Shown here: piece by piece, positions 1-64,000 of the stretch
Layout of the letters: every line of letters starts with the position of its first letter
How positions within the stretch are numbered: the stretch's first letter is position 1
Assembly (NCBI GenBank): GCA_963817895.1
Contig: CAWFQB010000014.1
Location: forward strand, 64,001 to 128,000
Direction: 5' to 3'
Source: an uncultured Chthonomonadaceae bacterium
GTDB taxonomy: Bacteria; Armatimonadota; Chthonomonadetes; Chthonomonadales; Chthonomonadaceae
Length of the DNA: 64,000 nucleotides
Program-made: the position numbers and the translations under genes
The notes under the pieces: model-generated
What the model saw: only the letters and a program-made list of their open reading frames with translations
Databases searched by the model: none
Told to the model about the DNA's origin: nothing

Positions 1-682
1 ATCCCGCCACGCCGCCCAACGCTCCTGATACCCCGCCATGTCGCCCGCAATTCCCGATGTGATGAACCCTACGGTGTTGTCCATCCAGCCGCGCTCGTGC
101 AGCACGATCCGAATACCTCGCGCCCTCGCCACTTCTACCGCCACGCGATTGAGGAAGAACGAACCGTTGAGCATCACCACGCAGTCAGGCTTGTATTTGT
201 CGTACAGGCGGGGCAGGGCAACGGCTGCCATTGCCGCGCCATGCAGAAGCAGGCGATAGGAACGCGCGACTTCGTCTCGCTCCAGTTGCGGATTCAGGCT
301 GTGCCAGTAAGAAACCATGTCGGCGCGCGTCCATGTTCCAATCGGCAATCCGGCGTAAACAGCGTTTTCCAGTTCGTTCACGTCAAGGCTATCCGCCCAT
401 TCCGCAATCCGGGCTTTCTCGTTTCCTGTCACCATGCCCTGTAGAAAAATCCGCCGAATGGCGCATTTGCGGGATAAGCGTTTGCGAAAAATGCCGACAC
501 TGTTCGCAGATTTCTTCCCTGTTCGGTACGGAGAGTGGGGCCATGCCGCAGTTGGGCAGGCCGGAACAGGTCAGGAATCGAACGGAATGACCGCGTTGCC
601 GCAGCGCGTGTCCCATTGTCACTTCCCAGAGCGTGTGCGGCAGCCAGAGCGTATAGGGGGTAAAAAAGAGTATATTTTGCAT
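1..682 (-). CDS. Capsule/surface polysaccharide biosynthesis-type protein (frameshifted, runs off the window start)
   Basis: ORF 389-682 has N-terminus MQNILFFTPY...HTLWE and a C-x4-C...C-x2-C pattern. Another minus frame continues with KPDCVVMLNGSFF...IVLHERG, resembling capsule-synthesis-like proteins. It is the most downstream gene of the glycan cluster visible in the window. Confidence 0.45.
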
Positions 683-688
683 GAGTTT

Positions 689-1450
689 TCAGGCGGCCGC
701 CCGCACAACCGCGAAGCTGTCGGGGCTGTGGTGGCGAAGGTCGGCGTCAGTATCAATGTGGGCGATGCAGTCTTCCACGCGCAGCAGCCCGTTGGCGTCG
801 GGCGTGACCTCTTCGTACAAACGCTTGAGGAACCAGTAATCGGCCTCAGTTTCAAGCGTCATGCGCAGGTCGGGGCGCGACAGGCGCGGCGGGGGTGGCA
901 GATGGGCGCGTTCAAACAGGTCGGGGCGGGCGCTGGTGAAGGTCGTCACCTGTTCGCGGTACTCGGCTTTCTGTGTCAGCCGCGCGATCCGTTCCAGCGT
1001 CTGGATGGGCATAGCTTCAGTGGCAACTCCCATCGGCAGGCGCGCAACCGTGACCAAATCCATGTTGCTGTCAAGGGCGTAACGCGCGCTGGCCCATAGC
1101 ATTTTGGGATCAAGGAGGGGATTGCTGGCCTGACAGCGCACAACAATCTTTGCCTCATACTGCCGCGCCGCGCTCAGAACGCGATCCAGCACGTCAGCGG
1201 AACTGCCCATCACGCAGGGTATATTGTGCTGTCGGCAGATTTCATGCAGGGCGGAATTGGATTCCCCCTGCGGAAGCGCAAGGACTATCGGGCCATTCAA
1301 CCCGACGCGTATTCGGCGTATGACGTGTTCCAGAACAGTGGCGTCGCCAAGCGGCAACAGAATTTTGCCCGGCAATCGGGACGAGTTGAGACGCGCCTGA
1401 ATTACGGTGACGACGCCCTGCATACCATTCAAATCAATCATTTCATCCAT
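689..1450 (-). CDS. SpsF-like cytidylyltransferase (CMP-nonulosonate synthetase-like)
   Basis: IQARLNSSRLPGKIL, GSSADVLDR, REQVT and LRMTLETEAD motifs of the SpsF/CTP_transf_3 family. Confidence 0.8.
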   Translation of the reverse strand: MDEMIDLNGMQGVVTVIQARLNSSRLPGKILLPLGDATVLEHVIRRIRVGLNGPIVLALPQGESNSALHEICRQHNIPCVMGSSADVLDRVLSAARQYEAKIVVRCQASNPLLDPKMLWASARYALDSNMDLVTVARLPMGVATEAMPIQTLERIARLTQKAEYREQVTTFTSARPDLFERAHLPPPPRLSRPDLRMTLETEADYWFLKRLYEEVTPDANGLLRVEDCIAHIDTDADLRHHSPDSFAVVRAAA

Positions 1451-1519
1451 GAAATTTCTCCTGAAGGATTGTTCGTTTTATTCCCGGCCTGTCTGCCGCA
1501 TCCATGGGCAGGCAGGGGG

Positions 1520-1591
1520 AGTTGTCAGGTTGTTAGTTGTTAGAAAAGCCATGTGATACATAGCAACCTAACAACTAACAACCTGACAACT
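1520..1591. repeat. Palindromic element of TTGTTAG-type heptamers
   Basis: Perfect 24-bp inverted repeat, 1520-1543 versus 1568-1591. The right arm encodes the end of PseI (CQVVSC*). Confidence 0.9.
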
Positions 1592-2728
1592 GATCATGTT
1601 CCACTGCAACGGCGTTCCACGCGGAATGTCTCGCGTTGCGGTTTGTCCCAAAACCTCCTCTATGTGGCGGGGGGGCAGGCCGTGTCCGGGGCGGATGATA
1701 CGGACGTTTGCGCTTGTGAAGCGTTCGCCCGCCCGGACGGACTCGACGGCAAACAGGGAGCGGCGATACAGCAAATTGCCTTTCTCTCCCTCGCTGATGC
1801 CCAATTCCGGTTTTCCCAATGCCTGACTGGTGACGCGAATGGCGGCTGTCATCTGCTGGAACTCTTCCGGTTCCAGAGAAAACGCGCTGTCAGGGCCGGG
1901 AAGGCTGCGGGAAAGGATTAGATGCTTTTCCACGATACACGCGCCGAGCGCGACGGCGGCGATGGGAACCGCAATGCCCAACGTATGGTCGGATAGTCCA
2001 ACCGGCACATTGAAAGTTTGCGCCAGCCGTTCCAAAGCGCGAAGATGCATGTCCTGCGGGTGGGAAGGGTACGCGCTGGTACATTTGAGCAGCGCGATTT
2101 CGACCCCGCCGGCCTGTCGCGCCGCGCAAACCGCTTCCGCAATCTCGGTTTCATTCGCCATGCCAGTTGACATAATCAGCGGCCTGCCGGTTTGGGCGGC
2201 GCGGCGTATCAGGGGCAAATCCACAAGTTCAAACGAGGCGATTTTGTACGCGGGCATATCCAGCGATTGCAGGAACTCTACGGCCTGATGGTCGAAGGGG
2301 GATGAGAACAGGTCCATGCCCAGCGCGTTGGCTTCCGCTTTGAGCGGGCCGTGCCACTCCCAGGGCGTTTGCGCTTCTTTGTATAAGTCGTAAAGGTTAC
2401 GTCCTGCCCACAGACTGTCGCTGCCGATCTGAAAACAGGGGTTGTCGCAGTCGAGAGTAATACCGTCGGGGGAAAGCGTTTGCAGTTTAACCGCGTCTGC
2501 CCCGGCGGATTTAGCGGCGTTGATGATGGCGCGGGCCTGCTCGAAGTTCTGCCCGTGATTGGCTGACATTTCGGCGATGATATAGACAGGTTCGCCCGTT
2601 CCGATCCGCCGCCCGTTGATGTTGATGGCGGGTTGGGGCAGGAACGCAGGCGGAAGATTATCTGGAAGGTAAATAGCAGGCAAAACAGGCATAGTTGTCC
2701 TCGTCATCGGGCAAACATTGTTGCGCAA
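1568..2728 (-). CDS. pseI: Pseudaminic acid synthase (NeuB family with SAF domain)
   Basis: IIAEMSANH, GADAVKLQT, TPWEWH, YKIASFE, LLKCTSAYP, GLSDHT, EKH and C-terminal RRSL...IRPGHGLPP. True start may be at 2707 or 2692. Confidence 0.92.
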   Translation of the reverse strand: MRNNVCPMTRTTMPVLPAIYLPDNLPPAFLPQPAININGRRIGTGEPVYIIAEMSANHGQNFEQARAIINAAKSAGADAVKLQTLSPDGITLDCDNPCFQIGSDSLWAGRNLYDLYKEAQTPWEWHGPLKAEANALGMDLFSSPFDHQAVEFLQSLDMPAYKIASFELVDLPLIRRAAQTGRPLIMSTGMANETEIAEAVCAARQAGGVEIALLKCTSAYPSHPQDMHLRALERLAQTFNVPVGLSDHTLGIAVPIAAVALGACIVEKHLILSRSLPGPDSAFSLEPEEFQQMTAAIRVTSQALGKPELGISEGEKGNLLYRRSLFAVESVRAGERFTSANVRIIRPGHGLPPRHIEEVLGQTATRDIPRGTPLQWNMISCQVVSC

Positions 2729-2752
2729 AGTGGAGATTGAGAAGAAGAACGC

Positions 2753-3580
2753 TCAGAAGTCTTTGCGCCAGAGCCAGATTCGGCCCTGTCCCATATCGCC
2801 GATGGGAGGCAGTCGCAGCGCCAACTGGTTGATGGGGTCTTCATAGGAGGGTTCGCGCCCCGCCTGCGCGGCCAGTCCCGCGTTGACAACGCGACTCAGG
2901 AAGTAGTAGGTGGAACTGTAATCCTCAACATTTTCCAGCGTGATGCCGGGAAGCGTCAATCCTGCTAATTCCGCTTCCCGAAAGTAGCGGTTGTGCCAGG
3001 GAGGGGTGATGGCTTCCAGCCCGATGCCGCAGCGCAGGGCGTTGAGCCGATGTAAACCATCCTGCGTGTTTTCGCACATCACGTACAGCCCGCCGGGAGT
3101 CAGCAGGTCGGTGATATGGCGAATGGCCTGCGCCTGTGTGTTCCAATCCGGCAAATTGATGAGGACGCGCTCGGTGTACATCAGATCGTAACGATGCTGA
3201 AAGGCAGACATGTCGCGCACATCACCCACTTCAAAACAAACCTGTCCCCGGAGAGTTTGCCCGGACAGCAGGGCGTTCGCGGCGGCTATCATTTGCGGGG
3301 CGAAGTCGCTTCCCGTCAATTCGACATCGAAGCGGCGCGCGATTTCGATAGCCGTAATCCCGTTGCCACAGCCAACTTCCAGAATTCTCATTCCGTCCCG
3401 AACATGGCCGCAAATCGCTTCCATTTCCAGTTGCTTGGCGATAACATCCCGCGTTCCGGCCCATTCGCCAAGCCCCGCGCGCTCGTCCCAAAAGGCGCGA
3501 ACATCGCGCCCCTGAATGTCACTCGCCAGAACAGAAATTTCCGGCATGGATGTTGGTAAAAGTGTAGTTGCGCCGCTCAT
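2753..3580 (-). CDS. Class I SAM-dependent methyltransferase
   Basis: ILEVGCGNG motif I, SDFAPQMI, GDV, LLTPGGLYV. Confidence 0.85.
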   Translation of the reverse strand: MSGATTLLPTSMPEISVLASDIQGRDVRAFWDERAGLGEWAGTRDVIAKQLEMEAICGHVRDGMRILEVGCGNGITAIEIARRFDVELTGSDFAPQMIAAANALLSGQTLRGQVCFEVGDVRDMSAFQHRYDLMYTERVLINLPDWNTQAQAIRHITDLLTPGGLYVMCENTQDGLHRLNALRCGIGLEAITPPWHNRYFREAELAGLTLPGITLENVEDYSSTYYFLSRVVNAGLAAQAGREPSYEDPINQLALRLPPIGDMGQGRIWLWRKDF

Positions 3581-3745
3581 GGCTTCGTCTCCCGCGCGTA
3601 CTGGTTCTGATGCGCTGTCTGCTAAAGTTTACAGGCCACAGGCCTGCCACTATTATGTCGGAAAGTTCGCGCCTGCTCGTCAGGGAAATTTCATTGGCAG
3701 GTGATCAGGTATTCAGGTGTTTGGGTGTTCGGTTATTTGGTTGTT

Positions 3746-4858
3746 TCAGGTTTGAGGGTTGATTTGCTGCATGGCATCTACGATGCGTTTTACCCCTTCA
3801 CCATCTACCAGATTCCTGCCGGCAATTCCCATTGCGCGACGCGCGTTGAGATTATTCGAGAGTTGGCTGATGGCATGAGCAAGTGATTTGGGGGTAATCG
3901 AGTCGTGCCAGCCGAGGGTTTGCATGGTTCCAGCGGCTGTCATGGCGACCGCGTTGCGCCGCTGATTGTCCGCGAGCGCGATACTGAGAACCGGAACCTG
4001 CATATAGGCGAGTTCAAGGGCGGTTGACCCGGCGGCGGCTACAGCGATGTCCGCCCACGCCATCAGTTCGCCCATATTGCCGCAGCCGGGTAGCAATTGT
4101 ATGTCGGTTCCGCTTGCCAGGATTGCCTGCTGGAGAACGCCAAAATGCGGATTGCCCGGACCTGCCACGATTTTAACGTTCCACTCACGACCCGGCAACA
4201 GACTGAGCGCGTGGACAACTTTCAGGGTGACGTTATCCGGGTCGGTTCCGCCCATCGTAACCAGAATGTTGCGGGCTGTTTGGGGATAAACGCGCTGCCA
4301 GTTCTGCCATACGGCAAATTCAGGACGCAACAGGGCGTAACGCGCGCCAAGCAGAAGAACCGTTTGACTATCGCTATTATAAGGCAGAGTATCCGCGTAC
4401 ACATTCTGGTTGAGCAGCGCATCGGCATGATAACAACACTGGTGCGCCGTATCGTCGAGAGCAAGCGTGTTGCCGCCGTTTTCGCGCATGGCTGCCTGAA
4501 CGTTTTCCTGATAGCAGGGGGCAAAGTGGTAGCCGTCCAACAGCGTCCATGCGGGGCGGCGCTGACGCAGAATGGCAAGCAATTCGGGTAAATCGCTCGC
4601 ATCCGGGTGCATGGCGGGCATCGAAATGCGTTCCGCGCCGGATTGGTCAATTCGGGCGGTGATGGCGGGATTGTCCGCGTGGGTCAGAAAAACAACATGT
4701 CCGCCGCGCGTCTGCCATTCCGCAGCCAGCGCGAGGCAGCGCATGACATGCCCGTTGCCAATCTGCCGGGTCGCGTCAGCGCGAATAAGGAGGGTAGAGG
4801 GTTGTGTCCTGCCCTGTGGATGGACGCCCGGATTGAGGATTGCGTGTAAATACGTCAA
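3746..4858 (-). CDS. pseG: UDP-2,4-diacetamido-2,4,6-trideoxy-beta-L-altropyranose hydrolase
   Basis: IRADA...IGNGHVMRCLALA, LDGY, YALLRPEF, ILVTMGGTDP, AAGST, ADNQ. Confidence 0.88.
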   Translation of the reverse strand: MTYLHAILNPGVHPQGRTQPSTLLIRADATRQIGNGHVMRCLALAAEWQTRGGHVVFLTHADNPAITARIDQSGAERISMPAMHPDASDLPELLAILRQRRPAWTLLDGYHFAPCYQENVQAAMRENGGNTLALDDTAHQCCYHADALLNQNVYADTLPYNSDSQTVLLLGARYALLRPEFAVWQNWQRVYPQTARNILVTMGGTDPDNVTLKVVHALSLLPGREWNVKIVAGPGNPHFGVLQQAILASGTDIQLLPGCGNMGELMAWADIAVAAAGSTALELAYMQVPVLSIALADNQRRNAVAMTAAGTMQTLGWHDSITPKSLAHAISQLSNNLNARRAMGIAGRNLVDGEGVKRIVDAMQQINPQT

Positions 4859-4914
4859 GGTAATTTCCCGCTTTCAATCAGATTCCTCTTCTTCCAACGT
4901 CAAGAAGAGGTTAA

Positions 4915-5016
4915 GAGCCTATCCCAATAGGCCGGGTACAAAGAACGTACCCGTCTGAGTGGCCTGCGGCCAGGCGTCCTTCGGACGCAAATGCAATCGC
5001 CTGTTGGGATAGGCTC
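4915..5016. mobile_element. Non-autonomous MITE of about 102 bp (IS5-family-like ends)
   Basis: Terminal inverted repeats GAGCCTATCCCAATAGGC / GCCTGTTGGGATAGGCTC (one mismatch), flanked on both sides by TAA (4912-4914 and 5017-5019). No transposase inside. Confidence 0.7.
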
Positions 5017-5044
5017 TAAGGTGGAGGGTGGATGAGAATAGCCT

Positions 5045-6447
5045 CTAGGCCAGTCTCTGGAATCCTGTGTGCGCAATCGGGCCGCGAAGTTGCGCTTCTA
5101 CTTTATCGGTATGAATCGCCTGCGCCAACAGGCCAAATACCTCCTCCAATGCGCCCAGATAGCCGTCAATGTGATGATCCTGATGCGCGTAAGTGACGAA
5201 GAACACACTCCCTGCCAGAAAGCCCCGGTCTAGCATCATCTGCGTATATAGCGTTCGGATGGCCTGCCCGTTGGGATAGTCGAAGCGAATCGCGCTTACG
5301 GGAGGGATACCGCTCACTTGCAGATTCAATCCATTGTTATTTGCCAGTTGTTTCCAGCCGTCCTGAACGCGGCTGCCGATGTGGATAAGGTGGGCGGGAA
5401 CGTTGTATTTCCGATGCTTGCGGAGGGTGGCTACGGCGGCAGTGGGGCCGATGCGCTCTGTCCAGTAGGTGCTGCTGATAAACGTGTTTTGCGCCGCCTG
5501 CATCCACTCTTCGCGTCCAAGCACGGCGGCAAACGCATAGCCGTTGCTGATGGCTTTGGCGAAAATGGTCATATCAGGATCAATGCTAAGTGTCAGATGA
5601 ATTCCGCCCGTATTCACGCGGAAGCCAATCGTAGATTCGTCGAATATCAATGCCGCGCCTAAATCATCGGCGATTTGCCGGACTCCTTCGAGAAAGCCGG
5701 GAAGGGGCTGCTGACTGCGCAACGGTTCCATTACAATGGCGGCGATTTCTCCCCGATGCGCGGCTCCCAGTTCCTTCAACTCGTCCAGTTGATTGTAGTG
5801 GAACGGCAGTACCAACCCGGCAAGGGAACGTGGCACACCAGCGGGATCCAATCCCGAAAGAAGATGCGCGGCTAAAGCGTTACGGTTGAGGGTTGAAGGT
5901 TGAGGGTCGAGAGTTGTATCTTCAGTGTTCTCCTCTTCTCCTCTTCTCCTCTTCTCCTCTTCCGGTAGTTGGCTGACAGATACCAGTCGTGCCAGCCGTG
6001 ATAGCCGCAGAAGAGGATTTTGTCGCGTCCGGTTCGGGCGCGGGCGATGCGGATGGCGACGGTCAGGGCTTCGCCGCCGGTTCGGACAAAGCGCGCCATG
6101 TCCGCCCAGGGGTGCAGTTCGCAGAGCAGTTCCGCCAGTTCCACCTCTTCGGGGCAGTTGAGCGTGGACATGGAACCGGCGTCTACAGCCGCGTGAACGG
6201 CGGCGTTTACATCCGGGTCGGCATGTCCCAATACGCACGCGCCAACCCCGTTCAAACTCATGTCTATGTACCGGTTTCCGTCCAAATCCCATACTTCCGC
6301 GCCCTGCGCTTTCGCGTAATAGTTGGGCCAGCCCTCCGGCAGGAACATCTCGGGACGCTTGGAAAGTAGCTGTGTTCCGCCGGGAATACGGCAGTGGGCG
6401 CGGCGGTAGAGTTGCTGCCCGTTTGGAGTTGATAGTTGTGAGGACAT
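5045..6447 (-). CDS. Class III PLP aminotransferase (GSA-aminomutase-like), frameshift near 5970
   Basis: N-part: IPGGTQLLSKRP, DLDGNRYIDM, GYHGWHDW. C-part: IVMEP, LIFDE, FAKAISNG (PLP lysine). Confidence 0.85.
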
Positions 6448-6566
6448 GAGATTTTCCTATAACACTAAATTTGGCGCGATCAGGGGTGACGCCATTATAG
6501 AAACAAGCGGCGATTAGATAGGAGATCAAGACAGCAACTTCTATCAACTATCATCTATCAACTTTC

Positions 6567-7366
6567 CTAAGCGGCTTTGCGTTCCGATTGCAAGGAGCGC
6601 AGATAGCCTTCATTGCGGGTGAATTGGCCGTTGATGCGGCGCAGTTGCGGCTGTGAGTTGAGCAGGGCAATGACATCGGAAAAGGAAAAGTTTAGCGTGT
6701 CAAGCGAGTGGAATATAGCGCGAACAAAGGCTAAATCCGGCAGTTCGTCTACTGTCCAGCGCAAGCCGGAGTAATTTTGCTCGTTCAGCACACTGCCGCT
6801 GTCGAAAGCCGTTGGCGGAATCGCGCAGGTAGGGCGTGACGTGTTCGCGTTCCGAGGGTTTGGATGCTTCCCACCATGCGCGTTCCAGCGCGGATACGCG
6901 AAACACTTCCGTGTCCAGTCCGTCCGGGTAGGTGGGCGGGTCTACATTGGAAACATAATCGAAGTTCGCGATGTGAAAGGCGGCGATTACGGCATCTATC
7001 ACGTTCGGATCGTGCAAGGGGCAATCGGCGGTCAGGCGAACAACCACTTCGGCGTCGGGCATAGCGGGCGGCTTGAAGGTAGCGATCAAGCACGTCGTTT
7101 TCGCTGCCGCGAAAGCAGTCAATATTGTGCCAGCGGCAAAAGTCGGCCACAATCGTATCGGAGGTTGCGGTCGAAGTTGCGACAAGAACATGATTAAGTT
7201 GTTTTGCGTGGCGAACGCGGTTGACAACGTGCCACAGCATGGGTTTGCCCGCAATTTGATGCAGAACTTTGCCGGGAAGCCGCGAGGAACCCATACGCGC
7301 CTGAATAATTCCCACGGTTCGCGGCAAAGAGGCAACACTGTCCGGGGAGTTGGAATTAAGTAACAT
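6567..7366 (-). CDS. SpsF-like cytidylyltransferase (two frameshifts)
   Basis: IQARMGSSRLPGKVL, GSENDVLDRY, VRLTADCP, YPDGLDTEV, REHVT and RWTVDE spread over three frames. Confidence 0.8.
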
Positions 7367-8910
7367 TGTGAGCGCCTCCGCCTGTCGTATTGTTTGAGTG
7401 CCGCGCCTGTAAAGCGAGTTGAAGGGTTTGCGTCGCATCGTAAACCGTGTTGAACGTGGGCGATTTGTTGTCCACGCAGTTCAGGAAATAGGCCAGTTCG
7501 TCGCGGTACATCTGATTGATTTGCCAGTTTGCGGGCTGCCGGATGATTTGCGCCACTTTGCCGGAAGCGTCGTAATGAATGGTTTCACCCGAATTGAAGT
7601 CCCACGCCAATGTGCCTTCGCTGCCAGATAATTTCGATGCTGCGTTGGTAGTTGCGCTGGACAAAGTTGAGATGAACACTGGAAAATGGGCCGCTCTCGT
7701 GGGTGAGCAGCAGTTCCGCCATGCCGTCTGTTTGCAGGCCGAGAGAAGTGGCGGGACGAACAAGCGAACTGTGCAGCGTGGCCGGACCGAGCAGCCAGAG
7801 CGCAAGATCAAGTTCATGGATGCAGTCGAGCAGCGCGCCGCCATGAACAGGGGACGCGCTGTAACCAGCGCGATAATCCTGATGAGGCCGCCAGTTGGGC
7901 AGGTATGAGCCGGTGTGCAACCGCGCGCTCAACACATCGCCAATCAATTTCGCTTCCAGCCATTGCTTGATTTGCGCGGGGCCGGGATGAAAGCGCATGT
8001 TGCAGCCGACAAGGTTGACCAGCTTCCGCTGCGTGACAAGGGCATTTAATTCTTCCAGACATTGCAGATTGTGCGCGATCGGCTTTTCGATGAACAGGGC
8101 CGCGCCCGTATTCGCGGCGGAAAGCGCGAACGGCGTGTGCAGATTAGAGGGCGTACAGATGAATACAACGTTGGGCTGCCATTTCCACAAATCTTCAGGG
8201 CAATCTGCGGCATGAACATTATGTTTGTTCGTAATGGCCTGACTTGCTTGGGCAGACGCATCGTACACAGTAATATCAAATTCGCGGTTGGCGGTCAATT
8301 CGCATAAATTTTCCAGATGCCGCCGCCCGATGGAACCGCAGCCAAGCAGGGCAACGCGCAGGGGAACGGGGCGCGACAGCGACATTTGCACAACATCGGT
8401 AGGCCGTCCCTCGAACATCAGTTGCTGCTGGTTCTGCTTTTCTTCTACCATGCCTGCGCGTCGCATGACGTTCAACATGCCGAGATTGACGCTGAGGGTT
8501 CCCGCCGTGATTTTCCGCAATCCACCATCCTGAAGCAGATGGCGGCAGACAGCCTGCCACGCTTCGCTGCCGTATCCCTGTCCCCAAACCGCCCGTTCGC
8601 CAATCAGGATACCAACGTCTGCTATGCCATTTTCCACATCAATATAGGCGTTGATGTTGCCGATATGCCCGATATTGGGATCGTGGGCAATAATAGCCCA
8701 AAAACAGTGGGGCGTGTTGGCAAACGATTGCAGGTAGTCGCGGCAGGAGGCGAGGGTATGCGCGTGGTGTCGTTGTTCGCTGTACCGGACGACATCAGGA
8801 TCGTTCAGCCAGCCGACATAGCGCGGGGTAAGATGCGCTTCTTCAAAGGGCACAATGGACAGGCGGGGTGTTTTGATTTTCGATTTTCGATTTTCGATTT
8901 TCGATTGCAT
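7356..8910 (-). CDS. GNAT acetyltransferase fused to Gfo/Idh/MocA oxidoreductase (frameshift near 7640)
   Basis: N-terminal RimL-type GNAT (WLNDP, HIGNI, WGQGYGSE) in the same frame as GCGSIG, EKP and GGALLDCIHELD. The C-terminus lies in ORF 7356-7844. Confidence 0.8.
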
Positions 8911-8991
8911 GGCGACTTGACGGGATGCCCTCACCCCGGGCGTCCACCCGTAGGGAAGGACACCCTCTCCCAAAAAAGCCTGGGAAAGGGG

Positions 8992-10207
8992 CTATACTAA
9001 ACTGTGAGAGGCTGAATAGTTACTATTTTGCTGCGCGAGAGTGGCGAGAAATTGGGTGACGCGCTTGGTTGAACCGCAAGGGATTACCTTTTTTATATCG
9101 GTAGTCGGCGCGGCGCTTTGCAGTAAAAGTTGCGGAAGGAGGGCTTGAAGAGTGGCGCGATTGGTGGCGCAGGGAGTCAGGCCGGTTCGCGTGGTCGGCA
9201 GCCACTCTTTTTCAAACGCGCGGGGCAGAATGGAAAGCGTGGGGCGTTGAAGCAGGGCGGCTTCGAGCAGAAGCATGGAGGACATTCCAACAACCAGATC
9301 GGCGGCATAAATCAGTTCAAGGGGAACGCCGCCGCTGCTGATGAGATTGAATTTGGACTTCATAAGGGGCAAATTCTTCGCGGATGTTTTTGGGGTGCAG
9401 GCGTAAAACAAGATACGGCGGAGGTGTGAGATGGGAAGTCGCCAGTAACAATTCCTCAATCACGATGTCAGTTCGGGCATTACTGCCACTCGTGCCACAC
9501 AAGCGTATATTCTTCGGAACGCTGAAACTGTGACGGATCCAGCCCTGTTGAGATTTCCGCCACGAATACGATTACTTTCTGTTCCGGTTGCGCGTCGGGG
9601 AACCATTTGCAGCATAGGTTTTCGTGTCCAACTTGTACAAGCCGTTTGCTTTCTGCCCGTACAGCATCATAATGTGGGTGTCCGCAAACCGCGATGCGAG
9701 CCGCGTCATATCCCAATTCTATATAAGCCTGCTGTGTCCAAATGTCCGGCACAATCAGCCAGTCGGGCGCGTAGGCGAGCGGGTTGCCCGTCCGTCCCCG
9801 GAACCGATGCGCGGCATTGCCGTAAGCGTCCACTACGCCCACGCTGCATCCGCCTATTCGCCGCCATTCGTCAATCAATTGCAGTCCATAACTGTCCGTG
9901 TTTTCCGAAGTACCGGTGACAAGCAAGGATGAAGGATGAAGGATGAAGGATGAAGATCGAGCGTTGCGCGTTGAGCCGTGAGTGTAGCAAAGTTGTTCTA
10001 AGGGTTCAGATTTATTCCGCGCTGTGACAGATATTCTGTTGCCGCGCCTGCTGTGAACAGGCGAGTGGTTAAGCCGAGCGCATGAAGCGCGGGGGGAAGA
10101 TGGGCGACGTAATTGGCTGCGCCGGGGTCTTCCACAAACATGATGATTTGGGGAGTAGGAGTTGAGTGTTGGATTTTTGGTATAAGATTAATGGAAAAAG
10201 TTGACAT
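8992..10207 (-). CDS. Surface-carbohydrate biosynthesis protein, GT-B/epimerase-like (frameshifted)
   Basis: Fragments EDPGAANY, LVTGTSEN, PDWLIVPD, CGHPHYD, LRLHPK and ADLVVGMSSMLLLEA. Confidence 0.55.
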
Positions 10208-10212
10208 GAATT

Positions 10213-11249
10213 TCAACTGATTGTTGATTGTGGAACATTTTGCGCCTGCGCCGTAAGGCTTTCCACAACATCTACAGTGTGGAGCGCGGAGTTGCCGGGA
10301 CTGCATAGGGGCGCGTTGTGGATTCAGCGCGTTGGCGAGATTGTCGTACATGCGGTAAAAGGCGTGGCCTACGGTGGAGGGCAGGGAATGGGGGCAATCG
10401 GAAGCGATTTCGTGTTCGCCCTGTGTGGCGCGGTGCGGGCAGCGGGGAAACACGCGAATGTTCAAGCCCTCCTGTTCAATGCTGACACGCCCGCCCGTTC
10501 CCCATATGTCCAGACTGTTTTCGCGGTAATGTGCGAAAATCAACGGCCTGCGCCATGACGCCTAAGCCACTTACCATTTGCAAAGTGAAGGGAACATTCA
10601 CATCGCCGGGAAGCGGGCCGGATGAATAAGGAATTGCGGCAGGTGAGATTTGCGCGTCGTGCCACTTCGCCGAACAACATGCGGGCAAAATCAACCAGAT
10701 GTGTGCCGTTGTTGCGCAGGCCGTTGCCGTAAATCGCGAAAACAGCCTGCGGTTTGCCGATTAACTCCTGCAAATAGCCATCCGCAAGCCGCTGAAACAA
10801 TTCGTCCGCCCGCCGCCATAAGTTCACCTGAACAACGATGTTGCGGCGGGCACATTCGCGTAGGAAGGCTTCGCTTTGTGCGCGCTGTTTCGCCTAAAGG
10901 TTTTTCCACCAGAACGGCGCGAAGGTCCGGCAATGCGACAGTAATTCAAGGCGCGTGTCTGGCGGCGTTGCCAGAACCGCCACTTCCGGGAGAGTACGAC
11001 TGCGCCAATTCTGCAACGGTTCGCGCGACATGCGGAATATGCCAGCGTTCGGAGCGCTGTTTGCAGCGCGGTATCGGATACATCCACGACGCCCTGCCAC
11101 TCAAAGCCGGGGTGTGCCTGCAGAGCCTGCGCATGGGTGGCGTAAGGATAATACCGCGCCATAACGGGATCGTCCGCGTACCCGGCGCCCACTTGCCCAA
11201 AGCCGATGATGGCTGTTCGCAGGGGCTTTGCTGCTACTAAATTCGTCAT
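10213..11249 (-). CDS. Gfo/Idh/MocA oxidoreductase (multiple frameshifts; 3' end approximate)
   Basis: IIGFGQVG, VLATPP, VLVEKP, VNLWRR and NNGTHLVD in successive frames. Confidence 0.7.
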
Positions 11250-12026
11250 TTACGCGGCCTTTGCCTTAACACAAGTCGTTGATTCACTTCGCGCCGCTTT
11301 TTCCTCGCAATCACGATTGATATTCAGCAGTTCCGGCTTGCGGCGCAGCAGGCGCATGATCTCTTCCAGTCCGAACCAGTCGCCATACGCGGGCGCGAGA
11401 TGCTCGTAAATGCGTTGATAAATTGATGATCCTCGCGATAATCCAATTGAAAGCGGTAATCGGGGGCATGCCAGCGTTGGGGCGCAAACAGATTGAAGAT
11501 GCGATATCTTTGCGGATTGTCATAAAAGTGCAGCGAAACGTGTTCGCGAACGGCGGGATCGGAAATGGTTCGCTCTACTTCGGCCAGATCGCTTAACCGA
11601 TAAACCTGAATATCTTCGCCCATTGGATACGTGACGGGAAACACGTTGCAGACAACATCGCAGTCGTTGTGCAGAAACGTTTTCACGCCCATATCAATGA
11701 GTTCCGGGTCGAGCAGGATGCAATCGCCCGTGACTTCCACAACTATGTCCGAATTCCATATAGGTTTGCGCCTGCACCACGCGCTGTAGAACATCCTCTT
11801 CGCTGCCGCGATACAGGCTGACATTTTCGCGTTCCGCCCACGCGACAAGAGCGTCATCGGCGGGCGAAACCGTCGTGGCGAGAACAATGTCGTCCAAATG
11901 GCGACAGTGGCGCAAACGGCGCAGCAATCGTGTCAGGGCAGGCTGTCCGCCTACATCGGCAAGGGATTTGCCGGGAAACCGCGACGACCCCATGCGGGCT
12001 TCAATACTGGCGACAACTCGTGGCAT
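11250..12026 (-). CDS. SpsF-like cytidylyltransferase (frameshifted)
   Basis: IEARMGSSRFPGKSL, GSEEDVLQR, VTGDC, YPMG, REHVS, RFQLDYRED. Confidence 0.8.
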
Positions 12027-12041
12027 GGTAACTCCAGAATG

Positions 12042-12111
12042 TGAGAGTGGAGAGTGAGAGTGAGAGTGAATACGCATTTCTCTCACTCTCACTCTCCACT
12101 CTCCACTCTCA
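12042..12111. repeat. Palindromic element of GAGAGT(G) units
   Basis: GAGAGTGGAGAGTGAGAGTGAGAG followed by CTCTCACTCTCACTCTCCACTCTCCACTCTC at a gene junction. Confidence 0.85.
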
Positions 12112-13354
12112 CTAACCTGTATACTTTCCTGACCGCCGCAATCAGCAAATCAATCTGCATTTCTGAGGGGGCGATCATGCAGTTTTCAAAACCGAGCAGG
12201 GAATGGGAATACAGGTGTTCCGCAACCGGGCATAGTCCGGGCGGGTAGGTGACATTGGAAAACGAAAACGGGTAACTGCCGAACGCGACGCGCTGCTGAA
12301 ACACGGGCAACAGATACAGCGGACGAACATAACCGACAAAGTGTGGAAAACCCTCTGCCGTCAGCGCGTGACTGAAATGTTCGCGAGAAACGCCTACCAG
12401 TTCGGCATCGTATCGGAAGCCGAGCGCGTAAAAGACGTGGCGGCAATCGGGACGAACGGCGGGAACAGTCAGGCCCGGAAGGTCTTTCAATCCTGCTATC
12501 AGGCGGTGACGCCAGATGTTCGCGGGCTGCTACATGCCGATCTATTTTCCCCAGTTGCGCCAGTCCGACTGCCGCGCTGAGTTCGGTCATGCGGTAATTG
12601 AAGCCGATCATGTTGGTAATGTCTGACATGCCGGACGGCTCGACAATGTTTTCGCCATGATTGCGGATAAGTTGAAGTTTCAGGGCTAAACCTGCATCAT
12701 TGGTGACGCAAACGCCGCCTTCGCCCGCATGAATATGCTTGTGGTAGTTCAGGCTGAACACGCCGATATGCCCAATTGTGCCAGCCAATCTGCCGTTTTC
12801 ACTTGCAAGCGGGGACTGCGCGTTGTCTTCGATGAGGAATAGGCCGCGCTTATCGGCAAGGGCGCGCAATTCGATTAGTTTTGCCGGATGCCCAAACAGG
12901 TTGACTGCGATGATGGCGCGGGTTCGGGGCGTAATGGCGGCTTCTGACGGCGGATACATCCATGCAGAAAGTTTCGGGTTCTACGTCCGCGAAAACGGGG
13001 ATGCCGCCATAAATCAGGGGCGCGAGCGCGGTTGCCGACATGGTGTAGGGCGGCACAATCACCTCGTCGCCCGGCTGGATGCCGATTGCGCCCATCGCCG
13101 CATACAGGCCGGAAGTGGCGGAGTTGACGGAAACGGCATGAGCAACGCCAAACCGCTCGGCCCACGCTGCCTTCAAACCGCCGCACCATCGGCCCGCCGC
13201 CGAACTGCTCCCCCCAACTGCCATAAAACCCGGACAGGCAGCCGGAACGCACCACATCCGCAACCGCCTCAACTTCCTCCTCACCAAGCGTATTGTAAAC
13301 GGGCAGGGGACAGGGCAAAACGGGAACTCCGCCGAATAAGGCTAACTTTTCCAA
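12089..13354 (-). CDS. DegT/DnrJ/EryC1/StrS sugar aminotransferase (frameshifted)
   Basis: LALFGG, VNSATSGL, GDEVIVP, IEDNAQ, FSLNYHKHIHAGEGG, GFNYRMTE. Confidence 0.88.
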
Positions 13355-13373
13355 GCGCGACTCCAGAGGGTAA

Positions 13374-13558
13374 ACCGCGTAACACGCGAAACAAACGAAA
13401 AAAGACAAAGAAATAGACAGGATTAACAGGATTTTCAGGATTAAACAGGACTACATACAAGGAAGAACGTACCCTCTGCTGCTCTGTTTCTTTGTCCTTC
13501 GTGTTCTCCGTGGTTTTTGTTTTGGTCTTTTTTCGTGTACTTCGCGTGTTTCGCGGTT
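13374..13558. repeat. Composite palindromic element (AACCGCG/ACACGCGAA arms enclosing ACAGGATT units)
   Basis: Outer arms AACCGCGTAACACGCGAA / TTCGCGTGTTTCGCGGTT. The internal 29-mer at 13414-13442 is identical to 50711-50739. Confidence 0.8.
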
Positions 13559-13565
13559 CATTATT

Positions 13566-14345
13566 TCAGGCTCTCACGTTCAGGCCAGCGGTGTGCAGGA
13601 ACGAGCGGGCTTTGATGGGGCTTTGATCGGTGAAGTGGAACAGGCTGCCGACGGCGATGGCGGACGCATGTCCTATGGTCACGGCGTCGGCAAGGTGTTG
13701 CAGGGTTCCCGCGCCGCCAGACGCGATAATGGGAATCGGGTAACGCGCAGCCGCTTCGCGCAGCAGATCAAGATCGTAGCCCTGCATCGTGCCGTCACGG
13801 TCTATGGACGTGAGCAGGATTTCGCCCGCGCCTTCCGCAACCACCCGATCCAAATGCGTCCAAACATCCATGCCAGTCGGCTGTGTTCCGCCGCGTATCC
13901 AGACTTCATGAGGGTGACGAGTCGGTGGCTTTTACATCAACGGACACAACCACGCATTGCTTGCCATACTGTTCGGCAATGGCGGGCAGAAACGTTCGGG
14001 ATTCAAAAGCAAGCGTGTTGACGGCGATTTTGTCCGCGCCGGCGCGCAGCAGGCAGGCAACATCTTGAATGTCACGGATGCCGCCGCCCACCGTAAGCGG
14101 CATGAAACACTCTTCCGCCGTTCGCGCAATAATGTCCAGCAGCAGTCCGCGCCCCGTTTCGCCATTCACGGCGCCGTTGCGCAGCCGTCAATATCCAGAA
14201 ACAGCAGTTCATCCACCGTCTGCGCGTTGTAGATGCGGGCGTTGGAAACAGGCGCGCCCACGTCGCGCAGGCATTCGAACCGCGTCCCCTTTACGGTACG
14301 CCCCCGTTTCAGCAGCAATTTTGGAATAATGCGCGTTTTTAACAC
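13566..14345 (-). CDS. HisF-like cyclase subunit (WbuZ/HisF2 type, glycan amidation), frameshifted
   Basis: [56 protein letters not shown]. Confidence 0.85.
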
Positions 14346-14358
14346 AGGAATATCCGTT

Positions 14359-14979
14359 TCAGGGTTTCCATTGCATAAAGTTGTCGAGAATACGCAGGCC
14401 GTTTTCCTGACTTTTCTCAGGATGGAATTGCACGGCAAACAGGTTGTCTTTGCGAATGGCGGCTACGAAGTCAGTTCCATAGTCGCAAGTCGCGATTACA
14501 TCATGGGCATCGTTACAAACAAGGGCGTAGGAATGGACGAAGTACACGCTATGGTCTTTGCGGTTTAATCCGGCGAAAAGGGGTTCCCGCGCGTCGTAGC
14601 GGAGTTCATTCCAGCCGACATGCGGCAGTTTGCAGTTGGCAGATTGCGGTTCCAGCAGGCGACAGGTGGCGTTGAGCAGTCCCAATCCGGGCCAGTTGCC
14701 GTTTTCCAGTCCCGTTGTCGCCAGAACCTGCATCCCCACACAGATACCCATAATCGGCTTGCCGAACTTTGCCTCTGTGAGAAGAGCCGTTTCTAATCCT
14801 GTCTGTTTCAAGTTACGCATGGCGGTTGCGAACGCGCCCTGACCAGGCAGAATGATGCGTTCGGCGGCCTGAAAATCCTCCGGGTTCGATGTAACCTGCG
14901 CGTCGTATCCCAGATGATCCAAAGCCCGCAGCACGGAACACAGATTGCTCACGCCATAATCTACAATCGCGACTTGCAT
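14359..14979 (-). CDS. HisH-like glutamine amidotransferase subunit (WbuY type)
   Basis: IVDYG, ILPGQG, GICVGMQ, PHVGWN, YFVHSY and QFHPEKS (catalytic triad). Confidence 0.92.
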
Positions 14980-14988
14980 AGAGATCTC

Positions 14989-16129
14989 CTAAAAAGACGC
15001 GCAGTTGGGGTTTGTACTCCCAGGGCGAGACTTGATGGCTTTTGGCGACGGCAAGGAATTCCGCTTCGCTCATGCCGAGTATTTCCAGAAACCAATCCAG
15101 ACTGTCGGGACGCTGACCATCAAATTCCACCATCCAGCGCTCACCCGTTTCGCGGTCTAAAACGCCATTGCGAATGTCAATACTGGCGAGATGGGCCGTG
15201 CGTCCGTACCCGCGCTTGATGTATTTGATGTAGTCACGGACGCCCTGCAAGCCGCACTCGATCTTTTCGTACCCGTATTGCGGCGGGACGCCCTCAACAG
15301 CGTCTTCCTGCCAGCCGAGTTCCTGCTTGATAATCGCTACCTGATGCTTTACGTTCCACGGAATGTAAGAGCCTAAGCACACCGAGCGGTAATTGATGGC
15401 CCGCAGGTCGCGCAATTTCGGGTAGCGGAAGGGTTCCAGGTCGCGCGGGTCGAGATCGGACATGTCAATCATACCGCTCATGTCATCGGCGGAAATGCCC
15501 AGATTGACAAAACGGTTGAAGCGTTTTTCATCTACCTCTTCTACCTCATCGTAGGAGAAGTAGGCGGTATATTCCGCGCTCGGCTCACCCCATAAAACGA
15601 GGGGGACCTGAAACTTCGCGGCGATCTGCATGGGATACGCGAAAATACCCGAATGACAGTGCCAGCAGAAGTCGCCCTTGCGCAGAAAACTTTCCAGCAT
15701 CACGCGGCGAACCAGTTTCCAGTTGGGGCGGAACTTGAGGAAATCGCAGCCCATTGCCTGTAGCGCGCGTTCGTTGTTCGCCAGTACGCCCGGACGCAAA
15801 AATCCGTGATCGAAACTCACCACAAGGGGCTTGATTTTATAGGTATGCATCAGATACCAGAGGGTATACGCGCTGTCTTTACCGCCGCTGAACGGAACGA
15901 TGCAGTCGTAAGCGTATTTACCCCGATGCTCCTCAATCAGCGCGTCTAAGTTACGTTTCTTCTGCTCCCAATCTATGGCGTGTTTTACTTCATGCTGACG
16001 GCAGACATTGCACACGCCTTCGGCATCAAAAATAATCGTTTCGTGCGTTTCAGGAATCAGACAGCGGGAACAGCGTTTTAGTTGATGGTTGATAGTTGAT
16101 AATTGATAGGCGGAAGCGGCAGATGGCAT
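14989..16129 (-). CDS. N-acetyl sugar amidotransferase (WbpG/WbuX/PseA family); 3' end approximate
   Basis: CSRC...CNVC zinc motif, PP-loop SGGKDS, FCWHCH, KRGYGR. The ORF reads into hisH, probably because of an indel before the TAG at 14989-14991. Confidence 0.88.
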
Positions 16130-16203
16130 AGTTAAAATTCCTCTTGTTACAATTGCAGGGGAAGCAGCGAAGTCACTGGTGATGGGCTATCAACTATCAT
16201 CTA

Positions 16204-16866
16204 TCAACTATCAACTCCCCGAAATTCCTCTCGAAACAATCCCATGATGAGGCTGTCCTGAAACGCGCCTTCGCTCCAGTATTCCTGACGCTTGCGGCCT
16301 TCGATGACAAAGCCCAGTCGCTCGTACAACCGGATGGCGCGAAGGTTGTTTGCCAGAACGCCGAGCGATACTTTCCGTAGTCCGAGGCGCTCAAAGGCGT
16401 AGCTCAGGCATAGCCGCATTGCTTCCTCACCTAATCCCTGCCCCTGAAAGCCGGTGTCGCCAATAAGGATGCCAATGGTCGCGGTTCGGTGCAGCCAGTG
16501 GATGGGTTCCAGTTTGATATTGCCGATGTGTTCGCTGCTTTCCAGATGCTGCATGGCGAAGAAAACACAGGTGGGAAAGGCAGAGGGCATTGCTGTCAGA
16601 TGGGTATAATAGCGGCGCAGGTCATCCAGCGTTTGCGGGAAGGCTCCGGTTTCCAGATGGCGCGTCACATTCGGATTGTTCAGCCAGCCCAGATAACGGG
16701 AATTTATGTCCTGCTTGTCCAGCGGGCGTAGCGCTATTCGCCTGCCACGCAAAAACAGGGTGGCAGCCTCCGAACCGGAAGCCAGCGTTGCAAACGAGGA
16801 TTCTGAACACGTGAATTCAAGCGACATGGGGCGGGCATCTTCCTGCGCAATCCAAACACAATCCAA
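16204..16866 (-). CDS. GNAT (RimJ/RimL-type) N-acetyltransferase
   Basis: YLGWLNNP, HIGNIKL, QGQGLG, NLRAIRLYERLGF. Confidence 0.85.
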   Translation of the reverse strand: MDCVWIAQEDARPMSLEFTCSESSFATLASGSEAATLFLRGRRIALRPLDKQDINSRYLGWLNNPNVTRHLETGAFPQTLDDLRRYYTHLTAMPSAFPTCVFFAMQHLESSEHIGNIKLEPIHWLHRTATIGILIGDTGFQGQGLGEEAMRLCLSYAFERLGLRKVSLGVLANNLRAIRLYERLGFVIEGRKRQEYWSEGAFQDSLIMGLFREEFRGVDS

Positions 16867-17012
16867 AATGAAAGGGCGAACCCTCTACAGGTATTGTTGG
16901 CAGCGCAGGGGGAGAATTGCAGGGGAAGAAAAGGAGAAAAGGAGAAAAGGAGAAGACAGAGTCGAAATTACCTCTCCTTTTCTCCCCTTCTCCTTTTCTC
17001 CTTTTCTTCCCT

Positions 17013-18458
17013 CTAACGTCTTCGTCGGGTGGAGGAGAGGATTTTGGCTTCGGCGCGATATTTGACGACGGTGCGGCGGGCAACAGAGATGCCGCGCTCC
17101 TGAAGAATGTCTACAATCTGCTGGTCGGAAAGCGGCGAAGCGGGGTCTTCTTCCAGAATAAGAGTCTCAATCGCCTCTTTGACGGAAAGGGACGAGTTGA
17201 AGAAAATATCGAACCCGGCTACTTCCTGATTGGGCAACTGAACGTACTTGTTGGCAGTGGCGCGGCTCACGGTAGAACTCATGAACGCCTAACAGGTTGG
17301 CGATGCGGGTGCGCGTCAGGGGACGCAGAAATTTGACCGAGCCGGTTTCCAGAAATCCCGTCTGGCACTCGACAATGCAGCGCGTGATGAAGCGCAGAGT
17401 CTGGCGACGCTGATGCAGATTCTGTATGAACCGTTCGGCGCGTTCCACCCACTCTATGAAATGCTTTTTGTCTTCCGGCGTTTGCTGGCCGTCACCATTT
17501 TGAATTTGCGAATAGGCCTCGCGATAGTGTGGATTGATACTGATAGCGTAGGGTTCGAGTTGCGGCACATCTATTTCATACCCGAACTCGGTACGCCGGA
17601 TAATCACATCGGCGCGAACGGACGATTTGGAGTGGCTCGGACGGTGAACCCCAGGGCGGGCGAAACTGGCTGGCCGGAAAGGGATTGAGACGTTCTCGAA
17701 TGTAGGCGATGCCAGTCTGTATCTCCTCTATCGGCAGCTTCAGGACGCGCGCGATTTTGGCGTAGCGATTATTGCAAACGTTTTCAAACTGCTCCTTCAG
17801 CAGGCGAGTCGCGATTTCATTGGCATGGCGCTGCGTCGGGTTCGACTTCGTCGCGGAGGAACGCCAGTTGAATCAGCAGACACTCCTGAAGATCGCGCGC
17901 ACCCACGCCGGGCGGATCGAACGATTGAATAATGGTGAGCAGGCGGCAGATTTCACTTTCGGGAACGTTCGCGTCACAGGCAATTTGCCCCGTATTTTCG
18001 CGCAGCCAACCACGCTCATCCAGACAATTAATCAGATACTCGCCTAACCGATAGTCTTCGGGCGAAACAGCGGCGCGGAGCAGGCTGCTCAAATGTTCCG
18101 CAAGAGTAATTTCGGCTTCCAGATTGCCGACAAGATCGAACTCATTTTCGCCTTCACCCGTTTCAAAACCGGCAATGGCTTCATACTCGCTCTGGTGGTC
18201 GCCCGAATCGAGGCCGTCGCGCTCCTCATGGCGGCGGGCGTTCTCACGGGCCATGCACACGGGACACTGCGCAGGGCTGATGCAGTTGCCGTCGCAGCCA
18301 TTGTCTTCCAGCGAGACAAGAGCGGGATTCTCCAGCAATTCGGCCTCGATAGATTGTTCCAATTCCATGCTGCTGAACTGCAGAATGGTATTGGCAACAA
18401 TCAGCCTGGGGTCAATGCGCTGCGTTATAATCGGGCGCTGATCTTGCTGAAGAAGCAC
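17013..18458 (-). CDS. rpoN: RNA polymerase sigma-54 factor (frameshifted)
   Basis: ELLENP, FDPPGVGARDLQECLLIQL, RRQTL, LRPLT, PLSDQ and RpoN box ARRTVVKYR. Confidence 0.92.
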
Positions 18459-19104
18459 TGTGTCACCCTTTTCAAACCATCCAACCGGTTACGGCATTGG
18501 CGCGTACAATAGACAGCGCAATAAACATAAATGGGCAAAATACACATCTACCTGTGACAAACGGTTAAGGAAGATGCGCGCCTGCCGGAGTTACCGGCTC
18601 ATTGTCGGCGGCTTCATAGCCGGGGTTCAGAGTAGGCGCCAAGTAGAAAGCAGTTATGGGAAAAATGACAGTGGGTGACTGCATAATTAGTATATCACTT
18701 TTTGTATAGAAAAGGGATAAAGGAAAGATTAAATAGCAGACGGTAAACATAAAGGTTCACTTGCGAAAATGGCGCAACGTGCTTGTGGGGACACAACAGG
18801 CGGGGAAACACGCAAAATCTCCACGTATTAGACGACTTTGTAAATAGGTTTGTTCAGGCGACTTATACCGGTTTTTAATTCCATTGCTGTGTTGTCGAGG
18901 CATTGCTTTCAAACATGCTATATGGAAGCTGCCGCAGGTTTCAAGTTTGCCTTCTACCTGGAACCCTGCAATGCGCGAGAATTTCAGGTATAATTTGTGT
19001 AATGTTCCTTTCCCGTTCCGGTAATACAGGTGAAGATGCGTCGCCGTCAAAACAGAGTTGACGGCGCATTTGTAACGCCATAAAAACCATCACGGACAAC
19101 GGCT

Positions 19105-20928
19105 GTGTTCAACAACTATCAGGAAAGCGAACTGTTGGTAACAAATAGCCGAAACTCCCACAGGAGGCGGGCGTCTAAAACACCGACAGCAAGATTTTAT
19201 CGTTTGCAGGAGAATGTAGATTTGTTAAAGCTCAGGCGTACCTTTCTTGGCTCGCTTCTCGTGGAAGAGGGCCTTATTTCGGCGCAGCAACTGGATGTGG
19301 CGCTGACCGAACAGCGGCGCTCCGATAACAACAAGCGCGTCGGCGAAATTCTTGTTGGACTGCGTTTTATCTCGGAGCCGGATTTACTGCGCATCCTGTC
19401 GCGGCAACTCGACTGTCCGATTATTGATCTGGGCAAAGAGCCGCCGGACCCCTCCGCGCTGGAAATCGTTCCCGGTGAGTTCGCCCGCCTGCATCATTTG
19501 ATTCCCATTCGCCGCAACGATGATACGCTGGTCGTGGCAATGGCCGATCCCCTGGATATTCGCACACTGGATGATTTGCACCTGCTGACGGGTCTGGACA
19601 TCGCGCCCATGCTGGCGTCGAGCGCCGATATTCAGCGGGTTGGCGAACAGTTTTATATGTCCAAGATGATCGCGGGCGTTCAGGACGCCGAGCGGACTGT
19701 CGAAGACGAAGACAGCATGGACGTGGCCGACCTTCAGAAGATGGCGAAGGAAGAACTCGTCATTCAGATGGTCAACCTGATTATCAATCAGGCGATTCAA
19801 GACCGCGCCAGTGACATTCATATCGAGCCGTTTGATAAGGAACTGCGCGTCCGCTATCGCGTGGACGGCGTGTTGCGCGAAGTGAGTTCGCCGCCCAAGC
19901 GGTTCCATGCTGCTGTGGTTAGCCGCATTAAAATTTTGGCCGATATGAATATTGCCGAACGCCGCCTGCCGCTTGACGGACGTATCCGTATCAAAAGCGC
20001 GGGGCGTCAGATTGACCTGCGCGTCTCCACCCTGCCGACGATGTACGGCGAAGGCGTGGTTATGCGTATTCTGGACAAGCAGACCGCTATGCTCGGCCTG
20101 ACCGAACTGGGCATGGAACGGGGCATGTTCGGCATCTTCAAGCGTCTGATTCAGGAACCGCACGGCATTATTCTGGTTACGGGGCCGACGGGGTCCGGTA
20201 AGACAACCACGCTGTACGCCAGCCTGAGCGAAATTTATAGCGTTGAAAAGAAGATTATTACGGTCGAAGACCCCGTCGAGTACCAGTTGAACGGCATCAA
20301 TCAGGTACTTGCGCAGCCGCATATCGGCCTGACATTCGCCAATACCCTGCGTTCCATTGTGCGCCAGGACCCCGACATCATTATGATCGGTGAAATCCGC
20401 GACAAAGAAACGGTAGACATCGCGATTCAGGCCGCGCTGACAGGCCACCTTGTATTCTCCACGCTGCACACCAACGACGCGGCGGGCGCGGTCAGCCGTT
20501 TGCTGGATATGGGCGCGGAACCGTTTCTGGTTGCCAGTTCCCTGATCGGCACAATTGCGCAGCGCCTCGTCCGTATGAATTGCACGCGCTGTCGTCAGCC
20601 TTATGAAGAAAAGCCGGAAGTGCTGGCAGAAATCCATATTGACCCGGCCATGCTGAAACGCGAACCGCTGATGCGGGGCGTAGGCTGCCCGGAGTGTCGG
20701 GGAACGGGATTTAAGGGACGCAGCGGCATTTACGAGATGATCGCGGTAGACGAAAGCATCCGCCGCATGATTACCGCCCGCGAACCCGCAACGCACATCA
20801 AGCAATATGCCCAAAAAGAGCAGGGCATGGTTTCCATGCTGATGGACGGGCGCGAAAAAGTGCTGCAAGGCGCGACAACCATTCAAGAAGTGCTGCGCGT
20901 CTGCCAGCGCGAAGATTTCGATGCCTGA
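19105..20928 (+). CDS. gspE: GspE/PilB secretion ATPase with N-terminal MshEN-like domain (true start probably near 19223)
   Basis: LGSLLVEEGLI and RVGEILV repeats, ASDIHIEP, Walker A GPTGSGKTT, RQDPD, TGHLVFSTLHTN, two CxxC motifs. Confidence 0.93.
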   Translation: MFNNYQESELLVTNSRNSHRRRASKTPTARFYRLQENVDLLKLRRTFLGSLLVEEGLISAQQLDVALTEQRRSDNNKRVGEILVGLRFISEPDLLRILSRQLDCPIIDLGKEPPDPSALEIVPGEFARLHHLIPIRRNDDTLVVAMADPLDIRTLDDLHLLTGLDIAPMLASSADIQRVGEQFYMSKMIAGVQDAERTVEDEDSMDVADLQKMAKEELVIQMVNLIINQAIQDRASDIHIEPFDKELRVRYRVDGVLREVSSPPKRFHAAVVSRIKILADMNIAERRLPLDGRIRIKSAGRQIDLRVSTLPTMYGEGVVMRILDKQTAMLGLTELGMERGMFGIFKRLIQEPHGIILVTGPTGSGKTTTLYASLSEIYSVEKKIITVEDPVEYQLNGINQVLAQPHIGLTFANTLRSIVRQDPDIIMIGEIRDKETVDIAIQAALTGHLVFSTLHTNDAAGAVSRLLDMGAEPFLVASSLIGTIAQRLVRMNCTRCRQPYEEKPEVLAEIHIDPAMLKREPLMRGVGCPECRGTGFKGRSGIYEMIAVDESIRRMITAREPATHIKQYAQKEQGMVSMLMDGREKVLQGATTIQEVLRVCQREDFDA

Positions 20929-20936
20929 GTACGGCC

Positions 20937-21578
20937 TTGTACAAAGATGAAAACTGGACAGGCCGTGATTCTTCGCCGGAAACAATTCGGCAAGGTACTG
21001 CGCGTATGGAGGAACATCCTCAGTATGCGCAGACGATTGCCGATATTGAGGCGCGTGGCTACAAAGTTATCTTCGTGGAAGGCGCGGCTTGTGTTGTTGT
21101 GCGCGAAGTGGTGAATCAACAAGGTGAGCCATTGCGTATAGAACGTGAGGTGCAGGTACGTTCCGGCATGGCTTATCTTGATCTGGAACACGAGATCGGG
21201 CATTTGGATCAGATCGAGCATCGGCTTAAAGAGGAGATGCTGCCTACAGAACGTGTTCTCGAATCAGGCAGGCAATCATCGGATCGTCAAAACTTGTATG
21301 AGGATTGGATGAACGACATCTCCGAGTACCATAACCGGCTTGTCGAATACAAGCGGTTGTACGCGCTTGGCGTAGATACGGATGTTCTGGAAGCACATGT
21401 TCAGGGTGTGCGTAACTGGCGTGAGGAATACAAGAAGATAATGCGAGTGGCGCTGCGCGGCTCAAGCAGAGCGGGAAAACGGGTAGTCTGGGCGCACAAG
21501 TTCTTTCCTGATATTGCCGAGTTGGAGATGTTTTATCAAGATGCAGGGGGTGACAAACTTGAGACCGACCCCCGTTGA
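20937..21578 (+). CDS. Hypothetical protein with HExxH motif (putative zincin-like toxin domain)
   Basis: LDLEHEIGHLDQ followed later by a possible third Glu ligand (ISEYHNRL). Inserted between gspE and gspF. Confidence 0.5.
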   Translation: MYKDENWTGRDSSPETIRQGTARMEEHPQYAQTIADIEARGYKVIFVEGAACVVVREVVNQQGEPLRIEREVQVRSGMAYLDLEHEIGHLDQIEHRLKEEMLPTERVLESGRQSSDRQNLYEDWMNDISEYHNRLVEYKRLYALGVDTDVLEAHVQGVRNWREEYKKIMRVALRGSSRAGKRVVWAHKFFPDIAELEMFYQDAGGDKLETDPR

Positions 21579-21635
21579 TTGACCCAATGTGGTTGTGCCG
21601 GAATGAAGTGAGTAGTGGGGTGGAGCAAACTCAGT

Positions 21636-22199
21636 ATGGATTTGGCGACTCAAAAAGAGATTCTGTTACGAGTACGGGAAGAATCGGACGAAATGTTCGG
21701 GACGGAACCGGAGGAACGCGCCCTTTACACAGGCATTTTCCATGTACGTCTGAATGCGACAGTACAAATTACATTTGTTCCCCGCTTCGAGCGCGATGTG
21801 AACAGTTGGCCTCCTGTGTTGCCGCCCGTAAATGGATTAATGTTTCCGGTAACAAATGTGCAGCAAGCGCGTTTGCTAACCGCTGCGCTTGAGGATTATA
21901 CGGTGACGGTGGGAACCGCGCATGAGTGTGAGGAAGCGCCCTTTTTATTGCCCGGTTTTGATGACGTGCCGCAGCATGAAGGCATTCTGTATTTGGTTAC
22001 ACAGAATATTTTTACGCAGTTTCAACGCGAACTTGCCGATGTTGCCGAAACTACGCCGAACGTTTATTCAGGGCGCCTCTTGTCGGAGTTACAGGACAAA
22101 GGCTTTGTGCAATATTTGCTGTCAAAAGTAATCTGCTCACCATACTTCCGAAAGGCGGATGCGTGGGCGTTGCACGAGCGGACTTTGCTCACAAAATAG
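21636..22199 (+). CDS. Hypothetical protein (candidate immunity partner)
   Basis: Open acidic ORF directly downstream of the HExxH gene, with no recognised motif. Confidence 0.5.
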   Translation: MDLATQKEILLRVREESDEMFGTEPEERALYTGIFHVRLNATVQITFVPRFERDVNSWPPVLPPVNGLMFPVTNVQQARLLTAALEDYTVTVGTAHECEEAPFLLPGFDDVPQHEGILYLVTQNIFTQFQRELADVAETTPNVYSGRLLSELQDKGFVQYLLSKVICSPYFRKADAWALHERTLLTK

Positions 22200-22239
22200 C
22201 CTGCCACAATCTTTAGTATTTCGGAAGAGTGAAGAATAC

Positions 22240-23514
22240 ATGCCGGATTTTACCTATTTAGCGATGGACAAGGCGGGCAAGTCAACGACCGGCACGATAG
22301 CGGCCCGTGACAGCCAGGAAGCCGCCGTGAAAGTGCGCGCGCTTGGCGTGTACCCGACAAAGATAGCAAGCGGAGGCGGCAAAGCGCTTGCCAATGTCAG
22401 CAGCAACGGCGCGACTGCCGCGCTGAACGGAAAGCAGACAGCGACAACTACCGCCGCGCCGCCTGTCCGCAAAGGCAAGAAGATAACCCGCGTTCAGATA
22501 TTGCTGTACACGCGGGAAATGTCGGACTTGCTGGAAGCGGGTCTGCCGATGGATCGCGCGTTTTCAGTTCTGATTGACCAGACGGATAGCGAGTCCCTGC
22601 GGGCGATGCTGGTGGCGATGCAGGGCGATATTCGCGCCGGACAGCCGCTTTCGGACGCGCTGAAAAAGTTTCCGCGCGAGTTCACCCTTTTGTATGCCAA
22701 CATGGTTCATGCGGGCGAAGTGTCCGGGCAGCTTGCCAGCGTTATGACGCGGCTTGCCGACTTTATGGAGAAAGAGCAGGTTCGGCGCAGTCAGGTGATG
22801 GCCGCGCTGACCTATCCCCTCGTGTTGATTGGCGTGGCGGTTCTGGCGGTGACGTTTCTGCTGGTTTTTGTTATCCCCATGCTTTCCGGCGTGTTCAAAG
22901 ACCTGGGTTCGGAACTGCCGATAACGACCGTGATTTTGCTTGGTACCTCCAATTTCCTCAAAAACTACTGGTATGTAGTAATTTTGACTATCGGGGGGAT
23001 TGTCATGGGGTTTCGGACGTGGCTGCGGACGGCAAGTGGACAGGCGACCTTTGACCGTTTCCGCATGAAAATGCCGCTCCTTGGCGTTCTGAACCAGAAG
23101 ATTGTGGCGGCGCGACTGGTGCGAACATTGGGAACGTTGCTTGGCGGCGGCGTACCCATACTGGAATCGATGGAAATCGCGGCCTCCGCATTGGGCAATG
23201 TGGTAGCGACCGAAGCCCTGCTTGCGGCGCGGGCCGGTGTGCGGCAGGGGGAAACGCTGCACGAATCCATGGAAAAGACCGGCACGTTTCTGCCCATCGT
23301 GATGCACATGACAGCGGTTGGCGAAGAAACGGGGCGGTTGCCCAACATGCTGCTGCGCACGTCGGATACGCTGGACTTTGAGGTAGACAACGCGATGCGG
23401 CGGCTGACAAGCCTGATGGAACCGCTTGTCGTGCTGCTGATGGGCGGCTTTGTAGGCTTTATCGTGCTTTCCATTCTGCTGCCTATCTTCAAGGCGAGTA
23501 CGCTTGCCAAATAG
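22240..23514 (+). CDS. gspF: Type II secretion/T4P inner-membrane platform protein GspF/PilC
   Basis: MPDFTYLA, LLEAGLP, AGEVSGQL, ALTYP, VGEETGRL, EP. Confidence 0.93.
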   Translation: MPDFTYLAMDKAGKSTTGTIAARDSQEAAVKVRALGVYPTKIASGGGKALANVSSNGATAALNGKQTATTTAAPPVRKGKKITRVQILLYTREMSDLLEAGLPMDRAFSVLIDQTDSESLRAMLVAMQGDIRAGQPLSDALKKFPREFTLLYANMVHAGEVSGQLASVMTRLADFMEKEQVRRSQVMAALTYPLVLIGVAVLAVTFLLVFVIPMLSGVFKDLGSELPITTVILLGTSNFLKNYWYVVILTIGGIVMGFRTWLRTASGQATFDRFRMKMPLLGVLNQKIVAARLVRTLGTLLGGGVPILESMEIAASALGNVVATEALLAARAGVRQGETLHESMEKTGTFLPIVMHMTAVGEETGRLPNMLLRTSDTLDFEVDNAMRRLTSLMEPLVVLLMGGFVGFIVLSILLPIFKASTLAK

Positions 23515-23615
23515 ATTTCATTTGCCATTCTATTTCCCATGAGGGAAAATAGGAGTGTGTTTGACAGACGTTTTTGTTTCAGGAAAGTGGCCTGAGAACC
23601 AAAGGAGATACCAGA

Positions 23616-24077
23616 TTGAAACCATATACCCCCCTGACGCAGGGGCGTTCCCTGCACTCGCGCCGCCGACAGGGTTTTACCCTGATCGAAATTCTCGTCG
23701 TAGTCGTGATTATCGCGGTGCTTGCGGCTGTGGTCGTCCCTAACGTTATCGGGCGCATCAAGGACGCCAAAGTGTCCGCCGCGATTGCCAACATCAAGTC
23801 GTTCGATAACGCCATCGACCAGTACAAGCTGGATACGGGACAGACGCCCGCCACGCTGGACGTGCTGACCACCAATCCGGGCAACCCCAAATGGAACGGT
23901 CCGTACTTCAAAGGCCAAAGCTCGATCCCGCCCGACCCGTGGGGCCATCCCTACATCTTTAAGGTTCCCGGCGACAACGGGCGGGACTATGACATCAGTT
24001 CCGGCGGGCCTAACGAGCAGGCTGGCGATGCCGATGATATCCGAAGCTGGGACATCGGGGGCAATGCCGGAAAGTAA
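23616..24077 (+). CDS. gspG: Major pseudopilin GspG
   Basis: QG/FTLIE prepilin site, YKLDTG, WNGPY, DPWGHPY. RBS AAGGAG precedes the TTG start. Confidence 0.93.
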   Translation: MKPYTPLTQGRSLHSRRRQGFTLIEILVVVVIIAVLAAVVVPNVIGRIKDAKVSAAIANIKSFDNAIDQYKLDTGQTPATLDVLTTNPGNPKWNGPYFKGQSSIPPDPWGHPYIFKVPGDNGRDYDISSGGPNEQAGDADDIRSWDIGGNAGK

Positions 24078-24207
24078 GTATGTGGTTGGTGGTTGGTGAT
24101 TGGGGGCTGGTTGTATCAGCCATAAGCGCAGTCCTCTCAGGAACAACATGATGCGAGTCTACAACAAAAAACATTTGCCAACCACCAACCACCAACCACC
24201 AACCACC

Positions 24208-24780
24208 ATGCGTAAAGGTTTTACCCTGATTGAAATGGTTATTGTCATCATCATCGTAGCGGTGATGACGAGCGTGATTGTGCCGGCGTATGCGCGATTT
24301 TATGCCCGGGCGAATTACGATGGACAGGTGCGGCAGGTGCAGGACGTATTCGCATACGCCCGGGAACAGGCGTTGCAGCGCGATACCAACGTGACGCTGA
24401 ATTTCAGCCCGCAAACGGAGAGTTTTGATGTGACGCTCCTACCGCCCCCGCCGCCAACCGACCAGCCAACAGCGTATGCCAACTCCAATGCAGATACGTC
24501 TACGCTGACACAGTCGCACACGGTTCAGCTGGCGAGTACGGTAGGCGTTGTTGGGTTCACGGCGACGGATACCAGTCAGGGGATTGTACCCGGCGGTTCC
24601 GCAAGCAGCTCCAGCGGCGGCAGGGGACTGACAACGGTCAATTTCCGCTCGGACGGCACATCGGATGGCGCGGAAATGACGGTCGTTAGCGCTGAAGGTA
24701 ATTTCTCCACCCATTTGATCCTGCACCCCGGCAATGCCCGTATGACGGTAGACGATGCGCAGTCCGGGCAGAATAGATAA
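24208..24780 (+). CDS. gspH: Minor pseudopilin GspH-like
   Basis: KG/FTLIEMVIV, AREQA, VNFRSDG. Confidence 0.75.
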   Translation: MRKGFTLIEMVIVIIIVAVMTSVIVPAYARFYARANYDGQVRQVQDVFAYAREQALQRDTNVTLNFSPQTESFDVTLLPPPPPTDQPTAYANSNADTSTLTQSHTVQLASTVGVVGFTATDTSQGIVPGGSASSSSGGRGLTTVNFRSDGTSDGAEMTVVSAEGNFSTHLILHPGNARMTVDDAQSGQNR

Positions 24781-25332
24781 AAAACGTATTCATCACAGAG
24801 GCACAGAGACACAGAGGTTTCACAGAGAAGAGCGGGAAAAGGCAGAAAATGAACAGCAAAAGGCTTCGTCCTAAATCGGTTGTGTCTCGTATTCCTCTGT
24901 GTTCCCTCTCTGTGTCTCTGTGTCTCTGTGGTGGAAGCCGATTTCCCCGCCGTCGCGCAAATGCGGGCTTTACGCTGGTTGAAATGATTGTGGCGACGGT
25001 GCTGCTGGCGGTGGGCGTGGTTGCTACGCTGGGAGCCATTCATGCAGCGGCGCAGACTACTCAGGCTGCGGATGGCGCGCAGATGTCCGCGCTACTGGCG
25101 CAAAAGCAGATCACGCAATTGGAACTACAGCCGGATCAATTATCGGGCGGGGATCAGCAGGGCGAGTTTGGGGATGAGTATCCCGGCTATAAATGGCAGC
25201 AGAGCGTGGAAGCAACGGATTACACCAACCTGTTCAAAGTCACTTTGACGGTGAGTTGGGGCGGTGGCAACGATCAGCACAAGCGCGAATATGTTACCTA
25301 TCTGAGCAACGGCCAGCAGATTACCAATCCAA

Positions 25333-26391
<1,059 letters not shown>

Positions 26392-26468
26392 TTTAGGTTC
26401 TGTGTTCAATCTTGAACTTTTCTTGATTAAATTTACCTGTGTGGCACAGATGAAATGATGGACTGATA

Positions 26469-28352
26469 ATGGACAATGGAACGATTATAACCGCATATCG
26501 TCGCCGCGTTCGCGGGCAGGCGCTCGTCCCGGTCATTTTCATCATGCTGATTTTGACTGTTGTGGCCGTGTCCTCCGGCATTTCGGCAAGCCGCAGCGCG
26601 CATTCCGCCGGAAATTACGTCAATCAACTTCAGAGTTCGTATGCGGCGCGGGGCGCGATGAACTATGCCATGAGCGCGATTGCGCAGACGAGTAACAATG
26701 GCGCGTCGTATGGCATTGTGCCGCCGCTTCCCGATACGGATTCTAACGGTTGGGCGCAGATGGGCGATGCTTGGGTCAAGATCGAAGTGATTGATACAGG
26801 CGCGTTTCTGAACTTGAACAGCGTAAATCTTGCCACCTTGCAGCGGATGCCCGTATTTCGTGATAACCCCGATCTTGCGAACGCTGTCATAGCATGGCGC
26901 GGAATAAGTATAACGCAGCCTGCAACCGGGGCTGCGGGCGCAACGGGCGCGGCTGCTGCAACACCAGCGGCAACCGGGGACGATCCGTATCAGAGTTTGT
27001 CCACGCCGTACACGCTGAAAAACGCGCCTTTTGATACAGTGGAAGAGCTGCTGTTGGTGCAGGGCATGACGCCCACGCTGCTATATGGCAACGCAAGCGG
27101 GTCGCCAATATCCGCGCTGGATGCGGAAGCCGATGCCGCAAATGGCGTTACCTCGACAACAGCAAGTTCTTCATCCGGTTCTTCCGTGACCTCAACGGGT
27201 TCGCGGGGAGTGGGAATTTCCCGGCTGGCAAAAGTGTCACGGCAGGGCGCAGCGGGAACGGGCGCAAAGACAGGAACCTCGGCTGGAACGGGTACGACAG
27301 GAACGGGGGCGACGGGAACCGGCACAAATGGCACAGGCGCAACGGCAGCCGCCGAAGATTTCAGCGACATTTATACCGACAGCAAAGTGGTACTGGCGCA
27401 GCTCTTCACAACGGTATCGCGTGAGCGCAATGTGTCTACGGATGGCAACCCTCGGCTGAACGTCAACACGGCAACCGCGCAAAATTTTCAGGATCAACTC
27501 GGCCTGACCGCAGCGCAGGCGAATGGCATTATTCGTTTCCGCACACCACAAACGGGTGGCACGGGTGGGGGCGGGCAGGGCGGGCAGGCTGGCCGCCCCC
27601 GCCGCTCCCCGCGCTCCGGCAACAGGCGCAAACCTGCGCAGTGTGGATGATGCGTATTCCCTGACAAGGCAACTGGCAGGCGCGGGCGCGGCGGGCGCAG
27701 GCGGACAGGCACGGCCACCGGGACAGGAGCCGGGGGAACGGGCGCGCCTGGAATGCCCCGCCCAACAGCGCCCCAACCGTTGGGGGCGCGGCGCGGCCAG
27801 GTGGCGGGGCAGGAGCAGGAGCAGGCTACGACGACGCAGTCGTTCAAAACCATCGCGGATGTGCTGGAAGTCAATGCGTTTACTCGAACCGTGATGCAGC
27901 GCGTGGCCGACAAGTTGAGCGTGGATGATAAAGTTTTTCATGAAAACCTTGTCAATATCAATACCGCGCCTGCTGAAGTGCTGGCGGCTGTTCCCGGCAT
28001 GACGCACAACATTCTGAACGCTATTTTGAACTACCGGCAGGGCGGAACCTATTTTCAGGATATGGGCGATTTCTTTGCGCTTCAGGATTTGCAGCGCACA
28101 GATTTTCAAGCGGTAGTCGCCTACCTGACAACTAAAACCTCTACCTATTACGTCCATATCAAAGTGCGTTCCGGGGAGCAGCAAAGCACATATGCGGTTT
28201 CCGCAATGGTGGAAATGTCGGACAATGGCGCGCATGTGCTGCAATGGCGCGAAGTGCCTCGCGTACCCGGCTGGTCTACCTGGATCAAACCGCCCACTCT
28301 GCCGACCCCGACGCTGGGCCAGAACAGTTCCGGCGCGGCCAGCGCGCAATAG
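26469..28352 (+). CDS. gspK: Minor pseudopilin GspK-like (frameshifted in a Gly-rich insert)
   Basis: RG/QALVPVI, LNLN, NAPFDTVEELLLVQGMT, LNVNTA and VNINTAP helix-hairpin-helix motifs. Confidence 0.82.
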
Positions 28353-28458
28353 AAGAGAGAGTAGGTTGTAGGGAGTAGGAAGTAGGAAGCACGAATTCGT
28401 CTGATACCCTACTTCCTACACCCTACACCCTACACCCTGATGTTTTGAAGGAGTTTCG

Positions 28459-31088
28459 ATGCGAACTAATGCTTCCGCCCGCGCCACCGCCGCCACATCC
28501 ACGATTGCGGTTGATCTTGGCGCAACCGCCGTGCGCGTGGTTGAGATGGATTTTGACGCCGCCGGACACGCGACGATTGGCGCGGCGCGGAGTTGCGCCC
28601 GTCCCGCCGGGATTGTGGAACGACCTGAGTTCCAATCGCGAGGCTTTGAGCAGCGCGATAACGCAGGCGCTTGCTTCGGCGGGTATTGCGGGCAAGGCGG
28701 TAGTCGCCTGCCTGCCGCGCCGACTGGTGACGATGCGGTTTGTGCGCCTGCCCCATGCGCCGCCCGAAGCAATGCGCGGCATGGTGGAATTTGAAGCGCA
28801 GCAGTATGTGCTTTTCCCGCTGGATGATGTGATTCTCGATTACCATGTCGTCACCACGCCGATGGATGCGGCGGGGCTGGGCGCGGACGATATGGATACC
28901 GTCCTGCTTGCCGCCGCTCGCCGTTCGCTTATTGACGATATTATGGCCGTATTCGACCGGGCGGGTCTGGAACTGCTGCAATTGTCCGTGTCCGCGCTTG
29001 CGCTTGCGGAAAACGCCCGCGACAGTCTGGAACCGACCGCGCTGATTGACGTGGAACCGGGCGAACTGGATGTGGCTGTGGTTGCGGATGGACAAATACT
29101 GTTTACCCGCGCTTCCGCTCTGGACATTGCGAATGTTCGCCCGGAAGTTGCCGAGCGGCGTCGAGGTGGAGGAGGTTCTGCGCTCCTTTACTTCCTACCA
29201 GAATGAGTTTCGGAATCGTCCTCTGGCGCATGTTTATATCGGGGGCGAAAGCGCGACAGGAACGGCTGCGGAGGGATTGCAGCGTGCGCTGACGGAAATG
29301 CTGGAAATGGCGGTCACGCCGCTTGTGCCGCGCGGCGTTGGCGGCGGGGATGGAGAAGCGCGGGCGTGGGCGACGGCGATCGGCATGACCCTGCAATCTC
29401 GCGCCGGGCAGCATTGCGCCCATCAGTCTGGTTCCCAACGAACGGGCGATGCGCAAAGCGAATCAGGCGAAACAGCGGCGGCAGCAATTGATGGCGCTTG
29501 CGGGTACGGCGGCAACAGTGGCCGCTTGCTTCGTGGGCTGGCAGGCGTATAACAGCGCACAGAAAAATGCGGTTCTGACGGTTGCGGCAAACAAGGACTT
29601 GCAGACTGTCAACGATAAGGTGAAGAAACTCAAGTCGTCGCATGACAAGATTCAGACCATTGCCGAAGAAGTGGGGGGTGGGCTGGATCGCAACCATCCT
29701 TCGGTAGATGTGCTTTACGCGCTGAACGCCGCTTTACCGGCAGCGGCAGACATCTGGCTGACGCAGTTTCAGTTTGAACGGGGCGGACTGCTCACGTTGC
29801 ACGGCGAAACCAAGCGGGCATTAGAAGCCACGCAACTGGTGCTGTCTCTGCAAAAATCCGGCGCGTTTACGGATGTTCGGCTGACGTATGTGGGCGACTC
29901 GCAGGACAACTCGCCTGCAATGAATCCGGCTCCGGCTCCTACTCCCACAACGACGGTAACGACAATCTCAACTCCTGTCGCGCCTGTTGTGCCGACTTTG
30001 CCTGCCCCGGCCTCTTTCGGAGGTTTTCCGGGCGGCGCGGGTGGCTTTAATCCCGGCGCGGGCGGACGTTTTGGCGGCAACGGGCAGGGGCCGACCGTGA
30101 TTACTCCTTCCAATGGCGCGACGTTTACTCCGCCCAACGGGGCCAATTTCCCCACGCCCAATGGCGGAAACCCTAATTTCCCGAATGGAGGCGCTTCCTT
30201 CCCGGTTCCGGGCGGCGTCGCGCCTAATGGCGTGAATATTCAGGGGAGTGGGAATATACAATTTACGCCGAACGATCCGAATCAGCCGAACCCTGGTTTT
30301 CAGGGCGCTCCTCAGCCGTTCATTCCGCCCACGCCCATCCCCGCGCCTGTTCCCGGCGGCACATCGGCAGCTCCGGCAAGTCGCAGCCGACAGGCCGGTT
30401 TGGAGGGCGAAGGCGGGAATTTGATACTGGCAGGCTGGCAGGGGCCTGTGGATAACGGCGGCGGAAATGGCGGAAACGGAAACGGCGGTAATGGGAACGG
30501 GGGGAACGGCAACAGGGGAGGACGCGGCGGTGGACGCCGTAATCGGGGTAATGGCGGCAATTATCCGAATTTTGATCCGAATGCAACCGGGGGCAACTTC
30601 AATCCGGGGAATAATGGCGGCAATAATCCGGGCAGCAACCCCGGCAGCGTGAACAGCAGTGCGCCGACGTACAGCACCGGCAGCATTTTCGGGGCTACGC
30701 CGAGCAACCCGAATGTGAACACGCCTCCTGATCCGAACGCTAACCAGAATCCGAACTTTCCGAATCCGAACTTTCCGGGCGGGAACCGGAGATTTAGAAA
30801 TGGCTTCGGCGGGGGCGGTTTTGGCGGCAATCCGCTGAGTGCGCCCCTCACCACGCCGCCGGGGGGAATTCAGCGCGTAACCCGCAAAATCGTCACGCCG
30901 GTACGCCCGAAGACAAATCCACCGAAACAAACCCTCACGAGCTTCGTCATTACCTGTCGAGTGAACATGAAACGCGCGGATTTAGTGCCTGCCGGCGCAA
31001 CCATCCCGACATCGGCAAATAAGCCGAAACACGGCTGCGGGTAGCCGGGGCGGAACAAAGCGCGCAGGCGGCGCGAACACTGCTGTAG
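28459..31088 (+). CDS. PilM-PilN (GspL-like) protein, probably one fused gene split by indels; 3' end approximate
   Basis: IAVDLGA, EFEAQQYVLFPLDDVILDY, LLAAA, ALIDV, AIG, then ISLVP (PilN INLLP-like), a TM helix, IWLTQF and FTDVRL. No clear separate pilN start. Confidence 0.7.
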
Positions 31089-31103
31089 ACAACGGGGGCG
31101 ACA

Positions 31104-31709
31104 ATGCAGACAATGAGTAGCCGTGACAAAGGCCTGGTCGCCTTGATGATTTTCGTGGTGCTTATCGGCGTCGTATTGAAACTGCTGCCGTCAGGGACCG
31201 GGGGCGCGGGCGCGGGCAAGCAGCTTTCGCTTGAAGACGCGCAGAAGCAGACCACGCAGGGAAACAAGCAACTCAAGCTGATGGAAGATGAGATGAAGGC
31301 GCGACAGCCACGAATCGAGCGCATGACGTATACCATGCCGGCGGAGCAACTCAGCGCGACGGTGACACAGGATTTGTACACGCTGGCCGATAAAGCAGGG
31401 GTGCATATACGCGAGATCAAGCCGCTACGCGCCAAAACGCTGAAGTCCGGCAACATTGCCCGCGTTCCCCTGGAAGTGCGCTTTCGCGCCCCGTTTCAGC
31501 CCAATGTGATGAAGTTTTTGTATATGGCGGAAGACCCGGCCAACAAAATCGTTGTGGACAAAGTGAGCATTACTTCAACGGACACCCACTTGAAATCAGT
31601 GGATGTGGCCGCGCAAATCAGCGTATTTACGCGCTCCCTGACAGGGTCCTCGTCAGGCGGGGGAGAAGGAGATACCAATGACAGCACGGCAACAACCAAC
31701 AGAGGATAA
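31104..31709 (+). CDS. PilO/GspM-like protein
   Basis: SSRDK plus N-terminal TM, coiled coil, RVPLEVRF...VMKFLY...VDKVSI. Confidence 0.72.
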   Translation: MQTMSSRDKGLVALMIFVVLIGVVLKLLPSGTGGAGAGKQLSLEDAQKQTTQGNKQLKLMEDEMKARQPRIERMTYTMPAEQLSATVTQDLYTLADKAGVHIREIKPLRAKTLKSGNIARVPLEVRFRAPFQPNVMKFLYMAEDPANKIVVDKVSITSTDTHLKSVDVAAQISVFTRSLTGSSSGGGEGDTNDSTATTNRG

Positions 31710-31713
31710 CAAC

Positions 31714-32647
31714 ATGACCAACAAAACTACCGGGCATAATCTGCCGCTGTTCGCGCAGCCGGTGAATGGTTCCAAATTCCCGACACCTGTCGGCGGGCAA
31801 GCAGGAGGGCGCGTTCTGGTCGCGGCCGTTCGCATGGACATGGCGGTGATTGCCTGTGGCGCGTTGCTGTCCCTGTCCCGCCCGGATAAGGCGCAGAATT
31901 CTCCCGCAGCGCGAAATACGCCACCCGTAGCCGTGTCGCAGAACCGAACTTCTAATGCGGCGAGTTCCACCGGCGCGGCGAACACCACACCGACGCTTGA
32001 CGCGATGGGCGACGCGCGAAACGAGAGCCGACGCTCCATAGACTTTTACACGCAGGCTGTGCGCAGCAACATGTTTACCGCTCCTGTACCGCCAACTCCG
32101 CCTGCCCCGAAAGCGGTAGTCGTGGTCACTACAACCCCTAAAGCTATTCCGGTTCCGGTTCGTGCCGCCAGTGGAAATCAATCCCTTTGCCGAATGGTCG
32201 TATACGGGCGTAATTAAATCGGACGATCAGATCACCGCGCTGGTTGAAAACACGCGCACCAAAGAGGGGCAGTTCCTGAAGGCCGGGGATATGTTCATGG
32301 GTTCGCAGATCGCGACGATTACGGATCAGGAGATCGTGCTGAAATCCGGCAAGACATCGCGCACACTGGCGAAATCGGACAATATCACCGTGACGCCGCT
32401 GGACCGTAGCGCGATTCCCACAAACGGTCAGGGACAGGCGCAGCCCGGACAACAGCAGCCCAACGCGGCGCAGCTTATCCAGCAGGCCATGCAGATGCAG
32501 ATGCAGAGCATGCAGGGCGGCGGGCGGAATCGCGGCGGGAATGGTGGCGGCGGTGGCCCGACGTTTACGCTTCCCAATGGCCGCCAGTTGAATCAGCAGC
32601 AGTACCAGCGCCGATCACAGGGCCTGAACCAGAACTTCAACCAGTAG
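31714..32647 (+). CDS. GspC/PilP-like protein (frameshifted)
   Basis: TM segment, NMF, Pro-rich linker, then WSYTGVI...ALVEN...FLKAGD...I.I...IVL. Confidence 0.6.
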
Positions 32648-32663
32648 TGACTGGTGGCTAGTG

Positions 32664-32708
32664 TAGCGCAATGCGCGGTTGGTTTACATTTAGCGCAATG
32701 CGCGGTTG
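32664..32708 (+). repeat. 18-bp direct repeat TAGCGCAATGCGCGGTTG, two copies
   Basis: Copies at 32664-32681 and 32691-32708, upstream of gspD. Confidence 0.8.
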
Positions 32709-32839
32709 ATACGCCCCTTTTAACCCCGTATGCCGGTCTCCTTCAATAATTTTGAAGGAGACTGCGCAACCCAACGAATGTTTTTCAGCGCGAAAATTCC
32801 GGCAGCGTCCGGGTGAATTCGATAGCGGAGGATAATGCT

Positions 32840-35800
32840 TTGACACAAGAATCCACAGGACTCGCCGCCAGTTACCGGGGGCAGAGCCTGGTGCGCGCGC
32901 ATCGGCGGCGCGACCCTTGCAACGGGGCTGGTCGTGGTCCTGGCGTCGGCGCAGGCGCAGGACGCGGCAACCACGACAGCGCCAACCGCCAAACCAGGCG
33001 CCACTGCCGCCAAACCGGCAACAGCGAAGAAGCCTGCCGCGAAGAAGCCTGCCGCTAAAAAGAGCAGCAAGCAAACCTCGAAGCCGACTACAGGTAAAAG
33101 CAGCGCGGCGCAGAATACCCGTAACACCGCAGCTCCGGCAACCGGCGCGCCCGGACTGAGCATTGTGCCAATGCAGGGCAGGGGAACCGGCGGAACCAAT
33201 GTACCCGGACGCGGCGTTCCTGGTGTTCCCGGCGTACCCGGCGCGTTTCCGGGCGGCCAATTTCCGGGACGGCAGTTTCCCGGCGGTGGCGGCAGCGGTT
33301 TTAGTGGCGGGGGCAGCGGATTTGGTCAGGGCGGACGTGGAAGCGTGTTTTCGTTTGAGTTTCGCGGCACGGACATTGACAACGTTCTGAAGTTTTTTTC
33401 CAACAATTCCGGTCTGACGATTACCAAGGACCCGGCGCTGACCGGCCCGGTAACAATTCTCAGTCCTTCGCCCGTTAGTCTCGATCAGGCCTTTCGCATT
33501 TTGCAGTCCGTGCTGTATGTGCGCGGATTTACGGCAGTGCAGAGCAACGGCGTTCTGCAAATTTTGCCATTTCAAGGCGCGATAAAGAGTACGGGACTGC
33601 TCAATCCAGGCATCAATGAGGATGGAACCACGCGGGTTGATCCACGCAACCAGTTTATGACGCAGGTAATACCGATTGAGAACGCGGATGCGGACCAGTT
33701 GGCAAAGGAACTGAAAGACCTTGCCAGCCCTGGGGCCAGCCTTATTGGCAGTGTGGGAACCAACTCGCTGATTATCACGGATACAGCCAGCAATGTGGCG
33801 CGTTTCATCACGCTTGTCGAAGCGCTGGACAAGACCTCCAACAAGACAGAGCTTAAAATTTACGCGCTGACCCGCGCTGACGCTTCAACTATTGCCTCGA
33901 TTATCAACGATTTGTACAGCAAAACCACGACGCGGGGACGCAGCACAGGGGGACAGCCGGGGCCGGGACAGCCGGGTTTCAATCCGGGTAATCCGCAGGG
34001 GCAGGGGCAGCAGCAGAGCGGCAGCCGTCCCGCAGTCGTTGCGGTTGCCGAACAGGGTACGAATTCCGTTCTCGTGGTAGCGTCGCCCGATAATCAGGAG
34101 AGAATCGCTCGCGACATCATCACGCGGCTGGATGGCGACGATTCCAACCGACTGGATACCGTGACCCGCAAAATCAATTTCGCGGACGCGCAGACGATCT
34201 CGGATGAGGTGAACAGCGTTCTGTCGAATTCCCGCCCCGGCCAGGGTTCTTCGGTCAGCCCCTCGTTCCAGCAGCGCACATTCGGCGGCGGTGGCGGCGG
34301 TTTTGCCGCATTCTTCGGTGGCGGTGGCGGAGGCAGTTCCAGTACGGGCAGCACCGATCCGTTCGGCAAAGTGGTACCTGATCCGCGCACCAATACGGTT
34401 CTGATTACCGCAACCAAAGATCGCATGGCGCGTATCAACGACCTGATTGACAAATTGGATCAGGAAGTGCCGGTAGAATCAACCACGTTTGTGTTCCCGC
34501 TCAAGAATGCGAATTCTTCGGATGTTGCGCAGGCATTGAGTCAGGCTTTCGGAACCACCAGCACGAACAATCAGTTCGGAAACAACCAGAATCGGAATGG
34601 AGTTGGCACCTCCACTAACGCCAGCAACCCGTTTGGGCGGCAGGGAACCGGCAGCGGTTCGCAGCGGCAGCTTGGTTCTGTTGCGGGCGGGACGGGGTAT
34701 TGGCAGGGGCGCAGGCCGCTCCAACGTTCCTCCCGGCCCGCCGGATGCGCCTGATAACAGTGGCAATGCCGCGGGCGACGGCAGCATACAGACAGGTGGC
34801 GGCTCTGCTCTGCCGCAGGGAATTCCGGGCGTCCTGACCGATCAGGGCTTCGTTCCCACGGAACAATCCGGCAACGGCAACAATGGCGAAATATCGCGCC
34901 AGATTTTCGGCGGTTTCGGCGGCGGCGGTTTTGGTGGTGGGCAGGAGGGCAGCAGCGATTGGGACAAACCCAAACGCCGCAGTACGGGCCGGGCAGAACC
35001 GGCGGCTACTCGAACCTGCTGCAATTGCAGGGCAACGTGTTTGTCACGCCCTCGCCCGAAGGCGACAACCTGATTATCACGACCCTGCCGCAGAACTATG
35101 AGGCGGTGCGGCAGATCATTGACGCGCTGGACATCGTTCCCCGGCAGGTGATGATTGAAGTAATCATAGCCGAAGTGACGCTGGACAGCGATCAGAAATT
35201 AGGCTTCACGCTGGGCGGCAACTTCCTCAAGTTGTTCAATAGCGCCAATACCGCGCAGGGGCAGATCAATGTGCCAGCGTCAGGGATTGGCAACCGCCTT
35301 CGATCCGGCGGCGGCGGGAGCGCAATTCGTAATCAGCGGCGGAAATTACAATACGCTGATTCAGGCGCTGACGACGGACAACAAAGTCCACGTTCTTGCC
35401 ACGCCGCGCGTTTTCGCCTCCAACAACCAGGCGGCGGATATTACCATCGCGACGCAGATCCCGTTCTTGCAGGGTACGACATCAAGCGCGTTCTCGTCTG
35501 TTGTCAGCCAGACGGTGCAGACGGCGAACGTGGGTTATGACCTGACGGTAACGCCGCGCATCACGCGGCAGGGATTGGTGACAATCGCCCTGACGCAGGA
35601 AGCGAATTCGCTGGTGCGCTTCCAGACTTTGGGATCGGGCGTGAATGCGAGCGTGTACCCGGTCATCAATACGCGCAATACGGATACGACGGTCACGGTG
35701 CAGGACGGAGAAACCATCGTTATCGGCGGCTTGATTCAGGACAACCGCGCCGTGAACGTTACCAAGGTTCCCGTTCTGGGCGATATTCCCCTCATCGGGC

Positions 35801-36215
35801 AGTTCTTCCGGTCACGAGAACTGACCCGCAGCAAAACGGAACTGATGATTTTCATGACGCCGCATGTGGTCAACACAGTTGAAGAAGCGCGTCGTCTGAC
35901 CATCACCGAGGGAGCGCCCTTAACACGGCAAATTCCCGATCTGTCGCGTCAGCAGCCGAACCTGACGTTGCCGACCGTTCCCAAAGGCTACAAGCCCGAC
36001 CCGAACGCGCCTGTGATTCGCGACCCCTCCGGCAAAGTGATTCCGAACTTTGACGAGAAGAAGAACAAGAGGCACGAACGACCCGAACAAACTCAGGCCC
36101 GAAAACCATTCCCGGCACAAACGGCGGCAACGGCACAGGCACGGGCAGCGGGTACAAACAATGGAACGGAACCGGCACGGGGTCAGGAACCTCCAATCCG
36201 ACTGGAACGCCGTAA
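32840..36215 (+). CDS. gspD: Secretin GspD (several frameshifts; ends approximate)
   Basis: FEFRGTDI N0 domain, N-domains (TNSLII, DPRTNTVLI), LDIVPRQVMIEVIIAEV, LATPRV, VQDGETIVIGGLI, KVPVLGDIPLIGQFFRS, ELMIFMTPHVV. Confidence 0.9.
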
Positions 36216-36237
36216 GGATTTTACCTCAGCGCCCGAA

Positions 36238-36273
36238 CCCCTCTCCTTGCCGCGCAACGCGCCAGGAGAGGGG
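36238..36273. repeat. REP-like palindrome CCCCTCTCCT-TGCCGCGCAACGCGC-CAGGAGAGGGG
   Basis: Near-identical copies at 39714-39749 and 60439-60474. Confidence 0.85.
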
Positions 36274-36292
36274 CTTTTTAGTGTAAAAACCA

Positions 36293-36877
36293 TTAAAGGA
36301 CGCTGGTTCCGGGGGTGTGAATGGGAACGCCCTGCGCGCAAAGGGGACACTCTTCAGGGGCGAATGTCTGCGCCTGCACGGTGAGCAGGGCCTCTTGACG
36401 CGGGCCGAGAACGACCGTTCCACCGCTGCGATCTACCAGAACGGCAGTTCCGACTACAACCGCTTGATGCTTGTCAGCGAATTCCAGACATTCGCGGGTC
36501 GCGCCGCCCGTCGTCATAATGTCGTCCACAATCAGAACGCGCGTGCCGGGCGGCAACTTCAGGCCGCGCCGTAACATCCGTTCGCCATTCTCTTTTTCCG
36601 CATACAAGGCCGGTAAGCCCATTTGCCGCGCTACTTCAAAAGCCAGCAGAATACCGCCTGTTGTGGGGCCGAGAACCACTTCAACCGCATCGGCCGCGAA
36701 CCGCCGCGCAATCTCCGCGCACAGGGTTTGCACATGCTGTGGATGTTGCAACACCCAAAACTTTTCCCAATATTCATTGCTGTGCCGCCCCGAAGACAGC
36801 CGGAAATGTCCTGTCATCAGCGCGTGACTGTCTAAAAATATCTGCCGAACCTGTACTTCCTCTAATGTATCCGTCAT
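36293..36877 (-). CDS. pyrE: Orotate phosphoribosyltransferase
   Basis: GHFRLSSGRHS, GPTTGGI, PRPP-binding motif VLIVDDIMTTGG, VDRS. Confidence 0.93.
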   Translation of the reverse strand: MTDTLEEVQVRQIFLDSHALMTGHFRLSSGRHSNEYWEKFWVLQHPQHVQTLCAEIARRFAADAVEVVLGPTTGGILLAFEVARQMGLPALYAEKENGERMLRRGLKLPPGTRVLIVDDIMTTGGATRECLEFADKHQAVVVGTAVLVDRSGGTVVLGPRQEALLTVQAQTFAPEECPLCAQGVPIHTPGTSVL

Positions 36878-36937
36878 GCCTGTGTTCTCCCTGTGTGGTA
36901 CTCGGTTTGCACAGTATAGAATGAAGCCTTTATTTTG

Positions 36938-38164
36938 TCAAGATGGGGTTGATATAGAATTTTCAGTCGCGTAAGTCGCGGCGACGTTGCGCCTCGCAAC
37001 TTCCAGAACGTTGTTCTTGAACAGGTAGCCGAATCCGGCGTGTTCCAGCCGCGACACAAGTTCATGGTAGGTTGTGCCGAGAGCATCCGCAGCTGCAATC
37101 AGGTCCCAGTCTTTCGCGGCAAGCTGACTCAGCAGAAAAGCGCGGCGAGTTTGCGCGGCGGACAGGCGATACGTTTTGAGGTACTCGATTTCGCCGGTGT
37201 CGCGGACGATGGCCTCACCAAAATGATTTTCCTCCATGGGGTTCAGGCTTGTAATGAACCGCTGAAGCGTGAACGGCCCAGGCTGATACACGGCGCTGCT
37301 GTCCACGCCGCGCTCCAGCAGATTACCCGCCATGACGCCGTGATAATCGGCCCACTCAGAACGTACCTGCGTGATTGTCGAACGGAGGTCATTCAAATTG
37401 GAGATATGGTTGGCGTCAAGAGTGACTTTGACCGGGTACGTGGTATCGTATAGCAGGGCATACTGATATAGCAGTTCGCCATAGAAATCTTCCAGCAGGC
37501 CACTGTGCAGCGCGCGATAATCTTCAGGACAGGGAACAACATAAGCCGAGGCAAGGGCTTCGGCCACGAATACCAACATGCCGACCTGCCCTTCGTGTAT
37601 CTCAAACACGCGCAGGGCTTCGGCAAGTCCGGCAATGGACTGCCCACCGTAAGCGACTTCACTACGGCAGGAAAGCCCGTTTGCCAGAGTGTCACGGGAG
37701 TATTCGCTCCACGCGATTGACGGCCCGCCGAAGAACAGCGACAGAAATCCCTCCATTGCCAGATGAAGCGGCAAAAATCGCAGTTGATTGCTGCCCTGCT
37801 CCCGCTTTGCCATTCGGTGAACAAGGCGCATACTGAACGGACCAAAATCTGTCCGTTTGCCGTGCAGGGTGGAGGGCGCGAGACGGGTTCCGTATACGGA
37901 GGTTGGCTGGCCTTCGGGCGTCCATGACAGCACCATGCCATGCGGCACATAGGAGTAGTAGGCGGTATTGCGTGGTTGTCCCCCGCCGCTGTTCAACGCA
38001 ACGGCAGTCAGGTCTTCGCCATAACGATGCTGCGACAAACGCAAATCGGAACGCGAGTTATGCCGAAGCAGTGGGACAAGCCGGATCGCGCCGCAGACCT
38101 GCGAAGGCGCAAGTTCCAGACCGCTCAGGGATATATTTTGTAATAGCGTTGTGTTGCGAGTCAT
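36938..38164 (-). CDS. ARPP-2-like domain protein with C-terminal Fis-type HTH
   Basis: IRLVPL, SYVPHG, LRFLPLHLAMEGFL, YLKTYRLSAAQTRR, then LSQLAAKDWDLIAAADALG (Fis-like HTH). Family recognised from memory, not searched. Confidence 0.6.
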   Translation of the reverse strand: MTRNTTLLQNISLSGLELAPSQVCGAIRLVPLLRHNSRSDLRLSQHRYGEDLTAVALNSGGGQPRNTAYYSYVPHGMVLSWTPEGQPTSVYGTRLAPSTLHGKRTDFGPFSMRLVHRMAKREQGSNQLRFLPLHLAMEGFLSLFFGGPSIAWSEYSRDTLANGLSCRSEVAYGGQSIAGLAEALRVFEIHEGQVGMLVFVAEALASAYVVPCPEDYRALHSGLLEDFYGELLYQYALLYDTTYPVKVTLDANHISNLNDLRSTITQVRSEWADYHGVMAGNLLERGVDSSAVYQPGPFTLQRFITSLNPMEENHFGEAIVRDTGEIEYLKTYRLSAAQTRRAFLLSQLAAKDWDLIAAADALGTTYHELVSRLEHAGFGYLFKNNVLEVARRNVAATYATENSISTPS

Positions 38165-38176
38165 GGCTTGTTGCCC

Positions 38177-39696
38177 TCAACCCCCGGCCCCTTCTCCCAA
38201 AAAAGCCTGGGAGAAGGGGAGTTGTTCATCATGTGATTCTTTCTGCTGTACTGATCTAACGGGCGTTCGGAGAAAGTTGTCCACTCTTGCGGCGAGATAG
38301 GTTTCCAGTTCTGCGAGTGTGGCGGAACCATCGGAAAAACGCGCGAAGCCAAGGGAAGTTGGCAGGTCGTCAGCGTCGCGCAATCCCACAGTGGGAATGT
38401 AAGGACTGACGGCGTGGGGCGCGTAATCATCGCCTGTGAAGACCGGGTTGCAATGGACGATGGAAACCGAATGGGTCTTATCCAGACAGGTACGGAAAAT
38501 ACGCAGGGCTTCCTGAGCGCCACATGGCGGATCGTTCTCGTAGCCATCGGAAACAATTACAATAAGTTCCGGTTCCCATTGAAGCGCGTCCAGAAGGGGC
38601 ATCACGATGTTTGTCTGCCCGCGCGGTTCGACAAGGAGGGGCGATTCTGGCTGGCGTGTCCAGAAGGCGCGATACTCCCGCGACTGCCTGTTCCAGCAGA
38701 ACATGCGCGGCAAGAGCAACCCCAAGCGGACGCCTCCGTTTTTCCGATGAACCAGAACTGGAGTAGCTGCAATCCAGAATCGCAGCCACTTTGCCTGCCC
38801 GCAGCGGAGATCGGCGCAGGACCGTTTGGCTGGCTTGCCGCAAAGCATGGGCGAGTTCTTCCTGTCGCTCCCGTCGGACTTCGAGGGGCAGGGACAGAAT
38901 ATACAGAGCAAGTTTCGTCAGCGGAAGGCGTGTCCAATCCAGTTCCAATTCCACGCGCTTCATGTCCCGCGTTGCTTTTTGCAGGCGCAGTTTCTCTCCT
39001 TCTGTCATTTGCGATGCGATCCGCGCCATAAATTTTTCACGCGGTATACGATGTCTGTGCGCCAGTCCTTCAGCAATGGTATAAGGCAGGCTATAAACGG
39101 CTTCCGCGCTGTAGTGCGCCTGTCGAAACGTTTCAAACAGGGGCGTGGCGAATACCGACTGCTTGCGGAACCGGAACAGAAAAGAACTCAACTCGCGCTT
39201 CCAACTTCAGATGCGCGTGAAGGGCAATGGAGCGTACTTTACTCCGATACTTGACGGCTTCAAAGGTCAAATCGCGCTTTTGCGCCAGATAATCGCGGGC
39301 AAGGGCGCGTGTTCGGCGGTTATTGATGCCGCGCTTCCGCGCCTGTTCCCACAGTTTCCACCCCCGCTGCGGCGGCAATCCGCGAAGCGCGGCGTTGATG
39401 AGCGCGTTTTCTTCGGCGCGGTGTTCCGGGCGGGTACGGCGTCCTGTCGCCAGCAGGTTGAGAATAATCTGCGCCTGATTGAAATGGTTGATTCCTGCGG
39501 CAAGCGTCCGCGCGTACAGCAGGCGATAGTTTCCGAGAATGTACTCATGCAGAAACGCGATGCTGACGCGGGGCGAATACTTGCTGCCATAAAACTCGCG
39601 TTGCCCCGTACAGGCAAAACAGGCGTTGATAAACATGGTCAGGTCTTCCCGCGCCACCTGCGCCACACGGTCAAAATTTACTTCTTTGCTGGACAC
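38177..39696 (-). CDS. Ro60/TROVE-like helical protein with C-terminal vWA domain (two frameshifts)
   Basis: Basic helical N-region (REDL.MFINAC, INHFN, NNRRTR, AVKYR, LPYTIAEG), MIDAS motif AILDCSYS, T (GQT) and IVIVSDGYEN. Confidence 0.65.
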
Positions 39697-39768
39697 TTGA
39701 GAACCTCACTCAACCCCTCTCCTTGTCGCGCAACGCGCTAGGAGAGGGGCTATATTCAAATTTTGAGA

Positions 39769-39889
39769 GGGAGTACAGGTGAGCCATTCGGGGAAAGGCG
39801 GCGCGACTGGCTAGGACAGCTTCACAGGCTGGAGTCGGAAGTCGCGTCAAAGTCCCGCGAATGGCTTGAACAGTGTAGCATACTGCTCC
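39769..39889 (-). ncRNA. Candidate structured ncRNA (Y-RNA-like or cis leader) upstream of the Ro60-like gene
   Basis: Nested complementary segments on the + coordinates: 39770-75 with 39881-89, AGCCATTCG 39782-90 with CGAATGGCT 39858-66, GGGA with TCCC, CGCGACT 39802-08 with AGTCGCG 39840-46, CAGC with GCTG. Strand inferred from the adjacent operon. Confidence 0.55.
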
Positions 39890-40030
39890 TTGTCCCTGAC
39901 AGATGCAGGAAAGGGAAAGTTGCGCAAGTCAGGCGGAAGTAAAATCGGCAGGAAAATAGCCACACGTTGCGCAACAAAGATGTCGTAGGCTGAAGTATTG
40001 GATTTAGTGAAGAGGGGCGGACGCGACATA

Positions 40031-42659
40031 ATGCACAACGGGGATGAGGTTACATGGCAGGCGCAATGGATATGGGGTTGCGAGTCGTTGATGGATGAGA
40101 CTATTTCTGCGAATATAGAAGCAATCCAAAGTACGCCGCGCTATTTCTATTTTCGTAAAACGTTCGCTCTTGCAGAGGACGTGGACACCGCAGTTCTTCG
40201 CGCCTGTGCCGACTCGCGCTATCGTCTGTGGGTGAATGGACGGCTTGTGGGGCATGGCCCTGCCCGGAGCGATCCGGCACACCAATATTATGACATTTAT
40301 GATTTGGAACCGCTACCTGCGACCGGGCGAGAACACCGTTGCCGTCCTTGTCACGCATTATGGCATTGGAACCTGCTTTTCACGCCGGGGAAGACCAGGA
40401 CTGCTCCTGCAATTGGAAGTAGCGAAGGCGAACACCCCTCCTCTTATCAGTCGGCACGGGAACGGATTGGAAATGCGCGCCCGCGCCGTACCTGACCGGC
40501 TTTCCCCGCATGAGCATACAGCTTGCTTACCCGGAGGTATTGGATGCGCGACTGGAACCCGTCAGTTGGAACCTGCCCGGCTTTAATGATCGCGAATGGC
40601 AAAACGCAACTCTCATTGGCCCTGTCGGTACGCCCCCGTGGACAACTCTTCATCCCCGTGACATTCCCCTGCCATACTTCCGTACCGTCGCGGATATGAA
40701 GACGATACAGGTGAATGTGGTTGAAAAAGAAGAGGAGATACAAGAGACGAGATACGAGATACGAGAAGGAGAAGATTCATCCTTCATCCCTCATCCTTCA
40801 TCCTTTGCCTTCACGCCTGCGCAAGATATGGAGGCGGCGACGCGATTACAGCCTGCTTTGCCGGGAAGCGTTACGTACAAGCATCCCGCGCTGTTTACGG
40901 TTGCGCCGCAATCCGGAACGAAGGGTATTTCGGTCGTGCTGGATTTCGGGAAGGAGGTTAGCGGGTTTCCGCTGGTGGTGGTACGCAAAAGTGGCGGGGG
41001 ACGGGTGGACATCGGGTACAGCGAACGGCTGGAAACGGATGGAACAGTGAATCCCAATCGTTGGGGCGGGTGCGATGTGCATTACGCGGACAGGCTGCTG
41101 CTGCGGAGTGGGCATCAGACGTGGGAAGCGCTGGACCATCGGGCATTTCGCTATATGCGGCTGGACTTTTACGACAATCCTGAGCCGGTGGAAATGCTGG
41201 TGGAGATGCGTTTGAGCGGCTACCCTGTGGAAAAGCGCGGCGATTTCCAGTGTTCGGACGCGATCTTTGCAGCGCATCTGGGAGGTGGGCTGCTATACAA
41301 CCGAATTGTGCATGGACGATGGCTTTATGGATTGTCCCTGGCGCGAACGGGGGCAATGGCTGGGAGATGCGCGAGTGGAGGCATTGGTAGCCGCGTATGC
41401 GTTCGGGGATACCGACACTCGCCCGCAAAGCCCTGCTGCAATACCCGCAGTCGCAGGAGGAAACAGGCTGGTTTCGGGGCGTGTTTCCCGCCGACCCGCC
41501 CTTCGATACCATGCTGCCGACGTTCTGCATGATCTGGCCGGTCGCGCTGTGGGATTATTTCCTGCTGACGAATGACCGGAGTTTGCTGGAAGCCGTATGG
41601 CCCAATATGGAACGATTGATTGTCGGCTATTGAGCGGCATATGGACGAGGACGGACTGGTTGCCGATTTGCCGGGGTGGGTATTTGTGGATTGGGCGAAG
41701 GTGAATACGAAGGGAATGTCAACAGCCGTAAACGCAATGGCGGTTGACGCCCTGCAACATGCCGCCAAAATCGCCCGCGCGCTCGGTTATCCCGACAGGG
41801 GCGGCAAATGGCAGATTGCCGCCCATGACATTCGCGAAGCGGTCAACGATCTGCTGTGGGAAAGGGAACAGGGCGTTTACATTGACGGCATTGTTGAGGG
41901 AGAACTCTGCACGACGCCGTCAGCGAACAGGCGAATATTTTATGCGCCCTGGTCGGGATCGCGGATACGCAGCAGACAGAGCGCTTGCTGGGGATTATGG
42001 CAATGCACGCGTGACGCCACGTCATAAAGACGGATGTTCGTATTGCCACGCCCTACTTTGCTTTTTATCAGTTGATGCTGCTGTACAGAATGGAACGCAG
42101 GAGCAGGCAGGATGGTGGTATCTACGCGTCGCGATTGGGCGCGATGTTAGGCGCGGGCGCGACGACGTTCTGGGAGCAGTGGGGGCCACACTGGAGCCTG
42201 TGCCACGCCTGGAGCGCCGCGCCATCCTACTTCCTCATGGCGTATATGGCAGGTATCCGTCCGACGCAACCCGGCTTTGAAGAGTTCGATGTGCATCTGG
42301 AACCGCTGACATCTGACGTGGCTGCGCTGCACGGTTCCCACGCCGCACGGGGACATCGCACTGCATCGTATCACAATCGTCAGCCGCGCCCGCGTACAAG
42401 ACCCGATGGGAAATGCCATTCCCTCCGGCCCCAATTCGCCTGCCATCACCGTCAATCTCACCGTTCCCACCGGAACCGCGCGCCCATGTGCGCCTGCCGC
42501 TTGGTGACATTGCCGCGCCGACCATCACTGCTCAACGGCAAAACCATCTGGGACAAAGGCAATCCCATTGCCCCAGGCGGCGATAAATTCATCCGGGAAG
42601 AGGATTACGTCGTGTTCGCCATCATCGGCGGACGCTACCATGTGGAGATAGGTAAGTAG
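40031..42659 (+). CDS. Alpha-L-rhamnosidase-like glycoside hydrolase (GH78), frameshifted
   Basis: AQWIW, YFRKTF, ADSRYRLWVNG, LDFGKE, RAFRY, DCPWRERGQWLGD, FVDW, GATTFWE, SLCHAWS. Confidence 0.88.
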
Positions 42660-42743
42660 GTTGATAGGTTGTTAGGTATGAGGATGGCAAAGGTGATACA
42701 TTTGACGACTAACAATCCTATACAACTAACAACCTAACAACTT

Positions 42744-43134
42744 CTACTTCTTTCCCCCGGAACCGCCAATGGCGACGACCATGACGCCCCCAATGATAAT
42801 CAGTGTTCCGATCCAGCGGGCGGGTTTTATATCTTCGTGCAGGTAGAATTTGGACAACAATGCGCCAAGCAGGTAGGAGGAGGCGGAGAGAGGGAGCGCG
42901 AAACTCAAATCGGTCAGGCCAAGCGTATACATATACAAGCGCGACATAGCCCACCATCAGCAGCCCGCCCGCGATCACATGCCAGTCTACCAAGCGCGGC
43001 TTTGATCTGCATCGAGAACGCTTGCCTGTTCCTGATGCGTTTGTTTCATGCCTTTCGACGGCTAAGGCCTCGCCAATAGCGGCAAAAACCACTGCCGCCA
43101 TCATAACAAAAAATACCTGCCATTTTTCCGACAT
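42744..43134 (-). CDS. Small EamA/SMR-type membrane transporter (frameshifted)
   Basis: Hydrophobic helices, DLSFALPL, LHEDI...RWIG. Confidence 0.7.
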
Positions 43135-43496
43135 TCCGGCTCCTTTGCGTAGACGTACTCTCCTGTACGCAATTGAGGAGGAGAACGTTAGGAACCGAAA
43201 AGCCGATAAAGATAACAGTTTACCCTTTCCAAACCCGAAACTATCCGTTATACTATATGTTGTGAGGGTGAAAGCAGAGGCGAATGTTTCACAGATAATG
43301 AGCGCGAACATGCGCGTGGCAAATCTGCGTATCAAATACAGATAGTTCCGTGTTGAAGTGGGGCCATATTGGCTTTGCGTTTGCTTGTGGTTGATGTGGC
43401 AGAAAAGTGTGTTCTGTCGAAGCAAGGAATTTGCTGATGATAACGGCATGTGGGTTCGGTCACAAAAATTTAAGCGCATCGAACGGTAAACAGGAG

Positions 43497-44847
43497 ATGT
43501 CGCCCATTCGGGCGTTACGGCTGTGCCTGGCGTTGTGCGCGGTACTGTTGTCCTGCGCGAGTTTCGGGCAGGAGCCGCCGGTGAACACGCCTTCCACTCT
43601 GCCTGTTGCTTCGTCTGTGTCCCTGCCTGCCGATCCCACACTTCTTGCCACCACGAAAATTGAGCCGGGATTTCTGCTGCGCGTGGAGGTGGCGGATGAG
43701 GCGCAGTTGACCGGCGAGTACGATGTGGACGCGCAGGGCGCGATCCATTTCACGCTGGCGGATGAGCAGGGCAAGCACAAAGAAGAGTGGAGCGTGAAGG
43801 TCGGGCAGAAGACAGCGGAGGAAGCGGCGATGCTGGTAGCCGAAAGCCTGAAAGCCTATATACGGCAGCCCAACGTGCATGTGATACTGCTGAAACGCCC
43901 CCGCTTGCATGTGGAAATGGCGGGAACCGGATGCAAACCGGGACTGCTGGAACTGCCGTTGGATGCGCGGCTTTCCGATGTGATGTTCGTTTGCAAGCAG
44001 AACGCTGATTACGCGCATCTGCTGCTTGTTCGAAAACGGCAAGCGGCGACAAAGCAACAACTGCGCCTGCCTCTGCCGTTAAAACCGTTGTTGATAATGG
44101 TGTCGCCAACGAGGGAGAAAACACGCCCGCCACCCGCGCCCTGACCATCAATTTCGAGGATTACCAGCAGGGGCAGAGCGGCGACGATCCCAAACTGGAA
44201 GATGGCGACAAGATTTATATTCAGATGAAGCCGCCGGGAACGCCGGAACACGTGCTGCGCACGGTGCGCGTCGTGGGCGAAGTGGGGCGCGAAGTGGATA
44301 TTCCGCTTGTCGGCAGGCATGACGGTGAAGGACGCGCTGACGCGGGCGGGCGGGCTGAAAGACACGGCGGATCCCAACAACATACGCCTGCATCGGGGCG
44401 AAAGCGGCAAGGATTACGAATTAAGGCGGCGGGCATACAGGGCGAAGACGCGAAAATCAACATGGTGCTGGAGCCGGGAGATTACCTCATCGCGTACAAG
44501 CGCGATTTGAGTATGCGCTGGGGCATTGACGGCGAAGTGATGGCCGCAAACGTCTTCCCCTACGTGCCGGGTTTCAAAATGACGATTACGAAGGCGGTCA
44601 GCATGGCGGGTGGCCTGACCAAAAAAGCGGAACATCACAAGGGTGTCCTGCGCAAAGGCTATCTCATCAATCCCACCAAAACCCGCGACATCATATTTCG
44701 ATTACGACGCCATCAAGAACAAGAAACAGCAGGATTTTGAAGTGGAAGCCGGGTGACGTGGTGGTGATTTTGCAGCGTCAGCACCGCCCGACCATCTGGC
44801 AAAAACTGCTGCCTCTCGCGCTGAAGTTCATTCCATTGCCGATATAA
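43497..44847 (+). CDS. Polysaccharide export (Poly_export) and SLBB-domain protein, frameshifted
   Basis: Signal peptide, IEPG.LL.V.V, YIRQPNV, VVGEV, ALTRAGGL, LEPGD, AVSMAGGL. Confidence 0.7.
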
Positions 44848-45093
44848 TTTCACCACCCGCTGCGCTAGAGACACAGAGACACAGAGAGGAGTAAAGAGAA
44901 GATAGGAGATAGGAGATACGAGATACGAGAGGAGAATAGACAGGATTTTCAGGATTGAACAGGATTATGTTGGAGCGGGAAGGCTTGTGGTTATTCCCTC
45001 TCGTATCTCGTATCTCCTATCTTCTCTTTACTCCTCTCGCATTGGCTTTTCCTCTGTGTCTTTGTGTCTCTAGCGCAGCGGGTGGTGAAATTA
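44845..45093. repeat. Nested palindromic element of about 250 bp
   Basis: Outer arms of about 42 bp beginning TAATTTCACCACCCGCTGCGCTAGAGACAC, inner arms of GATAGGA/GATACGA units (44884-44932 versus 44997-45038), and a central ACAGGATT tract. Confidence 0.9.
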
Positions 45094-45157
45094 TTTAGTA
45101 TTTTGAGTTGTCAGTGAGTTATAGATTGGGTTGAAAGTGAAGATTGGAAGAAGAGTG

Positions 45158-47147
45158 ATGAGTGAGACTTATGATGTGTTGGTGATTGGGGCGGGACATG
45201 CGGGCTGCGAGGCGGCATTGGCGGCGGCGCGCATGGGCTGCCGGACGGCAATTTGCCACGCTGAATTTCGAGCGTATCGGGCATTTGCCGTGCAATTGTT
45301 CCATTGGCGGGCCGGCAAAGGGGCATCTGGCGCGGGAAGTGGACGCACTGGGCGGCGAAATGGGCCGGAACACGGACAAGACGCTGACGCACATTCGGTA
45401 TGTCGGCACGGGCAAAGGCCCTGCCGTGCAAACTCTCCGCGCCCATGCCGACAAGGAATTGTACCCGCAGGAGATGCGCCGCGTCCTGGAAACCACGCCG
45501 AACCTGACGATGCTGCAAGTGGCCGTGGAAGACCTTCTGACAAAGGATGAAGGCGGAAGGATGAAGGATGAAGACAATATAAATACATCCCTCATCCCTC
45601 ATCCTTCCGCCTTTGTCGCCGGTGTTCGTCTTGCGGATGGAACGGAGATTACGGCGAAAACTGTAGTGGTGACGACGGGGACGTTTTTGAACGGGCTGAT
45701 GCACTGCGGGGAAACGCAGACGGCGGGGGGGCGGCGTGGGGGAAGCGCACAGCGTCGGATTGTCGGGGGCGTTGCAGCGGTTGGGGTTCCGGTTGGGGCG
45801 GTTCAAGACGGGAACGACGCCGCGCATCAATCGGCGCACGGTTGATTTTGCGCGGACAGATGCGAGCAGAACGTCGGAAGATTGCCCGCCGTTTTCGTTT
45901 TTGAATGAAACGCTGAATCCCGCCGCGTCCGCTTCTGTCCGTGCTGGCAGACGCAGACGAACTACGCATACGCATGACATTATTCGCGCCAATCTGGAAC
46001 GGTCGGCGATGTATGGCGGGCGGATTGTGGGATCTGGGCCGCGCTATTGTCCAAGTATTGAGGATAAGGTAGTACGGTTTGCGGATAAGGACTCGCATCC
46101 CGTGTTTCTGGAGCAGGAGACGTGGGACGGCGACTCGATGTATGTGCAGGGCATGAGTACCAGTATGCCCGCCGACGTGCAGATCGCATTTTTGCGGACG
46201 TGCCCGGATTGGAGCAGGTAGAGATGCTGCGGCCTGGCTATGCGGTCGAGTACGACATGGTGTATCCTGACCAACTGCATCCCACGCTGGAAACCAAAAC
46301 GGTGCGCGGGCTGTTTCTGGCCGGGCAGATCAACGGCACGAGCGGCTACGAGGAGGCGGCGGCGCAGGGCATCGTGGCGGGCATCAACGCGGGTCTGCAG
46401 GCGCAGGAACGCCCGCCGCTGATTTTGGAACGGCAGGGCAGTTACATCGGCGTGTTGATAGATGATCTGGTGACAAAGGGCGTGATGGACCCGTACCGGA
46501 TGCTGACCTCGCGGGCAGAGTACCGTCTGCTGCTGCGGCACGACAACGCGGATATGCGCCTGACGCCGATTGGACGCGAGGCGGGCGTAGTGACGGACGA
46601 GCGTTGGGAGCGGTTTGAAGATAAGCGGGAAGCCATCGAGGGGGAGCGGAAGCGGTTCGCGTCTACATTCGTGTGGCCCCGGCACAGCGCGCGGCTGGAA
46701 GCGATTGGCACAAGCGGCATCGGCGAAAACAAGATAGCTCTGCTGACACTGCTGAAGCGGCCTGAACTGACGTATTCGACCCTGTCGCAACTGGCGCGGG
46801 AACTCGACCCGGACAATATACCCGGCGAGAATGTGACCAGAGCGGTTGGCGAACAGGTGGAATTACAGGTCAAATACGAGGGTTACATTCATCGGCAGGG
46901 GATGCAGGCGGAGCAGGCGATCAAAAATGGAGTCGGTAGAGATTCCCGAAGATATGGACTACGCGGTTTTGCAACTCCACTTTCTCATGAGGGACGGGAA
47001 AAATTGGGCAAAATCCGTCCGCGTTCACTGGGGCAGGCGGGGCGTATTCCCGGCCTGCGTCCCGGCGACATTCAGGTGCTCTACATCCATCTGGAACAGC
47101 GACGGCGCGGCAGCAAAACGCCGGGAGTAGTTGCCGCCGCGTCCTGA
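45158..47147 (+). CDS. mnmG: tRNA uridine-5-carboxymethylaminomethyl modification enzyme (frameshifted)
   Basis: [73 protein letters not shown]. Confidence 0.95.
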
Positions 47148-47184
47148 CAACGCCGATAGAACGACGAAAAGCCATACAGGAAAA

Positions 47185-47226
47185 CCGCCATGCGTTACCG
47201 AACAGGAGCGCATGGCGGATTTGTTT
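47185..47226 (+). terminator. Putative intrinsic terminator after mnmG
   Basis: Stem CCGCCATGCG / CGCATGGCGG followed by ATTTGTTT. Confidence 0.55.
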
Positions 47227-47276
47227 CCGGTTTATGGGATGCGCGATGAGTTGTCGGAATAGCAGGGGGCTAAAGA

Positions 47277-47687
47277 TTGAAAAAACCGGTTGTGACAAAG
47301 GAGAAAACAGTGTCTGATTCCACAGAAGTAGAAACGTTCGAGTGTCGGCACATGGCGAAAGCCAAATTTCATGATGTCAATCTGGGCGGCGCGTCCTTCG
47401 ACAATGTGACGCTGGCAGGCGCGATTTTCCACGACATCAACTTCAGCGATGTGTCGTTTTCCGCCGCGCAAATGGGCGGCACAACATTCCGACACATAGG
47501 CCTGCCGCGTGGCGAGGACGGCGTTCAGCGCGGAGTGGCCTTTGAAAGCGCGGAACTGATCGGCTCGGCGTTTGTGGATTGCAATCTGCGCGACGTGAAG
47601 ATTGAAAACTGCGAGATTGCCGGCATGACCATTGACGGCATTGTGGTGGCCGATCTGCTTGCCGCCTACAAAAACCGCGAGTTGTAA
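47277..47687 (+). CDS. Pentapeptide-repeat protein
   Basis: A-x-F-x-x repeats (AKFHD VNLGG ASFDN VTLAG AIFHD) and C-terminal GMTIDGI. Start probably at the GTG at 47310. Confidence 0.8.
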   Translation: MKKPVVTKEKTVSDSTEVETFECRHMAKAKFHDVNLGGASFDNVTLAGAIFHDINFSDVSFSAAQMGGTTFRHIGLPRGEDGVQRGVAFESAELIGSAFVDCNLRDVKIENCEIAGMTIDGIVVADLLAAYKNREL

Positions 47688-47789
47688 TATAGCAGCCACA
47701 CTGTTCGGAGAGGATTGCAGGGGCGTGATTCATCACGCCCGCCATTTAGCATATCATGACAGATATTTGCCTGTACTATCCTCGCGTCG

Positions 47790-48635
47790 CTATATCTGAA
47801 ACAGTTCCGCATCGCGCTGAAGATGGCCGCGTAGCCGCAGCATGGCCTGCGTGTGTAACTGATAAACGCGCGACGTGGAAATGGTTAAAATGTTTCCTAT
47901 CTCATGAAACGTCAAGCCCTCGTAATAGTACAGGGCTATAATTTGCCGCTCACGATCCGGCAGGCGATCAATCGCTTCGGCCAGCAATCGCTGTCGTTCG
48001 CGCAACTCGGCTGCTAACGTGGGAGTGATGCCGTCGTCGTAAATTACTTCGGATCGCTGCCGGTTTTCGTCGCTCTCCCCGCCCGTCAGCACATCTTCCA
48101 GCGACACGAAGTAGGTTCGCCCCGCATCAAATAGCAGCTTTTGAAACTCTTCCGGGCTGATATTCATTGCCGCCGCTATCTCGTCATCACTCGCCGGACG
48201 ACCCAGTTCCATTTCCAGTTGCCTGTACGTCCATTGAAGCTGTCCAATACGTCCGCGCCTACTGCGGGGAACCCAATCCTCTTCGCGCAACATTTCCAAT
48301 ATAGCGCCGCGAATTAGACCAATGGCGTAGGTCTCAAATTTTACCTGACGGGATGAGTCGTACCGATCTACGGCTTTGATCAGGCCCGAGATGCCTGCGC
48401 TCACAAGGTCGTCGTGTTCCAGAGAGGGAGGCAAAGCGCCAATCACGCGCCCTGCCGTTATTTTCACGAGATAAGCGTAACGCTCGATGAACTTGTCGCG
48501 CGTCTTCCTGTCGACGCTAGGAAAATAAGAGGGCGGGTTATCCACCGTATAGGTCGGTATTAACTCCAATGGTTCAATTCCCGGGTGGCGCGCTTCCTCA
48601 GTCCACTCCGGCAACTCTGTCAAAGATTTATCCAT
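47790..48635 (-). CDS. FliA/WhiG-family sigma factor (sigma-28-like)
   Basis: DDLVSAG, KFETYA..IRGAILEMLREEDWVPRS, LGRP.SD.EIA, LYYYEGLT..EIG..L..S.SRVYQLH. Confidence 0.9.
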   Translation of the reverse strand: MDKSLTELPEWTEEARHPGIEPLELIPTYTVDNPPSYFPSVDRKTRDKFIERYAYLVKITAGRVIGALPPSLEHDDLVSAGISGLIKAVDRYDSSRQVKFETYAIGLIRGAILEMLREEDWVPRSRRGRIGQLQWTYRQLEMELGRPASDDEIAAAMNISPEEFQKLLFDAGRTYFVSLEDVLTGGESDENRQRSEVIYDDGITPTLAAELRERQRLLAEAIDRLPDRERQIIALYYYEGLTFHEIGNILTISTSRVYQLHTQAMLRLRGHLQRDAELFQI

Positions 48636-49006
48636 TCCGGTTCTCCTCGTCAGTGGTCTTCATAAGATATAGAACAATTCGCCTACTTCTAACTACCTCA
48701 TATTAGTTATACCGGTATAATTGCTTGAACTGTACGTCACCATTGGATCTTTTTGAAAGTATTTTCAGATATTTTTGAATAATGTCCTAAAACAAGAAAG
48801 AGGAGCGATATGGAGGTAATGACAAATGTTTGTCAAATTCGTTCACTTTAGCCGCAGTAATTTCTGTCTTTATCGCTTGCGCTTTGTTGTTCGATAGAAT
48901 AGGGGCAACACGTTCCTGGTTGAAACTTTGTCCGCGCTGCCACTGTCAGCGAATATGGAAATTCAGTATTAGAAGCCGTGTGCAATATAGAGTTGGAAGC
49001 AAGGCA

Positions 49007-50704
49007 ATGGGCAAGCGAAGCAGCAAACAAAAACTATACGTGACTTCAACAACCGGACTGTCGCAGTCCCTGTACAAACGTCATCTGGCGGCATTGGGTC
49101 TGACGGATACGGCGGCCTACCGAACATGGTGTCTGGAACACGGCTTCGGGCAGGGACGCAATAAGAGTTGGAAACGGCGGCAGGAGGAACGACGTTGCGC
49201 GCAAAAAGCCGAGCAACGGGAGGGTCTGCTTTGCATCCTAAATCGCCACATTCGCCATCTTGGCATGGAAACGATTGGGGAGTATGAGGATTGGTGTAAA
49301 TCGCATGGGGTCAGCGTAACCGGCAATAAAACCGCATCGCGTCGCAGGCAAGAGGCGGCTATCGCGCAGCATGAGCGGGCGGATGCAACCCTGCAAGTTC
49401 TGCGGCCTGAACAGCGCGGTTTCGATTACTGGCTGACGGCGATCTTTGAAGATACCGTAGAGCAGAATCTGCTGCCCACGCTGATTTTGCAGCTGATATA
49501 CAGCGTGGTTCGGGCGGAGAATAACCTGCAAACACGCAAAATACTGCGTCGCTTTCTCAGCGCAATTGGCGCAAAGAGCCGTCTGCTGCAAACGGAAGGC
49601 GGCTTGCCATCGCTGCCGGAGGATTGGCACAATACCTATGTGTACGCTCTCTCCGCGCTTGCTCGCTGCCATTCCCAATGGCTTCGCTGCGTGGAGGATT
49701 GGCAGGTGAAGGGACATACCTGTCGGGCGCAGTTCCACAGCCTTGCGCGGCATCTGCTGGCGGAATACGACGTTCCCGCGTTCATGGACCGGGCATGGTT
49801 CGAGGCCGAGCGGGAATTGGCGGAAGGGCATCAACAATGGTTCATAGCCATCGGCAAGGGGCGAAGCGTTCGCGCGCTGAACTTGCCCATTGAACTGACG
49901 CGACTGGCCTCACACTATTTTCTGAAAGCGCCCGCCGATTATAGTTTTGAAGCCGCGATGCGCTGGGGACAGGCGCGCTGGGCAGGCGGGAACGAGCGAC
50001 TGGCGCGGGCAGTGGCGAGTTCGCTGCTGCGCGATATTCAGGCGGACGAGCCATTCTGGAATGAGGTTGTTCTCTGGTTTGTCAACCACACGGAATTGCC
50101 AACCCATCAGGTTGGCCCGATTGCCGATTATATCTTCAACGTGAAATTCATGCCGCGTACAGAGTGGCTGCCGAACGGTGATCTGGAAGAATTGCTGCCA
50201 CTCGAACCGGATTTTACAATGAAAGGTCGAACGCCCGCCGCATTGTTGCGCAAAATGGAGGAGTGGCATCTCGCATTGGCGCGGGAAAACAAGCGTCCGG
50301 CAAAAGTGTGGAACCCGCTGGAAGTCATGCCGTTTGCCGCTGAACAGGCGTCGCCGGAACAGGACGCCATCTGGCAGTGGACGATTCGCGAACTGGTCAG
50401 CGATCAGGAACTTACGGCGGAAGGCCGCGCCATGAGCAACTGTGTCGCCAGTTATGTGGATTCGTGCGTAACGGGCAAAAGCAGCATCTGGTCGCTGCGT
50501 CTGGAAACCCCGGAATGGCCGGAAGCGCGGCGCATTATGACTATAGAAGTGGACCCGGAAACGAAAACGATTGTGCAGGCGCGGGGCAAGTGCAACGTCG
50601 TACCCGGTTCCAAATCCTGCCCGAAGCGTCTGAAACTCGCGCCCAATCTGCTCCGGCAGTGGGCCGCGCGCTCCGGCCTGCGCCTTGACCCGGATGCGTG
50701 GTAA
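49007..50704 (+). CDS. PcfJ-like domain protein
   Basis: C-terminal EL.AEGRAMSNCVASY...SIWSLR...TIEV...IVQARGKCN. ATG at 49007 preferred over 48830. Confidence 0.78.
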   Translation: MGKRSSKQKLYVTSTTGLSQSLYKRHLAALGLTDTAAYRTWCLEHGFGQGRNKSWKRRQEERRCAQKAEQREGLLCILNRHIRHLGMETIGEYEDWCKSHGVSVTGNKTASRRRQEAAIAQHERADATLQVLRPEQRGFDYWLTAIFEDTVEQNLLPTLILQLIYSVVRAENNLQTRKILRRFLSAIGAKSRLLQTEGGLPSLPEDWHNTYVYALSALARCHSQWLRCVEDWQVKGHTCRAQFHSLARHLLAEYDVPAFMDRAWFEAERELAEGHQQWFIAIGKGRSVRALNLPIELTRLASHYFLKAPADYSFEAAMRWGQARWAGGNERLARAVASSLLRDIQADEPFWNEVVLWFVNHTELPTHQVGPIADYIFNVKFMPRTEWLPNGDLEELLPLEPDFTMKGRTPAALLRKMEEWHLALARENKRPAKVWNPLEVMPFAAEQASPEQDAIWQWTIRELVSDQELTAEGRAMSNCVASYVDSCVTGKSSIWSLRLETPEWPEARRIMTIEVDPETKTIVQARGKCNVVPGSKSCPKRLKLAPNLLRQWAARSGLRLDPDAW

Positions 50705-50710
50705 ATGCTT

Positions 50711-50878
50711 TAGACAGGATTAACAGGATTTTCAGGATTGACAGGATTACTTTGCAGGTATCCAGAACACGGCTGATAATCTTATGTTGATATGCTATTT
50801 AGCGGACAACACCGAATTGTAGTTTGGTTTCTCTGGCAGAAATCCTGTTAATCCTGAAAATCCTGTTAATCCTGTCTA
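50711..50878. repeat. Palindromic element of ACAGGATT-type units
   Basis: Perfect 29-bp inverted repeat, 50711-50739 versus 50850-50878, between convergent genes. Confidence 0.9.
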
Positions 50879-51294
50879 TTTTCCTCTTGTGTGGGTGAGA
50901 AGAGGGCATAAAGGTTGTCCGGCAGGGCGCGGGGGCGTTTGTCGGGGCCGATAACGATCTGGTAGGTTTCCCCGGTGGCGAGAGTGGCCTCGCCCCGCGT
51001 AACCGTGTACCCCATGCGTAGGGTACGGCGTTTAGCGGCGATCACGTAGGTCGTTACCGTGATTTCCTCATCATAACGGGCAGGGGCAATGTACCGGCAA
51101 TGCGCTTCCACAATCGGCAGGAAATAGCCCTGCTGTTCCATTTGCGTGTAGTCCACGCCGCGCACCCGGCAAAACTCGCTTCGCGCCGCTTCAAACCAGA
51201 CAAGATAGTGCGCGTGATGCGCCACCTGCATCTGGTCCGTCTCGAAATAACGAACGCGGATAGTAATGGATGCGGAGTTGGAAATTTCTGGCAT
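50866..51294 (-). CDS. Acyl-CoA thioesterase (YbgC/4HBT family)
   Basis: RVRYFETDQMQVAHHAHYLVWFEAAR, Y.APARYDE. Confidence 0.88.
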   Translation of the reverse strand: MPEISNSASITIRVRYFETDQMQVAHHAHYLVWFEAARSEFCRVRGVDYTQMEQQGYFLPIVEAHCRYIAPARYDEEITVTTYVIAAKRRTLRMGYTVTRGEATLATGETYQIVIGPDKRPRALPDNLYALFSPTQEENRQD

Positions 51295-51361
51295 AATCTG
51301 CTCTCTTGAAGGCAAGTCGCAGCCTGCTTCTGCCTCTTTGTAATTCATTCAAAGTTGTTAC

Positions 51362-52291
51362 TCAATCCGTATGAAACCGGTTCCGGGCTTTCAATAGCAT
51401 GTTGCGCCATGTGTCGGCAGCTCTGCTGATGAAAGAGAATCTTTGTAAACGCGCTTCCCCGTTGGATGTGGAACCGCGCAGGAGTGTATCGCCATTGTCC
51501 TGTTGTGTGTTTTCGGAGGCCATGCGCAGCAGTTGGGCGCTTGCGGCGGGATCGGAAAACTGGCTGGCGCGTCCGAGGGACAGGTATTCTAAGACGCGCT
51601 TTGCGCCCTGACACACCTCCGGCGCTTCGGCGGGCGTGGATACGGCCAATTCGCACAGGCGGCGGGCGGTGGGGTAGCGGCGGGACGCGAAAAACCCCAT
51701 TGGGCGTTCGGCTTCCAGCATTTCCAGAACGTTCCAGACCTGCGCGGGAGATAGCAGGTTGTCGGAAAGCAGATAGCGGGCCACATCCAGATTTTGCTGA
51801 TAGTGCAGGCTTTTCAGCGTCAGCATCGCGCACTGCTGCGTTTTTGCGCTGCGATGGGAACTGAATTCCAGACATAACGGGCTTGCGGCAGACAATTGCA
51901 TGGCAATCAGCGCGGCTACGTAACGGTTAAGTTCGCGCGGCTTGTCCCGATGTGCCGCCTCCACGATTAGTTCAACAGCGCGTGTTGTTGTTTCCGCATG
52001 ATGTTTGCCTATTTGTCCGATAGCCCACGCCGCTTCGCCGCGCAGTCCCTCGCGTTTCTCTTTCAAGGTTTCCTGCAAGGGCTGAAGCGCGTCAGGGTGG
52101 TGTAGGTTCCCCAACGCGAACACGGCGGCCTTGCGAACGTAAATATCCTCATCGCGCAGGGCAAGGCACAGTGGCTGCACGGCGCGTACATCCCCCTTTT
52201 CACCCAGTTTACGCGCCGCCCGCCGCCGAACCTCCACATCCGCGCGCGCTAACTCCCCGATGCGTTTGGAGATAGTGTTATACTTTGCCAT
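51362..52291 (-). CDS. HEAT/PBS-lyase repeat protein
   Basis: VRRRAARKLG, VRKAAVFALG, LRGEAAWAIG. Confidence 0.8.
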   Translation of the reverse strand: MAKYNTISKRIGELARADVEVRRRAARKLGEKGDVRAVQPLCLALRDEDIYVRKAAVFALGNLHHPDALQPLQETLKEKREGLRGEAAWAIGQIGKHHAETTTRAVELIVEAAHRDKPRELNRYVAALIAMQLSAASPLCLEFSSHRSAKTQQCAMLTLKSLHYQQNLDVARYLLSDNLLSPAQVWNVLEMLEAERPMGFFASRRYPTARRLCELAVSTPAEAPEVCQGAKRVLEYLSLGRASQFSDPAASAQLLRMASENTQQDNGDTLLRGSTSNGEARLQRFSFISRAADTWRNMLLKARNRFHTD

Positions 52292-53735
52292 GTGGTTTCC
52301 ATATGTGCCAGAGTTCGCGGATACCGTAAGCGGTCAAAATCAGCAAAATGGGATACAAAGGCATGGAGTAGCGGGCAAAGGAGAGGAATACCGCGTATAT
52401 AATGTTGAAATAAAGGATGGTACACACGATGACGAACACGCCCGGATGCGCGGCGCGGGCGCGTAGCCAGCCGAACAGAGCGAAACTCAGCGTCACCAAT
52501 GCGATTGCGCCCACAAGCAGCGATTTTGTCCGGGTTTCCACGATGTACCAGAAGGTCGCCAGTTGGATGATGAATTTGCGGACGAAGCGGCCCGGTTGTT
52601 GAGTCAGGCCGCGCTTCATCTCCGCGCTCTCGATGGCCTCCTTACGCAATTCGTAATCTACATACGTCAGAGCGGGAATAGCGGGATCGGGGGTTCCGCT
52701 CCGCTCCATAGCCGCGTAATCCAGCCCATGCGGTTTTATCAGGTCGGCCTCGTAACCGCTGGCTTCCTGTTCCCATGACAGGCGCGTCGGATCGGACCCG
52801 CCAAAATCCTGCCGCAATAGATAAAACTTCGGCTGTACATTGTAATACCCGCGCAGGAACTCGGCTGGCCCGTTGCTGTTGATGTTAATAAACCGTCCTG
52901 ACGATACGCGGTAGTTACGAACGGCCCAGGGCAGCAGGCACAGGGCATAAACCACCATCACCAGCAAAGTGGATGTTCGGAATGATAACTGTTGAGGAGG
53001 ACTTAACCCCTTTTCTGAGGAATTCTGAACTTGTGCCTTCCTGGAACTCTCACGAGTGACCATATAGGCCATCACCGCAAGGAATACCAGTGGATACAGC
53101 AGCGTGACGGATTTTGTCAGGGTTGCCAGAGCGCAGGTCAGGGCAAACAGGATGCAGTTGCGTGGGGTTGGACGCTGATAGAGGTTGTATCCGGTGAGCG
53201 CCATCAGGGTTATCAGCAGCGACATCAGTGTTTCCACTTCTACCGAGCCGACGTAGCGCATCACCATTGGGCTGACAACACACAACGCGCCCGCAAGCAG
53301 ACCGACGCGCGGGCTGAAAAGTTTGCGCCCCAGTGTCCAGACGGCAAGGCAGTTACAGCCGACAAGCAGGCATTGCGCCACCAGTACAGGGCGGTAGAAG
53401 AGGCGTTCCGGTAAATTCGGGTCCGGGTTGTGCTGAAACAAGCGCAGCAACAGGGCAACAAAGTAGGGGTAGAGGGGCGCGCGGCGCAGGGTGGGGCCAC
53501 TGCCCTGCGAAAAGCCTTCGCCCCGGAAAATGTACCGGGCTAATCCCCCGTAGCCGTTGACATCCAGATTGGCCTCGATCATGCCCTGCCGGGGATAAAT
53601 GACGAACGCGAACAGCGCGGCAACGGCGCACCCGGCCAGAAACACGCCCAACCCAACCCATTGAAACGATTTTGGATTGGCGGAATCATCGGGAGAAGCA
53701 TTCGGGTGAGACAGCAATGTTGAGTTTGTAGTCAC
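52278..53735 (-). CDS. GT-C fold (ArnT/PMT, GT39-like) membrane glycosyltransferase
   Basis: Multiple TM helices, R.PLYP, ETL, PWAVRNY, ARYSMP. Confidence 0.75.
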   Translation of the reverse strand: MTTNSTLLSHPNASPDDSANPKSFQWVGLGVFLAGCAVAALFAFVIYPRQGMIEANLDVNGYGGLARYIFRGEGFSQGSGPTLRRAPLYPYFVALLLRLFQHNPDPNLPERLFYRPVLVAQCLLVGCNCLAVWTLGRKLFSPRVGLLAGALCVVSPMVMRYVGSVEVETLMSLLITLMALTGYNLYQRPTPRNCILFALTCALATLTKSVTLLYPLVFLAVMAYMVTRESSRKAQVQNSSEKGLSPPQQLSFRTSTLLVMVVYALCLLPWAVRNYRVSSGRFININSNGPAEFLRGYYNVQPKFYLLRQDFGGSDPTRLSWEQEASGYEADLIKPHGLDYAAMERSGTPDPAIPALTYVDYELRKEAIESAEMKRGLTQQPGRFVRKFIIQLATFWYIVETRTKSLLVGAIALVTLSFALFGWLRARAAHPGVFVIVCTILYFNIIYAVFLSFARYSMPLYPILLILTAYGIRELWHIWKPHGKV

Positions 53736-54015
53736 AGGCTTTTCCTGAACAGCGCGTAAGTTTACCGATAATACAAGGCAATCCTCATCAACCGTATCTT
53801 ACCCTATGCGCGTGAAGAGTACAAGCCGTTATTGTTCCTGTGCTGGCGCAAAGCAGGGACTGCTCTAAAGAATAGGCAGCCTGTGGACAGGCGTATTGTC
53901 ATTCAAGAAACTTCTCTCAGAAGCAGCGCGTAGAAAACGTTAATTCTACGCTGTGATAGCATGTATTGACAACCGAACTTATCAAGGGATGTTCCCTTTT
54001 TGCAAGGAGATGTGA

Positions 54016-55833
54016 ATGCGACGAGACCGTGACCGTGATCGCCGCCCGGGCGATGATTTTGGGGGCGAAAACATCAACTCTGATAAGAACCGTTTTGAGG
54101 GCGGGGAGGAGCCGGACGACGCGCCGGAAATGCAACTACGCGCTTTATGGCTTCTGGATGAAGTGATCCGTATGACGCCGCGCAGCGATGTTCGGCTGGG
54201 CTATTTGACCACCCTGCGCGAACAGATTGAAACTGACGAAGCGATGATGGACGAGGCCAAAAAGGTCATCGCGGAGTTTGAAGAGGCGTATACCAAACTG
54301 ACCGCGCCCGCCAACCGCATTGGCGTGTATCTTGGCGAGGTCGCGCCAGAAGACAAGCCGCGCCCACGCCGCCGTTTCGGACGGCAGGAAGCGGAGCCGG
54401 AAGCCAACAACGAAAAGCATGTGCGTATCGCGCTTGGCGATCAGGAATATATCGCCAACGTGGACCCCAAACTGGAAAACCCCTGCTTCAAAGTCGGCAC
54501 ACAGGTAAAAGTGAACGAAGCGTTCGCGGTTATCGGCGATCTTGGCTATGCGCAGGGTGGGCCAATTGTAAAAATCAGCGAAGCATTGGAAGACGGACGT
54601 TTGCGCGTTTCCATGGACTCGCAGGGGATGCAGTCGCGTATCGTGTATCGGGGCGAGGGGCTGCTGAACGAGAACCTGAAAGCTGGCGCGGAAGTCCGCA
54701 TGGAACCGAATTTCAAAGTGGCTCTGGAGCATTTTGCGGCCAAAGAAGCGCAGGACTATTTTCTGGAAGAGGTACCGGTTCTGCCCTGGAGCAAAATCGG
54801 CGGGCAGGAAGACGCGATCAGCGTTATCAAGGACGCCATTGAATTGCCCCTGCTGCACCCGGAACTGTTTGCCCGTTTCGGCAAGCGCCCGCTGAAAGGT
54901 ATACTGCTGTTCGGCCCTCCCGGCTGCGGCAAAACCCTTATCGGCAAGGCGACGGCTTACAATCTGACGCAGGAGTACCGCGAACGCACGGGGCAGGATG
55001 TCAAAGAATACTTTATGTATATCAATGGCCCGAAAATCCTGAACATGTGGCTTGGCGAATCCGAGCGGCAGGTGCGCGAGATTTTCGCGCAGGCGCGCGA
55101 AAAGTCCAAGGAGGGGCATCTGGTCTTTATCTTCATTGACGAGGCCGAGTCCCTGCTGCGAACCCGCTCGTCGGGGCGTTTTATGAACATTTCCAACACC
55201 ATTGTGCCGCAATTTTGCGCCGAAATGGACGGTCTTGTCAGCCTTGAAAATGTGGTCGTGATGCTCACGTCCAACCGCCCGGACTACATTGATCCGGCCA
55301 TTCTGCGCCCGGAGCGTATTGACCGCAAAGTGAAAATCGTGCGCCCGGATCGCCGCTCGTCCCGCGACATCTACAAAATCTATCTGTCGGACGTGCCGCT
55401 CGACCCGGATTTGCTACGCGAACACAAGGGCGATTGTACGGGCGCATTGGATGAACTGCTTGATCTGGTGACGGAATACACGTTCCGCCGCGACCCGGAA
55501 ACCGAGTTTCTGGAAGTGTTCATGCGCAACGCCAGCAGCGAAATTCTGTACTGGCGCGATCTGGTAAGCGGCGCGCTGCTCAAGTCGGTTGTGGAGCGGG
55601 CCAAAGACTTCGCCATCAAACGAAGCATTGAGAAGCGTTCCGAGGTTGAGGGCGTCAGCCTGCACGATCTACAGCAGGCGGTGCGCGTCGAATTCAAGGA
55701 GAACGAAATCTTCCCGAAAGGCGACAGCATCGAAGACTGGCTGAAACTGCTTGACTATGATCCGGAAAACGTCGCGACCATCAAGCCCATCCGCGCCAAA
55801 AAGCAGTTGAGCGGACGCACAAGCATCATTTAG
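54016..55833 (+). CDS. arc: Proteasome-associated AAA ATPase (ARC/Mpa family)
   Basis: N-terminal coiled coil and OB region, KIGG, IELP..HPELF, GPPGCGKT, IFIDE, NRPDYIDPAILRPERID, VSGA, ENE. Adjacent to dop, ubact and prc genes. Confidence 0.9.
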   Translation: MRRDRDRDRRPGDDFGGENINSDKNRFEGGEEPDDAPEMQLRALWLLDEVIRMTPRSDVRLGYLTTLREQIETDEAMMDEAKKVIAEFEEAYTKLTAPANRIGVYLGEVAPEDKPRPRRRFGRQEAEPEANNEKHVRIALGDQEYIANVDPKLENPCFKVGTQVKVNEAFAVIGDLGYAQGGPIVKISEALEDGRLRVSMDSQGMQSRIVYRGEGLLNENLKAGAEVRMEPNFKVALEHFAAKEAQDYFLEEVPVLPWSKIGGQEDAISVIKDAIELPLLHPELFARFGKRPLKGILLFGPPGCGKTLIGKATAYNLTQEYRERTGQDVKEYFMYINGPKILNMWLGESERQVREIFAQAREKSKEGHLVFIFIDEAESLLRTRSSGRFMNISNTIVPQFCAEMDGLVSLENVVVMLTSNRPDYIDPAILRPERIDRKVKIVRPDRRSSRDIYKIYLSDVPLDPDLLREHKGDCTGALDELLDLVTEYTFRRDPETEFLEVFMRNASSEILYWRDLVSGALLKSVVERAKDFAIKRSIEKRSEVEGVSLHDLQQAVRVEFKENEIFPKGDSIEDWLKLLDYDPENVATIKPIRAKKQLSGRTSII

Positions 55834-55962
55834 GGGAATACAGGAATAAAGGAATAAAGGAAGAACCTGCTTCCTTTATTCCTCTACCAATGCAGAATAC
55901 TTTGGTGGCTGCTCATACTTCCATATTCCTATATTCCCCTCTTCCTCTTTCTGGATACTCTC

Positions 55963-56766
55963 ATGGAAATGCTTGCGGACAAGGCGGCGATTGTTACCGG
56001 GTCGGGTGATGGAATTGGGCGGCGGATTGCGCTGGCGTTTGCGCAGGCCGGAGCGTCCGTTGTCGTTGTGGATATTAAGGAAGAGGGAATTGCGGAAACG
56101 TTGCGGCAGATTGAAGCTGGGGTTGGGCCGAATAAAGCCATTGGGCTGAATCGCGATATTGCTGATGTGGATAATATTGCCGGGATTGTCAGCGAGTGCG
56201 TGGAACGTTTTGGGCGGCTGGATTGTATCGTCAACAACGCGGCGGATCAGGCGCACAGGCCGCTTGCGGAGATGACGCCGGAGATTTTCGATCACGTTCA
56301 GGCGGTGAATGTCCGCGCCCCACTGTTGTTTGCGAAAGAGGGATTGCCGCATCTGCTGGCGCAGGCTGGAAGCAGTATCGTGAACATTGCCAGTGTGCGG
56401 GGGCAGGTTTCCATGCCGGGTGGACTGGCGTATGATACATCCAAAGCCGCCCTGCTTGGCCTGAACCGGACTCTGGCAGTGGAATTGGGATTGCAGGGTA
56501 TCCGCGTCAACGCCATCTGTCCGGGCCACATCATGAGTTTTGGCGAGGAAGTCTGGAAACAGCAGACGCCTCCCAATGTGCAGAAAGTAATGCCATTCCC
56601 CTATGCGCTCGGCAGAGTTGGCAAGCCGGAAGAGGTGGCGAACGTGGCCGTCTTTCTGGCTTCAGATGCCGCATCGTTCATCACCGGGCAGGCCATAAAT
56701 GTTGATGGTGGCCTGACCATCATGAACGCTGAAACCGCTATGTTCCGGGCTGAGAACATTCTGTGA
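55963..56766 (+). CDS. Short-chain dehydrogenase/reductase
   Basis: TGSGDGIG, NNA, YDTSK, VNAICPG, VDGG. Confidence 0.92.
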   Translation: MEMLADKAAIVTGSGDGIGRRIALAFAQAGASVVVVDIKEEGIAETLRQIEAGVGPNKAIGLNRDIADVDNIAGIVSECVERFGRLDCIVNNAADQAHRPLAEMTPEIFDHVQAVNVRAPLLFAKEGLPHLLAQAGSSIVNIASVRGQVSMPGGLAYDTSKAALLGLNRTLAVELGLQGIRVNAICPGHIMSFGEEVWKQQTPPNVQKVMPFPYALGRVGKPEEVANVAVFLASDAASFITGQAINVDGGLTIMNAETAMFRAENIL

Positions 56767-56794
56767 GCAATCTTGTCATTGTTAAAGAGCGATT

Positions 56795-57273
56795 ATGGCG
56801 GAGTACGATGATATTATCCATTTTCGAAAGGCAGGCTTGCAGCGACTCCGAGATGCTGAAGAACTTCTTCAACCCCCAAGCATCACGCCAAACGTTAGTG
56901 AAGCGAGTACGCGACATTTGCGTGGCGCGATGTATTTGGCTGGATACGGTATCGAATGTGTGTTGAAGGAGTACATCATTTCCCCTACGCCTCCCGCTCG
57001 TTCTCTTGGTAAAGCGTTGGAGATACGCGAGGCAAGTGGTAAAAGCGCCTTCGATCTGTATAGTTCTGCCGGGCATAATTTGACTGGCTTGCTGGCTTTG
57101 AAGATTTGGAACCGGCTGTGATCACGGATCAGAAATATAAGCGCCATTGGAGCGTTTGTCTGCGCTGGAAATCTACATGGCGGTATGACTCAGATATTCC
57201 AACGCGTGAACAAGCGCAAGAACTTGTTACTTCCGCCCGTGTTATGTATGAGTGGATCAAACAACGAGTGTAA
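56795..57273 (+). CDS. HEPN-domain protein (frameshift near 57100)
   Basis: RLRDAEEL, AMYLAGYGIECVLK, GHNL..L. The continuation frame reads W..CLRWKSTWRY...YEWIKQRV* with stop at 57271-57273. Confidence 0.65.
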
Positions 57274-57292
57274 CTGGCAAGAGGAGTCGGAA

Positions 57293-57556
57293 ATGACAAC
57301 AACCAGCGTTGTTGATTTTGACAGTTTCGCGCCCCGTGTTGAGAAAGCCTTGCGTAAACTCGTGGGTAGCAATGCCGCGATAGATTTGAAGCCGGGATTT
57401 GAAGGACGAGTGCGGGTTAAAGTCATTTCACCTCTTTTTAATGGCATGACGGAGGCAGAAAAGGGTGGTACAGTTTGGGATGTGCTGAAGCGGGAGTTGA
57501 AAGAAGAAGAAGAATTCATTTCGTATGTTATTCCGTACAGCACGGACGAGCTTTGA
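57293..57556 (+). CDS. Small acidic BolA-like protein
   Basis: RBS AGGAG. Sequence VRVKVISPLFNGMTE...VWDVL resembles the BolA pattern IVS..F.G......VY..L. Confidence 0.5.
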   Translation: MTTTSVVDFDSFAPRVEKALRKLVGSNAAIDLKPGFEGRVRVKVISPLFNGMTEAEKGGTVWDVLKRELKEEEEFISYVIPYSTDEL

Positions 57557-57587
57557 AACAAACGCAGGCGAAGAGAGTTGATATAGT

Positions 57588-59103
57588 ATGAGCAGGCTAG
57601 TTGGCATTGAAACGGAATATGGGATAGTGGTTGAAGGGCTGGGGGCGAACGACTGGATTGCGGAGAGCATCGCGGTCGTGCGCAGCCATCCGGGCGCGGC
57701 GGTTGGCGGCTGGAACTACCGGGGGGAAGACCCGCGCCGCGATATGCGCGGCTTTACGGTGCAGCATCTGTCCACGAACCCGGATGACGCGCAGTTCGAC
57801 GCGCCCAATGCCCGTCCGATGAGTCGGGAAGAGGAGCGCAGTGACCGCGTACTGGCGAACGGCGCGCGATTTTATAATGATCACGGGCATCCTGAGTATG
57901 CCACGCCCGAGTGTCGCGGTTTGCGAGATCTGGTGGCGCATGATAAAGCGGGGGAGCGTATCGCGTGGGCGGCGGCGCAAAAGCGGGCGTATGAGAGCAA
58001 ACGCGCGGTCACGATTTACAAGAACAACACGGATTTTCATGGCGCGAGTTATGGAACGCACGAGGCGTATCTGATGCGCCGGGACGTGCCGACGGAAACG
58101 CTGATACAATCCCTGTTGCCTTTTTTCGCCACGCGGCAGATTTACGCGGGCGCGGGCAAGTCGGGCGTGGAAAACGACAGCGCGTATGACGGCGAGATTT
58201 TTCAGCTTTCGCAGCGGGCGGATTATTTTTCGGTTGAGGCCAGCGTGGATACGCTGCACAATCGTCCTCTGGTAAATACGCGGGATGAACCCCACGCCAC
58301 GCCGCGATTGTATCGCCGACTGCATGTGATTTGCGGCGACGCGAACATGAGCGAGTACGCCACCGCGCTGAAAGTGGGAACAACAAGTCTTGTGCTGAAG
58401 CTGCTGGAAGAGGGATTAACGGCCCCGGTCAAACTGGTAGACCCCATCAAAGCGGTGAAGCAGATTTCCCGTGACGTAACGCTGAAGCAGACGGTTGAAC
58501 AGGTAGGAGCGCCGCCGCTTACCGCGATAGAAATACAGCGCATTTATTTGCAGGCAGCGCAGCGATTTGCCGGACTGGATGAAGATACGGATTGGACGCT
58601 GGCGGAGTGGGCGGCGATACTGGACGCGCTGGAAACCGATCCGCTAAGTTGCGCCGACCGACTGGATTGGGCGGCGAAATACAAATTGCTGGATGCTTTT
58701 CGGCAGGAGGAGGGGCTTGGCGTGGAACGACCCGTATATCCAGAGCCTCGATCTCGCCTACCATGACGTTGACCCGGAAGCCGGATTGTATTACGGATTG
58801 GAGCAGGCGGGCGAAATGCGGCGACTGGTAACGGATGCGCGGATTGACGCGGCCATGTCCTGTGCGCCGGGGGATACGCGAGCCTTTATTCGCGGTTTGT
58901 TCGCGGAACGGTTCGCGCAGAGTGTGCGCAGCATCGGCTGGAACGGCGTCGCTTTCAAGTATGGGGGCGAGGATATGCTGTTCGATATGAATCCGCTTGT
59001 GGAGGCGAATGTTCAGGCGCTGAATGACGAGTTTGCCAATGCGCAGACGCTGGAGGAGGCGGTTGAAGTGATTCGCCGCAATCCGAAAGCCGAATGGGTG
59101 TAA
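57588..59103 (+). CDS. dop: Dop-like (PafA2) depupylase/deamidase, frameshift near 58715
   Basis: GIETEYGI, Dop-loop-like WNYRGEDPRRDMRGF, NGARFYNDHGHPEY, KNNTD, SYGTHE, SQRADY, NTRDEPHA, RRLHVICGDAN, LDW, DLAYHD. Confidence 0.85.
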
Positions 59104-59126
59104 AAATGCCTGCCCATAGGGACAGG

Positions 59127-59155
59127 TTGACGTAACGAGGAAAACCGACTACACT
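59127..59155 (+). promoter_or_regulatory. Putative sigma-70 promoter for ubact
   Basis: TTGACG, 17-nt spacer, TACACT. Confidence 0.6.
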
Positions 59156-59246
59156 TGTTGAAAGATGTTTGTGCCTTTCTCGCCGCTCTGATCCATTGCA
59201 ATCTTCATATGGACAGATGCCAGTCAACATATAAGGAGCTACGACC

Positions 59247-59435
59247 ATGATATTTACCGGAGAAGAGCGCCGCCAGATGCCGACCGCCCCCGCCAACCCC
59301 CTGCAAAAAGAGGGCGGCGATGGCGGACCGGGCAAACCCGATGTGAAGCGGCCCGACACGAGCGACCTGCTCAAGCGCATGAAGCGCGTGGACCCGGACG
59401 CCGCCCGCCGCTACCGCCAGCGCAGCGGAGAATAA
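59247..59435 (+). CDS. ubact: Ubiquitin-like modifier UBact (Pup analogue)
   Basis: 62-aa disordered protein ending LLKRMKRVDPDAARRYRQRSGE, the UBact-type C-terminus R[ST]G[EQ]. Lies between dop and prcB; RBS TAAGGAG. Confidence 0.9.
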   Translation: MIFTGEERRQMPTAPANPLQKEGGDGGPGKPDVKRPDTSDLLKRMKRVDPDAARRYRQRSGE

Positions 59436-59568
59436 TGCAGGAGAAAGGAGAAAGGAAAAAGGAGAAAGTACCTGTCTGCTTGATTGTGCTTTATGTGTTG
59501 CAGAGGGTGTAAAGTGGTAGGCTTTCTTCTCTTTCCTTTCTCCTTTCTCCTCCCAACGGAGTGAGACA

Positions 59569-60420
59569 ATGCAATTGACAGGAGATTTGTGGCGCGTTCT
59601 TGAGCAGAGCGGCCATCCGATTACGCGCCCGATGCAGGGGCAGGTTCCCGCAGGAACGACCTTTCCGGCGCGGCCTTATGACAGTCCCGCAGGGCAGGGT
59701 ATTGGGCATGGTACGGGCGTTGTGGATACGCACGGCACAACGGTTATTGCCGTGAAGTTCGATAAGGGCGTGATAAACGTGGGCGACCGGCGGGCCACCG
59801 CTAACTTCGCCATCATGTACGATCAGGCCGAAAAAGTGCTGCCGATTGACGATTATACCCTGCTGGCGATTTCGGGTTCGTTCGCGCGGGCAATGGAAGT
59901 CGTGCGGTATCTGCGCACGAGTTTCAAGCTGTTCGAGCGCACGTACTTGCAGCAGATGAGTCTGGACGGCAAACTGGCGGAACTGGCGAAAGTGGTGCGG
60001 GCGGGAATACCGGATGCTTTGCAGGGTATCGGCGGCTTTATCCCGATTTTGACTACGTTCGATCAGGAGAGCAGTCAGGGACGTATTTTCTTCTATGACG
60101 GCATGGGCGCGCGGTTTGAAAGCACGGAGTTCGGCGCGGCGGGCAGCGGTTCCACGCAGATTCGCGGCGTGTTCGACTACATCGTGAAGACGAAAAAGCC
60201 GTTCCATGATATGAACCGCGAGGAAGCCCTGAAAGAGGCTTTGTACCTGCTCGACATTGCCGCCGATCTCGACGCGGCAACGGGTGGTTGGTCGAAAGTG
60301 CTGCCGCTTGCCAAAACCATTACGGCGGATGGCATTGAGGACGTGAGCGAGGCTGAATTGCGGGCTGTCGTTGCCGATATAGATCGCGCGGGCGGCGAAC
60401 GGATTGCGCCAAGACCGTGA
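59569..60420 (+). CDS. prcB: 20S proteasome beta subunit
   Basis: 56-aa propeptide ending HG/TTVIAV (catalytic Thr57), GDRRAT, SGS, GSGS, DAATGG. Confidence 0.92.
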   Translation: MQLTGDLWRVLEQSGHPITRPMQGQVPAGTTFPARPYDSPAGQGIGHGTGVVDTHGTTVIAVKFDKGVINVGDRRATANFAIMYDQAEKVLPIDDYTLLAISGSFARAMEVVRYLRTSFKLFERTYLQQMSLDGKLAELAKVVRAGIPDALQGIGGFIPILTTFDQESSQGRIFFYDGMGARFESTEFGAAGSGSTQIRGVFDYIVKTKKPFHDMNREEALKEALYLLDIAADLDAATGGWSKVLPLAKTITADGIEDVSEAELRAVVADIDRAGGERIAPRP

Positions 60421-60595
60421 GTTTAACCTCACCCCCGGCCCCTCTCCTTGCCGCGCAACGCGCTAGGAGAGGGGAGGCTTAATGATAGAGGCCAGTCAAT
60501 AGCGAAAAATAAAGCAGCATCAGGGTGAACTTTCTTGTTTGCGGGAGTAACTAACAGATAACCAACGCGCTTGTGACGAACACAGGCGGCTACTA

Positions 60596-61544
60596 ACCCA
60601 AGTTGCTACCTAACTTTTTAGCCAGTGATGGCAAAGGCCAGCACGGTGAGGAACACCTTCAACTCAAAGCCGCGTGGTGTCACGGCATGAATGCACTTGG
60701 CAAACCGCAAGTTGATCTGACTAAAGGTGGTTTCCACTCGTTTGCGCGTGTATTGGCTGAGGTACGTGACCCAACCCGGCACTTGACGGGTGCTGTTCTT
60801 TTTGCGCGCCGCAATCAACTCGATCTTGGCGTGTTGGCCTAAGAAGTCCTCGACCGTATAATCGGTGTAAGCGGCATCGGCATGTACTTCGGCATCTGGG
60901 GGCAAGTCCAGCGGCAAGCTCCGAAACGCATTGATGTCGGCGACGCTGCCGGGTTCTATCAGGATTTCGACGGGCTGACCATTGGCCGCAATCAGCAAAT
61001 GCACCTTCACGCCGTAGAAATAGCGCTTTTTGCTGGCGATAACGCCGCGAAACGCCGCGTCCGGGTACAATTTGCACCGCCAGATGCGAATGTTGTCACA
61101 CACCGGTACCGGGCAACTGTCCACGACATACTCGCCCGACGGGTTGGTGTGGATCGCACACAGCGCCAGAACGTGCCAGAGCGCTTGCCAGAGCGTGTCG
61201 GGCAAAGCGTGCAGGCGACGATTGAGCCGGCTTTTGGAGAGCATTGTGGGAATGTAGCCGTGTTCTTTGAGGAAAATGCGGCTTAGTTCCTGATTGCCGA
61301 CGAAGAACGTGGCGGCCACCAGCACGGTGGTCATCACTTCGGCATCGGTCATGCGGGCTTGCGGGTCTTCTTTATGCCCATAAGCTAAAAGAAAGTCGGC
61401 ACAAACACAGTAAATTGTGATAATCTTTTCTTGCATAACGGAACTCCTGTCTAGTGTGGGTTGGCACTTTCACTATACCAGAGACCGTTATGCGCTTCAC
61501 AAAATGCTCGGCTGCTTGCTACACGCTTAGGTAGCAACTTGGGT
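60596..61544 (-). mobile_element. IS982-family insertion sequence (949 bp)
   Basis: Perfect 18-bp terminal inverted repeats ACCCAAGTTGCTACCTAA, with a 5-bp direct repeat TACTA on both flanks. Confidence 0.92.
60618..61436 (-). CDS. IS982-family DDE transposase
   Basis: MTDAEVMT, SRLNRR, VDSCPVPVC, YFYGVKVH, ADAAY, RKRVETTFS. Confidence 0.92.
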   Translation of the reverse strand: MQEKIITIYCVCADFLLAYGHKEDPQARMTDAEVMTTVLVAATFFVGNQELSRIFLKEHGYIPTMLSKSRLNRRLHALPDTLWQALWHVLALCAIHTNPSGEYVVDSCPVPVCDNIRIWRCKLYPDAAFRGVIASKKRYFYGVKVHLLIAANGQPVEILIEPGSVADINAFRSLPLDLPPDAEVHADAAYTDYTVEDFLGQHAKIELIAARKKNSTRQVPGWVTYLSQYTRKRVETTFSQINLRFAKCIHAVTPRGFELKVFLTVLAFAITG

Positions 61545-61583
61545 TACTACTGAAAAGACTTTTCCGCGATCAGGAGAGAACCG

Positions 61584-62279
61584 ATGCAAACAACCATTCC
61601 GCTGCTGCAAAATGTCCGTGTCGCCAGTCCGTGCGAAGCCTCGTGGGAGGGTATGGAGGCCGTTGATGGCGAGCGCGTGAAGTTCTGCCTGCACTGCGCC
61701 AAAAACGTGTACAATCTGTCTGAAATGTCGCAGGGGGAAGCCGAAGGGCTGCTGCGCAAGCACGAGGGCAAATTATGCGCGCGATACTATCAGCGGCGGG
61801 ATGGAACCGTTCTGACGCGAGATTGCCGGATTGGGGCGCAGGTGGTTCGCGTCGCGCTGATACGACGCAGCGCGGTTGCCGCAAGTCTGTTCGCCATGAT
61901 GTTCGGCGCAATGGCAGCTATGGTGTCAAGCGAAGAGACTCATACGACTGGCGATAAGAAATTTGCGTCCACGCCGAAGCCAACGGCAGTAGCGCCCCTA
62001 GTGATGCCGACGGCTGTTGCGGGCGGCATTTCCATTACTCCCATTGCGCCTCCGGTCGCGTCGGAACCGCCAACACAGATGATGGGGGAGGTTGCGCCAA
62101 CGCCGAGAATGGGGAAAATGGCTTTATTGCCCCCGCCGCGCCGCCCGTTCATGGGGCATATGGCAAGACCCGAACAGGACGCAGGGACTGTTTCTTCCAT
62201 ACCAGATAAACCATACGATTACAACTACAAGGCCAATCCAGATAGTACCGATGAGGCTATCCTGAAGCCACACCAATAA
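61584..62279 (+). CDS. Membrane protein with N-terminal Cys-motif domain and Pro-rich tail
   Basis: ASPC...W..M...FC..C.KNVYNLS...LC.R...DC, then a TM helix and a Pro-rich region. Confidence 0.65.
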   Translation: MQTTIPLLQNVRVASPCEASWEGMEAVDGERVKFCLHCAKNVYNLSEMSQGEAEGLLRKHEGKLCARYYQRRDGTVLTRDCRIGAQVVRVALIRRSAVAASLFAMMFGAMAAMVSSEETHTTGDKKFASTPKPTAVAPLVMPTAVAGGISITPIAPPVASEPPTQMMGEVAPTPRMGKMALLPPPRRPFMGHMARPEQDAGTVSSIPDKPYDYNYKANPDSTDEAILKPHQ

Positions 62280-62393
62280 AAATGAGCGTTGAGCGTAAGC
62301 ATTGCGCCTTGTGTCTGAAATCAGGGAGCGTTAAGCGCGAGAATAGTTTCTCATGCTTAACGCTCCACGCTCAACGCTTCTGGAAAGTTATTT

Positions 62394-63191
62394 ATGTATA
62401 CACCTTTTGACATCAATGAGGCCATCGGGCATCGCAAAGATTATGTGGAGGAGCGGCTGCGGGCGGGTAGTCCCATTGTTGGCATGAGGTATGACAATGG
62501 ACTGCTGCTGCTCACCGTGCGGCGAACACAGCGCAAAGTGTTCGAGATTTATGACCGCCAGATGTTTTCTGCCATCGGCAAGCAGTCGGACATCGAGAAT
62601 GTGCGACTGGCTGCCATCCAGAACACGCATCAGGAGGGTTTTGAGCGCAGCCCGGACGATGTTTCCGTACAGCGACTGGTAGGCTTTGCCCTCAGTCCGA
62701 CGCTGAAAAAGGCGTTTGGCGATCCCATGTACGAGCCGGTTGTGATTCGCGCGCTATTTGCGGAGATTGGACGAACGCCGGAAAAGGACACGTTTTTCGC
62801 GCTGAATTATGACGGCGAATTCCAGTCGTATCACGAATCAGCAGTAGTGGCGGGAACGCAAACGGCGGAAGACGCGATGCTGGAACGCCTGGGTGAGGAT
62901 ACAGGCAGTTTGTCGCGTGACGAAGCCCTTTCCCGCGCTTTATCCGCATGGGCAATTGGAGCCAGAGAGAGCCTGCGCCGCCAGATTGGGAGCGGCAAGG
63001 AAGACGAGGAAGACAGTTATAATCCTCTGCGCGAACTGGACGCGGCGGAGGTAGACAGCGTGTTCCTGCGGGATGAACTGAAAAACGGAACCGTCGAGGT
63101 GGGCTTGCTGGAACGGCGGACGAACCGGGAGGGTCGTTTCCGCCTGTTATCGGCGGCAGATATTGAAGCGCTGACGCGGGAGTATAAGTAG
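62394..63191 (+). CDS. prcA: 20S proteasome alpha subunit
   Basis: RKDYV...GSP.VG, RKVFEIYDR, AIGKQSD, S..DV, EVGLLER. Located in the proteasome locus. Confidence 0.88.
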   Translation: MYTPFDINEAIGHRKDYVEERLRAGSPIVGMRYDNGLLLLTVRRTQRKVFEIYDRQMFSAIGKQSDIENVRLAAIQNTHQEGFERSPDDVSVQRLVGFALSPTLKKAFGDPMYEPVVIRALFAEIGRTPEKDTFFALNYDGEFQSYHESAVVAGTQTAEDAMLERLGEDTGSLSRDEALSRALSAWAIGARESLRRQIGSGKEDEEDSYNPLRELDAAEVDSVFLRDELKNGTVEVGLLERRTNREGRFRLLSAADIEALTREYK

Positions 63192-63195
63192 ATTG

Positions 63196-63235
63196 AAGGG
63201 ATAAGAAACTACTCGAATGTAGTTTCTTATCCCTT
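63196..63235. terminator. Hairpin between convergent prcA and PEP-CTERM genes
   Basis: Perfect 17-bp inverted repeat AAGGGATAAGAAACTAC / GTAGTTTCTTATCCCTT. Confidence 0.6.
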
Positions 63236-63247
63236 ATCCTTTACAAC

Positions 63248-64000
63248 TTATTTCTTTCTTTTGCGGCCTGCGACCCATCCGGCTCCTGCGAGCAGGGTAA
63301 GGGCGAAGGTGATGGAACCGGGTTCAGGCACCAGACTGGGGCCGAGCGGCGTGATAACAGGAGAACCAGGGCTTCCGGGTGAGCCACCTGGGGTTCCGGG
63401 CGTTGATCCGACAGGCAACTCAGGTGTTTGCCCCGGCAGCGAACCGACCGGCAGTTCAGGTGTTGAGACAGGCAACGGGGTTTCCGGTAGCACAGGCGAC
63501 TCGCTTGTGGTGCCAGTTGTCGGAATGATTGTAGATACACCCGTAATTGGAACAGCCGGCAACCCTGCGCTGTGACCGGAATGGCCGCCCAATGCAAGAA
63601 GGGGCAGCAACGCCAGAGGACCCGCAAGTCCAACAAGTCCCGGCCCGCCGTTGACCCAGTGATATACGGGTGGCAGGGAGGCAGCCCTCAACTGAGGCGG
63701 CGTCAGGGTGGGCGCGGCAATGGGTAATTCCGCTGGCCCAAGCACGTTTTCCGCCAGGACGACGGGAATAACCGGCAGCATAGTCGTGGGCGGCACAACC
63801 ACGCGGCCCGGAGGCCCTCCCATAGCAACAGAACTGCTTGCCGTTGGAGGAATCAGAGCCTCGCCGGGAGTAAAGTCGGGTACGGGAGTGGCGGTGTACA
63901 GTTCCGGTGACACCCGCGAACGAATCGGGTTTCCACAAACGCGAATCAACAGGGGAGTGCCATCGGGCAGGCAGTAAACCGGCGTTCCCTTTTTCACCCG
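63248..64000 (-). CDS. PEP-CTERM sorting-signal protein (5' part outside the window)
   Basis: C-terminal VPEPGS, TM helix and RKRKK. Pro-rich linker; upstream GTPV...CGNP motif. Confidence 0.85.
   Translation of the reverse strand, partial: RVKKGTPVYCLPDGTPLLIRVCGNPIRSRVSPELYTATPVPDFTPGEALIPPTASSSVAMGGPPGRVVVPPTTMLPVIPVVLAENVLGPAELPIAAPTLTPPQLRAASLPPVYHWVNGGPGLVGLAGPLALLPLLALGGHSGHSAGLPAVPITGVSTIIPTTGTTSESPVLPETPLPVSTPELPVGSLPGQTPELPVGSTPGTPGGSPGSPGSPVITPLGPSLVPEPGSITFALTLLAGAGWVAGRKRKK

Follow-up and report, generated by a model that had tools for sequence, protein, structure and literature searches.

The 64,000-nucleotide stretch of DNA from an uncultured Chthonomonadaceae bacterium analyzed here (the window) carries on its minus strand a small RNA, a gene for a protein with a vWA domain and a gene for an ARPP-2 protein, which raises the question whether these three elements belong to one system and what such a system might do. 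The vWA gene, which would encode about 480 amino acids if intact, occupies 38177..39696 and is followed by an open reading frame of 408 amino acids at 36938..38164. A first-pass annotation of this DNA had recognized the residues DCSYS, T and SDG of the vWA domain as well as a spacing of 12 nt between the last stop of the vWA gene and the start of the 408-aa frame, and both observations were confirmed. The MIDAS residues lie within 38546..38774 of the minus strand, with DCSYS at 38760-38774, the threonine at 38612-38614 and the aspartate at 38546-38548. No paper describing the three-part unit was found in a literature search of incomplete coverage.

To what fold the vWA protein belongs was analyzed with an intact homologue (P0124), whose model reached a pLDDT of 86. 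The first-pass annotation had taken the protein for a divergent relative of Ro60 and had named a Foldseek comparison among the ways to check this. Carried out on the P0124 model, this comparison returned Ro60/TROVE structures in all of the top 12 rows (E 3e-7 to 2e-4, TM up to 0.59). The top three rows of a VIA comparison were also Ro60/TROVE structures (Z 16.8, 16.2 and 12.5; rmsd 4.8-5.3 over 393-405 aligned residues at 12-15% identity), so that the suggested relationship is borne out by the predicted fold over about 400 residues. The family is predicted to adopt the Ro60-type ring fold, a helical ring together with the vWA domain. In P0124 numbering, D306, S308, S310 and D381 of the MIDAS are invariant in 58 of 58 sequences, position 359 is T or S in all 58, and the N-terminal part is basic (46 K+R vs 33 D+E) with invariant NNRRxR and KYR motifs. 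At the sequence level, P0124 matched no Pfam family at E<=1 and thus not TROVE (PF05731), NCBIfam gave no match, a search of PDB sequences yielded nothing meaningful, and the family profile (A1) did not find Ro60 among PDB sequences. Of the 42 distant matches to this profile that were scanned, 41 had no Pfam family above the cut-off and none contained TROVE; there is therefore no sequence bridge to Ro60. A search of the bacterium's own genome with PF05731 detected only a separate TROVE gene at another locus. In UniRef, a few homologues are annotated as 'TROVE domain-containing'.

The 408-aa protein had been described in the first-pass annotation as ARPP-2-like with a Fis-like end, a description that was corroborated by a Pfam match to ARPP-2 (PF22549; residues 11-294, E 2.8e-111, 371 bits vs a cut-off of 27) and by a structural match of the C-terminus. 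In the model of this protein (pLDDT 80), residues 333-378, encoded at 37031..37168 (minus strand), superimposed on the DNA-binding domain of NtrC1 (rmsd 2.0 over 46 residues, Z 4.7, which is weak), and VIA rows 1-3, 5 and 6 were DNA-binding domains of NtrC, NtrX and Fis (Z 4.2-4.7), while Pfam detected no HTH in the C-terminal stretch. Since the recognition helix is acidic (T-R-E/D-E), it is uncertain whether the modeled Fis-type HTH binds DNA. For the ARPP-2 core, no Foldseek match was obtained at E<=0.001 and the best VIA score (Z 4.7) was that of the HTH, which is no proof of a new fold. The family has three invariant glutamines (Q22, Q191 and Q336). Compared with the profile of the sister family ARPP-1, the ARPP-2 profile (A2) gave a probability of only 4%, but the F-E and Q-G positions nonetheless aligned.

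A direct contact between the two proteins was predicted for the ring and ARPP-2 pair of a homologous locus (L001), in place of the broken copy of the window. The complex scored 0.63, whereas the best of three controls scored 0.00; the mark applied to this score is reached by 116 of 157 solved pairs and 2 of 215 mismatched pairs. The runs shared at least 83% of their contacts, with a partner pLDDT of at least 72. The predicted interface comprises vWA residues 308-310 and ARPP-2 residues 184-187, of which E186 is invariant (70/70); the equivalent glutamate in the ARPP-2 of the window is E188. According to this model, the ARPP-2/HTH protein docks beside the MIDAS of the ring and places an invariant glutamate next to the MIDAS serines. 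An 828-aa fusion of ring and ARPP-2 (P0265) was excluded, as it is a lone case without the last helix of the ring and may be an assembly artefact. It is very probable that RNA, ring and ARPP-2/HTH protein form one particle.

Regarding the RNA, the first-pass annotation had proposed a structured molecule of about 120 nt. A structured and conserved RNA does exist, but it comprises about 85 nt with boundaries at 39782-39866 (minus strand). Its folding z-score was -4.3, reached by 0 of 200 shuffles. Three unbranched helices make up the RNA: P1 joins the 5' and 3' ends and contains one bulged pyrimidine, and an internal loop, P2, an invariant UUCCG, mostly followed by A and located about 25 nt from the 5' end, and the terminal P3 complete the structure. 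In an alignment of 63 homologues (A3), 90% of the cells were paired, with 235 compensatory cells vs 78 after shuffling. In a second alignment of 52 distinct sequences (A5), 96% of the cells were paired, 19 of 24 pairs showed compensatory changes and all four P3 pairs covaried, figures that lean in favor of the RNA model (R1) to which this alignment was fitted. A few bases upstream of the RNA, an extended -10 element (TG-n-TACACT) was identified at 39872..39880 (minus strand). It was not listed by a strict -35/-10 scan, but a TANNNT at the same offset was present in 49 of 62 homologous RNAs, whereas three control windows gave 6-8 of 62. Neither this box nor the anticodon-like P3 loop described below had been noticed in the first-pass annotation.

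Three further hairpin regions were rejected as parts of the RNA. The region 39880-39985 folded no better than shuffled sequence (z -1.4, 15/200 shuffles); apart from some 20 nt next to the promoter, no alignment with the locus of a same-genus relative was obtained. The hairpins at 39701..39752, between the RNA and the start codon, and at 38171..38219, at the end of the ring gene (hairpin 38188-38219), are REP-like repeats with 105 and 106 genome-wide blast matches of at least 25 nt and lie outside the system; another copy of the first repeat is found at 36236-36275. The RNA itself occurs once in the genome. Rfam gave no match to the RNA of the window or of four homologous loci; at the gathering cut-off and at E<=10, two chance matches were obtained and nothing more. 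No tRNA match was detected within the window.

Do RNA and proteins belong together? Among 453 sampled genomes, detection of the RNA was restricted to the 28 with the vWA gene family. Both were present in the same 19 of 151 cyanobacterial and the same 4 of 151 actinomycete genomes, while of five vWA-positive genomes among 151 myxobacteria four contained the RNA and the fifth a divergent copy. In reverse, 84 of 119 matches to the RNA pattern in metagenomes had the gene just downstream. The vWA gene is situated upstream of ARPP-2 in 27 of 28 ARPP-2 loci, in line with the co-occurrence of the two genes expected by the first-pass annotation. The family, also present in planctomycetes, shows 45-62% identity between phyla. 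Among 61 relatives of the bacterium, a full ARPP-2 match was detected in only one, in addition to a broken copy in the same-genus relative G002.

Y RNAs have been defined as molecules of 80-130 nt with a 5'/3' stem and a large internal loop, encoded near a Ro60 gene on the same strand (PMC4201824), and the RNA agrees with this definition in size, end stem, internal loop and same-strand gene nearby. Their Ro-binding motif is GGUCCGA or GNCGAAN0-1G close to the 5' end (PMC4201824), or CGAA (PMC12135203). UUCCG(A) resembles this motif but is not identical to it, and covariation that would speak for a Y-type bulged helix at UUCCGA was not seen in the opposite 3' strand. The particles of Xenopus Ro (1yvp), Deinococcus Rsr with Yrn1/Yrn2 (2nvo) and phage phiLo Ro60 with Yrl1/Yrl2 (9l5y) share with the present family the helical ring closed by a vWA domain, which is predicted here, an intact MIDAS, RNAs of this size with paired ends, internal loop, upstream location and a motif akin to CCGA/CGAA and, often, two RNAs per locus. 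What separates the family from them is the low identity of the ring protein without a Pfam TROVE match, an RNA outside the Rfam Y families, a neighborhood in which no rtcB, rtcA or rtcR was found and a fixed protein partner, predicted to sit at the MIDAS; for Ro60, the role of this site has been called unclear (PMC12135203).

The tip of the RNA, P3 (39811..39825, minus strand), consists of a 4-bp stem and a 7-nt loop, CUGUGAA, which resembles an anticodon loop. The loop has 7 nt in 47 of 52 aligned RNAs (A5) and, by forced-size and model-aligned counting, these 47 revealed Y32 in 47, U33 in 45, U35 in 43 and R37 in 40 cases. P3 thus follows the pattern Y-U-N-N-N-R-N of the tRNA anticodon arm, but its stem has 4 instead of 5 bp, R37 is looser than in tRNA (66/67), and the RNA possesses neither a D nor a T arm. 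Loop scores were 4.11 for P3 and 4.25 for the tRNAs of the own genome. The greatest variability is seen at position 34 and the strongest conservation at 32, 33 and 35, and the prevalent U35 corresponds to anticodons of the His/Gln/Tyr/Asn/Lys type. Exact identity to a tRNA loop of the own genome was found for 15 of 47 loops (column-shuffle mean 9.5, reached by 1.3%); in A3, the same excess did not reach significance (8 vs 5.8, 21% of shuffles). Any U-turn loop could yield such a pattern. That the P3 loop works as a tRNA mimic is somewhat more probable than not. Mimicry of tRNA on a Ro-bound handle is known from YrlA (PMC4201824; bioRxiv 10.1101/312249), which imitates the D, T and acceptor arms without an anticodon loop, whereas the present RNA has only the anticodon-like arm and, with its three unbranched helices and without a Rfam match, does not belong to YrlA. 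Yrn1 has what could be an anticodon arm with a 6-nt loop (PMC4201824).

Because the tip of the RNA resembles a tRNA anticodon loop, the trio may act as bait and sensor for tRNA-cutting enzymes. Starting from the RNA structure, the promoter signature and the joint distribution, and given the predicted ring and vWA/ARPP-2 contact, it is conceivable by analogy with Y RNAs that the ring holds the RNA by its irregular helix around UUCCGA, with P3 remaining unbound. Anticodon nucleases would then cut the P3 loop, which would serve as decoy and signal at once, and the partner might, more speculatively, switch a response via its HTH or process the broken RNA end. That the whole relay operates in this way, from the bait to the ARPP-2/HTH partner, has in our estimation slightly less than an even chance. 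On the other hand, the RNA could tether the ring to PNPase or ARPP-2 for quality control as in RYPER, its loop being merely a docking site for protein. Characterized Y RNAs act in this manner (PMC4201824; bioRxiv 10.1101/312249; for phage Ro60, PMC12135203), and the predicted ring fold and the basic N-terminal part fit it, but the contact predicted for the partner is one of protein with protein, without RNA, the neighbors show no recurrent nuclease family, and in the loop position 34 varies most next to fixed ones. We consider this explanation rather unlikely.

The neighborhood also bears on a stand-alone system against phages or toxins, in which ARPP-2 would be an enzyme effector that the ring keeps inactive as long as the RNA is uncut. 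Such a role would suit the patchy distribution, a divergent gene pair on a 175-kb viral contig and the origin of ARPP in predicted anti-ADP-ribosylation systems (Iyer et al. 2022, PMC9503650). However, PADLOC gave no match, the neighbors are mostly housekeeping genes with few STAND or restriction genes, an identity of 45-62% across phyla is slow evolution for an arms-race gene, and the conserved cysteine of ARPP has no counterpart (best column 29/70). This makes the alternative improbable, and the anti-phage guess of the first-pass annotation receives no backing from neighborhood or PADLOC. The viral pair came from a protein scan and lacked a match to the RNA model; the RNA pattern itself was found in no viral contig. 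The ARPPs of ARG-centered systems (PMC9503650) share superfamily and invariant glutamine with ARPP-2, and vWA genes are named among their neighbors, but they have an absolutely conserved Cys and Gln, whereas ARPP-2 lacks the invariant Cys and has, in the model, an additional HTH; that paper mentions neither TROVE nor Y RNA. Among 96 neighboring ORFs from 29 loci, neither RtcB nor RtcA nor any further RNA-repair family was found, in agreement with the first-pass annotation, which had seen no rtcB or rtcA next to the unit; families of the ARG, phosphatase, Nudix, WYL and HIRAN kind were likewise missing. RtcB was not found in the own genome either (81% complete). RtcR resembles the ARPP-2 protein in joining a Fis-type HTH, modeled in the latter, to a possible role in sensing damaged tRNA, but AAA+ and CARF domains are absent from the ARPP-2 protein. 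Under translation stress, the cyanobacterial TrcR acts as a repressor of rtcB and tRNA genes (PMC10272220). Its exact site, TGTAGTAT, occurred ahead of the sister pair (Ro-like plus ARPP-1), at most 120 nt away, in 5 of 11 cyanobacterial loci (0.06 expected), but TrcR control was rejected as general for the RNA-bearing class (exact 1/24; one mismatch 4/24 vs 3.3 expected). The sites of the sister pair count in favor of the bait-and-sensor reading, the missing repair genes and the result for the RNA-bearing class against it.

Is the copy in the window functional? Its ring gene is split over three frames (39133-39696, 38478-39191 and 38177-38911), with one extra base near 39195 and another near 38685, while it forms one uninterrupted ORF in homologues and in G002. 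These frameshifts, together with the ~500 nt missing from ARPP-2 at the equivalent locus of G002, could indicate a decaying pseudogene of a genuine family. Against this, other genes of the window are also broken (mnmG in four pieces; secretin and rhamnosidase split), RNA and ARPP-2 are intact, and an ARPP-2 with 80% identity is present elsewhere. Decay is therefore quite implausible, and the two frameshifts are likely assembly errors.

The arrangement of RNA copies is informative about their mode of action. In nearly every locus, the RNA lies upstream of the gene on the same strand, its pattern ending 17-226 nt before the gene match, but at L001 a WD40 gene is inserted and the distance reaches 1.25 kb. 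Tandem RNAs, usually differing in their loops, occur in 11 of 12 Nostoc-like loci, and orphan copies exist, one of them in G120 3.6 Mb from the operon. In reads of G222, the RNA was visible solely within a longer transcript, at its 3' end, with a ~15-fold drop in depth right after the RNA. A cis-acting leader through which the ring protein regulates the operon that encodes it would match the upstream position and this drop but is very unlikely in view of the RNA's mutually pairing ends, the lack, by inspection, of a recurring terminator or ribosome-site overlap, the inserted gene, the differing tandem loops and the distant orphans. The tandem and orphan copies argue for an RNA acting in trans.

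The unit extends the bacterial repertoire by an RNA family not yet catalogued and by a family with a predicted Ro60 fold that the Pfam TROVE model does not detect, and it gives the uncharacterized ARPP-2 family a context. With a cassette of three genes, the MIDAS ligand of Ro60 becomes testable, since a specific ARPP-2 glutamate is predicted, as does the purpose of tRNA mimicry by bacterial Y RNAs, the part imitated here being the one that anticodon nucleases cut. It is possible, albeit doubtful, that the family represents a second, independent Ro60-type branch in which interchangeable anticodon-loop baits (His-, Gln-, Tyr-, Asn- or Lys-like) sense tRNA-cleaving toxins and signal via the MIDAS to a docked HTH protein. 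If true, anticodon nucleases would here be sensed by means of an RNA, and a ligand would for the first time be assigned to the MIDAS of a Ro60-type ring.

On the minus strand of the window, the ARPP-2 gene (36938-38164, 408 aa; PF22549, E 2.8e-111) is preceded, with a gap of 12 nt, by the ring gene (38177-39696), which the ORF calls place in three frames. Alignment to the equivalent locus of the same-genus genome G002, where the ring gene forms one open frame, placed one single-base insertion near 39195 and a second near 38685. Further genes split by frameshifts, encoding a secretin (gspD-like), a rhamnosidase and MnmG/GidA (32934-36384, 39998-42659 and 45131-47147; mnmG in four pieces), point to an error-rich assembly. 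Since such breaks are frequent across the window, those in the ring gene are likely assembly errors as well. In G002 (L215, 3838-4531), RNA and ring gene are intact and ARPP-2 has an internal deletion of ~500 nt and a frameshift. Two families of REP-like hairpins, each with ~105 blast matches genome-wide, occur at 39701-39752, 38171-38219 and 36236-36275. A near-consensus sigma-70 promoter (TTGACA-17-TATACT, 36913-36941, minus strand) overlaps the ARPP-2 stop and precedes a phosphoribosyltransferase (pyrE-like) gene at 36293-36877.

The first-pass annotation had expected the vWA gene and ARPP-2 to co-occur in other genomes, and this was borne out. Scanning GTDB for ARPP-2 yielded 28 loci from ~13 lineages and four phyla, which are not independent (11 Sorangium, 5 Catenulispora). 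The ring gene lies upstream in 27 of them, once cut by the contig start and once separated by an insertion of ~1.9 kb; in the other locus (L028) it is absent within 6 kb of ARPP-2. Among 8000 scored candidates, each protein has more than 1000 relatives. Of 60 relatives of the source genome, only G002 gave a match over the cut-off. No conserved fourth gene was found, nor any RNA-repair family among 96 neighbouring ORFs. In genome G120, a truncated ring gene lies beside transposase-like ORFs (C1:514873-515857, L214), and a second RNA copy is located 3.6 Mb away (C1:4114812-4114901, L208).

The upstream protein is predicted to have the Ro60 fold. The proposed TROVE-like helical ring was recovered in a model of the intact homologue P0124, built from a 58-row alignment (pLDDT 86), for which the first 12 Foldseek rows were all Ro60/TROVE entries. 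Over ~400 aligned residues, Z scores were 16.8, 16.2 and 12.5 with phage, Xenopus and Deinococcus Ro60, at 12-15% identity, and the best vWA-only match reached 11.3. In the alignment, neither the MIDAS residues nor a basic NNRRxR/KYR patch varies. Some homologues are labelled TROVE-containing in UniRef; Pfam TROVE does not match P0124, and the TROVE match in the source genome is a different gene. This separate gene (C1:1545210, L039) is likewise frameshifted, with no match to Rfam or the RNA model R1 within 3.2 kb. Further proteins of 500-550 aa (P0341-P0393) match the ring-protein profile with E values between about 1e-45 and 1e-63, lack any Pfam family above cut-off and probably represent additional hidden Ro60-fold families.

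The predicted ARPP-2 model ends in a Fis-type HTH, and its core has no clear solved structural relative. Complex prediction for a homologous pair (L001) gave a score of 0.63 (best control 0.00), passing a mark reached by 116 of 157 solved and 2 of 215 mismatched pairs, with contact agreement of at least 83% and partner pLDDT of at least 72. In the predicted interface, the vWA domain with its MIDAS serines faces ARPP-2 residues 20-24, 184-187 and 241-269. Because E186 of ARPP-2 is invariant and lies within this interface, the model suggests that it is the usual acidic MIDAS ligand, a metal contact not being among the listed contacts.

The structure of the RNA (39782-39866, minus strand) and its linkage to the protein family were established by alignment and searches. 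A single motif was present upstream in all 26 loci with the 5′ region of the ring gene on the contig. A metagenome scan with the RNA pattern, covering 53 of 64 parts, gave 119 matches, 84 with the ring gene directly downstream; of the other 35, 23 were at chance level under R1, six end less than 100 nt from a contig end and six are near-identical copies without an adjacent ring gene (three examined over 3 kb, three over 300 nt). Orphan, partly tandem copies occur in an AT-rich lineage (L050, L070, L076, L121, L128, L139); the downstream regions that were examined held no Ro-like gene. The gene upstream of the L050 copy has a weak Csx1 CARF match. Since the invariant columns of alignment A3 (63 sequences) are partly fixed by the search pattern, pairing was recounted on A5 (52 distinct RNAs from 45 loci, 40 obtained via proteins, three via the RNA model and the last two being those of the source genome and G002). 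There, 96% of cells were paired and 19 of 24 pairs, P3 included, showed compensatory change, in an alignment fitted to the model and with changes shared by kin. Three samples of 151 genomes, each counting its centre genome, were screened for the protein family and, separately, for the RNA, under strict filters and with 28 candidates scored per genome; six of the 28 RNAs of this test belonged to the training set. Both coincided in 19 cyanobacterial genomes (a further 11 showed no RNA match and, on the protein side, nothing closer than a distant paralogue at E 1.6e-22 or weaker), in four actinomycetes and in four of five protein-bearing myxobacteria; in the fifth, a 2-kb search recovered a divergent copy at 30.6 bits. 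The RNA folds well on both strands; its strand was assigned because of G-U pairs, reads and a TANNNT box, which 49 of 62 RNAs carry at the same offset (controls 6-8).

In 47 of the 52 RNAs, the loop on P3 has 7 nt, with Y32 in 47, U33 in 45, U35 in 43 and R37 in 40, position 34 being the most variable. These loops scored 4.11 on average versus 4.25 for tRNA loops (67 from the source genome), letter-shuffled loops at most -2.7. Of the 47, 15 are identical to a tRNA loop for Tyr, Asn, Gln, Lys or Ser (9.5 by column-shuffle); for A3, 8 versus 5.8 was not significant. Tandem RNA copies of Nostoc-like loci usually differ in the loop. Colicin E5, PrrC and RloC usually target tRNAs with U35.

Expression was followed in another organism (G222), in three raw-read runs of one study. 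Reads lie on the RNA's strand. Depth was 160-250 on RNA copy 1 and 8-15 directly behind it; copy 2 had 6-39, the ring gene 5-90 and ARPP-2 0-11. The transcript begins at 680, ahead of a 122-aa ORF, so that copy 1 shows up as the 3′ end of a longer transcript. At 1033-1034 of L216, where a coverage dip begins, 38 of 147 reads of run X23 alone carry A>C.

A sister pair in cyanobacterial genomes (L178-L188, L212) combines a Ro-like/vWA protein of 450-500 aa with ARPP-1 (confirmed for three loci), which was judged HTH-less by length only; it has no R1 match. Of 11 cyanobacterial sister-pair loci tested, 5 have an exact TrcR site, TGTAGTAT, within 120 nt; it lies just beyond that distance in L186 and L187. 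In the RNA-bearing class, 1 of 24 loci has an exact site. These sites link the wider family, not the RNA-bearing class directly, to translation stress. On a 175-kb viral contig from IMG/VR (L236), the segment 990-5428 carries an ARPP-1 gene, an unknown ORF and a DNA polymerase beta clamp as well as a divergent Ro-like gene (29% identity), with no R1 match.

Full-text literature searches gave no description of the unit or of its RNA; the supplement of PMC11109978 is possibly relevant, and the gene pair may stand in papers by Burroughs and Aravind or in the Pfam ARPP-2 text. The unit belongs neither to Pfam TROVE nor to YrlA and probably works like a Ro60/Y RNA particle, with a predicted fold and docking and an inferred bait-and-sensor function. 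Compared with such particles, it would bring in a new RNA and, as predicted, a partner docked on the ring protein.
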